From IMG/VR virus record IMGVR_UViG_3300033233_001970: a stretch of 64,000 nucleotides of DNA; one strand, given 5' to 3'. The position numbers and the translations under genes were made by a program. The notes beneath the pieces are model-generated. The model saw only the letters and a list, made by a program, of their open reading frames with translations. It had not been told where the DNA came from and did no database searches. Shown one piece after another: positions 1 to 64,000 of this stretch (positions within the stretch are counted from its first letter, which is position 1; every line of letters begins with the position of its first letter). The stretch comes from a virus. Lineage: Duplodnaviria > Caudoviricetes.

Positions 1-24
1 TTCAAGAATGAGGCATCGAAAAAC

Positions 25-333
25 ATGAGCGTTGACATTGAGAACATTCCCAGACCGGACGGCGTAACGCTGACGCGCGAAGAATACGAACGGTTCCTCA
101 AGAATCACGCGCAGTCACGACCTATCGGAGTCTACGGCGAAGCAAAAGAGGTGATGGGGCATCTTCTCGCGGCCGAAGCCGAGTATTTGAGAAATCGCGG
201 CTGGATTCCGGTCGTCATGCGTGAGCAACCTGGCAAGGTCTGGTGGCAGGAGCCTGGCAAGAGCAAATTCGGGCATCGTCAGGCGATTTTGTTGCAGAAG
301 GCGCGCGACAATTTCGATGAGGGACTCACATGA
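25..333 (+). CDS. hypothetical protein
   Basis: ORF with ATGA overlap to the next gene. Confidence 0.65.
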   Translation: MSVDIENIPRPDGVTLTREEYERFLKNHAQSRPIGVYGEAKEVMGHLLAAEAEYLRNRGWIPVVMREQPGKVWWQEPGKSKFGHRQAILLQKARDNFDEGLT

Positions 334-596
334 GCCGAAGGGTTGATACCACGCTGGACGATGTCCTGAGCATGGTCGCGTGCGCTGAAGACTACGGTCA
401 CGGCGGTCAGATCGCGATGCACTTCTTCTGGACGCTCGTCGGCGAGAAAGTAAGTGACAAAGAGATCGCGGCATTTCTCAAAGATCAATATCTCTCGGAC
501 AAGGCGCGCGAAAGAGGCTATGGCAAGGAAGACGCGGATAACGCTCGACGAGCGATTCAGGAATGGCGCGTCAAGTACGAAGGCGAAGAACGATGA
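330..596 (+). CDS. hypothetical protein
   Basis: GAGGGA RBS; ATGA overlaps at both ends. Confidence 0.65.
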   Translation: MSRRVDTTLDDVLSMVACAEDYGHGGQIAMHFFWTLVGEKVSDKEIAAFLKDQYLSDKARERGYGKEDADNARRAIQEWRVKYEGEER

Positions 597-886
597 GAAA
601 ATCGACTGTCGGGCCGGAGCGCGCGTGGCTCACCTTCGACGAGCAAGGATCGTTCGTCATGACAAACGCTACGGCGAAGGTGCCGCTGGTAGCTCGCGCG
701 TTCAGCCTAAGAAAGAAGGTGGGTGATGTTGGTATGGGAAATTGCATTCTCGCCGATGATTTTTTTGTTTGGCATATGGTGCGGCCATCGCTGGACGATC
801 CGCCGGATCGATCATCGTTGGTACTGCGGGCGCGAGCACCGTGCTTGCGAAGAGTGCGAACCACGGCGCGCTTCTGGAAAGGCGGA

Positions 887-1171
887 ATGATGGTCGACTA
901 CAAGGGACGGAAGTCGCGCAAAAAAACGCACAAACGCTACGATGATCGCGAGAATTGTCCTGACCTGCGCGCGTTGGCGCTTTGCTGCCATCTTCGCGGC
1001 GACGTCGAAGACGCCTACCTCACGAGCAAGCCCGAAGAGGTCACATGCGGACGATGCCTTCGAATCATGGATCCACCGCTGTCTCGTGCGAAGGGGCCAC
1101 CGAGCCGACCGTTTTCGAGGCGCATCTCCGATCGCATCGGCGATGATTACACCGGCAGCAAGCGCGCGTGA
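887..1171 (+). CDS. small Cys-containing (putative Zn-binding) protein
   Basis: Starts MMVDYKG within track ORF 563..1171; EVTCGRC motif plus upstream H/C residues. Confidence 0.5.
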   Translation: MMVDYKGRKSRKKTHKRYDDRENCPDLRALALCCHLRGDVEDAYLTSKPEEVTCGRCLRIMDPPLSRAKGPPSRPFSRRISDRIGDDYTGSKRA

Positions 1172-1385
1172 GGTGACGGACGATGAGCAAACCAAAGATA
1201 TCGAAGTGCGCAATGTGCGCAACGTGCGGAGGATACGGGAAAGTCGGAACGCTCTGCGGGCGCCCAGTAGATCAAACGTGCACCGGCGGCATCTCGTGCC
1301 AGCTCACGGCACCATGCCCCGCGTGTAGCGTCTCAGTCGACACCGACACGAAGCGGCCATCCCGAGCGGCGACCGGAGAGAAAAC

Positions 1386-1793
1386 ATGAGCGATCCGACC
1401 GTCTCGGAAGTGGTGCGAAGGTGGCGCGCCCAAGATCGCTACATCGAATTGTCGCCATCCGATCTCGACGGACTGATCGAGATGGTCGAAGCCGAGGCGG
1501 AGGTACGCCGGTCGCTTCAGGCGCAAGTGCGAGCGCAGAACGTGGAGCTCGAACGCATCCGCACGGAGCGGCAGGAAATCATCAGCCAACGACAACAGGC
1601 GAGGGGCGAGCGCGACGAAGTGCGCGCCATGCTGCTCATTCTTGCGGACGCTTCCGAGAACTACGCCTTGTCCGAACCAGATATGCCGAGTCACGACGCG
1701 ACGGAAGATGCTTTCGACGTCGCACTTTTCAGCGCGCGGCACATCTACAAAGAGACCGAGCACCGGTCTGCCGGTCTGGAAACGGGGGAGTGA
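1386..1793 (+). CDS. hypothetical coiled-coil protein
   Basis: GGAGAG RBS; E/Q/R-rich helical middle. Confidence 0.65.
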   Translation: MSDPTVSEVVRRWRAQDRYIELSPSDLDGLIEMVEAEAEVRRSLQAQVRAQNVELERIRTERQEIISQRQQARGERDEVRAMLLILADASENYALSEPDMPSHDATEDAFDVALFSARHIYKETEHRSAGLETGE

Positions 1794-2053
1794 TGTTCCA
1801 CAACCAAACGCGCGAACCGATTTACGATTCATACCGCTACGTGATCCCGGTCGGCGGGTCACGAGCTCGCGTTGGTGAATGCACCTGCGAGGTGCCGTGC
1901 AAGGCGTACCGTTGCAAAGGCTGCAACACGTCGCGGCCGTGGTGCTGCGGCGGAGCGCCCGATGTGCGGTGTAACTACTGCGTGACGGGAGTTGCGCCGC
2001 CGAGACCACGGCAACGGTTTACTAGACTGGCGGACCCGGAAGAATCGCGATGA
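1793..2053 (+). CDS. Cys-rich hypothetical protein
   Basis: GGGGGAG RBS; TGATG coupling; several CxxC pairs. Confidence 0.55.
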   Translation: MFHNQTREPIYDSYRYVIPVGGSRARVGECTCEVPCKAYRCKGCNTSRPWCCGGAPDVRCNYCVTGVAPPRPRQRFTRLADPEESR

Positions 2054-2267
2054 GCCGCACGCGAAAAGAAGGCAAGCGCAATATGCACGGTCCGGGAAGA
2101 GGACACGGCGGGCGCGAAGAGGCCGGAGTCGGGGTCATGGCGATCAAAGATTGGGGTGCGTCTGAAAAAACCGCGCGAAAGAACCGTCGGAAGCTTGTAC
2201 GTATCGGCAACAAGCGGCGTCGCGTCCTCGGCAAGAAAGCCGTTCGTCAGCAGGATTGGAGGAGCAA

Positions 2268-2582
2268 ATGAGACATGGCAACGGTCTCCCGTTCGCAGCC
2301 AGCGTTGACCGACCTGCGATGATCCGAATTGGTGAAGCCGTCCGCGAGCTACGTGAAGAGCGTGGGATCACTCTTCGCGCGCTCGCGAAGACGCTCAACT
2401 TGTCGCCGCCATTTCTATCCGACTTGGAGCACGGCCGGCGTCGCATGCCGCGTGTGGAGGACTTCGCAAACGCGCTCGGTGTGAAACCGAGGCATTTCTA
2501 CGATCTCGCGGGCTGGTGCCCGCATTGCGACGGAACAGGGTACGCGGTCGGTGGCGCGGACCGGCGATCGAAGGTGAAGTGA
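2268..2582 (+). CDS. XRE/Cro-CI family HTH regulator with C-terminal CxxC
   Basis: IGEAVRELREERGITLRALAKTLNLSPPFLSDLEHGRR is a typical XRE HTH; CPHCDGTG; GGAGGAG RBS. Confidence 0.85.
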   Translation: MRHGNGLPFAASVDRPAMIRIGEAVRELREERGITLRALAKTLNLSPPFLSDLEHGRRRMPRVEDFANALGVKPRHFYDLAGWCPHCDGTGYAVGGADRRSKVK

Positions 2583-3115
2583 TGAGCACGAGCATGATGC
2601 AGTATCTCATCGTTGTTTTCGCCACTTTCGGATTGGTTGTCTATGGCATTGGCCGGTTGCGCATCGTGATGAAGAAAAAGCTGTCGGAAAATAGTCTGCT
2701 GCGAACGAACACGACCGTACCTGCGAGCGGCCCATTTCGGACAGCGCCACCGTTAGATGATGGCGCGAAGGATGTCGTCGGTCCCGTCATGACGTTGCAA
2801 CCGAAGAAACTCGTCCTCGCTTTCAAGGAAATACGTGAGGTCGTATGTCCGGCGTGCGACGAAAAATGGAAATGGTGGTATTTGCCTCAGCTCTGTACGT
2901 GCAACGAATGCGACAGGCTTCACTTTCATCAGAAGCATGCCTATGTAGACGCAAAGGATGGCAAAGGCGTTACGTACGGCAAAGTCCCATACGGTGACGA
3001 AGATTATCAAGGTTGCGGTTTCGAGTGGCTTGTTTATGCCAAGCACGTTTCGACCGGCACCGACCCGCAACAGCGTCTCGATCGGCGACCAAGAAAGAAG
3101 GCGCGTGATGCCTGA
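2582..3115 (+). CDS. membrane-anchored protein with Cys/His-rich C-terminal domain
   Basis: N-terminal hydrophobic helix YLIVVFATFGLVVYGIG; CPAC, CNEC, HxH. Confidence 0.6.
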   Translation: MSTSMMQYLIVVFATFGLVVYGIGRLRIVMKKKLSENSLLRTNTTVPASGPFRTAPPLDDGAKDVVGPVMTLQPKKLVLAFKEIREVVCPACDEKWKWWYLPQLCTCNECDRLHFHQKHAYVDAKDGKGVTYGKVPYGDEDYQGCGFEWLVYAKHVSTGTDPQQRLDRRPRKKARDA

Positions 3116-3389
3116 GTGTCCCGAACACAAAGGTACAATCTTCGGGTGCATGGCGTGCGCGTACAACGAGGCAAGAGCGGAAGTAAACCAGCTTCACGCT
3201 TTGCTCGGGCCGGGAATCGTTGCGCGTATCGAAGCTTTCTCGCGCACACGCATCGAAACTTCTTTGTCAAGCGCACGCCGAAGAATGGTTGCGTCAACTC
3301 GGCGGTCGCATCTCGCGTCCGCGCATCTTCCCGCCAGGCTCATCGTATCCGTGCACTGCAAATTGGCCGTTCGCAGGGGCGGTGCCGGG

Positions 3390-3686
3390 ATGAGGTTTGT
3401 TTACCGCGCGGATGCAATTGTCGACATCATTCAGAAGGTCACGGGCTTTGTGCGCGATCTCGGTGTGCCGGTACGAAGCGGCTCCTTTCGCATTCACGAG
3501 GATGGATCGATTGGTCTTTTGCTTTCCGGAGAACGAAAAAAGAAGCGGTACACGATCGAGGCGTTCGACGTCGCGAACATTCGAGGCGTCCAGGGTCGCG
3601 CCGAGCTTGTGGCGCTTATTGGATCGGTTTTTCAGGGCGAGATCATCGATCCTGATGCCCGATCGGTGACCGGAGAGAAGCGATGA
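3390..3686 (+). CDS. hypothetical protein
   Basis: MRFVYRAD start inside track ORF 2958..3686; ATGA overlap to the next gene. Confidence 0.5.
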   Translation: MRFVYRADAIVDIIQKVTGFVRDLGVPVRSGSFRIHEDGSIGLLLSGERKKKRYTIEAFDVANIRGVQGRAELVALIGSVFQGEIIDPDARSVTGEKR

Positions 3687-4283
3687 CGCCCAAGGAGCGA
3701 GCGAAGGTTGAGGATCTAGATCTGAAACTTGCGATGGGCGTCGAGCAGACAACCCTCGCCGTCAGTCGCATCCTCCAGTCCGCCGTAAGGAATGAGTGGG
3801 AGAAGGTTCTCGCCGATCTCGCCTTCGCAAAAGAAGTCGCGTCGCTCTCGAAACGCAACTTCAAATCACGAATGCGTATCGCTGTTGGGCTACGGAAGAC
3901 GTCGACCAGCGAGGAGTGGAAGCGATGAGTGTTATTTGCGAGCACGGTAACTCGGCGGCCGTGTGCCGATCCTGCAACGAGCGGCGCATCGCCGCGCTCG
4001 AGGCGGAGAACGCGCGGCTCCTAGAAGCCATCGAAGGGCAAAAGGCGCTGGCGCTGTACGGCTACCAGGTACGCGACGAAGAGAACATGCGGCTTCGCGA
4101 AGCGCTGCGGGCGATTCTCGATCTCAAAGGTGCGCCGATCGAGTGTGACTGGAAAGCCGGTGTGATCGCCAGCGCGGCGCTCGCCGAACAAAAGACCAAG
4201 AAAGAAGGCGTGTGATGCGCGCAACCGATCACGAGACGGACGAAACACCTCAGCGCGCGAGCCTCGAGAAAAACGGGAAAACA

Positions 4284-4505
4284 ATGAACGCTTGTGACCA
4301 CGGCGTCATGTTCAACGAAACCGAAGCCAGAAAACTCATTGAGGGCTGGGCCGCCGCAGACGAGGTCGAGTTCATCATGGGATGCCCTGCGAGCGCCGAA
4401 GTGCGCAAACGATGGCCTCGGCTCAACGGCTCATGCCCGAAGGGCTGCGGATACGTCGGTATCGCGTACGCATCGCACGAACACTACACCTATGGAGATT
4501 GGTGA
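4284..4505 (+). CDS. small Cys/His hypothetical phage protein
   Basis: CDHG...WPRLNGSCPKGCGYVGIAYASHEHYTYGDW; coupled to the next gene. Confidence 0.6.
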   Translation: MNACDHGVMFNETEARKLIEGWAAADEVEFIMGCPASAEVRKRWPRLNGSCPKGCGYVGIAYASHEHYTYGDW

Positions 4506-5041
4506 TGGTCGATCCGCGTCGCGAAAAGAAACCCGTCAACACGCTGCCGCCATCGCCGCCGCTCCATGTGACGCTCGAGGAAGCGCGCGCGTGGCTGCGG
4601 AAGATTATGTGGCAGAAGAAAGTACCGTGCCCGTGCTGCAAACAAGATGTCAAAGTCTACAAAAGACAAATTAATCGCACGATGGCGAAAGCTCTTATTC
4701 GTCTGCACTTCTTCGATGAAGAGTGGGTGCACGTCCCGAGCGTTATCGGATTTTCAAGAATGGGCGGCGATTTCGCCAAAATGGGCTGGTTTGGGCTCGT
4801 CGAGGAAAAAGATGAGATCAAAGACGACGGCAATCCGCACGCGGGCTTTTGGCGTATTACGGAACTAGGCCGTCAATATGTGCGTGAGCAAGCGAAAGTT
4901 CCTTCTTTCATTCTGATTTACAACAACAGAGTTTTGAAATCATCGGAAGATCAGATTGGAATTCGCGACGCGCTCGGAAAGAAGTTCAACTACGACGAAT
5001 TGATGCGCGAAGCGATTGAGAGTTCGGGGAAGACGAAATAA
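4505..5041 (+). CDS. putative winged-helix DNA-binding protein with CPCC
   Basis: TGATG-coupled start; CPCC; WRITELGRQYV resembles a wHTH wing motif; stop lies 2 nt before pentamer tract 1. Confidence 0.55.
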   Translation: MVDPRREKKPVNTLPPSPPLHVTLEEARAWLRKIMWQKKVPCPCCKQDVKVYKRQINRTMAKALIRLHFFDEEWVHVPSVIGFSRMGGDFAKMGWFGLVEEKDEIKDDGNPHAGFWRITELGRQYVREQAKVPSFILIYNNRVLKSSEDQIGIRDALGKKFNYDELMREAIESSGKTK

Positions 5042-5042
5042 C

Positions 5043-5113
5043 GGCTGGGCTTGGTTTGGCTAGGCATGGCAAGTCATGGCTGGGCGCGGCGAGGCAAGGA
5101 CTCTTTAAGGGGT
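5043..5113 (+). ncRNA. GGY-NN pentamer tract 1 (11 units) plus 3' hairpin; putative guide RNA
   Basis: GGCTG GGCTT GGTTT GGCTA GGCAT GGCAA GTCAT GGCTG GGCGC GGCGA GGCAA, then GGACTCTTTAAGGGGT; intergenic. The repeat is seen directly; RNA status is inferred. Confidence 0.75.
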
Positions 5114-5124
5114 AAGGAACCATC

Positions 5125-5724
5125 ATGAAAATCACAAAATTGAAAGCAGTCATCAAAGGAATTCGTCCGCTTCTCATGCACAACGGTCGTTTGCGCGATC
5201 CGCTCGATCCGCATTCGAAAGCGCTGTCCTCGGCGGTGAAGAAGGCAAAAACGTCAAAGGCAGATGACGACATTCTAGAATCCCAGCGCACGGAGTTCAT
5301 CGGCGGTTTCTACTTCGATGAGAAGTGTGGGCCGTGCATCCCTGCCGACAACCTTCAAGCAATGCTTACCGAGGGCGCACGGAAGCGAAAGCTCGGTAAG
5401 CAAGTCGAAGCGCTGGTGCAAGTAACGGAGCCGTCTGACGGCGCTATCGGTTACAAGCTCGAATACAAGGGGTCGCGCGATCCCGAGAAGATGTTCGAGG
5501 ACGAGCGTCATCGTTTCACGAAGTCATGCAAGATCGGTCAGTCGGCGGTGATGCGAACACGCCCGCGCTTCCCCGATTGGCAACTCGCGTTCGACATCGA
5601 GATCACGGAGGGCGGCCCAACGAAGGAGCAGATCCAAGAGGCTCTCGAAGATGCGGGCTTGCTCATCGGACTCGGCGATTGGACTCCGCGTTACGGGCGA
5701 TTCGAGTTGGTGTCACTGAGCTAG
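5125..5724 (+). CDS. stand-alone Cas7/RAMP-superfamily-like RNA-binding protein
   Basis: N-terminal strand IKGIRPLLMH; PCIPADNLQAML resembles the Cas7/Csm3 PxIPxxSxKG motif; RTRPRFPDW; C-terminal Gly-rich loop GLLIGLGDWTPRYGRF; AAGGA RBS; no other cas gene nearby. Confidence 0.8.
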   Translation: MKITKLKAVIKGIRPLLMHNGRLRDPLDPHSKALSSAVKKAKTSKADDDILESQRTEFIGGFYFDEKCGPCIPADNLQAMLTEGARKRKLGKQVEALVQVTEPSDGAIGYKLEYKGSRDPEKMFEDERHRFTKSCKIGQSAVMRTRPRFPDWQLAFDIEITEGGPTKEQIQEALEDAGLLIGLGDWTPRYGRFELVSLS

Positions 5725-5727
5725 CAA

Positions 5728-5823
5728 GGCGCGGCAGGGCCGGGCACGGCATGCCGGGGCTAGGCTTGGCACGGCTCGGCTCGGCATGGCCAGGCCAGGC
5801 AGGGCAAGGACTCTTCAAAGAGT
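5728..5823 (+). ncRNA. GGY-NN pentamer tract 2 (16 units) plus 3' hairpin; putative guide RNA
   Basis: 16 pentamers at 5728-5807 (NN = GC AG CG AC AT GG TA TT AC TC TC AT CA CA AG AA; unit 6 is GCC), then GGACTCTTCAAAGAGT. Confidence 0.75.
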
Positions 5824-5840
5824 ATGCAAATGAAAATCTT

Positions 5841-5916
5841 GGCTTGGCGTGGCGCGGCGAGGCAAGACACGGCTGGGCGGGGCAAGGTCAGGCGAGGCAA
5901 GGACTCTTAAAAGAGG
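5841..5916 (+). ncRNA. GGY-NN pentamer tract 3 (12 units) plus 3' hairpin; putative guide RNA
   Basis: 12 pentamers at 5841-5900 (NN = TT GT GC GA AA AC TG GG AA CA GA AA; unit 6 is GAC, unit 10 is GGT), then GGACTCTTAAAAGAGG. Confidence 0.75.
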
Positions 5917-5922
5917 ACAATC

Positions 5923-6336
5923 ATGAACAAGAATGAAATCGACACGATCGTTATGGAAATGGTTGACGAGTTGCTCAAAGTAGAGCGATTCACTCGACAA
6001 GATTTCATGAATCGTTGGCCATACCATCCGGCCGTGTTCGGCGACCTGCTCACGCAAGCTTTCGACATTGTTCGAAACGATCATGGAATTGAGTTTCGTC
6101 CTGGTCCTTACGGTAGCGTGCAACGCGCAAATTACAAAGAGACGATCAATCGCTCGCATCGTCAGCGAAAAGCCGCGCTCAAGAAACTCGAACGAAGCGC
6201 AGCACGAGCGGACGTATCCGCGAAAATGGCTACCACAACGAAAGAGCGAGAAACAGCAGAGAAGATGGCTGATCTTCAAAAACTTCAGCTCACTGCGGCG
6301 AAAGTACGATCGCGTAAACGACTTTCGGCTGTATGA
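5923..6336 (+). CDS. accessory protein embedded in the pentamer-tract array
   Basis: 137 aa; AGAGGA RBS; basic helical C-terminal half; bracketed exactly by tracts 3 and 4. Confidence 0.75.
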   Translation: MNKNEIDTIVMEMVDELLKVERFTRQDFMNRWPYHPAVFGDLLTQAFDIVRNDHGIEFRPGPYGSVQRANYKETINRSHRQRKAALKKLERSAARADVSAKMATTTKERETAEKMADLQKLQLTAAKVRSRKRLSAV

Positions 6337-6344
6337 AATCGCAC

Positions 6345-6414
6345 GGCTTGGCCAGGCTGGGCGCGGCTGGGCGAGGCCAGGCTGGGCAAGGCAAGGCAGG
6401 GACTCTTCAAAGAG
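6345..6414 (+). ncRNA. GGY-NN pentamer tract 4 (11 units) plus 3' hairpin; putative guide RNA
   Basis: 11 perfect GGC-NN units at 6345-6399 (NN = TT CA TG GC TG GA CA TG AA AA AG), then GGACTCTTCAAAGAG. Confidence 0.75.
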
Positions 6415-6637
6415 ATTCGGCAATAAGTGAGAAGTGCTCGGGGCTGATGTGGCCGCCGATATCATATTTTACACCCGCCGAAGGCGTGGCTGCTGGAATT
6501 GCCAAGGAACGAATGGCCATCGAATCCCTCTGCCGATCCCTCCACGAGCCCGATGGACGAGTTTACGCGCTTCGTACCTTGGAGTTGATCGGCAGCAACG
6601 CCGCTGAGCGTACGCGTCGAGAAAAGTCGGAAAGGAA

Positions 6638-7273
6638 ATGAGCGACAAACCCGTCTGGCCGCGCGGTAAGCCGATCCCGAGCTTCGAAAGCTACGCGGAC
6701 GAGGTGAAGTTTTGGCACTCGTACGACTTCGATGATGGAGGCGAAGGTTGGGAAGAGGTACCGAAGGCGTGTCCGTGTCCGCAATGCCGTAAGCCAGTTG
6801 ACATCGGCCCGACACCGCCGGACCAGTGCCGCCATTGCATGATGCTGGCGACCGAGGCCGCGTCGGACGATCTCTTGATCTACTGTTTCGGTCACGAGGG
6901 CCAGTATCACGAGTTTGGTGATTCGGACTGGTCAGGGGAAACGGCCAAGCGATGGGCAAAGGCCAACAAGGTGCTGAGGCGTGCGTGGGAGCCGCCATCG
7001 GCCGGAGCGGCGCACGGGCTCGGTTTCGCTCCAGGCGAGCACGAAGAAGCCGTCGAGGACTACGAATTCGACGTCCGGTTCAACGCAAATTTGACCGATA
7101 GTCTCGCCGTTCTTCTTCGTCGCGTGCTCAAGGATGGCGAAGCCAGAGACCGCGCTGAAATCGTGAAAATCATCGAAGAACATCGTGAGAAATGGCGCAC
7201 GATGTACGAACAAGATACGACCGCTCAGATCGTCATCGGCGAGCTCGGGCGTGTGATCATGCGTATTCGTTGA
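6638..7273 (+). CDS. hypothetical protein with N-terminal antitoxin-like motif and Zn-ribbon
   Basis: AAGGA RBS; IPSFESYADEVKFWHSYD; CPQC...CRHC. Confidence 0.6.
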   Translation: MSDKPVWPRGKPIPSFESYADEVKFWHSYDFDDGGEGWEEVPKACPCPQCRKPVDIGPTPPDQCRHCMMLATEAASDDLLIYCFGHEGQYHEFGDSDWSGETAKRWAKANKVLRRAWEPPSAGAAHGLGFAPGEHEEAVEDYEFDVRFNANLTDSLAVLLRRVLKDGEARDRAEIVKIIEEHREKWRTMYEQDTTAQIVIGELGRVIMRIR

Positions 7274-7283
7274 GCGAAAAATC

Positions 7284-7311
7284 TTGACACAAAATGACAA
7301 AGAGTTAGTGT
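7284..7311 (+). promoter_or_regulatory. sigma70-like promoter, possibly giving a leaderless transcript
   Basis: TTGACA (7284-7289), 16 nt, TAGTGT (7306-7311) in an AT-rich gap; ATG at 7318 has no SD. Confidence 0.5.
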
Positions 7312-7317
7312 GACGTC

Positions 7318-7716
7318 ATGGTCGAGAGACTCGAACGCCTGGTGCTACGCGAAATCGGTAAATGGGGCCGCATTTCGCCCAAAAAGCTCTGCATCAACCT
7401 CTCTGAACGCGGCGAGTCGTTCAACGACGTACGCGACACGACGAACCGTTTGTGGAGCCAGGGCGAGATTCGTCTTCACGATCAAATGTGGCAGATTGAC
7501 GATCACTTCACACGCTCGGTGAAGGAACTGAAGAAGAGGAAACAGCCCATAACGCTCCGTACGCTCCGGGCGTACGTTGGGATGACCGACGAAGAGGGCC
7601 AACGCGTCCTCAGGCTCCTCAGGAGAAAGAAGCTCGTGACGTTCGTGCGTGCGAAGAAGTGCAAGACCTGCGGCCACGTCCTCGACAAGAACGAAGGGTG
7701 GGTTTGGGCCGGATGA
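7318..7716 (+). CDS. putative tandem winged-helix protein with C-terminal CxxC
   Basis: Two wHTH-sized basic segments; CKTCGH. Confidence 0.5.
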   Translation: MVERLERLVLREIGKWGRISPKKLCINLSERGESFNDVRDTTNRLWSQGEIRLHDQMWQIDDHFTRSVKELKKRKQPITLRTLRAYVGMTDEEGQRVLRLLRRKKLVTFVRAKKCKTCGHVLDKNEGWVWAG

Positions 7717-7933
7717 CGCCGCGAGAAGCATTTGCGTTTCTGATGGCGCAAGCAAGGCACAAGGATGCCTCGCCGGAGCTCATCGAAGCTGTGGGTATCG
7801 TGCAAGATCACACGACGCGATTGGAGCAATTTTCACAGCTCGTTATTTCGTCGATACGAAGCGCCGAGCGTGATTTGCCAGAGCTCGCCACGATGAACAA
7901 ACATCCGTGGATCCTGAAGAAGAAGCAGTCTGG

Positions 7934-8290
7934 ATGATGACACCGATGCCCTACCGCGAGCAAACACCGGAGCGCATGGACGCGCGCATCTCCGATCTCG
8001 AGACCAAGGTCGAAGAGCTTCTTAATGTCGTCACGAAGCCGCCGAAGGCTGCGCCGCAACCGTCGAAACCGATGATTTTTCGGCAATGGCATCTCGCGCT
8101 CGGAGCAGGACTCGCTCCGATTGCGGTTGGCGCGTTTCCGGCGTGGTTCGCGTCGGTTTACGGAACATCTTCACCGTGGTTCGTTTGGCTTATCGTTTTT
8201 GACATTACCGTATGGCTAGGATCGTACGGTGTATTGATTGGCGTCACCTCAAATTCCAAACGGTGGAACGCGCCGGTGAACAAGGAATGA
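7934..8290 (+). CDS. membrane protein (2 TM)
   Basis: Two hydrophobic segments; PYR motif near the N-terminus. Confidence 0.6.
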   Translation: MMTPMPYREQTPERMDARISDLETKVEELLNVVTKPPKAAPQPSKPMIFRQWHLALGAGLAPIAVGAFPAWFASVYGTSSPWFVWLIVFDITVWLGSYGVLIGVTSNSKRWNAPVNKE

Positions 8291-8468
8291 AAGATTCGAA
8301 TGTCGAACGCGCAAAAAGAGAGCTCATACGCGCGGTCGATGCGCTCTACGCCGCAGCCGCCGCCCTTGAGAATCTCGAGGAGCACGACGATTTCTGCGCT
8401 CAAGACGTGAAAGATTCAATCAGGCGCGCTATGGGCGAAGCCGAGGACGCGCGCAACGCCATCGACAC

Positions 8469-8681
8469 ATGAAAAAAGAAGATTTCAAAATCGGCTCAGA
8501 ATTTTTCACAGCCACCGGTCGATGGCGCTGCACCGACGTCGGCACGAGGGTTGTGGTCGCTATCAAGATCGATCCAGATCAGGACGAATCTTGGCGCAAA
8601 GGGCCACCGTACGCCGTCGCCGAGGTCGTCTTCGATGAATACGATTCTACTGGATGCTCGGAAACGAGGATAGAAGAATGA
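8469..8681 (+). CDS. small hypothetical protein
   Basis: Coupled ORF; WRCTDVGTR...GPPYAVAEVVFDEYD. Confidence 0.65.
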   Translation: MKKEDFKIGSEFFTATGRWRCTDVGTRVVVAIKIDPDQDESWRKGPPYAVAEVVFDEYDSTGCSETRIEE

Positions 8682-9196
8682 CTTCTGATGAAAAGAAGCC
8701 CGATGTTTTCGACGCGGCATTGGCGGCACCGACGGCACCAGAAAAAGAGTCGCTCGACTTCCGAAAATGCGTTTGCAAATCCTGTAACGAACCCGTCAAG
8801 TTGATGCTGATGCGCGGCCCCAAAGGCGGGTACGTGACGCTCGGCGGCGGAGCACTCACGCTCGGAAGTCTCTCGAAGGACGTTCTTGTCGTCTGCAACG
8901 CGCACTTTCAGAAAGTGATTCTCGACAAGGAAAATACGGAACGATGGGTCGCGCTCACGAAGAAGCAATTCGGATGGACTGCGCACGCGCACGGCATGAC
9001 ACTCCGAACACTCAAGAAGAAGCTCGTACGGAGCCGCAACCAAGAGGTCAGGAATCGGAAGAAAAATCGAGATTTGCACACGTGCTACAAGCCCGTCTTG
9101 CCTCTTCCGTCATGGGCAGGATGGTTGCTCGGCGGGATGTTGGCGCCGATCATGGGTGCGATTGCGTACCAGTTCTACAAGAAAAAGGCTGCGTGA
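8678..9196 (+). CDS. hypothetical protein with C-terminal TM helix
   Basis: ATGA overlap; CKSC; C-terminal hydrophobic helix followed by KKK. Confidence 0.6.
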   Translation: MTSDEKKPDVFDAALAAPTAPEKESLDFRKCVCKSCNEPVKLMLMRGPKGGYVTLGGGALTLGSLSKDVLVVCNAHFQKVILDKENTERWVALTKKQFGWTAHAHGMTLRTLKKKLVRSRNQEVRNRKKNRDLHTCYKPVLPLPSWAGWLLGGMLAPIMGAIAYQFYKKKAA

Positions 9197-9235
9197 ACAG
9201 TCCCTACCGCGAAGACGGAACCGATCGGACGGCCG

Positions 9236-9595
9236 GTGAAATGGATAGACATGACTGAGAAAAATTCGTTCGACACGTGGTTGGAACAACCGATCGGCTG
9301 TTCGTCGCAGCTCGCGTGGTCGATCATCATGCAGACGTTGAGCGCCGCCTGGAACGGAGGCGTTATTCTTCGTTTCATGTGGGGCTGGTTCGTCGCTCCA
9401 ACGATTCATGCGACGCAACTCTCGTTCACGATGGCCGCAGGCGTTTATCTTGTCGTACGACATCTCGTTACGCATCAACCAGACGTCAACCGACCCGGAC
9501 CTGTCGTGAAAAACATCGTCGGCAGCTTCATGTGGATGTTTTTGCCGTCCACGCTGCTTTTCGGCGTTGCGTGGCTTTTCCATCACGGGATTTGA
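9236..9595 (+). CDS. membrane protein (true start probably 9193 with a frameshift)
   Basis: About three hydrophobic segments. Confidence 0.55.
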   Translation: MKWIDMTEKNSFDTWLEQPIGCSSQLAWSIIMQTLSAAWNGGVILRFMWGWFVAPTIHATQLSFTMAAGVYLVVRHLVTHQPDVNRPGPVVKNIVGSFMWMFLPSTLLFGVAWLFHHGI

Positions 9596-9596
9596 A

Positions 9597-9959
9597 ATGG
9601 GACACGCGAACACCACGAACATCAGCCAGTGCTTCAATCGACTCATTCATCGTGGCGGCGTATCGGTCCGTGAATGCATCGAAGAGCTCAAGCGGCGTGG
9701 CGAAGCGGTTCACGCTTCAGAGGGAGATCTGGACGAGCCCTACATGCTCGGCATGGTCGTCGAGCAGATTGTTTCGTGTCTTTTCGAGGAATGCCTCATC
9801 GAGCCGATCGATTTGACACGCAAACAGAAAGCCATCTTCAACGCTTGGAAGCGTGAAGAAAACGGAGATTGGGACAGCGGAGACGATGGCGACGGAGGCG
9901 AGTACGGAATTTTCGATTCCATCAAGTGGCGGGCCACAATTCGTTATTTGGAAAACTGA
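9597..9959 (+). CDS. hypothetical protein
   Basis: Fills the gap; TGATG-coupled to the ARH gene. Confidence 0.55.
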   Translation: MGHANTTNISQCFNRLIHRGGVSVRECIEELKRRGEAVHASEGDLDEPYMLGMVVEQIVSCLFEECLIEPIDLTRKQKAIFNAWKREENGDWDSGDDGDGGEYGIFDSIKWRATIRYLEN

Positions 9960-10852
9960 TGAAACACCCGAACCCACTCATGCTCGTTCGGATCGCGCAA
10001 GGCGATGCTTACGGTCTCGCGACCGAATACATCAAGTTCCCGAGAGACCAGGCCATCTACGACAAGGCGCTGAAGTTCGAGTCGTACGGCCAACATCCGA
10101 CGCATTCGCTCAAGCCTGGCTGCTACAGCGATGACACGCAGATGTCGATCGGTGTGACGGAGGTGCTGCTCGAAGAAGAGGGTTACTTCGTGCTCACCAG
10201 TCGTTTCGCTGAAGCGTTCGTGCGCTGTTTCAAGCGCGATCCGCGCGATGGCTATGCGCGAGGTTTCCAAGCGTTCCTTGAGACGGTCAAAGACGGATCG
10301 GACTTCATCGCGAGGATCGATCCAAAATCCGACAAGAACGGCGCGGCCATGCGTTCGGTGCCGCTCGGCGTGCTCGCGGATCCCATTCATGTGCGGTACA
10401 TGGCCAACCTCCAGGCGAAGCTCACGCACGACACGTTGCAGGGCGTGGAGTCGTCGATTCTCGTGGCGCTGATGAGTCACTTCGCCCTTCACACGGACGA
10501 ACCATTGAGCCGTCTTCCCGAGTGGCTAGAAAAGCAATTACCTGCCATAGTGCCGAGATTCATCGCGCCCTGGGAAGGAGGTCCGGTGAAGGTTCCAGAA
10601 GTTGGCATCAACACGGCGCGTGCTGTGATGACGCTTCTCGCGACGGAGACGAGCCTGATTGGCATCGCGAAGCGAACGATCGAGTGGGGTGGCGACACCG
10701 ATTCCGTGCTCGCGGTCGCGTGGGGCATCGCGAGCGCGCGTTTTCAGAACGAGCAGCTTCCGATGTTCTTTGACGGCGGGCTCGAGAATGGTCCGTATGG
10801 ATACAAATTCCTGAAAGAGCTCGGCACCAAGCTCATGGGGAAATATGCATGA
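9959..10852 (+). CDS. ADP-ribosylglycohydrolase (DraG/ARH family)
   Basis: Family motifs GDAYG, SDDTQMS, NGAAMR, LTH and GGDTDS are all present in order. Confidence 0.92.
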   Translation: MKHPNPLMLVRIAQGDAYGLATEYIKFPRDQAIYDKALKFESYGQHPTHSLKPGCYSDDTQMSIGVTEVLLEEEGYFVLTSRFAEAFVRCFKRDPRDGYARGFQAFLETVKDGSDFIARIDPKSDKNGAAMRSVPLGVLADPIHVRYMANLQAKLTHDTLQGVESSILVALMSHFALHTDEPLSRLPEWLEKQLPAIVPRFIAPWEGGPVKVPEVGINTARAVMTLLATETSLIGIAKRTIEWGGDTDSVLAVAWGIASARFQNEQLPMFFDGGLENGPYGYKFLKELGTKLMGKYA

Positions 10853-11370
10853 CGAGAACGCCGCCTTCGTCGAAGCCGGAGCAAACGGCGAGAGGAACGG
10901 AACTTCAAATTTGTCATGACTGCAAGGCCAAACCCGGCGAGCTTCACGGGTCTGGTTGTGACGTCGAGCGATGCATACTTTGTGGCGGTCAGCTCATTTC
11001 GTGTCACTGCGTGTATACGGTCAACGGTATGGACTCGAGCACCCTCGAAGAAAAACATCCCGACATTTACAACAACGGCGCGACCGACGCGATGTGGGAA
11101 AAATATGATGCCGAGGTGAAAAAGTACGGCGGCCCCGATGCGTGGACGGGAATTTGGCCAGGTGTCGAGCAATGCATCTAGTTTGGCTGGTATTCGCGCT
11201 GGGTAAGCTGCAAAACCGGAAAACCCATCGAGCTTCGATTCGGTGGTGAATCAGGAAAATGGGAAGAATGCAAGGCGGCCGATGAGGGTGCGGGTCCGGA
11301 TCTCAACCGTCTCAACGCCTGGAGCGTGATTTGGAGTCGCGAAAAAAGACGATGGGTACTGCCGTCGTGA
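10849..11370 (+). pseudogene. Cys/Trp-rich phage protein interrupted by an in-frame TAG (11179-11181)
   Basis: The frame continues for 62 sense codons after the TAG: WPGVEQCI*FGWYSRW...PDLNRL...RRWVLPS. Confidence 0.6.
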
Positions 11371-11677
11371 TTGCCGTGATCGCCGCCCTCGACTAAAGGA
11401 ATCCGCGCATGGACAGCCCCTATCGAAACATCGGTCCCAAAACCGACAATTACGACCCAGAAAAAGATATCGAAGTTGTTGCGGAGGAGATGACAACGAG
11501 AGTCGTGCGACTTACTTGTGAGAAGCCAACGTCCGCAGTCCAAACGGCCACGGTTCAAACAAGAGATGTCCGACACGAGCCGCCTTGACCCGAGCGGAAT
11601 GGGAAGAAATCAAGACGTTTTGCGACGCGGCGTGGCGTCAGTACGAAATCAAGTTTCCGGATCAATAGGAGAAAAAA

Positions 11678-12391
11678 ATGAGTCTCAGCAATAAGTTGAA
11701 TCAGTTGGCGGCTTCCTTCGCAAAGTCGGTGCTCGACGCCATCCGTGGTGAAAAGCTCGAAGAGATTGTCGCCGAGCTCGGTAGCAGCGACATCATCGTC
11801 ATTCCCGACGTGAAGGCGGCGAAGTCGGTGAAGTCGGCGCAGGTAGCGCCCAAAAAGCAAAATGCGCCGGCACCAAAGAAGACCGCTGCTCCCGCGAAGA
11901 AGAGCTCCGGTCGCCTCGCTCGCAGGAGCGACGAAGACATCGCCTCGATGGCCGATGCCATTGCCAAGCTTTGCGCCAAGCATCCTGACGGTCTCCGCGC
12001 CGAGCAGATCCGTGTCGAGCTCGACGTGGACGCGAAGGAAATGCCGAGGCCGATCAAGTACGCGCTCGACAACGGGATGCTCCGTACGACGGGACAGAAG
12101 CGTGCGACGACGTACTTCGCCAAGGGCGCCAAGGGCAGCAAGGCGGCACCCTCGAAGGCCAAAGCGGCAAAGGTCGCGAAGCCGGTGAAGAAGGCGAAGC
12201 CGGTCAAGGCCAAGGCTGCCAAAGCCGAAGCGCCCAAGAAGCGCGGTCGCCCCAAGGGCAGCAAGAACGCGAAAAAGGCCGAGACTTCGTCCAAGAACGG
12301 CAAGGCAGCAAAGGTCTCGAAAGAGGAGCTCGCGGCGATGACGAAGATCGCGTCGGAGTCCACGTCGACGGAAGAAGCTAAGACGGAGTAG
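11678..12391 (+). CDS. histone-H1-like Lys/Ala-rich DNA-binding protein with central winged-helix
   Basis: AGGAG RBS; PAKK/AKAAK tails; globular core GLRAEQIRVELD...TGQKRATTYF; AT-hook-like KKRGRPKG. Confidence 0.8.
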   Translation: MSLSNKLNQLAASFAKSVLDAIRGEKLEEIVAELGSSDIIVIPDVKAAKSVKSAQVAPKKQNAPAPKKTAAPAKKSSGRLARRSDEDIASMADAIAKLCAKHPDGLRAEQIRVELDVDAKEMPRPIKYALDNGMLRTTGQKRATTYFAKGAKGSKAAPSKAKAAKVAKPVKKAKPVKAKAAKAEAPKKRGRPKGSKNAKKAETSSKNGKAAKVSKEELAAMTKIASESTSTEEAKTE

Positions 12392-12766
12392 TGTGAAAAC
12401 GACGTCGCGCAAAGGCGCGAACGTCTGCAACGCAGGGGAAGAGGTCGTCTTCGTTTACTACGAAGGCGGTCATGATCCTTGCCACGCAGTCGTCAAGCGC
12501 ACGGATGGCCCATGGTCCGCGAACCGTGTCGGCTTCTGTGGTTATGAGCCCTCTTACGGTCCGATGCCGTATTGCATCGAACCGGACGGCGGGCTCTGCC
12601 ACATATGCGCGAAGCACGTCGAGAAGCGAGGCGGCAAATGGGTCGTGAAGAAACACGTCGGCGCGCAGCCGTTCGGGCGCTCGAGACGTCAAGCTTGCGA
12701 TGACTCCTCTTGGGCAGACGACGATTAGTCTTGACAAAAGACGGTACAAGACGGAAAAACATAAGC

Positions 12767-13129
12767 ATGCGCGATAAGTTGAGTTCGACCTATGGGCCCG
12801 ACGCGCCGTGCTTCAGTTGCGAGCAGAGGCCGCAAAAGTACCTGACTGGATTGTGCGAAGGATGCCATCGAGTCGCCTGTAGGATTGGTGGAATTCACGC
12901 TGATAGTGATCAGATCGTCATCCTGTCGGACAAGTGCCCAGATTTCAATCAACGAGCGATCGAATGGCTTGATGACGGGCTCGAGCAAATTCAGGGAATC
13001 GCGCAAATGGTCGTTGACGGCAATTTGCTCGGAACGGATCGCAAAAGACTTGCTGAAATGATTCTCGAGATCGCGGTTCATGCCAGAAAACGAGCCGTCG
13101 ACACCTATCTGAAGGAACCATCGAAATGA
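12767..13129 (+). CDS. hypothetical protein with CxxC pairs
   Basis: CFSC...CEGC; preceded by TTGACA at 12731. Confidence 0.55.
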   Translation: MRDKLSSTYGPDAPCFSCEQRPQKYLTGLCEGCHRVACRIGGIHADSDQIVILSDKCPDFNQRAIEWLDDGLEQIQGIAQMVVDGNLLGTDRKRLAEMILEIAVHARKRAVDTYLKEPSK

Positions 13130-13620
13130 CACAGGACGAAAGTGTTCTCGAGGCCATTCGTACGCACATCAAGCAGTACGGAAAGCCTCCGCCCGACATG
13201 AAGAAACTCATGGCGATGACGAAGCTGCCGATGAAGACCATTTCGAGATCGGTAGGCCGACTCGCCGATCGCGGTGCCATCATCTACTCGTCGCGCGATT
13301 ACAGTTCGATCCAGATGGGAGTCGAGCTGAAAAAGAACATCGAAAAAGAAATGCTCAAGTCGGTACCAACGGCGCCAAAGAGAAAGTACAAGCGTACGTC
13401 TCCGGCGGCGAAGACCAATGGCCACGCAAAGGAAAACCCAGGTCCATTCGAGATGGTTCAGCCTCCCGACGTCAAACGTGTCGTAGACGTACTCGTGGCC
13501 ATAGACGCGCTCGAGGCTAAGCGCGACGAGCTCATCGGGCAAAGAAAGCGCGTAGACGATGAGATTCTGTTGATCGGAAAAGCGGTAGCTTTGCTATCTG
13601 GTCAAACTGGTCAAAAATGA
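13126..13620 (+). CDS. winged-helix (LexA-DBD-like) regulator
   Basis: VLEAIRTHIKQYGKPP...KTISRSVGRLADRGAI resembles a LexA-type N-terminal wHTH; no peptidase domain. Confidence 0.6.
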   Translation: MTQDESVLEAIRTHIKQYGKPPPDMKKLMAMTKLPMKTISRSVGRLADRGAIIYSSRDYSSIQMGVELKKNIEKEMLKSVPTAPKRKYKRTSPAAKTNGHAKENPGPFEMVQPPDVKRVVDVLVAIDALEAKRDELIGQRKRVDDEILLIGKAVALLSGQTGQK

Positions 13621-13799
13621 AAACGAAAAATCCATATTTCACGGTTCCTGAAGCTGCCGATCACGCGAAGGTATCGAGAAGTACCATCGAGCGATGGCGC
13701 AGGAAAAAGAAGAACGCTCTTCCTGTGTACCGAAGAGGCGGTCGGGTACTCATCAGTCGGAAAGATCTAGACGCGTTTATCGAGCCGAAGAGAATGTGA
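13617..13799 (+). CDS. excisionase-like HTH (HTH_17-type) protein
   Basis: FTVPEAADHAKVSRSTIERW...LPVYRRGGRVLISRKDLDAFI. Confidence 0.85.
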   Translation: MKTKNPYFTVPEAADHAKVSRSTIERWRRKKKNALPVYRRGGRVLISRKDLDAFIEPKRM

Positions 13800-14282
13800 C
13801 GGTGCAAATGAGCCTCAGAGACGCCTCGGACGACGGGAAAGGCTTTCCAGGTTTGACCATGAAAGAGCTCACCCAGGCGTGCTCCAACATCGGATTTGAT
13901 CTGACATGCGGAGCGTGTGCGTGCGTATTCTTTACCGGACATGGCGGCGTCTACCCGCACGACGATGCTTGCAAAACAAATCGTTCCGAATCCGATAAAG
14001 GCAAATGAACTGTCAGCATCCGAGGATTACCGGCGTCTGGTGCGCTGATTGTTTTTCGCCGAAATCGATGGAGGAGTTGGAAATGGCACTAAGTAAAGGC
14101 GTCACACTCAAAGGCGCGACGGCAGGTGCGTTCATCGAGATGATGACCGGCAAAGCCCCGAAAAACGAAGACGACGAGTATCTCCGGTACGCGACCGCGA
14201 TCTACATGGAGATGAAGGTCGAGAACACGACCAAGGCCGTGAAGCTGCTCAAAGAGCTCGTGACGTTGAAGGCGCCCAAGTC

Positions 14283-15059
14283 ATGAATCACGAAATGCAC
14301 GACAGCCTCGTTCAGAAGTCGAAGAGCGATACGCAGTATCGAGATTACGGTGTTTCGGGCGTCAAGGTGCATGACGACGGAATTGAGCTCTATATGGCGG
14401 ACAGTGGCTTCATTTACTTGACCAACCTCACGGACGCGCCGTTACCGAAGAAGGGCGACAAGGTTCGTTTCTACGGCAAAGGATTGGGATACCAAGTTCG
14501 AGGGATTGCCAAACTGTCCGCCCATCTCGGATTCGTCGAGTACGTCTACTACTACGAGACCGAAGCGGAGCATCAGGCTCGGCACGAGCGCGAGGTCGCA
14601 GAGTCCAAGACGAAGAAGCAAAAAGACTTCGCCGAAAAGATCGGCGAATTTTCTACCGACGTCGCCAAGCTTCCCGCAGCGTTCCAGAAGCGAATCGAAT
14701 TCTTCATGCGTCGGCAGGAATGGGGGCCGGAATTCGGACCGTACGAGCTCTTCTCGTGTAAAGAAGCGGCGAAGATTGCGCGGGCATGCAAAACGCCAGA
14801 GCAGGTCGCGACGTTCGCGAAACCGAATCTCGGATCGTACAAGAAAGATTCCGAGTTCCAGAAGTTGGCGGTCTCCGATCTCGAATACGAAGAGCATTCC
14901 GGGAACACGTTCGGCATGGCGTGCAGACTCGCGTTTCTGTACCTGAAGGATCCTGATCTGATTCCGAAGGAGCACGGCGCGTTGTGCCCGCTCGTTGGTT
15001 GCCAAGACTACGGGTGCTGGGCAGCAACGGAAGCGGCAAAAGCGGAAAAAGAAGCATGA
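14283..15059 (+). CDS. hypothetical protein
   Basis: 258-aa coupled ORF; HSGNTFG and HGALCPLVGC motifs. Confidence 0.7.
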   Translation: MNHEMHDSLVQKSKSDTQYRDYGVSGVKVHDDGIELYMADSGFIYLTNLTDAPLPKKGDKVRFYGKGLGYQVRGIAKLSAHLGFVEYVYYYETEAEHQARHEREVAESKTKKQKDFAEKIGEFSTDVAKLPAAFQKRIEFFMRRQEWGPEFGPYELFSCKEAAKIARACKTPEQVATFAKPNLGSYKKDSEFQKLAVSDLEYEEHSGNTFGMACRLAFLYLKDPDLIPKEHGALCPLVGCQDYGCWAATEAAKAEKEA

Positions 15060-15361
15060 CTCCCGAAGAGCTCAAATCCGCGCACGACCGGAGCTTCCGA
15101 AACAAGCCCAACATCGAGGTGAGCTCGATGTGCGGATGTTTCTTTTGTGGCAAGACGTGCAAGCCGTCCGAGATCAAGGAATGGGTTCGGCGAGACGATA
15201 CCGCGATTTGTCCCCGATGCGGGATCGACTCACTCATCGGTGACGCCTCTGGATTGCCGGTGACGGACGTGCCGTTCCTGAGAGACATGTTCGATCATTG
15301 GTTCGGAACAGGGACGACGGAAGACGGTAAAAAAGTGGGCGCGTGCAAACGCAATTGGTGA
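15056..15361 (+). CDS. small Zn-ribbon protein
   Basis: CGCFFC...TAICPRCGIDSLIGDASG; ATGA overlap. Confidence 0.75.
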   Translation: MTPEELKSAHDRSFRNKPNIEVSSMCGCFFCGKTCKPSEIKEWVRRDDTAICPRCGIDSLIGDASGLPVTDVPFLRDMFDHWFGTGTTEDGKKVGACKRNW

Positions 15362-16904
15362 GTTGCGCAGGAGCAAACAAAGTTGGAAACTCGAACGACC
15401 AAAATGGCTGACAAGACCATCACCATCCTCATCGGTACGACCAAAACGACGCTCACGATCCAAGAGTGGATTGCGCTGAAAGATCGTATTTCGGTCGCGC
15501 TCAATCGATCTAAGGTGCGATGCGGCGCCTGCGGGCGGCTTACGCTTCCGTTTGCCCAATGCGAGGCGTGTGGCTGCTCACGATGAAGAGCATCGATCCG
15601 CCGCAAATGCCAAAGATCGGCGATGAGGTAGAGATCGCGGCAGACAGCGGCAAGTGGATTCCTGGTGTTGTTACGAAAGTTGACGGCGACTACGTGATGG
15701 GCAGCACGGATTGGTTCGTGTTTTCGCACACGATCCGATCGTATCGCGTGAACTGGAGGTTCAGGTGAGCGACACCGAATTGGGAACCTGCGATTTCTGT
15801 GGAGATCGCTATCAACGTGTCGCTGTTTCGGAGCAAGCTAAGGAATCAGGCGCGCGCATCTGCGCGGCTTGCGTCGCGTGGGCAGGCGAACAGCTTAGCC
15901 TGAAGGTCGGCGTGAAAGAGGTGCGCGGACCGCAGCCCAAGAAGGGCGTCGGTGACGGCGACTGCTCGTGAGGGACTGACGATGGTAGAGATTACCGCCA
16001 TGCTCTGTGGGCTCGCTTTTATTGTAGGTTATCTTATTGGATACAGGAGGCGAGCAATCAACGACGCCCGATCAGGTGTCGCCGCCAGAAGCGATGGCCC
16101 ATACAGGACAGCATCGGAACCACCGGACAGCGTTACGAGCGTCGAAATTGTGCGCACCGAGATGTCTACTGGCGATGCAAAACGGAACCTGCGTTACGAG
16201 AATGCGCTAAGGGTTATCTCACTCAGTCCTGTGCAATATACATGTGAGCAATTTCTCGTAAGAATCGCGAAAGACGCGATCGTTCGTGGACCAGACAACT
16301 ATGAGCATGCGTTACAAGCGATTGTTGCTCGCCGATCGGCTCCCGATGTACCTAATCACGGCCATCTCATCGAGATTGCAAAATTGGCACTTGGATGACA
16401 CGAACGCCGTCGCGAAAGAAAAAAGAGCGCACGATTTCTTTCGACCTCGCGGAAGCGATCGACGAGTACACGGTCGCGCTCAAAATTCACGAAGAAGCAG
16501 TACGCGAAGAACGCGTCACTTCATCCGTTGACGACAAATCTTCTCAAAAAATGCAACGGAGCGCGCGCCCTTCGAGACATAGCTCTTGCCAATCTCAATG
16601 CTGTACTTCTCGGGGACGAAGCATGAAGAAACGAGATGTTCAGGCTGGTGTTGTCAAGGCAAGCCAGAAGAAAACGAAAGAGCTCTACGATCGGATGCGC
16701 ACGGTCGAGTTGCAGTACCGTATTTTGCAGCAAGATTTCATCGAAGCTTCGGGTTGGGTAGAGCTCGGCAACGGTTACTGGATGAAGCATCAAGATTGGC
16801 TGGCCAGCAAAGACACCGGCAATGGTCTCAGGCGCGAAGAGGCCGCGAAGATGGCGTCGTACGAGTTCGATACGCGCATGAAAATCGCGTCGGCGCGTCG
16901 TCGG

Positions 16905-16934
16905 AGGGGAAACTCATGAAGGGGAAACTCATGA
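16905..16934 (+). repeat. 15-bp perfect tandem duplication of RBS plus start codon
   Basis: AGGGGAAACTCATGA occurs at 16905-16919 and 16920-16934. Confidence 0.9.
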
Positions 16935-17287
16935 AGGTTATCGATCCGAAAACCGATCGCCAAAAACTTCTCATCGACTTCCCGCTAGGCGTCTACGAGC
17001 ACTACAAGGGCGGCCTCTACACGGCCTACAGCGTGTCTTTGCACGAAGAGACGCTCGAGACGCTCGTCCACTACTACGCGCACGAACACAAAACCCGTTG
17101 GACGCGGACGTTCTCGAATTTCAAGGAGACCGTACGTAGTCCCGAAACAGGTCGAGATCGGCCTCGTTTTCGTTTCGATCGGGCAGCGACACAGCTCGAG
17201 TTTCTCGTCGCGTCGCAGAACGAGTACCTTGCTGGCCAGCTCGCGAAGTTCGCGGAGGCGACGGATTACTTTTCGAAGCTGGGTTGA
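16916..17287 (+). CDS. DUF1653-like protein
   Basis: GVYEHYKGGLY...HEETLETLVHY...WTR..F.E...RF. Confidence 0.75.
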   Translation: MKGKLMKVIDPKTDRQKLLIDFPLGVYEHYKGGLYTAYSVSLHEETLETLVHYYAHEHKTRWTRTFSNFKETVRSPETGRDRPRFRFDRAATQLEFLVASQNEYLAGQLAKFAEATDYFSKLG

Positions 17288-17299
17288 AAAGAGGATCAG

Positions 17300-17899
17300 A
17301 TGTCAGAAAAGAATCCTTTTTCGCTCATAAGCGCGGTGCTCGGCATGCTTCCAATGATGAAGTTGCCAACGAGCGAAACAGACTGCAACGACCTGAGCGC
17401 GTGGCGTGTGAAAGAGATGCATCCCGAAATGCTTACGGCGGAAGACATCGTCGAACGTACGTTGGCTGTCAAGGAAGTCATCAAAGAGATAGAGCGAGTC
17501 GCAACAGGCACGCCTAAAAAGTGGTGCCGTATAGAAAATTGTCCTGGTTACGCTATGGGGGCGGACGGTCCGCTCAAGGGTCGCGATCTTTGTAGAGCGC
17601 ATTGGGAAACCCAAGAGTCTTTTGCTGCGGCAAAAAGGCACGAGGACGTCGAGCTCGAGATGCACGCTCGGGCGCTTTTCTTGACCGATCCGGAAATCGT
17701 GGAATTCATCTCTCGCAAAGGAGAAGCTGATTTCCGCACGTTCATCGATACGTCGCCATTTCTCAACGTGACGTTCGGTCAGGGCCCGCTAGGCAAAGCT
17801 GCTGAGGTTGCGTGGAATCGAAACGAGCTAGGATGCCGCGAAAGAGCAAGAAGCCGCGCCCGCGCCATCATGAGCATCTTTCGATCGGCGGCCAAGTAA
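17300..17899 (+). CDS. hypothetical protein with C-C-C-H finger
   Basis: AGAGGA RBS; CRIENC...LCRAH. Confidence 0.65.
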   Translation: MSEKNPFSLISAVLGMLPMMKLPTSETDCNDLSAWRVKEMHPEMLTAEDIVERTLAVKEVIKEIERVATGTPKKWCRIENCPGYAMGADGPLKGRDLCRAHWETQESFAAAKRHEDVELEMHARALFLTDPEIVEFISRKGEADFRTFIDTSPFLNVTFGQGPLGKAAEVAWNRNELGCRERARSRARAIMSIFRSAAK

Positions 17900-18070
17900 A
17901 TGCCCAATTCTCGACGAGAAGTCGTGTGCGTCAACGTGAAAGATCTCGGAGCGTCGCTCACGGTTGGCAAGGTCTACGAGATTCTCGAAGAGAAAGAGAG
18001 CATGATTCGCATCGTGGACGACACGGGGGGCGACTACTGGCACGACGCGAGCCGATTTGAGGTGAAGTAA
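17900..18070 (+). CDS. small SH3-barrel-like protein (56 aa, below the ORF-track cutoff)
   Basis: MPNSRREVVCVNVKDLGASLTVGKVYEILEEKESMIRIVDDTGGDYWHDASRFEVK exactly fills the gap. Confidence 0.65.
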   Translation: MPNSRREVVCVNVKDLGASLTVGKVYEILEEKESMIRIVDDTGGDYWHDASRFEVK

Positions 18071-18574
18071 ATGGACCGGCATTTCTTCAAAATGATGGGG
18101 ATGGAAGAAGAAGCGGCACGCGAAGCAAAGGTGAACGTAGGGCTCAAGTCTGCCCTCGAATCGGACCTGGAGACTTTCGTCGAAAGAACGCCGGTCGAAT
18201 CGTTTGGAAGCGCGCAAGGTCGGTATCGTGCGCGTATCAAGAAATTCGTGCAGGACAAACGACCCTATCCGCGCCTACGCCATCACGTCCTTTGGCTCCT
18301 TCACAACTGCGTCGCGCACCCTGTACTCGCCGTGTTGCCAGATCATGCGACCGTAGAGTTTCACGAGCTGACAAGCCAATGGCTCAATCACCGCGAGCCA
18401 AACATAAACCAATACCGAATCCTTCATTTCAAGGTTCCAGCGATTCCCGATCGCGCGCTTTGGTTTCTGCACAACGCCGTCGCGCATGTGGGCATCGGTC
18501 TTTTCCCATCGAAAGCGACATTCGACTTTCATGACTGGAGCGCTGAAAAAATGAACGTTCCAGGATGGGTGTGA
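18071..18574 (+). CDS. His-rich protein with an internal duplication
   Basis: Two copies of LWxLHNxVAH...P....FH(E/D)xS/T. Confidence 0.7.
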   Translation: MDRHFFKMMGMEEEAAREAKVNVGLKSALESDLETFVERTPVESFGSAQGRYRARIKKFVQDKRPYPRLRHHVLWLLHNCVAHPVLAVLPDHATVEFHELTSQWLNHREPNINQYRILHFKVPAIPDRALWFLHNAVAHVGIGLFPSKATFDFHDWSAEKMNVPGWV

Positions 18575-18767
18575 TCGTGACCGCGCACCCTTGCTACCTC
18601 TGCGGCGCCGGCTCCACGCCCGTCGCGCTTTGTTGGACGTGCCGAAGCGATCTCGAGTTTTTGAACCAGCCAGAACCGGACATGGAGTCGACCGAGGAAG
18701 AGATTCGCGCGTGGGCGAAGGCGAACAAGGTCACGGTCTTCTCGTGTGGAAAAAAGTGAGGTAAGTG

Positions 18768-19361
18768 ATGCCTACAGGATATACGGAAATCATCGAGCGT
18801 AAACCCGACCTCACGTTTCGAGAATTCGCTCTCCGGTGTGCGCGCGCCTTCGGCGCGCTCATCATGATGCGCGACGATTCGATGGACGCGGAGATCCCTG
18901 AAAAGTTCGAACCGAGCACGTACCACCGAGATCAGCTCGAAGAAGCAAAGAAGAGGCTCACCGAGACCGAACGCATGACGCTCGACGAGGCTCGTAAAAT
19001 GGAGCTCGAGTCGCATCAGTCGACGCAGCGATCGAACAAGAAATATATGAAGGAGTACGTGGAGAAAAATGCTCTCTACCAACGCATGCTCGATAAGGTG
19101 AACTCCTGGAAACCGCCGTCGAACGATCATGTGAGAATGAAGGAATTCATGGTCGAGCAGATCGATACGTCGATGGGCAAGGCTTACCAGGTGAAGGAGT
19201 GTAGGTACTCACCAAAAGAATGGCGCGACCGAGAAATCGCAGACGCAAAACACGACGTCGAGTATCACGAAAAAGAATGGAAAGAGGAGCTCGATCGAAC
19301 GAAAGTCCGAAACAAATGGCTTTCGGATCTCAAGTCGAGTCTCGACAAGTTCGAAGAATGA
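18768..19361 (+). CDS. hypothetical phage coiled-coil protein
   Basis: GAGGT RBS; MPTGYT...TFREFALRCARAFGALIMMRDD. Confidence 0.75.
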   Translation: MPTGYTEIIERKPDLTFREFALRCARAFGALIMMRDDSMDAEIPEKFEPSTYHRDQLEEAKKRLTETERMTLDEARKMELESHQSTQRSNKKYMKEYVEKNALYQRMLDKVNSWKPPSNDHVRMKEFMVEQIDTSMGKAYQVKECRYSPKEWRDREIADAKHDVEYHEKEWKEELDRTKVRNKWLSDLKSSLDKFEE

Positions 19362-19575
19362 GCGACGTCCATTCGCGCAAGCAAGAGGCGCTCGAGCTCG
19401 CTGAACGCGCACGGAGAGAAACGAGAATTGCGGAAATCGTTCAGCGTGTGGTGATGTATCTGGGCGTCTACAAGTGCCCTGTCACGCAAACGGTCGGCGG
19501 CAAAACGATCACGTTCTCGCCGAACGAGAGCCAAAATCAGATGATTGAGAAGATTCGATCGGCACTGGAGAGCAA

Positions 19576-19983
19576 ATGAACCCATTTCGCGAAACAGCCG
19601 AAGACGGCGTCAACAAAACCGAGGTCGTATGTGCTCGGATCCGCGAAAATGCGGAGACGAAACGCAAACTCATCGAGGAGCGTGAAGAGACAAAACGCAA
19701 AGCGATGAATGGTCCAGAGTACGTCGTAGCTAGATTTCTCTTCACGATTGTGACGATCGGATTTTTCGTCCTCGTCGGACTGACGACCAATTCGTACATC
19801 GAGAGCCACAAGCCGGTGTCGCAGATCACGTTTTGTCACGACGAAACACACGGCAATGTGCAAGTGGGTCACGACAAGTGCAGCCACCCGCAGCACGCCG
19901 GTCGTGTCGAAAACAACATCCTCGTTTGCACCTGCGTTCGAGCTGCGTCAGTGCCGTCAGGGAGCGCGACGGATACCCGATGA
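19576..19983 (+). CDS. single-TM membrane protein with Cys-rich distal domain
   Basis: GGAGAG RBS; TM FLFTIVTIGFFVLVGL; NPFR at the N-terminus. Confidence 0.65.
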   Translation: MNPFRETAEDGVNKTEVVCARIRENAETKRKLIEEREETKRKAMNGPEYVVARFLFTIVTIGFFVLVGLTTNSYIESHKPVSQITFCHDETHGNVQVGHDKCSHPQHAGRVENNILVCTCVRAASVPSGSATDTR

Positions 19984-20418
19984 GCAGTCCGCTCAAAGAT
20001 TTGCTCGAGAAGATGGTGGGCTTGCGTCACGGCTACATGCTCGAGAAAGTGGTGCATGGTCGATCGCGCGGAACGCAAACACAGGCTCCGGACGATCACG
20101 ACTCTTATTGTCGAGCTTGAAAAGATCAAGGCTGTGACGATTCAGGCAACCGGCATTGGTGAGATGATTATCGAGGCAATCATCGAAGGCGACTGGTCAG
20201 AAGCCGAGACGATCGCGGCTGATCTCGAAATTCCGGTAGACGAAAAAGACGTCTTTGGTCGAGACGCGCGTCACCGCGCACTATGGGAGAGTTTCACGAT
20301 CGCGACGCGAACGGCGATTGCCGAAGCCAGTCGCTTGCAACCAGGTGTGAGACCGCGAAGGAACTAGCGCCCGAACGCGACTTGCACTACAACCGAGAGC
20401 CGTCACAAAGGGGAACAG

Positions 20419-21123
20419 ATGGCCATCGAACTGCCTCCTGGTATCACATGCCCGGATTATCAGACCGATCCCAACGATCCGAAAGGAAGACGTTGCCTTC
20501 ACTACGCCGCAGGCGGCGAATGCAGGCACGAAGTACGCGTTCTTCGGCTCGAGACGGTCTGCATCGAGTGGGAAAAGGCGAAGCTAAAGGCGGACGCCGC
20601 CAAGGGTGACGTACAACTAACGAAGGTCGACACGAGTACCCTACGGAGCGCTGCCGAGGTCGCCGTCAAACCTCCGGTGATGCCAGCGTTCAAAACGCCC
20701 TCCGCCGCGTCGCTCATCGCCCTCCCGCCAGGAGCGAGGCCATCCGTCCAGCAGCCTCCGCAACCACCGAACGGCGCTTTCGCGCTCGGAGCGTCGCCGC
20801 CACGCCAAACGGCCGCTGAGCGCGCCAGGGCGGCCTTTACGGGGGTCGAGACCGTCGAGCGGAAGAAGCTCGGCATCCTCGAGCCTCCAGCCTTCACGGC
20901 GGCGAAGGAAATCTCACCCGAGTCGATCGAGGCGCTCGAGAAGGCGGTGGAGGAGATCCATCTCGTGAGCGAAGATTTGGGAGATTTGTGGATCGTGAGA
21001 AAGAAAACCGGAAAAGATAGGCTGGAATTGAGCTTTTCTGAGATGTCTACACTTAGGCTTCTAGTTGATTCATTTCCTGGTGCACGTATCATCAGTGTGG
21101 TACGACCTGATGACGATCGATGA
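20419..21123 (+). CDS. hypothetical protein (Cys N-domain, Pro-rich linker)
   Basis: AGGGG RBS; ATGA overlap to the HNH gene. Confidence 0.65.
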   Translation: MAIELPPGITCPDYQTDPNDPKGRRCLHYAAGGECRHEVRVLRLETVCIEWEKAKLKADAAKGDVQLTKVDTSTLRSAAEVAVKPPVMPAFKTPSAASLIALPPGARPSVQQPPQPPNGAFALGASPPRQTAAERARAAFTGVETVERKKLGILEPPAFTAAKEISPESIEALEKAVEEIHLVSEDLGDLWIVRKKTGKDRLELSFSEMSTLRLLVDSFPGARIISVVRPDDDR

Positions 21124-21956
21124 AAAAGTATACAAAAGATGTGATTGAACGCGTTTTGGCATGCATCCAGAACAATCCTAGCTTTACACGCGTCGTTGTC
21201 GCGGAAAAGTGTCAGGTGCCACTCACGCTTGTTTACGATCTCGCTCGTGGGCGAATACGGAACGTCAGCGCGGTAATAGGTCGCAGGAAAGGCAATCAGC
21301 GACTTACCGCAGAGGACATGTCGCTGGCTACAGTGATGCGGTCAAGAGGGGCGACGTATACTGAGATCGGTAAACATTTAGGCATTAGTAAAGGGCATGC
21401 TCGAAGAATAGCGTTGGACGGCAAGCGAAAAGAAAGCGGTGCCGAGCGTAAACCGAGAACGAAACTTACTAAGGGGAAAATAATTGAACGGTTCCTGAAA
21501 TTGGTGCGAAAGGGGCGCCCGGATGCTTGTTGGCTGTGGCAAGGAATGATTAATGAGGCCGGTTACGGCTGTTATGGCGGAGACCTAAGCCAAGAATATT
21601 TTGGTAGCAATCTTGCGCATCGTATCATTTTTGAGATTGAGCACGGACAGCGCCCTGTCGTCGTTATGCACAAATGTGACAATCCTCCGTGTTGCAATCT
21701 GGCACATTTACTAGGCGGAACGCACGCGGAGAACGCAGAAGATTGTCGAAACAAAGGCAGAAACAAATTACCTCCGGCCTTACAAGGAGGTACGAATCCA
21801 ATCGCAAAGCTCAGCGAAGATCAGGTACGTAAAGTTATTCTTCGTTTAGCCAACGGAGAAAGTCAAACGGAAATAGCGACGGAGCTTAATGTGAGCTCGT
21901 CTCTTATTACCGGAGAAGCGTGGTCGCATGTTTCTCGAGAGCTGGGCAAACTATGA
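21120..21956 (+). CDS. HNH homing endonuclease with HTH domains
   Basis: ACWLWQG...GYG...LAHRI...VVMHKCDNPPCCNLAHLLGGTHAEN; AKLSEDQV HTH tail; visibly more AT-rich than its flanks. Confidence 0.88.
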   Translation: MKKYTKDVIERVLACIQNNPSFTRVVVAEKCQVPLTLVYDLARGRIRNVSAVIGRRKGNQRLTAEDMSLATVMRSRGATYTEIGKHLGISKGHARRIALDGKRKESGAERKPRTKLTKGKIIERFLKLVRKGRPDACWLWQGMINEAGYGCYGGDLSQEYFGSNLAHRIIFEIEHGQRPVVVMHKCDNPPCCNLAHLLGGTHAENAEDCRNKGRNKLPPALQGGTNPIAKLSEDQVRKVILRLANGESQTEIATELNVSSSLITGEAWSHVSRELGKL

Positions 21957-22496
21957 TGATCGATCTCGAGGATATTCGGCAACGGATCGAAACCGGACCA
22001 GATGACGCGCTCCGTGATCTCGCGCACAAACTCCTCGCCGAAATCGATCGCAGGATTGCTGAGGACAAAGCAACCGATCGCGATCACTTCGTCTCTTCGC
22101 TGAAAAGAAGGCGCTACACCACGGACGAAATCAGAAAAATACTTGTAGCGTACGAGCGGGGCGACAAGTTCGAGTATGAAGAAACAAAGTGCCGAACTTG
22201 CAAAGGCGAAGGCCGGTCGTGGGGAATGACTGGCTGCATGGGAGGCGGGCGTAGCGAAGAGTGTACGGCGTGCTTCGGCAGCGGCAAAGATCGTTACAGC
22301 ATCAAGGTGCCTGCATGACTGCCTGGTTCTACAAGAATTCCCGCATGCTTGCGTCCCTGTCGTTTTTCACGACCTTGACGGTTTTCGTTGTGTTCGAGGT
22401 CCCGATCGCCGTTGCGCTGATCGTTTCGATCCTTACTATCTTCGGCGCGAGCGCGTCGTTCGCTGCGGGTATCGTGTACGAGCGAGAAGGTGAGTA

Positions 22497-22886
22497 ATGA
22501 TCGACGTTTCGTTCATGTGCATCGATCCGCGTCGCGGCGAAGCGGTTGAAATCCGAAAGGCGACGTTACCGGCGATCCCGCGCATAGGCGACAAGGTGAG
22601 GTTTGTTGGCCAGGAATTTGGTGATGATTCGTATGGAACGTGGGACGACAAAGAGCTCGGATGCAAGTCCGGGATGTCGAACTTCGAAGTGTTTGATGTC
22701 GTTTGGGACGATCCTGACGAGAGCGGCGTAAGCATCGAAGTTTACGTCGGGCCTCCGCCGAGCGATTCCGGGTTCGAACCATTCTGCGGCTGCTCCAAGG
22801 AGCAGCGCGACAAATGGAAACCTGGGGACGATGGCCGGTGTGAGAATTGCGGCAGGAAGCGTCGCGATAGCGCGAGAGGAGAATAG
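22497..22886 (+). CDS. hypothetical protein with C-terminal Zn finger
   Basis: PRIGDKV; CGC...CENCGRK. Confidence 0.6.
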   Translation: MIDVSFMCIDPRRGEAVEIRKATLPAIPRIGDKVRFVGQEFGDDSYGTWDDKELGCKSGMSNFEVFDVVWDDPDESGVSIEVYVGPPPSDSGFEPFCGCSKEQRDKWKPGDDGRCENCGRKRRDSARGE

Positions 22887-22888
22887 TT

Positions 22889-23263
22889 ATGTGCGTTGTA
22901 TCCATGGTGTTTGATCACTACGACCCGCTCATTCCGCAGCCGCAGTGGCCACCGCCACAACCGAGACGGACAAGACCGTTCCATCCGCCGTCGCCGTTCG
23001 AGCCGTTTCCGATGGATCCAACGCCGACGTTCTCTCCGCTGACCAAAGAGCAACTCGATTCGATGATGAAGATCATCGAGCAGTTCAAGAAAGCAGTCGA
23101 AGCCGCCAAGACCGTCGACAAACTCACGGGGCAACCTGACTGCGCCGATCCCGAGAAGGAAAAACTTCTCGCGCGTGTTGCGGAGCTCGAGAAGCAGATC
23201 ACGAAGATGAAGAAGCCGCGAAAGGCGAAGAAACGTGCGCGCGGAAAGAAACGCGCACGATGA
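22889..23263 (+). CDS. hypothetical phage protein (Pro-rich, coiled coil)
   Basis: GAGGAG RBS; MCVVSMVFDHY...GQPDCADPEK. Confidence 0.7.
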   Translation: MCVVSMVFDHYDPLIPQPQWPPPQPRRTRPFHPPSPFEPFPMDPTPTFSPLTKEQLDSMMKIIEQFKKAVEAAKTVDKLTGQPDCADPEKEKLLARVAELEKQITKMKKPRKAKKRARGKKRAR

Positions 23264-23722
23264 TCGTGGGTGAGCAGGAGCTCGCGGCCGTCGAGCACCT
23301 CGCGTACGTCAGGGCTCTTCAGGAAGCGATTAGGATTTGCGAATCGCAAGTCATTCCCGAAGAGCTCACGAAGGATGACGAATACCGACGTGGTCAGCGT
23401 CGCGGATCACACGACTGCGTAAGTGTGCTTGAGCGACACCTACGGTTTCATCTGGATCAATCATGACCGTTCATAAAGGTATCTCCGCTGGTTCCGAACT
23501 GCGAATAGCCCCGTGCGACGGATGCGGGAAAGAAGCGCCGTGTTACGTACGGGTAGGCACGGCTGGTAAAGGCGATCCGCAGAAAACGACTTGGTTTTTG
23601 CAGCCTCCCGGATGGTGGTCAGGCAACTACTACGTCAAATCGGGTGTTCACAAAGGCGTCATGATCATTCTTTCACGATGCCCCGACTGCATCGACGAGG
23701 CCGCGAAAGGAGGCGAGACGTC

Positions 23723-24163
23723 GTGATCGAATTCGTTCAAGGCGATATTTTCAAGTCCGGCGCCGATGCGCTCGTCGATCCTGTCAACTGCGTCGGCACG
23801 ATGGGGAAGGGATTGGCGCTCGAGTTCAAGAAGCGATTCCCGACGCCGTCCAAGATTTACATCGAAGCGTGCAAACGTGGAGAGGTTCGTCTTGGCACGA
23901 TGCACGTTGTCGACGGCTACGAAAAGCCGATCATCATTAGTTTTCCGACCAAGCAGCACTGGCGCGATAGTTCGAGGCTTCAGTCCATTGTTTCTGGCCT
24001 CGACGATCTTCGGCTGGTTATCCAAGAGAAACAAATCAAGTCGGTGGCGGTGCCGGCGCTCGGATGCGGAAACGGCGGCCTTCGATGGGCTGACGTGAAG
24101 CCTGAAATTCAGAGCGCGCTTCACGGAATCGACGCGCGCGTACTGGTGTACGGGGGAAAATGA
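23723..24163 (+). CDS. macrodomain protein (DarG/TARG1-like ADP-ribose hydrolase)
   Basis: GDIF..ADALVDPVNCVGTMGKGLALEFKKRFP...FPTKQHWR...SVAVPALGCGNGGLRW; AAGGAGG RBS with GTG start. Confidence 0.9.
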   Translation: MIEFVQGDIFKSGADALVDPVNCVGTMGKGLALEFKKRFPTPSKIYIEACKRGEVRLGTMHVVDGYEKPIIISFPTKQHWRDSSRLQSIVSGLDDLRLVIQEKQIKSVAVPALGCGNGGLRWADVKPEIQSALHGIDARVLVYGGK

Positions 24164-24907
24164 AAAAGCTCTACACAGTAACGTTCGAAACGGAAATCGT
24201 CGTGGTTGCTGAAGATGATGATGTACGAAGGAATCGACGGTCTCGAGCCGAGCCATGTGAGACCAATGAGCTATCTGCCTTCGGATTGGGATCTGGACGC
24301 CATTCCGTTCGGAAACCGAGAGAAGTCTGATCCAGACAGGTCCGTAGGAAAATGGATCGAGCTCGGCGCGGCACCTGAATACAAAACCAAGGTTGCCAAA
24401 TGACGTGCTTGAAGTGCCATGGATTCGGCATCTTACCCAACCGCATGTGGGCCGTGAATAACGGTGACGATCCCGACGATTTCCCGATGTGCGCATGCGG
24501 AAAACCGAGTCGGCTAGAAAGCGGAGACTGCGGTGAAGGTCACGGCGCTGTTTACTGCGACTGCGAAATCGGTCGACGGAGAAAAACATGAGTCGTGTCC
24601 GTAACGAAAAATTGTATTTCGCGTGGCATCATGTCTTGGACAAAAGGTACGAGCGACTCCGGAAGATGTTTTGGTATGGGATCGCCGAGCTCGTCGCAGC
24701 GGCGGCAGCCATTGTCGCTTGGCCTTTGATGATGTTTCTGAGACCAAGCGCCTATTGGTCTATCCTGATTGTGGTTGCCTTTGTGATCATGTTTCAGTTC
24801 AAGCGTACGACGAGCAAATGGTACGACGAAGAGGTTCGTAAATTTCGTCTTGTGGCCCGTCACTGCAATTCGCTACACGAAAAACTCACGGGTCGACGGA
24901 GATCGCA

Positions 24908-25990
24908 ATGAGGGTACCGGATGCGATCACCTCGAAGATCGAATCCGAGGTGCGGCCCGTTGTTGAGAAATTCTCCAAGCTGAAGTCTGCGCTCGAGACG
25001 TACGAAGCGGAATTCAGGCAAGCCGCAGAACAAAACGTCAACAACGCGATTCTCGTGGCGCTCGGACAAGTGCCGGCGCCAAATGGGATCGATCGTCTCG
25101 CGGATGTACGAAAAAATCTTTGTGAGGTGTTGAGGGAAGTAGCGACGATCGTCGATCCGCTTCCGATCACAACGTCGACGCCGGAACCGAAACGTGTTCC
25201 GCCACCGAAGGTCGTACGCAAGGCGCAGCCCGAGGACATCGAATCCGCCAAACGTCTTCTCGTTGAGATTGAGGAGCTCCGAACGGGAGTCAAGGATCAG
25301 CACCACGCGCGCCTCTCACCGCTCCTCCAGGCCGTCGTGGCGGAAGTGCGTGGCCTTCTCGATCGGCTTCCCGAAGATCATTTCTACAGCGATCGTCTCT
25401 CGAAGAGCATCCCTGTTCTCGGCTCACTCAAAAACGAAGGCGGCGTAAAAGAGTTCATCAAAGGTCTCGCGTTTCATTCGGAGGGCGATTGGTCACGAAT
25501 CGCTCACACGAACCGGCGCAAGGTGGCAGCGTTCGACAAAGATACGGAGAAGAACGTTGTCGACGTTCGACAGATTCAAAAGGCGAAAGCGGCGGAGCCC
25601 AAAAAGCCGAAGGAAGAAGTCGCTGCGTCGAATTACGACTGGCCCGAGTTCCCAAACTTGAGAGAGCTCACGAAGCCGGTTCTTCTTGCGGGCGGAATGG
25701 TGATTCCTGAAAAGTTCGACTCCATCTACGAACGTACCGGCATCAACGTCGAATGGCATGAGATCGATCACAATAACCCACGCGCGGTCGACACATTGCT
25801 TACCAGAATCAAAGGCGGCAAGGTGGGAGCCATCATCTGCATCGAAGGCTTCATGAAGCACGGCACGTTCAAACCGCTCGTCAACACCTGCGTACTCGCG
25901 AGCGTACCGATGGCGATGGGTGGCAAGGGCGGGATCGCGGCGATCACGACGGCGCTCGAGGAGCTCGAGAAGAAACTGGGAAAGACGTGA
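24908..25990 (+). CDS. hypothetical protein (helical N-terminus, alpha/beta C-terminal domain)
   Basis: 360-aa coupled ORF; C-terminus VLLAGG...AIICIEGFMKH resembles DUF2325-type domains. Confidence 0.65.
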   Translation: MRVPDAITSKIESEVRPVVEKFSKLKSALETYEAEFRQAAEQNVNNAILVALGQVPAPNGIDRLADVRKNLCEVLREVATIVDPLPITTSTPEPKRVPPPKVVRKAQPEDIESAKRLLVEIEELRTGVKDQHHARLSPLLQAVVAEVRGLLDRLPEDHFYSDRLSKSIPVLGSLKNEGGVKEFIKGLAFHSEGDWSRIAHTNRRKVAAFDKDTEKNVVDVRQIQKAKAAEPKKPKEEVAASNYDWPEFPNLRELTKPVLLAGGMVIPEKFDSIYERTGINVEWHEIDHNNPRAVDTLLTRIKGGKVGAIICIEGFMKHGTFKPLVNTCVLASVPMAMGGKGGIAAITTALEELEKKLGKT

Positions 25991-26258
25991 ACTTTATCGA
26001 ACACATCGTAAAATTGGTCAGTATTCTGCAAGATACGAAAGACGCGCGCGTCGACGACGTCGACACCTGGGAACGATTGCCAGAAGACACGAACGAAGTC
26101 TGTTGGCGAACGGATTGGGGTTGGAGCAAAAAAGATCCGCATTGCGGAAAGAAAGCCGTCTGGATCAAACGAGGCACATGCGGCTGCGGAGCGTGCGACA
26201 TGACGATCCAGCACTGCGAAGAACACCAAGACGCGTACCTCGCAGAAAAGAGTGAAGT

Positions 26259-27071
26259 GTGGAGCCGGTGAAGCTCGACGGTGGCTACGCCCTTCTCGCT
26301 GACGCGAGCGAGCCGGCGACGCGTGCTCGAGTGCGGGAGATAACGGGATGCGTGCCGCTAATCCTGACCGATCCGCCGTACGGTAAAATACTGTCCGCGA
26401 AATGGGATCACGTTATCGAGAAGGAAGAAGACTTCGTCGAATGGATGATCGACTGGACGCGGACGTGGAGCGACATGCTTTTGCCAGGAGGCATGTTCGC
26501 GGTCTGGGGCGGAATAGGCACTCCAGGATTTAGACCTTTTTTCCGATATATCCCAGAAGTTGAGAGGCGGTCCGAATTGAAACTGTCCAACCTCATTACC
26601 TGGTCCAAAAAAAGAGCGTACGGCACCGCTACAAATTTTCTGTTTACTCGCGAGGAGCTAGCCCTGTTCACGCTCGGCGACGTAAAACGCCCGCGATGTT
26701 TCAATATTCCACTTTTGGAAACCAAGCGGCCGTATCCAGGTTTCAACGCTGACTATCCAGCAAAGAGCGAGTATTACAGACGAACCAACGTCTGGACCGA
26801 TATAACCGAACTTTTACGCGGCAAAGTTCATCCGGCGCAAAAAGCTCAACGCGTTATGGAAATACCTATTGAGGTATACACTCAATCTGGTGAGTGGGTG
26901 GTCGACATGTTCGTTGGATCTGGCACGACAGCTTTGGCGGCCCGCAAGCTCGGACGACGTTTCTTCGTTATCGAAAAAGATGAGAAGACGTTCGAAGAAA
27001 TGGTCGAGCGTCTTCGATCGGGAACCACGACCGAAACCGGAGCCGTTCAAGACGGATGGGACGAGCTATGA
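26259..27071 (+). CDS. orphan N6-adenine/N4-cytosine DNA methyltransferase (beta class)
   Basis: LILTDPPY catalytic motif precedes HPAQK and the SAM-binding VVDMFVGSGTT. Confidence 0.9.
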   Translation: MEPVKLDGGYALLADASEPATRARVREITGCVPLILTDPPYGKILSAKWDHVIEKEEDFVEWMIDWTRTWSDMLLPGGMFAVWGGIGTPGFRPFFRYIPEVERRSELKLSNLITWSKKRAYGTATNFLFTREELALFTLGDVKRPRCFNIPLLETKRPYPGFNADYPAKSEYYRRTNVWTDITELLRGKVHPAQKAQRVMEIPIEVYTQSGEWVVDMFVGSGTTALAARKLGRRFFVIEKDEKTFEEMVERLRSGTTTETGAVQDGWDEL

Positions 27072-27249
27072 AAAAACCTGCGTCACGCGTCGTAAAAGCC
27101 GAGCGCGCCGTACTGCGCGAAGCGATACGCTGGAACAACTGGATTGACGATTGCGTCGGGTGGGGAGACTACCTTCGACGCATTCGCGCCCTACGCACGG
27201 CCGTGAAAGAACTGGTCAAGGCTCGTCGTCGAGAAGAAGGAAAACTGCA

Positions 27250-27981
27250 ATGAGCAAACCGAAAATACTCCAGCTCCGCCGGCACCACGACGACGAATAC
27301 TGGGATGGCGTCACCATCACAGCTCTTGGCGCCTGTCTCGACATCAGCCTTGTTCCTCGCTTTAAAACGAGCGGCATGTCCGGAGACGAATGGCGCGTTC
27401 ACGCGAGGTTCGCACTCAGCGATCGAAGCGGCATCTTCTTCGGGCGAGATTTTCAAAGCGTCAACGGCGCGCTGAAGTATAGCCCCTACTTCGTCTGGAC
27501 CGAAGGCAGAGGGTTGCTCAAATGTCCAGACGCGGTTCTCACCGTTCTTCGCAAGGATCACGTCTTGTGGTCGGGGAAATTTCCTACCTTCGCGGACGCG
27601 GCTATTGGGATGGCGTGGCACCTCGTCATCGCGGGCGAAGAATCGAAAGATTGGAAGCATCTTACGGATCGACAGGAGCGCGAGCTCTGCGCCCAACCCG
27701 GATGCGCAGAGGCCCCCGTTTGTCTCTACCGGCTCAAGATGCTTCAAGAAGGCAAGAGTTACGACACGCTGATGCCGCCGAAATACGATTTTCAGGCGAA
27801 TCACATTTGGTTCTGCAAACGACACGCGCATCGCGGCAATTGCGGACTCGAGGACGCGGACGAGAACTACGAAGTGATCGAAGGCGCCCCGTCGGAAGAA
27901 GCAGACGTTCAATCGAGAGACGTCCGCGAATCGGCGTTCGGAGGTGTTATCGATCTGTCCGGATCGGAGAACGAAAAATGA
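27250..27981 (+). CDS. hypothetical protein with C-terminal Cys/His domain
   Basis: PRFKTSGMSGDEWR; CAQPGC...FCKRH..RGNCGLED. Confidence 0.65.
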   Translation: MSKPKILQLRRHHDDEYWDGVTITALGACLDISLVPRFKTSGMSGDEWRVHARFALSDRSGIFFGRDFQSVNGALKYSPYFVWTEGRGLLKCPDAVLTVLRKDHVLWSGKFPTFADAAIGMAWHLVIAGEESKDWKHLTDRQERELCAQPGCAEAPVCLYRLKMLQEGKSYDTLMPPKYDFQANHIWFCKRHAHRGNCGLEDADENYEVIEGAPSEEADVQSRDVRESAFGGVIDLSGSENEK

Positions 27982-28984
27982 TTGGTTCGCTCTACACGAA
28001 GTTCGCGAACAAGATGCGAGCGGAAGCCAAGAAGTCTTCGTGGGAGAAACCCGTTTTTGACATCTGCGGGAAATGGAAATTCGGGCTCAGCTACGATACG
28101 CGGGAACACATCAACAGCGTTGGAGGGATGGAGTCCGCCCTGTTGGCGCTCAACACCATCAGCATGAACGCGGATTCGTCACGTTTCCCTACGGAACCAC
28201 CGGATTGTGGATACTGAGCGCGCGCATCCAGACACCGGGTTCGACGGGCGAGGATTGGAAGCAACTCGGCAACATCACGGCTGCCATGGGCGCGCCCGCG
28301 CGGCCCGTTACACCGATCGAGACGACGCCGCCTGACGCGATTCATTACTGGGTCTGGACAGAACCATGAGCCATCGAACGATTCCTGACGACGATCTCGC
28401 GAAGATGCGTGTCGAGATCGATGAATTCGCCAATCGGTTCGAGCTCACAAATGACGAGAAGGACACGGCCCGAGTTGTCATCGCCGCGCTCTTTGTGGGT
28501 ACCGACACGGATCTCGTCGCGAAAGTGACAGGGCTAAACCGAGACAAATTCGTTCGGCCGAAGGCGAAGAAGTTACGCGAAAACGGTATATGGGTTGGGA
28601 ATCAAGTGTGTATGGAGTCGAATCCGGAGGACGAATCCGATGAAAACTTCATGACGGAAATACTTCTCCATGTTCTCGTGGCCAACGGATTGGTAGAGCG
28701 CGAACCGGCGAAATTGGTGGAGTCATGAGATATCGTATCATTTTCCTCGACGGCGACCGCGAAACAGGCGGTTGGCACGATTGCCCAGAATTATGCGTTT
28801 GGAAAAACGAGCGTGCGGTGCCTTGCGTCGGAGATCAGGTCTTCGTTGGAAATAAAGAAGATTCGAGACCGCAATGGCGCTACGTGAAGGAGGTCGCGTG
28901 GAGCCTTCCGGAGAAGGGTAGAAGACTGATTCAGGTTGTGGTGACGATCAAGAGATGGCCGCCGCTGCTGGATTTGAAGGGATC

Positions 28985-29644
28985 ATGATCAACGAAACAC
29001 GAACGAAGCTCGCCGAATTTTGGCGCGACCTTGTTTGTCGGCTCGACGGAAACGACGCCGAGGCCGAATTCGTGTACTGGGAAATTCTCGCCAAATATTA
29101 CACAGAGCCGCACCGTCACTACCACACGCTCGAGCACATCCTAAAGTGCTCGAAAACGCTTCACGAGCTCGTGGCTCCGTACACGATTCAGCGGCCTGAA
29201 GATCTCATGCAGATTGCGCTGTTTTTCCACGACGTCATTTACGATCCGAAACGCAAAGACAATGAAGAGAGGAGTTCGGATGTCTGCGTCGGCGCGTGCG
29301 CGCTCGTCGGGATCGATCGTACGATCGCGGGTCAGGCTGCGCGCATCATCCTCGCCACAAAGCACACGGGCATCGTCCCGGAAGACGATCGTCTCACGCA
29401 GTGGGTTTTGGATGTCGACTTGTCGTCGCTCGGAGCTCCGCCAGAGGAATTCGACCAAGACAGCGCCAACATCCGCAAAGAATACAATTTCGTACCCGAC
29501 GACGATTACAGAAAGGGGCGCGTGAAGATCCTTCAGAGTTTTCTCGATCGTCCTCGAATCTACTTTACGGACGCGTGTCACGATCGGTTCGAAGAGCAGG
29601 CGCGCGCGAATCTCGAGCGAGCGATCCGAGAGCTCTCGACGTGA
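28985..29644 (+). CDS. HD-superfamily metal-dependent phosphohydrolase
   Basis: YTEPHRHYHTLEHI, FHDVIYDP, NEERS, DVDLSSLG, IRKEY. Confidence 0.88.
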   Translation: MINETRTKLAEFWRDLVCRLDGNDAEAEFVYWEILAKYYTEPHRHYHTLEHILKCSKTLHELVAPYTIQRPEDLMQIALFFHDVIYDPKRKDNEERSSDVCVGACALVGIDRTIAGQAARIILATKHTGIVPEDDRLTQWVLDVDLSSLGAPPEEFDQDSANIRKEYNFVPDDDYRKGRVKILQSFLDRPRIYFTDACHDRFEEQARANLERAIRELST

Positions 29645-30294
29645 GAATTCCGAAGCAAGCCGAGCGCATCGGTCGGCTCGTGATTCTGGGCGATGCCGGA
29701 GTCGACGGCTTCGGCCGAAAATTGGTTCGAGTCAAATGCGAATGCAAAACGATCAAGGTTCTCGTAGAGCGCAGTCTTCGTCACAACAAGACGCAGTCAT
29801 GTGGGTGCCTTCAAGTCGAGAGTGTGAAGAAACGTAATACGAAGCACGGTCACGCGGCAAACGATAGCGCTACACCCGAATACGAAGCGTGGCGGACGAT
29901 GATGCACCGCTGCTACGTGAAAACAACGGATAGCTATCCGTACTACGGTGGCAAAGGAATTGGCGTTTGCAAGAAATGGCGAGAGAACTTTGTGGCATTT
30001 CTCGCCGATCTCGGAAACAGACCTTCTGACGATCACGTGCTTTGCCTGCTGGATAAGGACAAAGATTTCAAACCAGGAAACGTAAGATGGCTAACGCTCT
30101 CGGAAGCCAATCGAAAGAAACGAAGCAACACGTTTTACACCGTCAACGGTGTCACCAAGTGTTTCGTGGACTGGGCGACAGAATACGGAATCCCAAAGAA
30201 CACGCTGCATTACCGTGTCGTCACGAAGGGGATGCCGATGCGTGACGCGCTCGATATCGGTAGAGGACGACAGGGAAAGGTGTTGCCAGAATGA
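29641..30294 (+). CDS. phage HNH-like endonuclease-family protein with a degenerate catalytic motif
   Basis: CEC..SCGCL..HGH..EYEAW..M..RC..YGGKGIGVCKKW..F..FLADLGNRP..GNVRW; the usual DRIDN segment reads CLLDK. Confidence 0.75.
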   Translation: MRIPKQAERIGRLVILGDAGVDGFGRKLVRVKCECKTIKVLVERSLRHNKTQSCGCLQVESVKKRNTKHGHAANDSATPEYEAWRTMMHRCYVKTTDSYPYYGGKGIGVCKKWRENFVAFLADLGNRPSDDHVLCLLDKDKDFKPGNVRWLTLSEANRKKRSNTFYTVNGVTKCFVDWATEYGIPKNTLHYRVVTKGMPMRDALDIGRGRQGKVLPE

Positions 30295-30472
30295 GTAATT
30301 TTCGCGCAGTCTGCGATAGTTGTGCTTCGCTCGTCGCTCGTCAGGTTTTTGTTACGATGGCGATAATGGATACGGAGTGCGAATCATGCGGCGCGACGAT
30401 TCGTAGCGGCGACGCAAATGCAGCAGATCCGGAACAATGGAAAGAGATTCTCGTTGCCAGAAAGCGATCGTC

Positions 30473-30973
30473 ATGACCGAAGGCGTTTTCCGCCCATTTC
30501 CGACGAGTCAGTCCGAGATCGAAGAGCTTCGTCAACTGGAGCTCGACGCGTCCAAAGCGCCGTGGGTGACCGACCCGCCGCCAGGAAGCTCAGAGTTCCG
30601 GCGTCGCATTGACCGTCTCTACCAGGGCGGCAGCGAGATCGTGGCGGCGGGGGCCGCGCACAACGACGCGAATCTGATTGTTCTTGTGCGAAACATGCTC
30701 CCTCGACTTTTGGCGACGCTGGACCAGCACCGGTACATTCTCGAGCGACTCAGGGACGGCGTCGGCCTCAAATGCGATGGTGAACGGTTCACATGGTTCC
30801 CGGATCCTGTCACGGGGGCACCTGTTCGGCGTTTTTCGGGATGCAACATCTATCGTAACGGAAATCCTGCGGATCCGGAGGAGAGATGCCTTTCGTGCGA
30901 GGCGGAAATGATCCTCGAACAGATGGACGCCTGGACGCCTGGACGGTTGACACTTGTAGTGCAAGCGAGATAG
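30473..30973 (+). CDS. hypothetical phage protein (Ead/Ea22-like helix motif)
   Basis: ASKAPW...DANLIVLVRNMLPRLL. Confidence 0.55.
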   Translation: MTEGVFRPFPTSQSEIEELRQLELDASKAPWVTDPPPGSSEFRRRIDRLYQGGSEIVAAGAAHNDANLIVLVRNMLPRLLATLDQHRYILERLRDGVGLKCDGERFTWFPDPVTGAPVRRFSGCNIYRNGNPADPEERCLSCEAEMILEQMDAWTPGRLTLVVQAR

Positions 30974-31018
30974 AACCGTCGTCGCAGCGCGCGAGTGGGA
31001 TCGCGCGCAAGGGGAACC

Positions 31019-31312
31019 ATGACGGACGGGATGACGAACACGCAGGCCCTCATCGTCGAGGAGTGCGACATGCTCAAGTCACTCTTGCTCGAAAAGAACA
31101 AAAACTACGGTAATTCCGCAACTCAGCCTCTTAGGATTTTTTCAAAAGCCGATCCTGAAGAGCAGCTTCGTGTACGACTCGACGACAAGATTTCGCGCCT
31201 CTCGCGCGGCGCCGGAGTCACCGCTGCCGAGGACACCGAGCAGGACTTGCTTGGATACCTGATTCTGCTCCGCGTGATGCGTAAGCTGAAGCAACGAGGG
31301 CTCGAGCCGTGA
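31019..31312 (+). CDS. nucleotide-modification-associated (DUF1599/Nmad1-like) protein
   Basis: LLEKNKNYGNS...RVRLDDKISRL...EDTEQDLLGYLIL. Confidence 0.75.
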   Translation: MTDGMTNTQALIVEECDMLKSLLLEKNKNYGNSATQPLRIFSKADPEEQLRVRLDDKISRLSRGAGVTAAEDTEQDLLGYLILLRVMRKLKQRGLEP

Positions 31313-31848
31313 TGCGTCGTCTTGTCGAATGGGCCGCTTCGAAGCTCCAGAACCCGCGCATCATCTCTGACCGCAATGGCACGTCGCCGTACCTATCGCG
31401 GTTCTACATCATCGGCGCGCCGAAGATGCCGGACGGCTCTTCGCCATTTGAAGTCGGCGGCGCCCCGAAACCGGACGCCGTATGGCCGAATAAAGAGCTC
31501 GGTGTGTACCTGCACCACTTCCATCGTGGCGACGACGAGCGCGAGCTACATAACCATCCTTGGCGTTGGGCATTTTCGATCATTCTCGCGGGCGGGTACA
31601 TCGAAGAGCGGCGCGGCAAAGACAATGTCGTGCGTTCACGCATTGTGCGTCCAGGAACGATCAACATCATCCGATCGACGGATTTCCACCGTGTTGATCT
31701 TCTGGATGGTGATGCCTGGTCGCTTTTTGTGGCGGGACCGAAGTTCAAAGGGTGGGGTTTCTGGAATCGAGATACAAACGTATTTCTGCCGTGGCGCCAG
31801 TTCATCAACGAGCTGCGCGGGCCGACGGTATTTGCGAGGGTGTCGTGA
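31309..31848 (+). CDS. phage cupin-like protein
   Basis: LHHFHRGDDERELHNHPW...GGYIEE...FHRV...WSLF...WGF. Confidence 0.7.
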   Translation: MMRRLVEWAASKLQNPRIISDRNGTSPYLSRFYIIGAPKMPDGSSPFEVGGAPKPDAVWPNKELGVYLHHFHRGDDERELHNHPWRWAFSIILAGGYIEERRGKDNVVRSRIVRPGTINIIRSTDFHRVDLLDGDAWSLFVAGPKFKGWGFWNRDTNVFLPWRQFINELRGPTVFARVS

Positions 31849-32080
31849 CGCACAACGATAGTTCCGTTCTGAGCAGTTTCTTGGAAATCGAAGGTCTCCG
31901 TGCCGAGCTCGAGACCGAGCGGCTCCGAACAGAGAAGATGAAGAACGCGCTTCTTCCCTTCACGAAATTCATCATTCATCAGGAGGCTAAGCCGACGGCC
32001 AAGAGAACCATCACCGTGAGCTACAAGATGCTTCTCGACGCGCGTGAAGCGGTCGGTATGTCGGCTGACGGAACCGAGGG

Positions 32081-32641
32081 ATGAGCGGCCTGTACATCCC
32101 GATGAACCGTCGGGATCTGCTTTTCGTGGACTGCGAGACTTCCGGCCTTGAACCGACTGTGCAAGAAATCCTCGAGCTCGCGGCCGTACGCGTGACACAT
32201 GACTTCTCGCGCGAGGTCGGATCGTTTGAACGCAAATGTCGTATGCAGCATCCGGAGCTCGCAGAATCCAAGGCGCTCGAGATCAACAGATACAGCGCGG
32301 AAGAGTGGAAGTACGCCGATCCTATTCTGCTCGCCCTGGTTGATTACACTGATCTCGTAGGCGACAACGAATGTATCGTCGTGGGACAGAATCCGTCTTT
32401 TGATGTTGGTTTTCTCAAAGAGGCGTTCAAACGCGAGGGTATCCCGTATCCGAATACGAAATATCTACTGGACACGGCAAGCATTGCTTGGAGCCTATGT
32501 GTTCGCGGTCACATCGATCGAATCAATCTCGAGACGATTTGCAAGGCGTATGACATCCCGAACGATGGTTCGCACCGCGCGATGGCAGACGTGCGCAGGA
32601 CGATGGCGGCGTACAGGCATTTACTCGGACTAGCAGCGTAA
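32081..32641 (+). CDS. DEDDh 3'-5' exonuclease (DnaQ-like)
   Basis: ExoI VDCETSGL, ExoII QNPSFDVGFL, ExoIII HRAMADV. Confidence 0.92.
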   Translation: MSGLYIPMNRRDLLFVDCETSGLEPTVQEILELAAVRVTHDFSREVGSFERKCRMQHPELAESKALEINRYSAEEWKYADPILLALVDYTDLVGDNECIVVGQNPSFDVGFLKEAFKREGIPYPNTKYLLDTASIAWSLCVRGHIDRINLETICKAYDIPNDGSHRAMADVRRTMAAYRHLLGLAA

Positions 32642-32653
32642 GGACATCTGAAA

Positions 32654-32935
32654 ATGATCCTCATCCTCCGATGTGCCGATATCGAAAAGACACGGGCGTT
32701 CTACGAACACCGTGGCTACGTCTTCACGAAAGAAAAACATGGAGACGGGCCCGATCACTACGCGTGGTCGAGGGACGATATCGTCGTCGAGCTCTATCCG
32801 GCCGAAGACAAGGACGGGCGCCGAGCGGGTGAGACGACCATCATGCTGAATGTATCCGAGCCGCACTCGACGAAGCCTACGGTTTCGGTCGTTCGAGATC
32901 CGGATGGTCGGCGCGTTCTTCAGAACCACGTGTAG
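32654..32935 (+). CDS. glyoxalase/VOC-family protein
   Basis: ILRCADIEKTRAFY..G..F..EKHGDGPDHY...ELYP...DPDGRRV. Confidence 0.8.
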   Translation: MILILRCADIEKTRAFYEHRGYVFTKEKHGDGPDHYAWSRDDIVVELYPAEDKDGRRAGETTIMLNVSEPHSTKPTVSVVRDPDGRRVLQNHV

Positions 32936-33132
32936 CGAATGAGAACGGGGTGTAAAGCGCGCGTTGCAGATCACACGGACACCGTGGACTGTGGTGATTC
33001 CGTTCTGCGCGCGGAACGATGTGCCGTGCATCTGCACGAAGAGGTGGACGATCTTCGGCGCGAGATTCATGAGCACGAAGAAGCTATCGTCAAATGCCGA
33101 TCGCGGCTCGCTCAACTTCAAACGGAATCGGG

Positions 33133-34356
33133 ATGACGCAAATGGCAGCGAAACTGTCCGACCTCGCCGTTTTTCGTAACGAGCACCTTAGCGTCTCAAG
33201 GTTGCGGCTTTACGAGCAATGCCCGCGCGCTTTTTACTTCCGGTACGTCAACAAAGGAGAGACCGCGCCGCGCGGTGAAGCCGCCGCGTTTGGTACCGCG
33301 CTACACGCCGCGCTCGAGCTCATCTATCAATGGATCATCCGCGAGGAATACTCCGGACTTTTCCCGATGGATCAGCTCGTCGAGTGTTATCGGCAGGCGT
33401 GGCAGGAGAGCAAGCTTACCGATGTAGCCATGTATCAAGAAGGGCTCCAGATCCTTCGCATGTACGCGCGCTCGCGCGGTCCGATTGATCATTTCAGCAT
33501 CCTTGCCACCGAGCAAGAATTCAACGTCGATGTCGATGGATTTGTAATGAATGGGTACATCGATCGTGTCGACAAGGTCGATGACGACGCTCTGAAGATT
33601 GTAGATTTCAAGTCGAACCGAAAGCTCTACTCAAGAAACGAGCTCGACAGCGATCTTCAGATGAGTGTGTACGGCATCGCCGCGCGCCATCTGTATCCGT
33701 GGGCCAAGCGTGTGACTTTTGAATTCCACATGCTGCGCTTCGATGTCATCCAAAAAACGGAGCGTACGTCTCAGCAGATCGATGACGCTCGCGGATACGT
33801 CGTGTCCCTCGGACGTCAGACCGAATCCGACACGACCTGGGAACCTCGGCTCAACGAAAACTGCGCGTACTGCGACCACAGGAGACGTTGCGACGCGTAC
33901 GCGAAGGCCGTCCAAGGAAAAGCCGACATCACGAAAGTGGTCGACCCGAACGACCTCACACAGATCGCCAAGGAGCGCGCCGAGGTCGCACGGCTCGCAA
34001 AAATGATGTACGCGCGCCAGAGGGAGCTTGACGATATTTTGAAAGCCAAGCTCAAAGAAGAGGGCGAGTACGACGTCGGCAGCTTCCATGTTCGTTACAT
34101 CAACTCGTTCGAGAGGTCGTACCCGATCGCGAGAACCATTCAGATTTTTGAACGGGTGGGTGTACCGCGCGAAGAAATCGAGAGACGGATTCTTACGGTT
34201 GACAAGGACGCTGTGAGTGATTTGCGTATCTCAGTCACGGAGAAACTCGAGCGCGGACCCGCGCTTCTTCTCAAAGCCGAGCTCGAGGCCGTCGAGGAAA
34301 AGACGCCAGGAACGCCAAGGCTCGACGTGCAGACGATCAGGGGGAACAAGAAATGA
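33133..34356 (+). CDS. PD-(D/E)XK nuclease, RecB/AddB/Cas4-like with four-Cys cluster motif
   Basis: SVSRL..YEQCPR, FGTALH, GYIDRVD, IVDFKS, QMSVY, CAYCDHRRRC. Confidence 0.9.
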   Translation: MTQMAAKLSDLAVFRNEHLSVSRLRLYEQCPRAFYFRYVNKGETAPRGEAAAFGTALHAALELIYQWIIREEYSGLFPMDQLVECYRQAWQESKLTDVAMYQEGLQILRMYARSRGPIDHFSILATEQEFNVDVDGFVMNGYIDRVDKVDDDALKIVDFKSNRKLYSRNELDSDLQMSVYGIAARHLYPWAKRVTFEFHMLRFDVIQKTERTSQQIDDARGYVVSLGRQTESDTTWEPRLNENCAYCDHRRRCDAYAKAVQGKADITKVVDPNDLTQIAKERAEVARLAKMMYARQRELDDILKAKLKEEGEYDVGSFHVRYINSFERSYPIARTIQIFERVGVPREEIERRILTVDKDAVSDLRISVTEKLERGPALLLKAELEAVEEKTPGTPRLDVQTIRGNKK

Positions 34357-34784
34357 AGATCAAGTTGCATGGCAAGATTCGATCGATGAACGCATCCGAG
34401 CCTGATACAGACGGCCGCGTGCGTATCGAGCTGAGCGCCAATGGCCAAGTTTTTTCTGATAAGGCGTCTGGCAAGGAAGCCCACGTCGACATCGTTCTCT
34501 TCGTGAAGACGCTTTTCGCGGAACAGATCAAATTCGGTCAGCCGATGACGATCGAGCTCTCGACGGAGGAATAGCCATGCAGGAAGTTGCGCACATTCGA
34601 GAGAAGACCGCTCCTCCGAAAATGATCTACGTCCTCTTTTCCAAGAGCGGAAAAATCATTGGCACGTTTGGCGCGTGGCAGAGGGCGAGAGCAGCAGCGA
34701 TTCGGTGGAACCGCAAAGACAAGCTGTCCTCGCCGCACGTGGTGCAGGGCTACGTCCGATTCGACCGAGCATGAGCGACGGACG

Positions 34785-35231
34785 ATGACCACCTGGGATG
34801 AAGCCGAAGAGGCGATGCTCGACGACGGCGAAGCTGCCGCGCCGGTAGAGGAAGAGGATCCTTTTCGGCAGACCGAGCCAGAGCCGCCCGTGCCCGCTCC
34901 CGCTCCCGCTCCTGTGCGTATGCCGTCGCTCGTTGTGGTCGAACATTTCGATTTCACTATGGTCGACATGAATGCCTCGGGCGCGAACCTTCGGGTACGG
35001 CAGATATCGCGCGGAGAGGCTCTGTCGCTGATGAGCAAGTACAACGCCGAGGTTCTGGCCCTGAACGTTCGTGGGCAGCTCTCGCTCGAACGTGAGCTCG
35101 GGATGGACGACTCGAGGGTGCCACGCATCGGCCCCGGCCGAAGCCTTCTTGTGATGACGTACATCAGATTTTCGGACGTGCGGTGGCACCTCGTCGAATA
35201 CGAATCCGACGGGGACGGGGTGATCGACTAG
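34785..35231 (+). CDS. hypothetical protein (acidic/Pro N-terminus)
   Basis: MTTWDEAEE start within track ORF 34659..35231. Confidence 0.5.
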   Translation: MTTWDEAEEAMLDDGEAAAPVEEEDPFRQTEPEPPVPAPAPAPVRMPSLVVVEHFDFTMVDMNASGANLRVRQISRGEALSLMSKYNAEVLALNVRGQLSLERELGMDDSRVPRIGPGRSLLVMTYIRFSDVRWHLVEYESDGDGVID

Positions 35232-35243
35232 AAGGGGAAAACC

Positions 35244-35789
35244 ATGAGCAACATCGAACGCGTCATTCGGGCAACGCTTCCTGCCGTTCCGAAGACTAAT
35301 TACTTTTATCCTACGCCTGATCTGATGGATTTGACGAAGGAGGGTTGGGAAGTCGTCGAACGATTTGACGTTGACGAAGTAATTCAAACTTCAGAACAAG
35401 TTTTGTCTACAATGAATCAGAACGGGTACCAATCACCACCAACAACGGTGATGCATGAGCACATCGGCAAGCAGGCGTATTTTCGACTTCGCAAGGGCGG
35501 CGAGATCGTCATCGGCGAGCTCAGCGAAGAGATTTCGCGCCTAAAACTTCTTCACGAAAGCGATCTTCGTAAAATCGGCGAGCTCGATCAAGCGGCCAAG
35601 AAGCTCGAGACGGAGCTTACGAAAGTGCGTGCGAGCCTGGAGAGCAGCTACGAATCCAACGAAGTGATTCGCAGGCAGAAGGATCAGATAGAGCAGATCA
35701 AGCGTCAGCTCGAAGGCGACATCGGCAAGATTCGCGAGCACGTCGGAAAGAAAACGATGGGCGAGATCCTCGGCGATAGGAAGATTTAA
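35244..35789 (+). CDS. coiled-coil protein; last gene of the + block
   Basis: AAGGGG RBS; long heptad-like C-terminus. Confidence 0.7.
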   Translation: MSNIERVIRATLPAVPKTNYFYPTPDLMDLTKEGWEVVERFDVDEVIQTSEQVLSTMNQNGYQSPPTTVMHEHIGKQAYFRLRKGGEIVIGELSEEISRLKLLHESDLRKIGELDQAAKKLETELTKVRASLESSYESNEVIRRQKDQIEQIKRQLEGDIGKIREHVGKKTMGEILGDRKI

Positions 35790-36073
35790 GGGAGACACGG
35801 AGACACCCATGCAGAAGGGTTCCTCTGTCGAGATGAAACACCCATAGATCGATCAAACGTGTAATCCAACGCTTGGCATCATTCTGAGTGCGTGAGTATT
35901 GCGCCCCGCGATAGCCAACCGTCTCGCCATCGATTTGAATTGAAACCGAATAGCCCCAGGCCGTTTTGTGAGCAGACGCTCGTAGATGGCGCCCACGCAG
36001 GACGCCTTCCCGGTCGAAATCGAGACTGTCTTTGAACCACGGAGTTGTCCACTTGACGCCGTGCATTTGATCC

Positions 36074-36682
36074 TCAAGCCGCTCGACGTCGCAAACGTCG
36101 TGGGCGTCGCGCATGGCGCACAGGATGCTCAGGTGGCGAAGACCACGCTCTGCTGGACATCCGTTTCTCCACCGCACCGTACGCGAGCACGCCGGCCGCC
36201 CCGAGCGCCAGGCCGCCCACGACGAACAGAAGCGCCTTGCCCGTGGTCGACATGCCTACCGGCGTCGTACCGTACGCCCTCAAAACCGACTCGGCGAGCG
36301 CGACGCGTCGCGGCGTGTTGCACGTGCCGCATCGCTCGAATTTGTCCTGAAAGACGATGGTCGCGTCGGCGACGTTTGTGGTCGATCTGAGCGCCGCGAG
36401 GCCGTAGCTAGGAATGGTTGCGAGCTCTTGCCAAAGAAAATCAAGCTGGAGATCGAGCGACCAGACATCCCGTCCAGTTTGAGCGGCGTAAGCCTGCGCC
36501 TGGCTCCAACGTTGACCCAAACTCCATTGGCCGATCCCGCGTCCAGGGCCGGTCGCCTGCGCGGCCGTTGGATTCATCCCGGACTCTTGGTCGAGATTCC
36601 CGACGACGCCGGCAGCCTGAAAGTCCGTCAGCCCTTTGGAGACGAAGAAATCAAACGCGGTTCTGTCGTTGGGCGACGGCAT
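36074..36682 (-). CDS. phage-tail-type lysozyme domain with C-terminal TM helix
   Basis: GLTDFQAAGVVGNLDQES.MNP...GRGIGQW...QLDFLWQEL...FER; then ALLFVVGGLALGAAGVLAYGAV. Confidence 0.85.
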   Translation of the reverse strand: MPSPNDRTAFDFFVSKGLTDFQAAGVVGNLDQESGMNPTAAQATGPGRGIGQWSLGQRWSQAQAYAAQTGRDVWSLDLQLDFLWQELATIPSYGLAALRSTTNVADATIVFQDKFERCGTCNTPRRVALAESVLRAYGTTPVGMSTTGKALLFVVGGLALGAAGVLAYGAVEKRMSSRAWSSPPEHPVRHARRPRRLRRRAA

Positions 36683-36694
36683 ACGCGAAGACTA

Positions 36695-37618
36695 TCATGA
36701 TCGCGCGACGAAAACCGAATCGATGGCATCGCGAATCTGCTCCCATGAAAGAGAGCTTCCGAGTTTGCGAGGAGAGCCACCGATGATGTCGGAGCCGCCC
36801 CAGGCATCGATGTTGGTGTCCTCGCATTCGTTCAACGCTCTGTAGATTCGGTCGAGAGGAAAATCGATGTACCGCGACCGACGACCGACCGAATAAACGA
36901 ATCGACCATCTGGCCGTCGTGCGACGAGGCTCACGAACGCGTTCATGCCTTTTGAGAACATGACGTAACGAGCTTCGTTTCCTCCCACTTCATCCAAAAT
37001 CGCGTATCCGTGTGGCGACTCGTGAAGCACGGTGACGTCTTGACGAAGCTCACGTCGCCCAGCCTGTCCCATGAGCACCGCTTGGAGACGAGCGTGAATG
37101 GCTTCGACGCAATTGCGCATACACGTTTCGTCCGCCACTGCGAGCGATCCGCTCGTACGGAGCTCGGCGTAGGGCTCGAACGCCCAGGAATGCATCGCAA
37201 GCACCTCGTCATCGAGACGCATCGGGTATGCGCCGCCCGTGATGTCGAGGCGATCGTTGAGCGTGAGAAGACGATTGATGTGTGGATGGCTTTGTACGTT
37301 GTCGAAGAGGCTGTGATTTTTGAGGAGCCAGGTTGCAAGGGACGTGTCTTGGTCGGGATCGTTGATCCACACGGTTGCTTCGCCGCCCAATCGATTCATG
37401 AGCCCGCCTTTGATGGCGAACATGACCTGCATGGCGGTCGACATGGTGGCTTCGCGCACCACGCCGTCGTGATGATCGAAATTGGCGTAGAGTGTTCGCT
37501 CGTCCCAACGAGGCCCGCCGGTTACGAAACCGTCGAGCGCGATGCTTTTTGGCGGTGCCGTCTTGAGAAACTCGGGCCACGATAGGGCTTCGCGTGGACG
37601 GATGATGAGTTTGATCAT
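36695..37618 (-). CDS. DHH-motif putative phosphoesterase
   Basis: IALDG, NFDHH, INDPDQD, C-terminal WGGSDIIGGSPR. Confidence 0.55.
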   Translation of the reverse strand: MIKLIIRPREALSWPEFLKTAPPKSIALDGFVTGGPRWDERTLYANFDHHDGVVREATMSTAMQVMFAIKGGLMNRLGGEATVWINDPDQDTSLATWLLKNHSLFDNVQSHPHINRLLTLNDRLDITGGAYPMRLDDEVLAMHSWAFEPYAELRTSGSLAVADETCMRNCVEAIHARLQAVLMGQAGRRELRQDVTVLHESPHGYAILDEVGGNEARYVMFSKGMNAFVSLVARRPDGRFVYSVGRRSRYIDFPLDRIYRALNECEDTNIDAWGGSDIIGGSPRKLGSSLSWEQIRDAIDSVFVARS

Positions 37619-37823
37619 GATTGAAAACAATCGCAATCTGTTTTGCAGTGTTCGATAGGGCTGTTCAGCCGTATGTTTTCTGCTTTGTCGCGTGAAGCAC
37701 ATATGCGAGTGTGCCCGCCATCCGAAAAACTCCAGCCATCTGGGAGCACCACGTCCCATCCGCTAAATGATCCGCGTTCGACGGTTGCGGCGAGTCGTGC
37801 GGCGTAGCTGCTCATAATCCTGT

Positions 37824-38981
37824 TCATGACAAATGACCCAGTGCAGCGAAGACCATTCCCATCATCGACCAGTCTGTCATCGGACTCCTGAGCAAATCCG
37901 CGACGCGAACGATCTCGATGTACGTACGCTCGGTATCGCTTTCGACGCCGCGAACCTTTCCGGATGCCGCGTCCTTGCGCAGTTGAACCATTTCGTCGCA
38001 CGTGAGCTCGGCCGCGAGAAGTGTTCCACTGAAGGACGAAAGCGTTCCGGCGAGCTGACGTGTGCCGATTTCTCGGAGGCGAGATGGACGAAGCAGGAGA
38101 CCGACTTCTTCGTAAACCTCTTCGACGGCGGTCTGAAACGCAGGCTTCGAAGATTTGGAGGAGCCTCCAGGGAGCTCGTGAATGAATCCGTCCGGCGTCC
38201 GCGCGGGCGATCGGAATTCTTTGATGAGTACGATCTCGGTATCGAGAAAGCTGGCTCCGGGATGCCATAAAAGAACAGTTGCGATATCGGTTCGGCCGAA
38301 CACGAATTCGTTCTTCTTGTTTCGGTTCTCGGATTTCACAAATACGTCAACGTGAGCGACCCATGAAAATACGAAATTTTTCTGTGGGCCGACACGAAAC
38401 GTCCAGCAAATTCTTGCGCCGTCAAGACGGTTGCCGGCATCTTGCTGAGCTCGGTACCACGCCTGAAACGACTCGAGCTTCCAGATGAAAAGCGGAACTT
38501 GGCATTCGCCGCCGACACGTCGAGCTCCTGGCTGTACGCGTTCGACGGCGGCTCGCAAGGTGTCACGAAGATTTCTGAATGACGGGACGCCAAACTTGGC
38601 AGCGTAAGCTTCCTGGTAGCGAACACTTTGGGCTTCGTTCGGCGCGCCGAACACGACCTTGCCGGAATTTTTCCACGCACCCCATTCGTCGTTGGTCGTG
38701 AGCGCCGGCATTTTCGACATCTCGCGCGGCACCCAGAAGACGATGCAGTCGGCGCGGTGAAGACCCTCTTCTTCCCATCCGATCTGATCGTTGTAGTCGC
38801 CTTTGTAATCTCCCGTTCGATCCTCGGGAACGAAGATGTGACCCTTGAAATCCATTTCCTGGAACAGACGAATGGCTTCCGATCGCCAGCTCGGAAATTT
38901 ATCGCGTGGCGTCGGGCCGGCAAGAAAGATGGTGGACTCGACGTCGCTAGGGAACGGCTCACGCGCGTAGATGATGTTCAT
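37824..38981 (-). CDS. nucleoside 2-deoxyribosyltransferase-like domain fused to a NUDIX hydrolase
   Basis: N-terminus IFLAGPTPR..SWR..QIGWE..ADCIVFW..TTNDEWG; C-terminus EFRSP..ELPGGS..TAVEEVYEEVGL (NUDIX box variant). Confidence 0.85.
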   Translation of the reverse strand: MNIIYAREPFPSDVESTIFLAGPTPRDKFPSWRSEAIRLFQEMDFKGHIFVPEDRTGDYKGDYNDQIGWEEEGLHRADCIVFWVPREMSKMPALTTNDEWGAWKNSGKVVFGAPNEAQSVRYQEAYAAKFGVPSFRNLRDTLRAAVERVQPGARRVGGECQVPLFIWKLESFQAWYRAQQDAGNRLDGARICWTFRVGPQKNFVFSWVAHVDVFVKSENRNKKNEFVFGRTDIATVLLWHPGASFLDTEIVLIKEFRSPARTPDGFIHELPGGSSKSSKPAFQTAVEEVYEEVGLLLRPSRLREIGTRQLAGTLSSFSGTLLAAELTCDEMVQLRKDAASGKVRGVESDTERTYIEIVRVADLLRSPMTDWSMMGMVFAALGHLS

Positions 38982-39365
38982 TTCTTTTCACTGTCGGATC
39001 GGACATAGGTTCGACTGCGTTTGAACGCCGGAAGATCTTTGACGCTGCACCCGAGGTGCGAGGCGATCTTTTTTCGAATGTTTTTGTCAGCAAGATGGTT
39101 CGCGAGCGTACCGTCGACCCATTTGCTGTCCTTGTCATGCAGGCTCAAATACTCATGTCGCTGATCGCCGTCTTGACAGGCCAGCATGCCGCTGTGGTAG
39201 CCCTGGACGCCTACCGATTTCATCCCGTATGGCCAGGCGCCCAAAATACGACACGTTTGCCGGATCGAATGACGACCTTTCGAGCGCAACCCCAGTCACT
39301 TCCGTCCCCGTAGCGCGGAAGAGTTTCAGTTGGCCGTTCTTCCCAGATCATGATTTGCGCCCTTC

Positions 39366-39902
39366 TTATTTGATCTCGTGTGAAACGATCTCCGTGCGCT
39401 CCTCGACGAGACGGAAACCGAGGATCTTGGGCCGCTCTTCGTATTTCTTGATGGGCGCCAGCATTTCGAACTTTTTCGCGCGTTCGACGAGTATCTGAAG
39501 CTCGTTGTCCGTAGGTTTTCGACTGAGGAAGATCGCAACGGAGTTGTAGGCTGCGTACTTTGCTTTTTCGCCAGGTTCGAGTTCAGTGACGGCGCCGTGC
39601 CCGTCATTCGAGTACCCAGGCGTTGGCGCGAGGGCCATGGGCGCTCGGCCGATGGCGTCGTCGCCGTGATCGTCGACGCGATCTTCGACGAGCTCCTCGA
39701 ACGGATCCTCTGTACCAGAGTCGCCGATTTTGAAGTCCGTTTTGTACATCTTTTGGTACGGACCGCCACGATGATCTCCATGCTCGTCGCACCGACCGAC
39801 GATGAAGCTACTCATCTCGCGTTCGAAGTTGCCGGCGTACGAGTCTGTGTCGATGACGAACGTCCATTTGGGCTCTGTTCGGCCCCAATCCCAGAGTGCC
39901 AT
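39366..39902 (-). CDS. hypothetical phage protein
   Basis: AGGAG RBS; FVIDTDSYAGNFERE...YNSVAIF. Confidence 0.7.
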   Translation of the reverse strand: MALWDWGRTEPKWTFVIDTDSYAGNFEREMSSFIVGRCDEHGDHRGGPYQKMYKTDFKIGDSGTEDPFEELVEDRVDDHGDDAIGRAPMALAPTPGYSNDGHGAVTELEPGEKAKYAAYNSVAIFLSRKPTDNELQILVERAKKFEMLAPIKKYEERPKILGFRLVEERTEIVSHEIK

Positions 39903-41209
39903 TCTGTTCTCCTATTCGTTGACGAGCACCTCAAGTGCGGCTCCCTCGTTTCCGGTATGCATCGCGAAAATGTTTTTTCGAAGGCGGGTTCAGTGTGACT
40001 TCGTAGAGAACGTCGCTGATGTCGCCTTGGAATTGGTTACGCACCTCGGCTCGAACGAACCCGAGCCGTTCCACAGCCTGGTCGGCAATGAACGTCGATA
40101 CGTCGAACGAATTTCGTGTCCATCGTCGAACGGGAGCGCCGCTAACGTCGGTTGCGTCGATACGGAATTCGTCTGTGGTGTCACCACCCAAATTGTCGAT
40201 GTTCATGGCTCACCCCCATCGATGATGCGGTATGCGACCTTGTTCGATATTGCCTGCTGCGGCATCGTTGAGGATGGTCGCAACGAGCGCGAAGAGATCC
40301 GAATCGGATCGGCTCCACCTATGGAAAAACTGTTCCTGCGTAATGCGATCCTTATCGGAAAGCCCCATTTTTGTAAGTTCTTCGCGGAGCCAAAAGCCGA
40401 GGCATACGACGTTCTTCGTGCGCGCGTCTGTTGTCCAGCCTTCCGGTCGACCAATCTTCCAAGGAGCGAAAAGACGTTCCTCGTTGGCGGAGACGGACGC
40501 GCGGACAGAATCAGCCGTGTACGTCATTGCACGATTTTGACGATGACGGCGAAGTAGCTCATGTCGACTCTTTTTTCCGGATTGAAGAGCTGGGCGAATT
40601 GCTCACGACAGCCTCGGCCGGAATGCGTCGCGAACCTCCCGAGCCGCAGCAACGATCGTCGCGTATTGCGAGGTCGTGACCGACGTAGCCACACGGAGCA
40701 AGTCGGTGATCGACTCGAATACGTCACCGGCAGCGCGCTTCGTTGCTGCCTCGTCGCCGGTTCTCATGAGCGCGGTGAGCCCGGCGTCGATGTCGGCGAG
40801 CGCCTTCGTGACGCCGCCTCGCGTTCGCTGCTCGACGAACTGCCGCTTGATGAGGTCGGCTGCGCGCGTCTCGCCTTTTTCCGTCAACGTGATCCGACCA
40901 TCGGCCGAGCGCTCAGCGAGCCCGTTCGCGATCATCTCTTCCAACGCCGCTTTTGCTTCGTCGCTCATCGCGGTTTCTCTTCGGACGCCGAAGTTGCTGG
41001 CCGTTGCCCGAGCGCCTCGGATGCATGGCCGCGAAGCACACGGACGGCGAGACCATAGTGAGAGCAATACGCCGTCGTACGCTCGTCCGCGATCTTCGCC
41101 AACACCTCGCGAAGCCGCGCGTTCTCTGCTTCGAGGCGAGCAACAAGCACGTCGGGACTGAAGAGGCGATCGTTTTTGCAATACGGACAATCCGCTAGGT
41201 GGCATGCGC

Positions 41210-41875
41210 TCATGTTTTTCTCTCGGTCTTGTATTCTTCGATGACGATGTTCGCGATGACCATGGCGTCACGCTCGTCCCCGCTTTTCTTGTACGAGTCG
41301 AGCATCTTTTTCGTGAACGTCGCCGTGAGTACCACGAGCTCGGGCTTGTTTTCCGGATTCTTGGCCGCTTTCACCATCTCGACGTAACCTTCGTGCGTCG
41401 TGACGACGTTGTTCGTCACCAGCAGAAGGCCGATGTCGCTGTGCTCCTCGCCTCGCCAGGTGACTTCGCCATTCAGCGTGTAGCCCCAGGGCTTCAGGAA
41501 GTTGTCGATGAGGTATTCGAGCCACTCGGTGTAGCAATAGAATTTCTCGGCGCCGTTCCATTCGAGACTCGAAAAATCGTCCGTCGGCACCCATTGGCAC
41601 CAAAGGCCAGGCTGATCTGAAGGCGAGTTGTTGAAATCGAGAATGGATTCGTCCCGTTCTTGTCCGGCCCATCCGCCTCCGTTGACAAAGAAACCACCGT
41701 CCTTACCGATGGGCAGCTTGGCGGATTTCCGGATCGGGTCCTCGAACTGTTCGGCAGCGGCAGCGTTACGCTTCATCCTGCGCGTTTCGCTGAACTTCCT
41801 GAGATAGGCCGAGTGTTCTGGCTCGAGCTTCCTGTCCAGATTGAAATGACCACTGAACGTCGTCGTGTAACCCAT
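41210..41875 (-). CDS. hypothetical phage protein
   Basis: Own GGAGAG RBS and ATG; MGYTTTFSG...QPGLWCQW...EKFY.Y.EWLEYLI. Confidence 0.75.
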   Translation of the reverse strand: MGYTTTFSGHFNLDRKLEPEHSAYLRKFSETRRMKRNAAAAEQFEDPIRKSAKLPIGKDGGFFVNGGGWAGQERDESILDFNNSPSDQPGLWCQWVPTDDFSSLEWNGAEKFYCYTEWLEYLIDNFLKPWGYTLNGEVTWRGEEHSDIGLLLVTNNVVTTHEGYVEMVKAAKNPENKPELVVLTATFTKKMLDSYKKSGDERDAMVIANIVIEEYKTERKT

Positions 41876-41877
41876 GA

Positions 41878-42490
41878 TCATCTCTCCGTGTTGAAAAATT
41901 GGATGACTTTTATGAGCTCGTCGCGCTCTTCTTGCTGAAATTCCTTCATGCGCTTTTGCGTCCGCGACGTCGGTAATACGATCGAACTCTTTGGCAGCGT
42001 ACGCTCCCATGTGTTTTTTGATGATGCGTCGCGCAATCTCTTTGTCGAGACTCGACTCATCGGAAGTAATGAGTGTATCGAGATCGTCAAAATCTCGCTT
42101 TCGACCTGCCGCAAGCTTCATCGCGGCGAGGTACTCGGGCCGCACGATGAGAAGGAGATCGTTGGGATCGTGCGGCAGCGGGTCGACAATCGCCGCCTCG
42201 TACAGACTCGTGTAGTCGTCGTCTCTGACCACGATATCGACCGGCGCACCGTTCGGAGCCTCGGTCTGTTCTCCGCCGAACGTCAGTGGCTTGACGTGCG
42301 GGAGGCCGGGAAGCAACCGCTCGGTCGCGAAGTCGACATCACCTGTCAGGCGATCGGATCCATAGAGCTGCATCGCGTAGCCGCCGATGAGCACGGCTCG
42401 GATTCCACTGATTTTGGCAATGGTCGCGATTTGGTTCGCGGCCTCCTCGAGCTCGTCAGGCGATAGGAATTTTTTCTTGGGGCCTGTCAT
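41878..42490 (-). CDS. Pol-beta-superfamily nucleotidyltransferase (AbiEii/DUF6036-like), frameshifted near the 3' end
   Basis: LIGGYAM..Y...RLTGDVDF...VDIV...MKLAAGRKRDFDD. Confidence 0.75.
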
Positions 42491-42524
42491 GTTTCTTCCT
42501 GACCCCTGACGAGCTCGAAGAGTA

Positions 42525-42896
42525 TTACGAGCTTGCGGGGGTCGTGGTCGTTGGCGGAACCGTAATGAGTGGTGGAGGCGAGTTCGCTTCCTCTTCTTCC
42601 TCTTCTTCTTCCTCTTCTTCGGCAGCGGCAACGATCGCGTCGTATGCCTCGCCCATCGCTCTCAGAAATTCGTCTCTTGTGAGCCCTGCCTGGAACCCTT
42701 CATCGGACGTGAACTCTTGGAGATGCTGACGAGTCAGAGCATCCCAATCGTCTGCGGGGACGGCCGGGTACAAGCGGCCCATGATCTCGATGTCTTTCCA
42801 CACCGCATCGAGCTTCAGATCGATGTGGTCGCTCGCCGCCTCTTCTTCTTCGTCCTGCGAGATCTCGTTCAGGCTCTTGTTGAGTACGTTTCTCAT
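42525..42896 (-). CDS. acidic protein with poly-Glu tract
   Basis: AAAGGA RBS; run of 10 Glu; Pro/Thr tail. Confidence 0.6.
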   Translation of the reverse strand: MRNVLNKSLNEISQDEEEEAASDHIDLKLDAVWKDIEIMGRLYPAVPADDWDALTRQHLQEFTSDEGFQAGLTRDEFLRAMGEAYDAIVAAAEEEEEEEEEEEANSPPPLITVPPTTTTPASS

Positions 42897-43168
42897 CGGT
42901 TCTTTTCCTTTGCGAAGATTTTCGCTTTTGGAAGAGTAACCGATCTTGCATTACACGATCAAGATTCTGTTGCCGTTTGGAAAAAATGTCATCGCGCATC
43001 CATCTCCTCGCCGTCCCAACCTTGCTCGAGCACCAAGCTTTCATTTGTCGACTGAGCGTCTCCGTACACGTTGACGCTCGCCCGCGATCCTGAGTTTCTT
43101 GCCGCTGCGAAACGACATCAGCAAACGTCGCAACGCTTCGGCCTTCGTCGGGGCCATTCCGGCATCTT

Positions 43169-43765
43169 TCACCGGCTTCTTTCCACCGATGCCGCCAACC
43201 TGCCACCACCAGTCTCCGGCGGTTTCGTGTAGCCGAGCGCATCGGCGAGCTCCTTGAGCTTCTGTTCCGGCGTTCGGTAGTCAGTCTTGACGCCGCCCTT
43301 GCGTGCGTTTTTCATCCATATCGGGTCTTTATTCGGTCCTCGACGATTGAGAAGACGCATCGTGCGGTACATTTGCGCTCTTTCAGTAAGCTCTTCTTTT
43401 GTCAGTCCTTTAGAGCCGATTCCGGATCGAATTGTTGCGGCGAATTTTATAGCAAGTTCAGCCTGTAATTTCTTTACAACCAAGAAAGGCAAAACTCGAC
43501 ACAATACTGATTTAGCCTGATTGCTCCACAAGGACCAAATCCACGCTTGTTTCATATTTGGTCGCGAATCGCTATGTGGTGCGATATTGCCGAATCCGGT
43601 CACGGCGCAAAGATGATCCAATAAAGGACGACATGTATTTGTTACCGTAACTACAAGTGCAAAAGCGTATCCACCGCGAGATCGTTTACTCTTTTTGCGA
43701 GAAATCATGACGCAACCTTCGCCGTCAAGAATACCGGCCAGATAAGCGTCATCAGTGTGTTTCAT
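43169..43765 (-). CDS. LAGLIDADG homing endonuclease (single motif)
   Basis: AYLAGILDGEGCV...VTNTCRPLL...GFG...LPFLVVKKLQA; AT-richer than its flanks. Confidence 0.88.
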   Translation of the reverse strand: MKHTDDAYLAGILDGEGCVMISRKKSKRSRGGYAFALVVTVTNTCRPLLDHLCAVTGFGNIAPHSDSRPNMKQAWIWSLWSNQAKSVLCRVLPFLVVKKLQAELAIKFAATIRSGIGSKGLTKEELTERAQMYRTMRLLNRRGPNKDPIWMKNARKGGVKTDYRTPEQKLKELADALGYTKPPETGGGRLAASVERSR

Positions 43766-43792
43766 CGTAGTGCCTCGTCGCGGGTCATGGTG

Positions 43793-44767
43793 TCACGGCA
43801 GGCAGCAGAATGTGATGGGTGTTGCGGGCTGCACGTCGCCCGTCGCCGTCACGCTCGACGCCGCGCACGAGCCGCCGCTCGACGAGGCGTTGTACTTGTA
43901 CGCCACGTTGTAAATGCTCGTTACCGTGACGCACTGGCCGAAGTTATTCGTTGTGTAGCCGGCGCCTCCGGTGCAGCCCTGAGTACCGAACACGTCGATT
44001 GACCCACCGCACGTCACGCTCGTCGGATTCCCGCACGTACACGTTGTACACGCTCGGCCGTCTGTAATTCCACCGTATTCGAGATGCTTTTCCGTGTACG
44101 GCCCAACGGGGCACGATCCCGCGCCATCGTGACGGACGCACGCGCGAAACGGCGTACGAAGCGACGGAAGACAGAGATCGGAGCCGCCGCATCCCATCGA
44201 CGTCGGCATCGTGAACGGCGCGCACGAGAGAGCTCGTTCGTCCCACGAGACGGTCGGCTTCGACACGGATGGTGTCACCAAGCAGCTTCCACCTTGCGCT
44301 GTCGTATCTGCTTTGATGACGAGATTGGATTGGCCCTGGAGCGGCGCTCCGGTCATGCACGTTCCACTTGAAACGGTTGCGGTGCTTCCGTTTGTGCACG
44401 TCGTTCCTTGAAAGTTCACCGTTGCGGAGCATTGCGTCCCGCTCGGAACCCCGCACGTGCATCCACACGCCGCCGGCCCCGCGTGGAGCCCGCTCCCCGA
44501 CGTCGATTTCCCGCCCTCGTAGCCCGTGTCGCACGCGGTCGGTACCGTCGCGCCGATCGCGACTGCGAACGGCCCGAGCCAGCCTGAAGGAGCGGCCGGA
44601 AGGCATTGCCCCGCAGGGCACGCTTGCGCGTCGTAGGTCGGCGAGGCGTCGCGCGGGAGACCGATGGCGTCGGAGCCTGCGTCGCTTGAGCCCGCGTCGC
44701 CCTCGGCTGCCGTAAATGCCTCGCCGCCGCAACCGAGGAGAAATGGGAGGATGGGCCACAGTTTCAT
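43793..44767 (-). CDS. Cys-rich secreted lipoprotein (myxobacterial type)
   Basis: Signal peptide with lipobox LLGC; DAG linker; 25 Cys in a two-fold repeat (CxCG.P....C...GGSC); ends TFCCLP. Confidence 0.8.
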   Translation of the reverse strand: MKLWPILPFLLGCGGEAFTAAEGDAGSSDAGSDAIGLPRDASPTYDAQACPAGQCLPAAPSGWLGPFAVAIGATVPTACDTGYEGGKSTSGSGLHAGPAACGCTCGVPSGTQCSATVNFQGTTCTNGSTATVSSGTCMTGAPLQGQSNLVIKADTTAQGGSCLVTPSVSKPTVSWDERALSCAPFTMPTSMGCGGSDLCLPSLRTPFRACVRHDGAGSCPVGPYTEKHLEYGGITDGRACTTCTCGNPTSVTCGGSIDVFGTQGCTGGAGYTTNNFGQCVTVTSIYNVAYKYNASSSGGSCAASSVTATGDVQPATPITFCCLP

Positions 44768-45412
44768 GGCTTGTCTTTCTTTTCGTCGAGCTCTTTGAGC
44801 GTGTTGATGAGATATTTTCGAAGCAGCGCCGTCGCCTGCTGCTTTCCTGTCGCAGCGTCGGGCGCATTTTCTTTGAGCGTCCGATCACACACACGTACGA
44901 CGTAGCCTGGTTTCTGACGATCCGTGGACCACGCCACCGACATGCGGAATGGTCCGACGGTTTTTGAGTAGCAGTTGTACTGCTCGCTCCAACCATCGTC
45001 GTCTACGGTTCGTTCGAGAGTGGGCCATTTCGCCATCACGTCACCTTGATTCCTCGAATTTGCGTAGTGGGCGGCCAGATGACGGCGACGCATTTTCCGT
45101 AACTCGAGTTCAATGAGCTTGAGTTCATTTTTCGGAGCTCTTCTTTCGCGGCCCGCACACAAGCTTCTTTGGATCCGAAACCTTGACTGCAAACGAACGT
45201 GTGGCCGTATTGGTCGAAACCTTCGTACTCCCAGCCGCCTTGATCGGTGCTGATGGTTTTGACGGTACGAATGGGTTTCTTGGGCGGCGTGTACGGCTTT
45301 CCTTCCCATTCGCAGTCGGGATAATCGCCGCACCTTTTCTTGAGCTTTCGATCCTTGCACCAAAGGGTCGAGAGACTGTGGCCGCACTGAGGACAGGTTT
45401 TCTCGTTCACGG

Positions 45413-46267
45413 CTAGCTACTCCAATGCAGGTAAAACTCCTCCGGCTTCTCCTGCGACAAAACCCATTCGCACATCTCGACGACGATTTCGGTGGCTTGC
45501 CGGTACCACTTCGATCCTTCGTCGTTCTCGACGACGAGGTAGGCGCCGCGTAGATCACCGAATCTCGAGACGCCAGGAATGATGCCGCGAACGGGGAAGG
45601 CTTCTTTTCGGAAACAGAAAGTACCTTCTCGGTTCGAGTAGCTCATGAAATCTTCGTCCTGAATCTTCGACTCTTGCTTCTTCCGTTTCTCGGCCAGAAA
45701 AACCTTGAGAGCTTTTTCTGTGGTGTCGATCGCTGAAGATGACGACGGGTCGAGCAAATTGGGGAACGATTCGATGACGTAATAGGATCCGTTCTCCGCG
45801 ATGTGTTTCGCGTAGGCGTCACGGATCTCGATGGCTCGCTTGTGGCATTTTCCCCAGTTGGGCGAGAACCTGTACTCGTCGTTCGGTTCGAACACGTAGT
45901 AGAGGTTCTTACCCTCTCCGAGCACGTCGTCGAGAACGTGATTGATGCCGCCCGAGTTGTAGGACGATCGCAGATAGCCGATCTTGAACATGTGCTCTGG
46001 ATGAACCTTCGAGTCGATGTCCTTGATCTTTTCCTCGAGCCCGATGGCTGCACCATATTCGTCGAGCCCAGCGGCCCCGTATGCCTCTTTCTTGGCGTCG
46101 AAGTAGGATTTGTGCTGGTCTTCTTTCAGATCCTCGAACTTCGACGCGCCGAACGCTTTGAGGACGGCAGCGGCGATTTGCTCCGACTTGGCTTCGGCCT
46201 GCGTCTCGAGCTTTTCGACCTCGGCAATGGGTCGCGTGATTCGATAGAGATAGACGTCCAAACCCAT
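45413..46267 (-). CDS. hypothetical phage protein
   Basis: AAGGGG RBS; MGLDVYLY...GYLRSSYN...HWSS. Confidence 0.75.
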   Translation of the reverse strand: MGLDVYLYRITRPIAEVEKLETQAEAKSEQIAAAVLKAFGASKFEDLKEDQHKSYFDAKKEAYGAAGLDEYGAAIGLEEKIKDIDSKVHPEHMFKIGYLRSSYNSGGINHVLDDVLGEGKNLYYVFEPNDEYRFSPNWGKCHKRAIEIRDAYAKHIAENGSYYVIESFPNLLDPSSSSAIDTTEKALKVFLAEKRKKQESKIQDEDFMSYSNREGTFCFRKEAFPVRGIIPGVSRFGDLRGAYLVVENDEGSKWYRQATEIVVEMCEWVLSQEKPEEFYLHWSS

Positions 46268-46990
46268 GGCTTTCCCCTTTAGATGATTGGCCAGTACGTG
46301 TCTTCGTTCCAGTTCGGAGCTTTTGACTTCTTTTCGAAGCAGTTCCAGATGTCCTCGCCGATGATTAGCTCTAATACTTCGGTCCCGGCAAATTTGAACA
46401 CTGGTTTGGGCGTCGGCTTACCGTTCTCCCAGATCAAAACTTGACCCTGGGTCGGCGAGGCAGCGTAGACGCGGTTCGGCTTGTACGTCTGTCGCCAGTT
46501 TCCAGTCGAAGACCACTCCGGCCTTCAGCATGTCATTGAACGCTTCGATGGCACTCATCGCCCTGCACGCAGCTCTTCGTCGAGCGTGTTGCAGTGTTCG
46601 CAATCGCAACCGAGGCTGCAAAATCCTAACGCCACCGCCGATCGTTCGTCTTCGGCCATGGCCTCGGCGTAGTCGTCGAAGACCGGATCGAGCAGGAGAG
46701 ATCGAATCAACTCGTCCTTGTCCATTTATTCCCCCACACGAAATCGCAGCACACCGATTCTTCGTTCGCAAAGCATCACACTTTGCATCCACGACACGAG
46801 CAACCGAAGGCTTCGTATCCGCCGTATGGATGCACTTGATTTCTAAACTTCGCCGATTCTCTTTTTCGTACCACCACTCGCCAACATCCAGGATGGTAGG
46901 CCCGCCCGTCCTTCATCTCGCACTTACGCTGCACGCGTTTCTTGCAATACGCGCAGTAGTCGAGCGGATTGCTTCCGGGCGGAATCGCGC

Positions 46991-47251
46991 TCACCTGGAG
47001 TTTTCTCTTTCCTCTTGCTTGCGTTCCTCTCGTTCCTCTCTTGCGTCGGCGAGCACCTTACGAAGTTCCTTATGTTCAGAGATCCATCGATTGAGCGTCG
47101 TGCGGCCGATGTTGAGCGCGAACGCCGTCGCCTTGACATCACCTTCGTTATTTCTGATGGCCTTTGACACGATTCGGATGGCCTGTTCGTCGTCGTTGAC
47201 CCAACAGGCGCTTAGTTGTGGATTGTTGCTTCCTACGAATGCGTGCCGCAT
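46991..47251 (-). CDS. Fis-type HTH protein
   Basis: AIRNNEGDVKATAFALNIGRTTLNRWI; AAGGA RBS. Confidence 0.75.
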   Translation of the reverse strand: MRHAFVGSNNPQLSACWVNDDEQAIRIVSKAIRNNEGDVKATAFALNIGRTTLNRWISEHKELRKVLADAREEREERKQEERENSR

Positions 47252-50004
47252 TTGATATTCCTTTGGTCTTAGGTTCCGCTTCGAAAAAGAGCGCGAAGTC
47301 CTCGAACGTAGGCACAACCGCGATGGGCGTGTCGGCGTGGTAGGAAAGTAGTACGCGCCTGTCGTCGATACCTTGACAGTATAGGCGAACCCCTACGTCT
47401 GTTTCGATGTACCACTTTCCTTCGACGGCCTTCATTGCGATCCCTTCGCGAGCATGATCGCGTTCCATACTTTGATGCGCATTCGTTTCGCCGCTGCGAG
47501 CTGCGCGTGATGTCCGCCCACGACGCCGGCCAAATCACTGTCATCGCCGACGAACGCTAAATCGAGAATATTCGCCAACGCGCGGAGCTCGGCTGCGGTC
47601 AAGTTGATGCGCAGCGGGTAGGGGTAATCCTTCGACATTTTTTTTACATGCGACGGATTGTTACCGATGAGCCTTTCGGAAGCAGAAAACTCTTTGCTCT
47701 CCAGTTGAGCGTAGGTACCGAGTATTCCACTTCGATGAGCTCACCCTCTTTCACCAATTCTTCGACGAGAGTAGGGATGTCTTGCTCGATTCGGCTCAAC
47801 AGATCCACACCGGACTGTTCCAGGTAGACCACGAGTTGTGTGGCCTTGCAGCCTTGATTCGAAACGATCGCGTCGACGATCGATTTCTTAGCCTCTTCCT
47901 TGGTGAGCTTGGTCATTGCTTTAGAACCCCACCGGCTCGCAGTCCGGTTCTTCTTCCTTGCCGCTCCAAACGGCGATCATCTCTTTTTCGGATTCAGTCG
48001 CCGGCTTGATCCGAACGGGCGTTCCGTCATGGATGTGCGGATATGCTTCGTGCGCCCATCGGGTAGCGAGCGCCTCGATTGTGAGCGTCTCATCGATGGA
48101 GTGTTCCTTCGCCCACTCGAGAAGTGATTCGGTCGAGACGATCGACCACTTCTTTCGCTTGCGGGTGTCGATTTTGACGGTCGCAACCAACTGCTCCATC
48201 TCGCGCATCGCTTTTTCTTTGGGATTGACTTCGGTAGGCATGGGTCATTCCTTTTCTTGGACCTGTTGGCGAGCTTCTTTCTCTTCGGTCGCGCGTGCCG
48301 CGACCTTTCGACTGCGAGCTCGCGTGCCATACTTGACGATTTTTCGGAGCTTGTGAATGCTTTTGCTTGGCCGTTTGTCGATGGTCTGCCGTGCGGTGGT
48401 CTGCCCGACCCATTCTGGCGGAACTTCGACGAGCTTGCCTCGTCGCATCCGGTAGACCTTGCCGTCTTTTCGAATCGCCTTCACTGGCTTACCCATCCAT
48501 CCCTCTTTGCTCGTTCGAGCTCATCCCGATCTTCGACGATGCCAGGCCCGGTCCGCTGTCCTTCTGTGATCGCGGATTCGACCTCGGACAGATCGATGTG
48601 AATCGGATTCCCGTCGTTCACGCCTTCCTCGTCCACGAGCGTAAAGTACCCGCGATGAGGTTGCCATTGCCAGATCGGGCCGCAAAAGAGGCGGCCGTCT
48701 TTCATTTTGACGATGGTGTTGTGCATGGTCAGCCTCCTTTCACACCTCTCTGTTCGAGAAAATGCGGCAGCTCGCTGAGCATCTGAGCTTCACCGGCGCG
48801 CGCGACGGCGAAGGCCGCTTTCGAAATGACGCTATAGTAGTCGCTCCGGTTCAGAGCCTTGATGGCTGCTTGAAAGAAAACCCGAATGTCCGCCCTTGCG
48901 TTTCTTTCTTGCGCGCGAAGCTCGCGCTCCAGTTTTGATATTTTCTTCACGCGTACCTCCCGAATCCAGGTTCTCCGCGTTTCGGAGGAAGATGGTTGCC
49001 GCATTGCGAGCAAACAGGGCCTTTGATATATCGCGATCGACAACTCGGGCAATATTCGTAGTCTTTCCATGAAATAGGTTTCGATACATGCCGCGAGCGT
49101 CGAGCGATCTTTGGCGCAGGTTCCAAAATGACTTGCGCGCTTCACGATGCTGCCGTCCGCGACCGTCTGATCGACGTTGATGCCGCAGGCGGTGTCGAGG
49201 CGGGTGACGTCGAAACGTTTGGTACCGATCGCTCCCTTGTAATTCGGTAGGTAGTGCACCGTCAACGGCTCTTCCTGCCGTGGAATGATTTGGTAAAGAC
49301 GTCCTTGGTATTCGAGGATGGTTGGTCCTTTTTTCATGCCGTAGACGCTCATGGCTGACTCTCTAGTACGCAATGATTGCAACTACCATGGTGCCGATTG
49401 CAGCGAAGCCGCATAGAACGAAGAGACCTACAACGATTCTCGAAATCATGTCCTCTCGTTCACACGTAGAGCATGGGTTTCGTCCATGCTCGCACACGGG
49501 ACCGGGCGGCAACGGCGTCGGCGCAGGTTTCGGCCTCATGACTGACTCCTTGCGCGCGCCGGATCTTGACGCGCGAGCTCCGTCACGACGCGACGTCGTT
49601 TTCGTTTCAGCGCGCGCCGAAGTCGTTTCTTGCACGGTCGCGTCGGATGATTTTCGTTCTTCGAGCGCACGTCCACGCGAAAGCCGTTTGCTCCGAGAAC
49701 TTCGTCGCAGCCGTACAGACGAGTGGTTTCTTTCACGATTTCCTACCGCGCCTCGGAACCGACTTTTCGTGCTCGGCAATGGCGGCGTACGTTTCGCAAT
49801 CCGAAAAACCGCGTACCCAGCCTCCCGCCGCGTCCAGCGACGTGAAGTAGAACTTGGCATCGACGTTGAAGCCGTAGCGGGTAAATCGCTTGGATTTTGG
49901 ATCAGGTTTCAGGATCACCTGATCGGATCCCAGTTCCACGACCCATCCGGATCGTTTGAGATACGCCAAAGAATTCTCTACCAAACGAGCGTCTTCCAGA
50001 GAAA

Positions 50005-50589
50005 TCATGATGCTTCCTCTTCCGCAGGCTTGGTTTCGACGGCTTCGGCCTCGACGGGCAACGCTTCGACTTTGGTTTCGGCAGGCTTGATCTCGACAGG
50101 CTTCACCTTCGCCTTTTTCTGAGGAGGCGGTGACATTTCTTTCACGTGAACCCTGGGAATGAGCATTTTGGTTTGTATGCCGCCGATCTTCACTTCGCAA
50201 AGAAGATTTCCGCCACGCACCAAAATCACCTTGATCGGCTTCAGACGATCGAGCATGTCGTAACGACTCTTCCACTTCTTGAGAATCATGACCTGTGCGT
50301 CTTCTTCGACGACCGCGCCGCCAAGGGTTCCCTTCGCCGGCCTCCAGTTGGCCGGTACCAAGCCCAGTCTCCGGATCGTGTCGAGCAGATTGTTGTGGGC
50401 GCGCTCCGCAGCGGCAACAATGGAAGCGTTGGGCAGCTTGTAGCTTTTCATCCTGGCGATGTGCTTGCTCAGTCGTTTGGCCATGCGATCGAGCCTCGTG
50501 CTCAGGGCCTTCACCGGACCCATTGCGTAGAGGTACTCCCCGGACTTGCGGGTCGAGTGCACGGCACGACCTTGTTTCCCCTTGGTCAT
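50005..50589 (-). CDS. basic hypothetical protein
   Basis: AAAGGAG RBS; lies downstream of a predicted promoter. Confidence 0.7.
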   Translation of the reverse strand: MTKGKQGRAVHSTRKSGEYLYAMGPVKALSTRLDRMAKRLSKHIARMKSYKLPNASIVAAAERAHNNLLDTIRRLGLVPANWRPAKGTLGGAVVEEDAQVMILKKWKSRYDMLDRLKPIKVILVRGGNLLCEVKIGGIQTKMLIPRVHVKEMSPPPQKKAKVKPVEIKPAETKVEALPVEAEAVETKPAEEEAS

Positions 50590-50617
50590 GCTTACTCCTT
50601 TGGTTCCTGTTTTCTCG

Positions 50618-50658
50618 CGTGTCCCGTTATCAGTACATCTCCGATCCGACAATGTCAA
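50618..50658 (-). promoter_or_regulatory. sigma70-like promoter TTGACA-N17-TACTGAT followed by GGGACACG
   Basis: -35 at 50658-50653; TACTGAT at 50635-50629; intergenic. Confidence 0.6.
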
Positions 50659-51396
50659 CCTTTGTCAGTCGGAAATCAGACGCGCTTTGCGTTTGCGAGC
50701 CGCTGCGAGCCGCGCGCGCCCACGTCGTCTCGCCTCGGTCGTGCCGCGTGGCGGACGATCGGGCTCGCTCGCGTCGATGAGGCGCACACGCACACGGCGA
50801 GGCGCTGCGTCACGAAGTCGCTTGAGGAGCCGCTCGGCGGCGGGACGCTGCTGAAAGCTCCAGGTGATATCGTAGCGACCCGTTACGAAGTCGAAGCCGC
50901 TGCCTTCGCCGTTATGCGTGGCGGCGACGATGACGAGTTTCCTGCGCAGAACGTAGTCGGCACCCTTCCAACTTGCTTCGATGATGTAGCTTTTCACGGT
51001 TTCATCGCTTTCTTTGCCATGCCGACGAGAGCGGCAAGTTCCGCGCGGTGTGATTCGCACCACTTCGCGTTTCTTAGCGCCGCGTCGTAGTTACCGAAAT
51101 GTTTCTTGCCCTCCGCCATGGCGATACCCGTCACCGCGCCCATCAGGTAGAGGCGATCCAGCGGAACCTTCGGCAAATTGCACGCGGGACAGTTCATGGA
51201 ATGACGCAGCCGCCACCACCATCTTTGCAGCACGATGGTAATTCCGGAAAGTATTCTGTCGCCGGCAAGAGCCCGATCGATAACATTTCGTCGGGCACTT
51301 CTTTGTGGATAGCTTCGAAAAATTCGTCTGCGATCCGATCGGCGTCTTCTTTGGAATCAGCGCGGATGACGACTTCGATCTTGGCGATGTACCGAG

Positions 51397-51804
51397 TCAT
51401 TTGTCGTCTTCTTCGTCCTCGTCCTCGTCGTCGTCCTCGTCTTCGTCTTCGTCGTCTTCCCCGCCGTCTTCGCCGCCGATGAACTCGATTTCCTCCTCCT
51501 CCTCCTCCTCTTCCTCTTCTTCGATGTCACACTCGACAGGCTCGCCGCGATTGTAGCGCTGCGTGATTTCCTTCGCTTTCGTGAAGATCTCGATGAGCTC
51601 GTCGATTTGCGGAATGTCCGCCGCGAGCTCGATGCACCCGTCGGATTCGTCCTCGTCGGCGGTGGCGTCCTCGACGGTGAGCACAAGCTCGTGTCCAGGT
51701 TTCTCGACGTCGAGGCGCACGATGAGCGCTTCGTCTTCCGTGACCCAACGCTTGAAGAGCGGGGGAACGGCGGGAGCCTTCTTTTTTTTCGCTTCAGCGG
51801 CCAT
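51397..51804 (-). CDS. highly acidic protein with poly-Asp/Glu tail
   Basis: The C-terminal third is almost all D/E. Confidence 0.7.
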   Translation of the reverse strand: MAAEAKKKKAPAVPPLFKRWVTEDEALIVRLDVEKPGHELVLTVEDATADEDESDGCIELAADIPQIDELIEIFTKAKEITQRYNRGEPVECDIEEEEEEEEEEEIEFIGGEDGGEDDEDEDEDDDEDEDEEDDK

Positions 51805-53330
51805 GTGATTTCTCTTTCTGGTTGTACTGCGTTACCGAACGGCCTGCGGGATGCCGTGCCTCAGCAAGCCGATTTTCTTGGCGTGCGTCAAGCGTTCTTG
51901 GAGAACTTTGCGACGATTGGTTCGGGTTAGATATCCGAACGATTCGCCGTCTTCGACAATATAATCACGATTTTTCTCTACCCAGAACGTTGCGTACTCC
52001 CATCCGAAAAATTCCCAATCATCGGCGTGATTCGGATCTTTCTTGGACGTGAAAACATGTCCCATTTCGTGGACGACTCCAGGCCATTCCGAACTATTTG
52101 TGCAGTATATTTTTTTCTTGCTCCACAGGATACCCAAGCCACTCGTAAATGGTGCTCCGTAGAAGTCTTTTCGGTACGGGCCGTCGGCAATGCAGTAGTC
52201 ACGGTCAATGCCGCTGACCCTGTCGTACATCTCGTTCGTTACCTGAACGATGTCGCCACCCCAGGCTATCGCTCGTCGGCGAAGCGCGCTGATGGTTTGC
52301 TCGTTGTTCATTTGTCTCGAGGATTCCTTTTGAAGACATGAACCTTCGACGGTGATGTGTTCTTACGTAACTTCGCGTGGCACGCCGTACACCGTCCTGC
52401 CCTGTCTCCGTGAAGAACGCGGCATGCGCACTCGAGCCGAGATCGTTTTCGGAGCCGGCAAACGCAAAGTGTTCGACCGAAGGTGCATGTCCACTTTGGA
52501 ATCATGGCAATGATCAGAAAAGTCTCAGATTGTTTCTTTTGCGGGGTACGGCACGGGCTTGTCGCGCTCCGCGCGTAGCTCGCGCGCTCGCAAGATCGCC
52601 GTAGGCCCGCTCTTGCACTTCTCGACGCGCATGTGTTCGGCGGTTTTCTCGACGACGACACCGTACCAACGGTTGCGCGTTTTGTTTCCTCCGGCGAAGT
52701 ATGGCGCCTTGTCGGCTGCAAATTCGAGGGCGTCGAGAACACCGATTTGCTCGACCGCGAAGAGTCCTTCACCGCGCACTTTCGAAGCGAAACGGCGGGA
52801 GAGACCGCCTGGGCATGTGCCGTCAACATCGATGATGGCGAGGTAGTTGACGGCGCGCGTCGCGTGCAGCTCGTAGATGGGCGCCTGAAAGAGTACGCCG
52901 TTGATGACGGAAAGCGTGACGACGTCGCTAACTTGAGCTTCAGTCATGATCATTCTCGTAAATTTCTTCACTGAGCTCGGGAAACAATTTGACGAGATCA
53001 TCGCGCACAAGCTCCTCTACGCGCTCGAAAGTCGCATTGAGTTTTCTGACGCGACCCTTGATGAGTTTCGCCGCCGCCTTGCGGATCACCTTGTCGCGCT
53101 CTACCCCGAGATTATCGAAGTGTCTCCGTATCGCGGCAAGCAAATGCCGTGGTGAAACCTCGATGCCGTTCACTTGCATGGCGATACGGAGCCCGCCCTC
53201 CGGGATATTCGGAATCGTTTCGCCCGTCGTTTCGTTGTGCGCGACAACGGCCGCGTAGAGGAGCCATTCCTCGTAATCGGAATTGCCTGCGGCGCGACTA
53301 AACAGCTCGCCGCGTTCGTTCTTTGGTTTT

Positions 53331-53981
53331 TCACTCATCGATCGCCTCGCCGAATTTCGTGTCGTAAATTCGTTCGACCATTCTGCGATTGTCGAGCGGA
53401 ACGAGCGCGCCCATGTTCAGCGCGAACAACGCGCGGTAGATGGCAAGGACGTGCGGGCCGAGTGTTTTCGGACTTCGTTTCGCAAGCCAGCGCGCTTGAT
53501 CGATGGTTACGGTTCCAGGTTCCCAATCTTCGGGAATGTGGTCGAGCCTGAGAATCTTCTCGACGAAGTTCCACGCATCCGATGGCAAAATCTTTTGCGT
53601 AAAATCGAGTTGCGGTTCGAACGAATCGTACTCGGGCGGGTAGGGGTCGGTGTCCTCACGGAAATTGTTCCCGCCTTCGTCGTAATGATCGGACGGGCCG
53701 ATGTAAAGGTAGGGCTCGCCTCCTTCGAAGCACCATCGCGTCGGGTCGAGCACCTTACCGTCCGGCAGGAGCACCCATCCGTGCTGCACGAAGCCGGTTC
53801 CGCGCCCCGCGAACGTCGTTCCCTTCGCCACAGGGCCGCGCCAGTGCCCGTAGACGGCGACGCCTTCGACGAGACCGGCGGCAACGATGCGCGAGGCGAT
53901 TTCGAAGCAACGCGCCTTCCAGGCACTCGCAGGCTCACCGAGGGCCTTCTCGGCTTGTTTGAGGGTGGGTACCGTCCTCAT
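53331..53981 (-). CDS. hypothetical protein with papain/transglutaminase-like C-H-D motif
   Basis: ARCFE...VYGHW...QHGWV...VLDPT. Confidence 0.55.
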   Translation of the reverse strand: MRTVPTLKQAEKALGEPASAWKARCFEIASRIVAAGLVEGVAVYGHWRGPVAKGTTFAGRGTGFVQHGWVLLPDGKVLDPTRWCFEGGEPYLYIGPSDHYDEGGNNFREDTDPYPPEYDSFEPQLDFTQKILPSDAWNFVEKILRLDHIPEDWEPGTVTIDQARWLAKRSPKTLGPHVLAIYRALFALNMGALVPLDNRRMVERIYDTKFGEAIDE

Positions 53982-54294
53982 TGTATGACTCCAGCGGCGC
54001 GGAGGATGTTGTCGCCAATTCCGACGAAACGATATGTTTCGCGGCGAAATCCGTATGCTTCGTGGACTCGCTTTACGAGAATAATCAGCTCGGGAGTGGA
54101 TTGCTGCGGATTGAAAGGAGTGCGAGCGCGCTCAATTGGTTCGCCAAGTTCCAATAATTCCTGTGCACGTTTGAGAATGGCGATCGGTTTCAACATGCGA
54201 CCGTTCTGCGTTTTTCCTATTTTAAGTTCGCACAACAGACGTCGGCGACGGCTTTCAGTACGACCGTCTGGTTTTGCATCAGTCTTTGGCAAGA

Positions 54295-54720
54295 TCATGA
54301 TTCGATCTTCTCGTAGCGCTCGAGGCTGTAGCCTTCGTGGTCACCACGATCGCGAATACACTCCCACGCCACGCGACCGTCCTTGTCGCGCAACGCTTTC
54401 TCGATGGACTCGTAGTCCTCGACGCTATCTTGGTAGTCGCGCAGCGCGCGCTTGTACTCGCGAAGCTTTTGCGCTGCTGCCGGTTGAAGGCTTTTCGGGA
54501 GCGTCGCGATCTGCTCCTCAGTAACGTCCGGTGCTTCGGGTTTTTCTTTTGGTTCCGGTTTGTAGTACCAATAGCCTTCCGCGTTGCGTTCCGTGAGTAC
54601 GTGAAGTGCTACAGCGAAGAGCGTTTCATCGTTCGGCACATGAAAGTACCGTTCGCCGTGCTTCTCATTGAAGACGAGCACCTGCGGTTCGCGAATGATC
54701 GTTTTATCTTTTGTCGCCAT
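54295..54720 (-). CDS. hypothetical phage protein
   Basis: MATKDK start within track ORF 54295..55320. Confidence 0.6.
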   Translation of the reverse strand: MATKDKTIIREPQVLVFNEKHGERYFHVPNDETLFAVALHVLTERNAEGYWYYKPEPKEKPEAPDVTEEQIATLPKSLQPAAAQKLREYKRALRDYQDSVEDYESIEKALRDKDGRVAWECIRDRGDHEGYSLERYEKIES

Positions 54721-55513
54721 TGTTTTTCCCGGATCTGTTTTTCTTCGGAATCGGTCCTTCGCCACGAATCCACGCCCGGAGATCGTCCAGCGTGACCCAC
54801 GCCGAATTGTTGTTTTGCTGATCCATCGGATTGAGCCAGAAGGTGAGCTTCCCTTTTTCTCGTCGCGGACTGAGAGCGAACCAGCCCTTTCCCGCTTTTC
54901 TGAGCTCGGCTTCGATGCCGGTGGCCTCGACTTCTTTTTTGATCTCGTCCCGATCCTTGTCGATCGTGTACCAGTTGTCCGTGACGGATTTTTCGAGACG
55001 CGAAACGATGCCGATGGCGAATCCTGCGTTCTGAAACACGCCACCACCACCGAGCCATATCGCCGCGTCGAGGCGCATGAGCGCGTCATAGATTTCGCGA
55101 AGACGTCTGATCTTTTTCTCCTCGTCATCGATCGCGAACGCGCCGAAATCACCCTCGCTCCAGCCCGTCGCGAGAGGATTTTCTTTGTCTTCTCCGCACA
55201 GAACGATTTCTCGATCGCTCGGCTCCGTCTTCTCGTACCTGTGCTCGTACCACACGCCCGAAAATTTCTTTTTCGTGTACGGGTCGCGCCATTTCGCGCG
55301 GTAGTTTCTTTCGCCGGCATACCACCGAAGATCGTCAGGCACTTTGCGAACGATGCGTCGGTCGAGCCCGTAGGGTTCGTCCTGCATCTCGAAGGCTCGA
55401 CGAATATTCTTGATTCCCCATTCGTGTTCGGCGCACTGATCCGAGCCGAGATTTATGGCGACGGTGTTGCCGTGTTTGTCGAGCAAAAATCCGTTGCGGT
55501 AGCCTCGCCTCAT
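54704..55513 (-). CDS. hypothetical phage protein
   Basis: GAGGTGG upstream; NLGSDQCAEHEWGI...FWLNP..Q...N..W. Confidence 0.7.
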   Translation of the reverse strand: MRRGYRNGFLLDKHGNTVAINLGSDQCAEHEWGIKNIRRAFEMQDEPYGLDRRIVRKVPDDLRWYAGERNYRAKWRDPYTKKKFSGVWYEHRYEKTEPSDREIVLCGEDKENPLATGWSEGDFGAFAIDDEEKKIRRLREIYDALMRLDAAIWLGGGGVFQNAGFAIGIVSRLEKSVTDNWYTIDKDRDEIKKEVEATGIEAELRKAGKGWFALSPRREKGKLTFWLNPMDQQNNNSAWVTLDDLRAWIRGEGPIPKKNRSGKNNGDKR

Positions 55514-56711
55514 GGCTCTTCCACCTCTGTAGATACCTCGTGATGAAAGGTATCGACGATGGCCGGACCGTCCCCACTCAGCAAACCGTTGCTGACGGCA
55601 TGGGCGACGAGATCGTTCAACAGTTCTTTGGCGTCCGATGGATGACCGCCGTCGTACCAAACCGTCAGTTCCAATTTTGCTTTGACGCGCATGTGTCCAC
55701 CTTTCGGCTTTGGTTCGACGCCTACGGAATCAACGAGATCGGCACAGTTACGTAGCTCTACACATTTTCGACGCGCGATCTTTCTTGTAGCGAACGGCCC
55801 GAATCTACGTGTGGAAATCGATGCGTACAAACTAGGTCGCGCAATCCAAGGAGAAGATGGACGCCTCGCCTCGAAGCAGATGAAATATTGCATCGATTAC
55901 GTCTTCACGTCGGCTTCGTAGCCAGGTTCGGATTCGAACGCGCTCGCGTACTTGTCGCCCATGTCGTCGTCCACCATGGGCACGAGCCCACGTTTGTCGA
56001 TTTCGTGACGAAGACGATTGATGGCGTTCTCTTCGGTATCCGCTTCGACGAGCGCGACAACGGAAACCACGACGTTCCAGATTTTCATTGTCTCCTACTC
56101 CTATCGGTAAGGACTAAACAATGGCGACCATCCTGCTGGTGGAGGAAGCGGCCAAAAAGGATTGATCATGAATCCGCAGGCCCAACGAACAGGAACGCCT
56201 TCGACGTGAAGCGTTTTCTTGAACCATCCTTTAGACTCGTAAGCGATGGCAATTTGATCGCATCGCGAGCACCGCGCGATGACACGCATAGGCCATCTGC
56301 GGCCGATGATGAACTGATGACCGAGTGTTTTCTGCACCTTATCGAGAATCTGGCGCACACGTTCCTCGAGCACATCTTCCGCGCTCGGCGGTAGAGGTTG
56401 ATGAACTGTACCCATCGTATCGATGACGTTCATCTGCGCCTCATCTTCTCTAGGCGCGTCGCCTCTTTGGTCGAAAGTGTTGACGTGTGACGTGAAGATG
56501 CGACGGCATCTAAACTGATGTCGCGAAGCATTCGCGTCAGCGCGCGATAGATGTTTGCACGGCGTAGTAAGAGACTGCGCTCGTCAGGGAACGCAAAGTA
56601 CGCCATGTCTCTCGCGAGGTTTTCGCATAGGACAAGCAGATCGGTTACCGAAAACTCTCTGACGTTCTTCGCAAACTGTGATCGAGGTCGGTCCGGCGGC
56701 GATTTCATGAT

Positions 56712-57134
56712 TCACCCGTACCGAATTTCGCCGAGGAGTGCGAGCTGCACGACAACGTCCTCACGTATGGAGTCGACGCCTTCGTACCACTCGACGCCCC
56801 ACCGCTTCACGCCCTCGTGCCACGCCTTGATGGCGGCGGCCTTATCGAGACGAAACCACTTGTCGGGAAGAGGTTTGCCCTCACGCCATGCTTTGAGGAT
56901 GGCTTCGTATTCGGGGTGCCGTTCCGCGACATCGCGCGCGCTTCTGTAGATCGCGCCATCGTCGTGCTCGAAACAGAGCCAACCACGATCCTGCGTGCGC
57001 TCCATTCCCATCATCCAATAGCCGCAGTAATTGTAGCCGAAGATATCCGTATTTTGAGTGAGGTACGGCACCCAAAGGGGATCGATTTCGGTTTCGATCG
57101 TGACGGTTGTGATGAGCTTTTTGACGGCGTTCAT
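56712..57134 (-). CDS. hypothetical phage protein
   Basis: Coupled ORF ending DVVVQLALLGEIRYG. Confidence 0.7.
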   Translation of the reverse strand: MNAVKKLITTVTIETEIDPLWVPYLTQNTDIFGYNYCGYWMMGMERTQDRGWLCFEHDDGAIYRSARDVAERHPEYEAILKAWREGKPLPDKWFRLDKAAAIKAWHEGVKRWGVEWYEGVDSIREDVVVQLALLGEIRYG

Positions 57135-57366
57135 CGCTTTGCCTTTCGTTTCGAGGTCGTAGCCAAGAGTTGCGAATCGGATCGAATTCGCTTCGCCTGT
57201 TCATCGATTTGCATTCGTAGCGTGCGTACCTGTATTTCCTGATCTTCGTATTTCTGGCGATACGGCTCGGTTTCGCGAAGTTGCTTTTCTCGAATTTCCG
57301 CTTCTTTTGTGAGCGTGTCGATTTTCTCGCCGAGCGCGAGAAGGAGAGCGGAGACGGCGGGAGTGA

Positions 57367-57603
57367 TCACTTCTTTGTCCTTGCAGCTACTTCTTTAGGC
57401 GGAAGTAACCGTTCGGCCTCCTGCACGATGAGCGCCCTCACGAACGTCGTCGGACTCATGAGCGGTGGGAGATCCATGCGCCGCATCTGGTCGTTCTTGT
57501 GCTGCACGCACAGCAACAGCAGCTCGTACTCGTACTGGGTCAGTCGGAACGATAGGTTCCGGCTGCCCACGGTGTTTCGATCTTTGCGTGGAGGTCTCGG
57601 CAT
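57367..57603 (-). CDS. ribbon-helix-helix-like regulator
   Basis: MPRPPRK...NLSFRLTQYEYELL...TTFVRALI. Confidence 0.6.
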   Translation of the reverse strand: MPRPPRKDRNTVGSRNLSFRLTQYEYELLLLCVQHKNDQMRRMDLPPLMSPTTFVRALIVQEAERLLPPKEVAARTKK

Positions 57604-58319
57604 TATGACGCCTTCTTCTTTTTCGATTTCTTCGCGGCTGGCAGCGCTTTCGGTTTTTTCGTGACGAGCACAGGCGGAGCCTCTACGGCGTCGAGATCCT
57701 TAGACTCCTCCTCCTCCTCCTCGTCACGGAGCACCGATAGGAATTCTTTCTTCGTCGGCAACTTGTCGAGCGAGAACGTGGCGCGGTGACGCACAGGAAA
57801 GTACGTCCCGACCGACGTTTCTTCGATCGGAAAGTCGGCGAACCGTTCGCCAGCGGGCAGCGGTTTCTTGTTGAATCCCTGGTACGCTTCGAGCGTTTTC
57901 TTGTCGAGATCGAGAACGTATGCCCATTCGCAGTAAAGCGATTCGCTTGCGAAGGTGATTTGGTCTCTTGTGAGCACTTTACCCGTGGCTTCGTGGACGA
58001 GCTCCAGAATCTTCGCCCCGTGGTCGCGCGAGAAGTAAGGCCACTTTTCGTCGAACTGATCTGCTTGAGGAAACGTGACGAATTCACCGTTGACGCCCGG
58101 AATCGTTTTCCAGAATTCCTTGTGCTCTTCGTCCGAGACGAATCGAACTTGCTCGAGCTTTTTCTTGAACGCTTCCCGACCCTCGTCATTCGAGAGATGG
58201 GCACGTGCGAACTCGAGCGCAACCACGCCCTGGCCGCTGGGGTAGTGATCCCATTGCCCATACTGCGCGATTCTGTACGTGCCGTCCGCCATGACGGCCG
58301 TGAGACCTCGTGTGCCCAT
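57603..58319 (-). CDS. hypothetical phage protein
   Basis: GAGGG RBS; MGTRGL...QYGQWDHYPSGQG...EWAYVLDLD. Confidence 0.75.
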   Translation of the reverse strand: MGTRGLTAVMADGTYRIAQYGQWDHYPSGQGVVALEFARAHLSNDEGREAFKKKLEQVRFVSDEEHKEFWKTIPGVNGEFVTFPQADQFDEKWPYFSRDHGAKILELVHEATGKVLTRDQITFASESLYCEWAYVLDLDKKTLEAYQGFNKKPLPAGERFADFPIEETSVGTYFPVRHRATFSLDKLPTKKEFLSVLRDEEEEEESKDLDAVEAPPVLVTKKPKALPAAKKSKKKKAS

Positions 58320-58501
58320 GATTTTTCCCTCAGAAGCCGCGTTTGTTTGCGGAAACGTCAAGCGACCAACTGCCGACGCCATCTAGTCCAACGATTCCTG
58401 ACGTATAACCCTCGCGAAGCTTTGCGGTTAGGTTGCTTCGGCAAGTTGATTCAAAAGGTTGTCGAGCCGCGCCTGTAATTCGGGACGTTTTCCGAAAGCG
58501 T

Positions 58502-58594
58502 CGCCGCTCAGCTCACCGGCCGGCTTGACGACCGTGACCTGTTCACCGTTGACCCTTACACTGTGCGTCCACTCGGGCGCCAGCACGGTCGCCA
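58502..58594. repeat. direct repeat A, copy 1 (93 bp)
   Basis: Identical to 60848-60940. Confidence 0.95.
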
Positions 58595-58978
58595 CGCTCG
58601 GGCGACTCGAACGAGGGCTCAAACCCGTGGCGCGCGAGGCAGGCTGCAACGCGCCCGACGAAGGTCGCATCCCCAGGCATTGTTCGACGAGGTCTCTTCC
58701 CGAACTTCGTGTGGGTTTCGACAAGCTCGACCAGGCCGTGCGCCAGCCACGTCTTGAGCTCGGGTTCCAGTCGTGGCGTCGCGCGCTCCAAGGTCACAAT
58801 CCCATCGTCGTCGCGAAGTGCCGCGACCTCTTCACCGCCAGTGGTCCGAACGATCAACCGCATCATCTCAACACCTTGTAGAGCGTCACTAGTGAGGGTA
58901 ACCGCGACGAGTTTTCGAGCAAGGTCTTGTCGCGTTCAGCGTAGCGCACGGGAGCTGCGGATCGGTCGTCGGCCGGCC

Positions 58979-59129
58979 GTGAGCGCGGCGTAGGCCGTGG
59001 TTTCGCGCCCGTCTTTGGCGCTCACGATGGCTTCTAGCTGCTCTCGCGTCATACGTGTCCCATTAGTAATACACGGCCTAGAGGCTGTCAATACCGTCAG
59101 TCGACGCGACGGCGACCTCGCCCCACCTT
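58979..59129. repeat. direct repeat B, copy 1 (151 bp)
   Basis: Identical to 60943-61093. Confidence 0.95.
59054..59091 (-). promoter_or_regulatory. sigma70-like promoter TTGACA-N17-TACTAAT-GGGACACG
   Basis: -35 at 59091-59086; TACTAAT at 59068-59062; ATG at 59052. Confidence 0.55.
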
Positions 59130-60847
59130 CGTTCGATCGCATCTGCGGTTAGTCGAGCGCTGCGAATGAGTACGTCGTTCGGTGGGATACTCGGGTCTGT
59201 GTTGTTTGCGCACTCGCGCATCCATGCAACGATTTCTCGAACGACGCGCGCCTGCGGAGTTTCTCTGTACGGTGAGACCACCATCACCGAAATCTTTTCG
59301 GCATGTACTTGTCGGATATGATGATCCCGAAGTGCTCTTCCATTTTCGACTGAAACACACGCCAGTCGTCGAGCGTGACCGTGCTGTGCGTGCAGTAGAG
59401 GCACTCGCCGTGCTCTTGCTGCTCGGTCATGGGTCGGTGAACGTCGATTCCGTTTTTGCCGAAGCGGCCGAGCAGTCCAGCTTCTCCGTTGACCCAAACG
59501 GTCACGCCGTCTGAAAGAATGTCGTAGAGCTCGACGCGGTTCATCGCGCGACCGCCGAGGTTAGAGAGCACGCCGCCGCCAGCGCCGCGAAAGCGAGCGC
59601 TAGCGCGAGTAGGTTCGCGTAGAGGAGGTTTGGATCGCGTTTCATTCTTCGTGCAGCTCCTCGGGCCACGCTTCGATCTCCGTACCATCCTCGAACCGGA
59701 TGGCATACATCGGCAGCGCCTCCGCGTCGTGATTTTCGTCCGGCTCACTGATGACGCGCAAAACCTCGCACCATTGGCCGTCGCGGTCGGCGTGTTGCGT
59801 GTACGGAGTACGAAACGTCAGATTCGTGACAGATTGCGAATTACGCATCGTCATCATCCTCGCGACGAAGGTTCCCGAGCGCGTCTGTGAGGTCGGACAT
59901 GTGATGGATGTGTCTTTCCGCCGTTTGGAGCGCGTCGTCGATTTTCTCCTCCGGTGTGAGATTGCGCCATCCGATCGTCATGCCTTTCGCGCGCTCTTCT
60001 TCCGTAGGATCTCGGCCGCGCTGCTTGTTACTACGCACGATCGCGCCGGTTGTTGCGAGCGCGAGCCAGTAGGCGGCGTAGCTTCTATGAATCTCGAATT
60101 GATTTTCGAGCCGTTTGATGTGGCGTTCGCGTTCTTTAGGCTGCACTTTTCTTTTCCCTCACTCTCACGCACGCACTCTTGTGTTCGGGCGGGTAGCCCG
60201 CGAGCTCCCATGCTCCAGGTTTGCGATCAGGCAGCACTTCGACGGTTGTTACGCTCGCGCCGCTTTCGTCGCGCAGACCGAGGTACACGTTGACGGTGCA
60301 GCCAGGCGCTTCGATGTGAAGCACTTGATCGTTTTTCGTGGCGCGGATTGTACGAAGGCGGCTCATAAGCGTACCGGCCTTTCAGATTCGCTCGCGAGCT
60401 TCCGCGCGGCGTCGAGGTTGACGGGCTTTGTTGTGCTCATCGCGACCTCTTGCAGCACTTCGCCTTCGAGCCCGCAGTGCAGAGCCGGTGGATGTGATCG
60501 GCTCGTACGTCCAGCCGTTCCGCACTTCGTTCTAGCGTGGCCGCTGACTGCGCAGCTTCGGTGCGCACGCGGTTCGCTTCCGTGCGTAAGTCTGCGGCGG
60601 CTGCACGCCATTGCCGAACCTCCTCGCGATGGTCGTAGGCGGGATGGTCGGCGCCCGCACTTCGGCCACGTACCCCGGATCGCGTCATCACCTCACCTCT
60701 TTCTCTTGATCGAACGGCTTGCGCGCCATCGGGCGCGATGTCCACGATCGGCATCGTGAACTGCGCAGGCAGACAGCGCGGACTGTTGAAAAAATCTACG
60801 TAGCCCTCATCCATGCATTCGCCGCGAATTTGCTCGAAACGTCGCAC

Positions 60848-61093
60848 CGCCGCTCAGCTCACCGGCCGGCTTGACGACCGTGACCTGTTCACCGTTGACC
60901 CTTACACTGTGCGTCCACTCGGGCGCCAGCACGGTCGCCAGGGTGAGCGCGGCGTAGGCCGTGGTTTCGCGCCCGTCTTTGGCGCTCACGATGGCTTCTA
61001 GCTGCTCTCGCGTCATACGTGTCCCATTAGTAATACACGGCCTAGAGGCTGTCAATACCGTCAGTCGACGCGACGGCGACCTCGCCCCACCTT
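60848..61093. repeat. composite repeat A + GG + B, copy 2 (246 bp)
   Basis: Equals 58502-59129 with 58595-58978 replaced by GG. Confidence 0.95.
61018..61055 (-). promoter_or_regulatory. duplicated copy of the 59054-59091 promoter
   Basis: Identical sequence within repeat B copy 2. Confidence 0.55.
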
Positions 61094-62169
61094 GCGTGAG
61101 GTGATCGAGAGTCGAGCAGCCTGGGAAATAGCGCATGGTTTGCTCGATTTCGCGAGCTTCCTCGGGTGCGCATTTGGTCGCTTCGATGATGAGTTGTGAA
61201 TAGATTCTCATTCGTCCTCGTACTCCCCCAATTCCTTCCAATCGCTGCCGTCGTCCTCTTCCGGTTTCCATCCCGGAGGGCCAAGGTATTTCTCTTCCAT
61301 CGATTTCAGCCAATCGAATAGCGGTTGGTTCTGGTAGCTGGCCGGATACACATCCGTACAAGCCGTTTCTTGGAGGTGAAACCACGTCCCGAACGGCGAG
61401 AATGATTTCGGATCGGGATCGTTCTTACGAAAATCGACGAGAACCTTGCAATTCTTGCATCGGGCCGGTTCGCTTTGCTCTGTAGAGATGTGATTCGGTA
61501 ACTCGTCCGGCAATTCTTCCCACGGAATCGCCGTACCCACAGTGAGGCTCGTCTCCCAGTGGTATTCGACGTCGAGCCGAAGACCGAACTTGCGGCGAAG
61601 CCCTACGAAACCTCGGACGTCTTTGCTAAAGACGGCGATCGGCCCAAAGTTTCGTGTATCGACGCGGTACAGCCGTCGATCCTTGCACCGGTCGAGCGGG
61701 ATGCGATCCAGGGTTCCGCTTTCGTTGCGGTAGTACAAACTGCGCCTCACTGAAAATTCGGGTTGCCTTCTTTGTATTTCTTGACGGCTTCCGCAGGAGT
61801 GAACCCATCGTCGAAGCAGTAGAACCAGCACGGATCTTCGACGAGCTTTGCCGTTGCGTTCTGATCGATCCCGAGTAGCTCGCCGCACTCTTTGATGAAG
61901 CGGAAGAATCGATCGCGGTGCGCCGCGCGTAGTTGATCGATCACGGTTCGCCTCCAGCCTTGATCGACGAGTGAATCGGTGGGCAGAGGACGACACCTTT
62001 TCGATCGATTCCTGTTCCCGTCAAAATGCCCAAAACATCATCAGGTCGTCGCGAGGAGGGAAGCCCTCTTCGCGGTCGCTCCCGAGAGCGAGTGACATTT
62101 TGAGGCACGGCATCGTCCAGCACGTAGAAGCGTCACGGCGGCACCACGGACATTTGCCCCAAATGGGAA

Positions 62170-62991
62170 TCACGATGCCGACTTCTTCTTTTCCAGCGAC
62201 CGCATGAGAAGCTCGGCGAGATCGACGACGCCGACGCTCGCGATCCCAGGCCCCTTCGCCGCAGAGGGCACGCCATCGCCCGCGCCGTCCACGATATCGC
62301 CCGCCGCCGCCTTGGCGTCCGCCGCTTCTTCGACGGAAGCGCGGTAGGTATCGATGAGCTTTGTGGGATCGAATGCCGAGGTCAATTCGTCCACGAGCTT
62401 CTCGGCCATTTCACGCTCACGCTCGGTGATGTTTTTGACATCGGGTCGCGCCAGCGTTTCCGAGCTCACGATTTCTTCCGGGTAGCGCATCGTTTCGATG
62501 GCGAAAAATCCGTCCCTTGCACGCAAAAGACCGAGCCTTGGTTTTGTCCGTAATTTGATCTTCACGAGCGCAGCGCGCCCCGTGTCCGCCAAAACCATCC
62601 GCAAAAGCTCGAAACCTCGAGCGCTCTTCGGACTCTTTCCGCCCGGAGCGATCCAATAGCTTTTCTCGAAGTACGCGGAATCGACCTCGTTTGGATCGAC
62701 GAACTGCACGATTTCGATCGAGCCTTTCGTCTCCTCGCCGCCATCCATTTCGGCAAGCTCTTCTTTCGTGAAGAAAGCGTACTTGCCATCGCCGATCTCG
62801 TAGCCCTTACCAATCTCCTCCCACGGCACATCGACCGCGCAGGATGCGCAGCGCCGGATCAGATTGATCCGCGTTCCACAAATGGTGTGAAGCTGGTTGA
62901 ACTTCGGGGCGAGATCCTTCGTCGCGCTGTAGAGCTTGACGGGGATCGTCACCATTCCAAACACGATGTCTCCGGTCCAAAATGCTCTCAT
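62170..62991 (-). CDS. ku: Ku DNA end-binding protein (NHEJ)
   Basis: MRAFWTGDIVFGMVTIPVKLYSAT...FNQLH...EIGKGYE...IEIVQFV...YFEKSYW...VVDLAELLMRSL; AAGGAG RBS. Confidence 0.95.
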   Translation of the reverse strand: MRAFWTGDIVFGMVTIPVKLYSATKDLAPKFNQLHTICGTRINLIRRCASCAVDVPWEEIGKGYEIGDGKYAFFTKEELAEMDGGEETKGSIEIVQFVDPNEVDSAYFEKSYWIAPGGKSPKSARGFELLRMVLADTGRAALVKIKLRTKPRLGLLRARDGFFAIETMRYPEEIVSSETLARPDVKNITEREREMAEKLVDELTSAFDPTKLIDTYRASVEEAADAKAAAGDIVDGAGDGVPSAAKGPGIASVGVVDLAELLMRSLEKKKSAS

Positions 62992-63244
62992 TGGTTTTCT
63001 CCTTCGCTTTTTCCCAATGCGCTTTCGATGACGTGAGCGACGCGCTTTTCGAGATTCTTGATTTCTCGGTAGTACGCCTCTCGCGCCCGACTGAACTCGT
63101 CGTATTTTTCGCGATTTTGCGTTCCGTCTTCGTTTGTGACGCCAGCGTCGTTCGGGAACGTCGGCCATACGAGTCCGCGCACGGTGCAGCGCACGTCGGC
63201 GCCTCCGTCTGCGTGAAGCTTTACGAAGCAAACTTGATCGATTT

Positions 63245-63646
63245 TCATTTGATATCCTTGAGCGTGCCGGCGACTCGAACAGCGCGTTTCTCCGAGCGCC
63301 GTTTTTGTGCCTCTTTTGAGCGATGCTTCCCGACTTTCTTTTTCGGGATGAACGCCTGACTTCCCCACGGCGTATGCTTCGCGAGCTTGCTTTGCTTGGC
63401 AGCTTTGCGCGCCTTGAGAAATGCTTCGCGGATTGTGTGTCCGTAGAAGAATGCTTTGGGCATGTACGAATACCCGAGCGCGACGACCCAAATGTTGCCG
63501 TGACCGCGATCGATCTGCGCAGGTGTTGGCTTGACGCCGAAGTTCTTCATGCTCGCGACGTCGGCGAGAACGCGATTGATCTGCGTTCCCGGCGCCGTGC
63601 TCGGTTCGAGCTTGGCGATTTCGCAGTCGATGTTCCATTTCATCAT
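63245..63646 (-). CDS. basic hypothetical protein
   Basis: GGAG RBS; Lys/Arg-rich C-terminus. Confidence 0.55.
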   Translation of the reverse strand: MMKWNIDCEIAKLEPSTAPGTQINRVLADVASMKNFGVKPTPAQIDRGHGNIWVVALGYSYMPKAFFYGHTIREAFLKARKAAKQSKLAKHTPWGSQAFIPKKKVGKHRSKEAQKRRSEKRAVRVAGTLKDIK

Positions 63647-64000
63647 GGGTCACTCCAGCATTCGATTTGATCGAACTCGGTAGACGACGGCGATCGTGCT
63701 TTGCAGCAATTGCAATCGTTGTCCGGCATGATGCGACAATGGCAATTCGAGCATTGGACGAGCGGGACGGCGCGAATAGCAGCGAGTGCGCGTCTGCAAA
63801 GGGCGCGCGACGGGACGGGTCACCGCCGCCTCGGCCCGCGGAACCAATCGGTACACGCTTCGTCCCATGAATCCCTCCGGTTCCTCCGTCGTCCTACAAG
63901 GATTTCGCGCCGTACAGCTTCGAGTTCTCCGCGGGCGGGTTTCAGGGCGGGCTGATTTTCCACGGGAGCCACGACGGCGGCGGGAGCGGCGCGGCGCCGA

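Follow-up and report, generated by a model that had tools for sequence, protein, structure and literature searches.

The locus at 5043-6415 in the window, the whole 64-kb stretch of DNA that was analysed, is very probably a VIPR (Viral Interference Programmable Repeat) system, judging from its sequence, with vipr, a candidate vap (vipr accessory protein) gene and four vrRNA genes in the following order:

5043..5113, + strand: vrRNA1 gene, 11 GGY-NN units (5043-5097), then GG and a hairpin at 5100-5113
5125..5724, + strand: vipr, 199 aa, a predicted minimal RAMP with RRM core, thumb beta-hairpin and glycine-rich loop GLGDWTPRYGRF
5728..5823, + strand: vrRNA2 gene, 16 units (5728-5807), then GG and a hairpin at 5810-5823
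5841..5916, + strand: vrRNA3 gene, 12 units (5841-5900), then GG and a hairpin at 5903-5916
5923..6336, + strand: candidate vap, 137 aa, with a predicted winged helix (1-69) and a C-terminal antiparallel helical hairpin (70-131)
6345..6415, + strand: vrRNA4 gene, 11 regular units (6345-6399), then GG and a hairpin at 6402-6415

VIPR has been described in preprints of 2026 as a CRISPR-related, RNA-guided DNA-silencing phage system (bioRxiv 10.64898/2026.04.26.720920,.720927, 2026.10.15.759431), and the locus is a complete example of this already known system type. The original prediction, made from the letters alone, had pointed to a likeness to 'VIPR' while leaving room for novelty. The likeness was correct, the protein being a sequence homologue of the SUSP1 Vipr, and the interpretation is supported as well, but with VIPR already in print the system type is not new. 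The bases for this identification are the sequence homology of Vipr, its RAMP fold, the conservation of its GG-binding residues, the guide architecture, the preservation of the whole arrangement in relatives, and the covariation in the tail hairpin.

The criterion applied for vrRNA genes was a run of at least four YNNGG repeats, typically 9-16, with constant GGY and hypervariable NN, and the window tracts fit the published definition of 9-16 YNNGG repeats in which GGY is constant, NN is variable and the 3' tail is conserved (bioRxiv 10.64898/2026.04.26.720920,.720927). Four intergenic tracts of 11, 16, 12 and 11 pentamers had been predicted in the gene order given above, and the coordinates bear this out, with all four on the plus strand: tract 1 lies between the stop of the upstream ORF (5041) and the vipr ATG (5125), tracts 2 and 3 lie between the vipr stop (5724) and the vap ATG (5923), and tract 4 lies 3' of the vap stop (6336). 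Across the 50 units of the four tracts, position 1 is G in 50/50, position 2 is G in 47/50, and position 3 is C in 48 and T in 2, with GGY perfect in 47/50, while positions 4 and 5 each have an entropy of 1.9 bits and 14 of the 16 dinucleotides occur, in agreement with the predicted constant GG(C/T) and variable dinucleotide. Three of the four guides have one degenerate unit each, namely unit 7 of vrRNA1 (GTCAT), unit 6 of vrRNA2 (GCCGG) and unit 6 of vrRNA3 (GACAC). A regular-expression search of both strands found GG[CT]NN runs of at least four units only at the four tracts, as had been claimed for the full 64 kb, with chance expectations of ~0.36 runs of at least four units and ~2e-9 runs of at least ten. 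The pentamer family is also the sole direct-repeat family of at least 22 nt within 200 nt in the window, in which there were no Rfam matches at gathering thresholds and no tRNA or tmRNA was found.

All four tracts end in the same hairpin, as predicted, each tail consisting of GG followed by ACTCT, a 4-nt loop and the complementary arm to give a 14-nt hairpin, which in vrRNA1 reads ACTCT / TTAA / GGGGT and includes two G-U pairs. Past this hairpin nothing is conserved among the four window copies, and no pseudoknot or longer conserved tail was seen. The 3' arm of the vrRNA3 hairpin overlaps AGAGGA, the probable ribosome-binding site of the downstream vap gene. A hairpin of 4-5 bp directly follows the tract in 30 tails from five loci, across which the stem varies from CTCT/AGAG to CGC/GCG, CCC/GGG, GCGC/GCGC, GCAC/GTGC and GCGG/CCGC. 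In these 30 tails 84% of stem cells are paired, compared with 66 +/- 2.5% in shuffles (maximum 73.5%), and stem position 3 is paired in 30/30 tails by five pair types. At the sequence level, the changes in the tail stem are compensatory, with covariation as in RNA structure.

This covariation bears directly on an alternative under which the tracts are not RNA genes, being either DNA-level elements, such as winged-helix binding arrays or recombination-prone microsatellites, or Gly/Ala-rich coding repeats. Mechanical ORFs do cross the tracts (5526-5936 and 6333-6641 on the plus strand, 5815-6465 on the minus strand), and an annotated CDS of Gordonia phage Trine begins inside such tracts. However, a 3' hairpin that covaries as RNA structure would, a strict location of the tracts on the vipr strand at every locus, and a period of 5, not divisible by 3, are each contrary to a DNA-level or coding origin, and the GGY-NN tract RNAs of SUSP1 have been sequenced and co-purified with Vipr (bioRxiv 10.64898/2026.04.26.720920,.720927), leaving this alternative hardly credible and the tracts best read as vrRNA genes.

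The 199-aa protein contains the motifs RPLLMH (14-19), PCIP (70-73) and GLGDWTPRYGRF (182-193), the RAMP/Cas7 hallmarks that had first drawn attention to it. A phmmer search of PDB sequences returned a single match, the 'SUSP1 Vipr protein' 36pp_D (E 2.2e-29, query 7-195 to chain 5-187), tblastn matched 130 phage records sharing 32-39% identity with it, among them the Felixounavirus (SUSP1-type) group, Pseudomonas phage Medea1 and Gordonia phage Trine, and the protein matches PHROG 4652 with E 8.5e-45. Its AlphaFold2 model (pLDDT 93.4) gave 83 Foldseek matches against the PDB at E <= 1e-3, the best 50 of which are chains from the RAMPs of type III Csm/Cmr and type VII complexes, mostly Csm3/Cas7. 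According to this model the protein has the RAMP/Cas7 fold, so that the RAMP/RRM fold on which the original prediction had staked its interpretation was found.

By cryo-EM of SUSP1, G1 and G2 are recognised by H17, R138, D177 and W178 (bioRxiv 10.64898/2026.04.26.720920,.720927), which align to window H19, R146, D185 and W186, residues that are invariant or at least 90% conserved among 27 homologues. The SUSP1 DNA-clamp residues K82, G87, K88 and R39 align to window R86, G91, K92 and K42. The unconserved SUSP1 contact residues are K33 (S35 in the window), R179 (T187) and C173 (I181), of which R179 and C173 line the SUSP1 pyrimidine pocket (bioRxiv 10.64898/2026.04.26.720920,.720927). Of this pocket, R179, C173, E71 and M72 are T187, I181, D75 and N76 in the window, and the guides nonetheless still have C/T at position 3 in 50/50 units; C173 and M72 are not family-wide, since the Vipr proteins of Medea1 and Trine also differ from SUSP1 there.

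The same structural evidence could be taken to mean that a VIPR-derived locus targets RNA as type III CRISPR does, instead of silencing double-stranded DNA, as outside Vipr the nearest solved folds are those of the RNA-targeting Csm3/Cas7 subunits of types III and VII (best 50 of 83) and filaments of SUSP1 Vipr are able to pair with single-stranded RNA in vitro (bioRxiv 10.64898/2026.04.26.720920,.720927). The RNA-bound SUSP1 filaments mostly stall at 7 subunits, however, a complete filament requiring DNA as the third strand. The conservation of the clamp residues for the non-target DNA strand, as R86, G91, K92 and K42, and the lack of any nuclease gene adjoining the locus likewise argue against action on RNA, which is considered very unlikely by comparison with silencing of double-stranded DNA.

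The 137-aa gene, which lies directly downstream of vipr in all five related loci, fits a vap accessory gene on the basis of its predicted structure. In the predicted model its winged helix gives a VIA Z of 10.2 and an rmsd of 1.6 A over 69 residues, and winged-helix (WH)-like DNA-binding vaps are listed among VIPR accessory genes (bioRxiv 10.64898/2026.04.26.720920,.720927). The Atlas also showed the winged helix and gave whole-length structural neighbours in viral clusters with TM 0.62-0.63, and Foldseek of the model against the PDB gave no match at E <= 1e-3. The protein is similar in size and position to the vap of wV8, Medea1 and Trine; BLAST found no link between it and the vap of the SUSP1-type, Medea1 and Trine loci, and hhalign of the window-clade vap with the wV8/Medea1/Trine vap gave a probability of 1.6% from shallow alignments of 5 and 3 sequences.

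To place the locus among its relatives, five distinct metagenomic loci with Vipr 54-82% identical to that of the window were examined, these having come from a homologous-protein search, as a single-protein search of viral contigs returned no related locus. GGY-NN tracts on the vipr strand flank vipr in 5/5 of these relatives, which answers the question, raised with the original prediction, of whether homologues have adjacent (GGYNN)n tracts. The NN content and copy numbers differ among them, and in the relative with an 82% identical Vipr the NN content is wholly different. This retention of the same architecture with different guides indicates, at the sequence level, a turnover of guides under selection. 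The carrier is a roughly 246-kb sediment element. The source run contains the whole stretch in one identical contig, and many short contigs of both sediment DNA runs match the pentamer tracts only, at 80-90% likeness, these being most simply explained as other GGC-NN arrays in the same habitats.

Guide turnover also weighs on the possibility that the locus is an inactive or decaying VIPR remnant in which the guides have fallen out of expression or use. One degenerate unit is indeed present in each of three of the four guides, no target was found in the collections scanned, and no promoter-like site was detected in 4300-7000, where the search was for sigma-70-like promoters, a consensus that may not be that of the host. 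Internal degeneracy is, however, frequent in working vrRNAs (bioRxiv 10.64898/2026.04.26.720920,.720927) and 47/50 units are perfect GGY, and the reading frames of vipr and vap are intact with functional residues conserved. Together with relatives whose differing guides point to selection, these features make decay highly improbable. A terminator scan gave a single, unconvincing site on the minus strand, and the locus is listed in two sediment metagenome DNA runs only, with no RNA runs listed.

The mechanism, which had been predicted as one subunit per 5-nt unit with GGY bound by protein and NN left for recognition, used for silencing rather than cutting and directed at competing elements, is that published for SUSP1 and P. 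fulva (bioRxiv 10.64898/2026.04.26.720920,.720927, 2026.10.15.759431). Taking it over from these characterised systems, we infer by homology the expression of the locus, RNP assembly, DNA targeting, silencing and the existence of targets. The locus would be transcribed on the plus strand, each tract with its hairpin tail yielding a small vrRNA along which Vipr protomers would polymerise, one per pentamer, with each GGY turned into a pocket of the protein and the NN dinucleotides exposed for base pairing. Assisted by the accessory protein, the filament would then bind double-stranded DNA by reading NN-x-NN-x (a 1-nt-skip rule) and form an R-loop triplex that blocks transcription. By the same homology, its likely role is to silence genes of competing phages, satellites and other mobile elements in the host.

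There do not appear to be self-targets of the four xNN guides on either strand of the 64 kb, none scoring above the shuffled-guide null: the best self-match scores (15/22, 20/32, 16/24 and 16/22) equal the maxima of shuffled-unit guides, and published VIPR is likewise without self-targeting (bioRxiv 10.64898/2026.04.26.720920,.720927). Across viral, metagenome and genome collections no natural target was found, the pattern matches being AT-rich and of chance quality. The full-length exact pattern of vrRNA4 had 0 matches in viral, metagenome and genome contigs, that of vrRNA3 had 0 in viral and metagenome contigs, and that of vrRNA2, less its last unit, had 0 in genome contigs. With its degenerate unit masked, vrRNA1 had 2 matches on unrelated contigs of ~33-40% GC, which were judged to be chance, the skip base falling at codon position 2 and not at the wobble position. 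Sub-patterns of 18 specified bases from vrRNA2, vrRNA3 and vrRNA4 gave 1, 1 and 0 matches; those of vrRNA2 and vrRNA3 were rejected as targets, with the remaining guide positions unmatched (21/32 and 18/24). Comparison of the 18 guides of the window and its relatives with one another's loci gave no cross-targeting above the null.

VIPR, a programmable system of RNA-guided DNA binding that has only recently been described, has been proposed to be older than CRISPR (bioRxiv 10.64898/2026.04.26.720920,.720927, 2026.10.15.759431), and every further locus found in nature adds to the range of Vipr proteins, tails and accessory genes that can be compared or used in engineering. The understanding of VIPR is unchanged by this locus, which contributes a sediment and digester metagenome clade whose unusually small tail may help to define the minimal vrRNA, together with a compact winged-helix accessory protein and an interleaved gene order. 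It is possible, if doubtful, that this clade, which consists of the window and loci L001, L002 and L005 and, at a greater distance, L007, represents a VIPR subtype outside the seven published types. Its traits would be the replacement by Thr of the pyrimidine-stacking Arg of Vipr (T187 in the window, with L007 retaining Arg as R188), nearly pure GGC guides (48/50 units in the window), a minimal hairpin tail of 14 nt, the interleaving of guide genes between vipr and a winged-helix/helical-hairpin vap without detectable sequence relation to vap1, and very large environmental carriers on contigs of 242 to 302 kb. If this were true, the short tail would be the smallest known capping element of a Vipr filament.

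Compared with class 1 CRISPR, Vipr shares with Csm3/Cas7 of types III and VII the RAMP fold, with its RRM core, thumb and glycine-rich loop, and also, on the evidence of SUSP1, a polymerisation along guide RNA at a fixed step with a thumb that periodically breaks pairing. In contrast to class 1 CRISPR, VIPR advances in steps of 5 nt, of which three guide bases are sequestered and two pair, and its guide is hard-wired in the genome, without an adaptation module in the neighbourhood (cas1 and cas2 absent among the neighbours tested). The absence of cas genes and of a repeat-spacer array had been noted, and no CRISPR-like array was found in the 64-kb window, nor any cas family among genes within ~4 kb of the locus; class 1 CRISPR-Cas was therefore rejected as an identity, a Cas7-like fold being all that is held in common. 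Elsewhere in the window, a PD-(D/E)XK nuclease at 33094-34356 matches Cas4 below threshold. The description of the system as 'non-CRISPR' has to be qualified, since in the published phylogeny Vipr is a RAMP lineage akin to the RAMPs of CRISPR (bioRxiv 10.64898/2026.04.26.720920).

The closest described counterpart considered is the type II VIPR of Escherichia phage SUSP1, which comprises Vipr, vap1 and four vrRNAs (bioRxiv 10.64898/2026.04.26.720920,.720927; PDB 36pp). The window resembles it in its homologous Vipr (E 2e-29, and ~35% identity to the SUSP1-type protein of phage wV8) with GG-binding residues kept, in its four vrRNAs, whose 11-16 pentamers fall inside the published range of 9-16, in the placement of one guide upstream of vipr and the others downstream, in a small accessory gene of ~140 aa, and in the absence of nearby cas genes and a CRISPR array. 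It differs in its constant triplet, which is GGC (48/50) where the SUSP1-type locus has mostly GGT, in its tail, a 14-nt hairpin instead of a roughly 40-nt pseudoknot, in having two guides between vipr and vap, which abut in SUSP1, in a vap without detectable sequence relation to vap1, in T187 for SUSP1 R179, and in its carrier, a roughly 246-kb sediment metagenome contig as opposed to an 88-kb coliphage. Pseudomonas phage Medea1, examined for the P. fulva prophage-type VIPR, has a Vipr 37% identical to that of the window, with vipr and vap adjacent and the GGY-NN tracts in an array downstream of the pair, and its vap, unlike that of the window, belongs to the SUSP1/Trine sequence group. The window Vipr lies at about the same distance from the wV8 (SUSP1-type), Medea1 and Trine proteins, with pairwise identities of 35-40%, and as Medea1 and the SUSP1 type share 40% identity and the window and Medea1 37%, these three lineages are themselves roughly equidistant from one another.

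The locus at 5043-6414 is a further example of a kind of system already known, VIPR (Viral Interference Programmable Repeat). Direct reading of positions 4700-6800 bore out the four GG(C/T)NN tracts of the original prediction, arranged around a 199-aa gene (vipr) and a 137-aa gene (the vap candidate) as follows:

5043-5097, + strand: tract 1, GG(C/T)NN, 11 units
5125-5724, + strand: vipr, 199 aa
5728-5807, + strand: tract 2, GG(C/T)NN, 16 units
5841-5900, + strand: tract 3, GG(C/T)NN, 12 units
5923-6336, + strand: vap candidate, 137 aa
6345-6399, + strand: tract 4, GG(C/T)NN, 11 units

All four tracts are intergenic, with a stop codon on one side and the next start codon on the other, and each is followed 3' by GG and then, as had been claimed, by a hairpin, composed of ACTCT, four loop bases and the complementary arm; the ORFs crossing the tracts are mechanical. 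Across the four tracts pooled, pentamer position 1 is G in 50/50 units, position 2 is G in 47/50 and position 3 is C in 48/50 and T in 2/50, and the entropy is 1.9 bits at each of positions 4 and 5, with 14 of the 16 dinucleotides used in the 50 units. A regular expression search of both strands found four or more consecutive units at these tracts only, the pattern occurring nowhere else in the 64 kb, against a chance expectation from base composition of approximately 0.36 four-unit runs and 2e-9 ten-unit runs. The tracts are the sole short-range direct-repeat family within the window, in which TRF found no CRISPR-like array. An exact 15-nt tandem repeat at 16905-16937 (AGGGGAAACTCATGA, 2.2 copies) looks like a duplicated ribosome-binding site and start codon.

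The locus fits, feature for feature, the description of VIPR in three 2026 preprints (bioRxiv 10.64898/2026.04.26.720920,.720927 and 2026.10.15.759431; hereafter the VIPR preprints). These systems combine Vipr, which is a minimal RAMP protein, with vrRNAs and, in most cases, a single accessory gene (vap). A vrRNA carries 9-16 YNNGG repeats, in which GGY is constant and NN hypervariable, and has a conserved, structured tail at its 3' end; each repeat binds one Vipr protomer, with GGY sequestered and NN presented, and the filament targets double-stranded DNA, skipping every third base, to form an R-loop triplex that represses transcription (VIPR preprints). Seven types are described, with varying array architectures and vaps (WH-like, HTH-like or nuclease); the SUSP1 system requires both vipr and vap1, and natural SUSP1 and P. 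fulva guides are directed at satellites, prophages and other VIPR systems (VIPR preprints). The likeness to VIPR pointed out in the original prediction was correct, and the proposed guide mechanism, with one subunit per pentamer and NN exposed, is supported by homology to a solved and tested system.

The 199-aa protein had no match in Pfam or NCBIfam and belongs to PHROG 4652 (function unknown, E 8.5e-45). Its single match among all PDB chain sequences was the 'SUSP1 Vipr protein' (36pp chain D, E 2.2e-29), aligned over residues 7-195. A tblastn search of phage genomes returned 130 records at 32-39% identity, the majority from the Felixounavirus group, to which SUSP1 itself belongs, and others including Pseudomonas phage Medea1, Gordonia phage Trine and Mycobacterium phage LittleE. 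The AlphaFold2 model (mean pLDDT 93.4, 27 homologues as input) gave 83 Foldseek matches in the PDB at E <= 1e-3, and the predicted Cas7/RAMP-like fold was recovered in that the best 50 of the 83 were RAMP chains, mostly Csm3/Cas7, from Csm/Cmr (type III) and type VII complexes; no Vipr chain was returned from this library, which extended to 8 April 2026. The SUSP1 residues that hold both guanines, H17, R138, D177 and W178 (cryo-EM VIPR preprint), correspond, by alignment to the SUSP1-type protein of phage wV8, to H19, R146, D185 and W186, all of which show little or no variation in the 27-sequence alignment. By the same alignment, the clamp on the non-target DNA strand, K82, G87, K88 and R39 in SUSP1 (VIPR preprints), corresponds to R86, G91, K92 and K42, and three SUSP1 contacts are altered (K33 to S35, R179 to T187 and C173 to I181).

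The 137-aa protein had no match in Pfam, PHROG or NCBIfam. Its model (pLDDT 88.6, from five input sequences only) consists of a helix-strand-helix-helix-strand-strand unit and, after it, a pair of long antiparallel helices. In VIA-align, residues 1-69 matched the winged-helix domain of a MAGE protein (Z 10.2, rmsd 1.6 A) and the C-terminal half resembled generic helical hairpins. Foldseek and Atlas listings contained Mga, WYL-regulator, TrmB, MarR/SarA and viral winged-helix proteins, and the whole-length Atlas neighbours were hypothetical proteins, two in mostly viral clusters. It is read as a putative DNA-binding accessory protein, in line with the WH-like vaps of the VIPR preprints. Sequence comparison linked it to none of the accessory proteins from wV8, Medea1 and Trine, and it is therefore not named vap1. 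At 5903-5925, the likely vap Shine-Dalgarno sequence AGAGGA, 6 nt before the ATG at 5923, shares bases with AGAGG, the 3' arm of the vrRNA3 tail hairpin, so that vrRNA3 folding or processing could affect vap translation; the overlap is present in one relative (L001) and absent from two others (L002, L005).

A large protein database contained 89 homologues of the window Vipr, which is itself encoded on a 246,055-bp contig. Seven loci were retrieved for four homologues (82, 76, 57 and 54% identical), L002-L004 being one locus and L005 and L006 another. All seven carry GGY-NN tracts beside vipr and on its strand, the association that the original prediction had proposed to check, and in every one a homologue of the 137-aa gene lies directly downstream of vipr. 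Guide number varies, the 82% relative having eight, and NN content is unrelated to that of the window, which is the hypervariability described in the VIPR preprints. The tail hairpin is constant in position and variable in stem, being CTCT/AGAG in the window and CGC/GCG, CCC/GGG, GCGC/GCGC or GCGG/CCGC elsewhere; within the GCGC/GCGC locus, one double change to GCAC/GTGC occurs. Among 30 position-anchored tails, 84% of stem cells were paired, against 66 +/- 2.5% (maximum 73.5%) with 3' halves shuffled, the loop-length optimisation, which favours pairing, being applied in the shuffle control also; stem position 3 is paired in 30/30 tails by five pair types. This pattern provides good comparative support for a predicted RNA structure. 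In the anaerobic-digester relative L002 (5661-5720, 5781-5840, 5895-5950), approximately 40 nt more are conserved 3' of the hairpin (ACGAGGTYGAGCCG ... TCCCTCTC), a segment in which GAGG and CCTC could pair; this tail is longer than that of the window locus. L007:5600-6800, on a 242-kb JGI contig, is more distantly related (Vipr 54% identical) and has eight or more tracts containing numerous degenerate units, with GCGG/CCGC tail hairpins. The adjoining genes encode the Pfam domains IF3, HNH and RRM_1, and this too is a very large element carrying a VIPR locus. The sediment metagenome runs X1 and X2 contain a large number of short contigs whose match is confined to the pentamer tracts (5714-5915 and 6320-6420) at 80-90% likeness, their loose ends running on as GGC-NN units or different tails, which suggests numerous further GGC-type VIPR arrays in these habitats; X2 also contains fragments approximately 96% identical to part of vipr.

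Targets were sought with xNN patterns for the four guides, GGY becoming one wildcard per the rule in the VIPR preprints. Within the window, approximately a quarter of the contig, no match beat shuffled guides, in agreement with the published lack of self-targeting (VIPR preprints). The full-length exact pattern had no match for vr4 in viral, metagenome and genome collections or for vr3 in viral and metagenome collections, nor did vr2 without its last unit in the genome collection; such exact-match scans are blind to targets with an 80-99% match, which the VIPR preprints accept. For the AT-rich vr1 pattern there were matches in two viral contigs, both AT-rich and unrelated, in which the skip base fell on codon position 2, and both matches were taken as chance; isolated matches to shorter sub-patterns were rejected, as the remaining guide positions fail. 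For an uncultivated element from sediment, the absence of a target match is no surprise.

The locus originates from a sediment metagenome, one contig of the source run containing it whole. Scans of 30 larger ORFs of the window against PHROGs (10 also against Pfam) and 10 smaller neighbours against Pfam only identified the following:

9869-10852: ADP-ribosylglycohydrolase
21120-21956: HNH endonuclease
26259-27071: DNA methyltransferase
29296-30294: HNH endonuclease
33094-34356: PD-(D/E)XK nuclease (Pfam PDDEXK_1, E 6e-36; PHROG 69, exonuclease)
62170-63231: Ku-like DNA-end-binding protein

The remaining 31 of the 40 tested ORFs had no family, save a nucleoside deoxyribosyltransferase-like protein and two PHROGs of unknown function. 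The nuclease at 33094-34356 matched Cas4 in NCBIfam below threshold, scoring 19 bits where the cut-off is 65; most probably it is a RecB/Cas4-like exonuclease of phage type and does not belong to the VIPR locus. The gene immediately upstream of vrRNA1 (4382-5041; PHROG 2693, E 4e-40, unknown function, with a weak zinc-ribbon match) was not counted in the system because it is not conserved beside vipr in relatives. No tRNAs or Rfam families were found in the window. It has the look of an accessory region, belonging to a phage or another mobile element of very large size; since no structural phage genes were seen in the window, that the carrier is a phage is something we infer.

In Trine (L009:3085-3400; MH271318.1), each GGC-NN tract downstream of the vipr homologue is followed by an element of approximately 55 nt with a tRNA-like T-arm (GGTTCGACTCC), and the annotated CDS gp40 begins within the tracts, so that its N-terminal ~100 residues are probably mis-called. 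The window locus differs from the characterised systems in several respects. Its tail is a 14-nt hairpin with nothing beyond it conserved among the four copies, in contrast to the long tail that follows each tract of the SUSP1-type locus, and guides separate vipr from vap, two genes that adjoin each other in wV8, Medea1 and Trine. Further, GGC is nearly always its constant triplet, the SUSP1 arginine that stacks on the pyrimidine is T187 here, and its vap appears to belong to a different sequence family from those of the characterised systems.

Follow-up and report, generated by a model that had tools for sequence, protein, structure and literature searches.

The window, i.e. the whole 64,000-nt stretch of DNA analysed, is part of a large (246-kb) uncultivated phage contig from a sediment metagenome. 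Reading positions 4500-7000 together with a regular-expression scan of both strands returned four GGYNN tracts of period 5 (T1 to T4), all on the + strand, with 11, 16, 12 and 11 units, respectively; these counts allow one degenerate unit inside each of T1, T2 and T3. Two genes lie between the tracts, corresponding to the ordering: T1-vipr-T2-T3-accessory gene-T4. The repeat tract of the putative vrRNA1 (T1, 5043-5097, 11 units, the degenerate one being GTCAT) begins 2 nt past the stop codon of the upstream gene and is followed by a 3' tail (5098-5113) made of GG and a short hairpin (ACUCU/GGGGU, with G-U pairs). This tail directly precedes the ribosome-binding site of the gene annotated here as vipr (5125-5724, + strand), T1 occupying the leader of vipr itself. 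Next come the repeat tract of vrRNA2 (T2, 5728-5807, 16 units, GCCGG degenerate) with its tail hairpin (5808-5823, ACUCU-UCAA-AGAGU) and that of vrRNA3 (T3, 5841-5900, 12 units, GACAC degenerate) with its tail hairpin (5901-5916), whose 3' arm AGAGGA is also the Shine-Dalgarno-like sequence of the following gene. The latter, a vap-like accessory gene (5923-6336, + strand), encodes 137 residues predicted to form a winged-helix N-terminal domain and a long helical hairpin. The repeat tract of vrRNA4 (T4, 6345-6399, 11 units, GGC perfect throughout) and its tail hairpin (6400-6415) close the locus. The starts of T1, T2 and T4 are found 2 to 9 nt past a stop codon, and tails adjoin or overlap the ribosome-binding sites of the genes at 5125 and 5923.

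No further run of at least 4 perfect GGYNN units was present on either strand of the 64-kb window. When imperfect units were allowed, one extra run of six units, two of them imperfect, appeared on the - strand (56784-56813). Neither a promoter-like site within the locus nor a terminator-like site on the guide strand could be detected; since the locus has no promoter-like site, guides would need to be processed from a longer transcript. Rfam searches of the window and of three related arrays returned no family. Tandem Repeats Finder detected no CRISPR repeat-spacer array (repeats of about 25-40 bp) in the window, and no Pfam match to cas genes was obtained among the neighbouring genes. The content of the window is of phage type: numerous small ORFs without known function accompany genes for an HNH endonuclease, a PD-(D/E)XK exonuclease and Ku. 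Accessory genes typical of large phages are seen at 9869-10852, 33094-34356, 37824-38981 and 62170-63231, coding respectively for an ADP-ribosylglycohydrolase, the PD-(D/E)XK exonuclease, a nucleoside 2-deoxyribosyltransferase-NUDIX fusion and the Ku-like end-binding protein.

The GGY triplet is kept in 47 of the 50 units, the three degenerate units being the only exceptions, and the NN positions take 14 of the 16 possible values, their entropy being 3.60 out of 4 bits; the commonest unit is GGCAA and the commonest NN is AA. An earlier note, made from the raw sequence, had listed these four tracts with their NN strings and counts, and our parse returned exactly the same strings. It had also remarked that CC and CT are never used. 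This is true of the 50 units of the window; in relatives, however, 58 of 805 units (7.2%) carry one of these two dinucleotides, and the chance of finding none in 50 units is about 0.024. We attribute the absence of CC and CT to the small sample, on top of a general scarcity of C at the first variable position (N4, 14%). The bases at the two variable positions, N4 and N5, depend on each other (chi-square p=0.004), and TA reaches only 0.53 of its expectation. This dinucleotide is palindromic and, as the first two bases of a codon, can only specify Tyr or a stop. Together, the N4-N5 dependence and the TA depletion give a weak and unspecific hint that would fit codon-phased targets.

A second trait of the NN strings concerns their 3' ends. 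The last two units are purine-only in all 4 tracts of the window, which the earlier note had taken for a constant handle. A set of 71 unique tracts of relatives (19 loci, 8-16 units per tract, 88% GGY, NN entropy of 3.85 bits) served for comparison. Of these, 48 (68%) end in a purine-only unit, whereas 33% of interior units are purine-only (Fisher p=3e-8); for the penultimate unit the count is 38 (54%, p=9e-4). The purine ends are a family-wide bias, but at these frequencies they do not form a constant handle. In the ternary structure, as described in the available text, all twelve units are in register with the target (10.64898/2026.04.26.720927), so that the bias may come from a constraint where the tract meets the tail rather than from an unread handle.

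The tail itself is a recurrent element. Each of T1 to T4 runs directly into GGACUCUU-loop-AGAG, forming a short hairpin whose stem was found in the MFE folds of all four. In a set of 17 tails of the clade, obtained after exclusion of four tails whose loop is shorter by one base and of two false picks in L031, the central stem pair was GC in 8, UA in 4, CG in 3, AU in 1 and UG in 1, and was never unpaired. The covariation score was 0.366; shuffles gave 0.119, none of 500 reaching the observed value, and slid partners did not exceed 0.10. The tail hairpin is a genuine, covarying RNA structure. The naked-RNA folds of T2 to T4 (5725-5830, 5836-5922 and 6340-6420) were also stabler than their shuffles (z of -2.2 to -3.4), because units of the GGC/GCC type pair with one another.

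The product of the gene between T1 and T2 is a 199-aa single-RRM RAMP (Cas7-like). It matched phrog_4652 (8.5e-45) and no Pfam family. The AF2 model, built from 53 homologues, has a pLDDT of 96.7, and the top structural matches obtained with Foldseek and with the Foldseek-independent VIA were all Cas7-family RAMPs (Csm3, Cmr4, gRAMP, type VII and type IV), the highest Z being 10.5 across the whole chain (residues 1-199).

Such a protein next to GGYNN tracts has been described. Two 2026 preprints from one laboratory (10.64898/2026.04.26.720920 and 10.64898/2026.04.26.720927), cited here for the parts of their text available, define VIPR (Viral Interference Programmable Repeat), a CRISPR-related, phage-borne and RNA-guided DNA silencer made of the RAMP protein Vipr, an accessory vap gene and vrRNAs with 9-16 GGY/NN pentamers and an invariable 3' tail (10.64898/2026.04.26.720920). 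According to that text, double-stranded DNA is recognised through the NN dinucleotides, one target base being skipped for each unit, usually at the wobble position of a codon, a rule drawn from pangenome searches, competition binding and GFP silencing; under competition, binding was limited to 1-nt-skip targets, and changing NN alone reprogrammed the guides and retargeted silencing (10.64898/2026.04.26.720920). The natural targets reported are competing phages, satellites and prophages (10.64898/2026.04.26.720920). Further traits of VIPR are vrRNAs expressed as RNAs of about 100 nt that co-purify with Vipr, and natural targets matched at 80% or more of NN under the 1-nt skip. In the cryo-EM structure, one protomer covers each repeat and each GGY is flipped out and held by the protein, G1 by H17 and D177, G2 by R138 and W178 and Y3 in a pocket that includes R179, while the skipped base of the target lies between thumb and a helical bundle (10.64898/2026.04.26.720927).

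We compared these contacts with the protein of the window through the homologue of phage wV8, in which 9 of the 10 listed residues of the SUSP1 Vipr occur at the same numbers (V175 replaces T175), including the guanine contacts H17, R138, D177 and W178 and the target backbone contact K33; the wV8 protein was therefore used as a proxy for SUSP1 Vipr. Residues H19, R146, D185 and W186 of the window protein align to H17, R138, D177 and W178, which contact the two guanines in SUSP1, and H19 and R146 are invariant across the 53 homologues. The pyrimidine contact R179 corresponds to T187, and K33 aligns to S35. Threonine at the R179 position is common to the 82% and 76% identical relatives, both of which have full arrays.

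Homologues of the protein span 33-82% identity and include those of cultured E. coli, Pseudomonas, Gordonia and Mycobacterium phages, i.e. Felixounavirus such as wV8, Pseudomonas LESphi2 and Medea1, Gordonia Trine and Mycobacterium LittleE. In wV8, LESphi2, Medea1 and LittleE, tracts and hairpins are located in the intergenic DNA beside the vipr homologue, GGT standing in place of GGC in the AT-rich E. coli phage wV8. In the latter (L018:2759-2816 and 4152-4209), the direct repeats recorded as 'DR_4' coincide with the tract ends and tails flanking the vipr-vap pair, which means that the wV8 guide tails were annotated years ago as plain repeats. In Trine, the tracts (3628-3687 and 3752-3796) fall within the annotated coding sequence of gp40 (L020:3585-4388, 267 aa), and the homologous accessory proteins have 146-188 aa; the 5' part of gp40 may in reality be guide-RNA DNA. 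A scan of viral contigs for four units followed by the hairpin start also yielded ten contigs with tandem arrays, each array unit comprising 7-16 pentamers and a constant module of about 35 nt, with up to seven units in tandem; relatives have 5-9 tandem guides that are not each followed by a gene. In 9 of these 10 contigs, all nine from IMG/VR, a vipr homologue with 37-41% identity was found directly upstream of the array, on the same strand.

Beside the 82% and 76% identical homologues, one tract or more precedes the gene and four to six follow it, again with hairpins. The NN strings of both are unrelated to those of the window, and those of the 82% identical relative differ from them entirely. 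Two related loci, L001 and L004, have one guide in common with three differences, all at NN positions, and the guides adjacent to it have been gained or lost whole. Turnover of whole units together with NN point changes fits guides tracking changing targets. In L004:5563-5612, L006:2272-2321 and L009:8542-8591, the last tract before a conserved gene (MQFSDD...) carries an identical NN string in arrays that otherwise differ. This tract has no usual tail and continues into the ribosome-binding site; it may represent either a guide under conservation or a leader with a regulatory role.

The accessory gene is kept after vipr in L014, L015, L029 and L031 with 27-69% identity. Its protein was modelled as a winged-helix-like domain and a long helical hairpin (pLDDT 88.6) and gave weak winged-helix matches (best E-value 0.01). 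No similarity to SUSP1-type vap was detectable (hhalign probability 2%).

From these data we regard it as very probable that the region is a VIPR locus and that T1 to T4 are guide RNAs read by their NN dinucleotides with a 1-nt skip. The assignment rests on the fold, the G-binding residues, the repeat architecture, the covariation of the tail and the linkage of gene to array. RNP formation, the 1-nt skip, reprogrammability and silencing have been demonstrated in homologues by the preprints; by analogy, T1 to T4 would be expressed, cut from an operon transcript and read by the same skip rule. The gapped-code mechanism is already published, and the window is an added VIPR locus.

The proposed sequence of events would be as follows. 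Guides would be cut out of the operon transcript, the short covarying hairpin capping the 3' end of each of them. Vipr would polymerise along each vrRNA with one protomer per pentamer, burying GGY and presenting the two N bases. Pairing of the NN dinucleotides with target DNA would follow, passing over every third base of the target (xNN), in most cases the wobble base of a codon, and the bound complex would silence transcription of a competitor, be it a phage, a prophage or a satellite. The earlier note had anticipated that the NN positions jointly specify a target and are read as NN-x-NN-x, tolerating changes at wobble positions. This agrees with the VIPR mechanism as given in the text of the 2026 preprints and would hold here by homology (about 33% identity to the characterised SUSP1-clade protein); a reading of the raw sequence alone had recovered the logic of a non-contiguous RNA guide. 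Its alternative of a contiguous reading, with no skipped base, is contradicted by the published assays in the text available (10.64898/2026.04.26.720920).

The closest known systems are the Type II VIPRs of Escherichia phage SUSP1 and of a Pseudomonas fulva prophage. Both sides are phage-borne and encode a single-RRM RAMP of about 20 kDa in which the His, Arg, Asp and Trp that contact G are conserved. Their guides comprise 9-16 GGY/NN pentamers closed by a structured 3' tail, and one of the guides precedes vipr whereas several follow it. A small accessory gene is present on both sides, and a self-target was detected on neither. However, the protein of the window is only about 33% identical to SUSP1 Vipr and has T in place of R179 in the pyrimidine pocket; the SUSP1 tail is a pseudoknot whereas the tail of the window, as read from the MFE folds, is a hairpin of about 15 nt and 4-5 bp. 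Guides are moreover inserted between vipr and the accessory gene, with another one after the latter, and the accessory protein is from another sequence family, predicted to combine a winged-helix-like domain with a helical hairpin. This environmental large-phage locus adds to VIPR a minimal hairpin tail, gene-interleaved guides and a different accessory family; such variants help define the essential parts of VIPR and could offer smaller scaffolds for programmable DNA binding.

Class 1 CRISPR Cas7 filaments (Csm3/Cmr4 of type III, and types I, IV and VII) have in common with the window protein the RAMP fold, the G-loop and the thumb, as well as one protomer per short RNA segment and periodic base flipping. 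In contrast to class 1 CRISPR, the locus has neither a repeat-spacer array nor other cas genes, and the RNA period differs: 5 nt in VIPR, with three guide bases sequestered and a non-contiguous guide, against 6 nt and one flipped base in CRISPR.

Target searches were carried out at several scales. Both strands of the window were searched with T1 to T4 at gaps of 0 to 3, using 200 shuffles of the NN order each, and no self-target was found beyond chance, in line with the earlier note, which had seen none by eye. The best 1-nt-skip match (16/22) was inside the shuffle range, no self-target was present in the window at 80% NN, and the lowest shuffle fraction was 0.045 (T4, gap 3), in one of 16 tests. 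Consistently, none of the published guides is reported in the available text to match its own contig at 80% NN (10.64898/2026.04.26.720920). A cross-search of 72 unique guides against 0.25 Mb of related loci gave no gap rule that beat the shuffles. Compared with the codon usage of the window, the wobble phase of the NN strings had a likelihood slightly better than the two other phases, and none of the three beat a uniform model. A search for targets at the protein level was discarded, T2 being the only guide that can be decoded far enough into a degenerate peptide and chance 9-mer matches being expected among 5.8 billion proteins.

Three public collections were scanned with exact 1-nt-skip seeds of 9-10 units, i.e. 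18-20 specified bases. In viral contigs, T3 and T4 seeds gave no match, and T1 and T2 gave one match each, both discarded as extension failed (1/4 and 3/14 further bases); the T1 match (L023) was not wobble-phased. In genome contigs no match was obtained for T2 and T3 seeds. Four T4 matches, two in genome contigs and two in metagenome contigs, were rejected as well, their number being about that expected by chance according to our estimate. They sit in MAG or environmental contigs without evident link to the phage of the window, and the only one of the four with a clear frame (L025) was not wobble-phased. Seeds from control guides of LESphi2 and wV8 (SUSP1 clade), taken as relatives of the two characterised systems, found no match in viral contigs either. 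As the control guides also came up blank, the exact-seed method is too insensitive for blanks to count against the code. Over the window, the 0.25 Mb of related loci and the three collections, the gap-model test proposed earlier thus returned nothing above background at this low power. Nothing in the analysis supports the further suggestion that T1, being AT-rich, could match a promoter-like target. Identification of a target would show which competitor the phage silences.

The points counted against the VIPR reading are that no target of T1 to T4 was found under any gap model, that R179 and K33 are replaced by T187 and S35, that the tail is a 4-5 bp hairpin in place of the SUSP1 pseudoknot, that the accessory gene has no detectable similarity to SUSP1-type vap, and that a promoter-like site is lacking within the locus; the VIPR mechanism also rests on two preprints from one laboratory. 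Other readings were weighed in this light. It is conceivable, if rather unlikely, that the 3'-terminal purine-rich unit or units and the hairpin form a fixed loading or capping module outside the read code and that Vipr loading or guide processing sets the translation of vipr and of the accessory gene. Such an effect could arise because the hairpins abut the vipr ribosome-binding site and overlap that of the accessory gene. A translational feedback loop of this kind on vipr and the accessory gene is not described in the available text of the two VIPR preprints.

The same positions of the tails, and that of T1 in the vipr leader, could also be read in terms of a periodic protein-binding scaffold with NN as an unconstrained spacer, serving in autoregulation of vipr and of the next gene or as an RNA decoy. 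The model would be TRAP with the trp leader RNA (11 G/UAG triplets with spacers of 2-3 nt), in which a protein multimer likewise reads a triplet about every 5 nt between variable spacers; near-maximal NN entropy and the lack of a T1-T4 target in the searches made would suit it. TRAP differs in having an unrelated protein fold, the window protein being of the RAMP fold, and its spacers are uninformative whereas those of VIPR determine specificity. We hold this scaffold improbable: in homologous systems, according to the text of the preprints, an NN change alone retargets silencing and only 1-nt-skip targets are bound in competition; N4 and N5 are not independent here and TA stands at 0.53 of expectation; and leader regulation fails to explain the 5-9 tandem guides of relatives, which are not each followed by a gene.

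Still less probable is that VIPR survives here as a degenerate or orphan remnant and that its guides have lost their matches. The three degenerate units, the replaced R179 and the blank target searches would agree with decay, but vipr and the accessory gene are intact and conserved, 47 of the 50 units are perfect, and T at the R179 position is shared with the 82% and 76% identical relatives, which have full arrays. Finally, a structural role, either as two-tier G-quadruplexes from GG-N3, for which GG every 5 nt would be suited, or as a (GGCAA)n template of adenine-specific diversity-generating mutagenesis, as the frequent GGCAA units and AA dinucleotides might evoke, is hardly credible since GGY is flipped out and protein-held in the cryo-EM structure as described in the available text (10.64898/2026.04.26.720927), each N position takes all four bases, Y may be C or T, and DGR variable repeats are parts of genes, unlike the non-coding tracts.

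An ATG-initiated ORF of 102 aa (6333-6641) runs through T4, so that a gene caller could take the guide for coding sequence; the true gene downstream of T4 more likely begins at 6447. Similarly, a 27-codon ORF (5826-5909) extends from after the T2 hairpin through T3 and ends at a TAA in the loop of the T3 hairpin; it is probably fortuitous. Among the relatives, one guide (L032:10694-10773) contains six consecutive GGY-CA units and looks like a slippage expansion.
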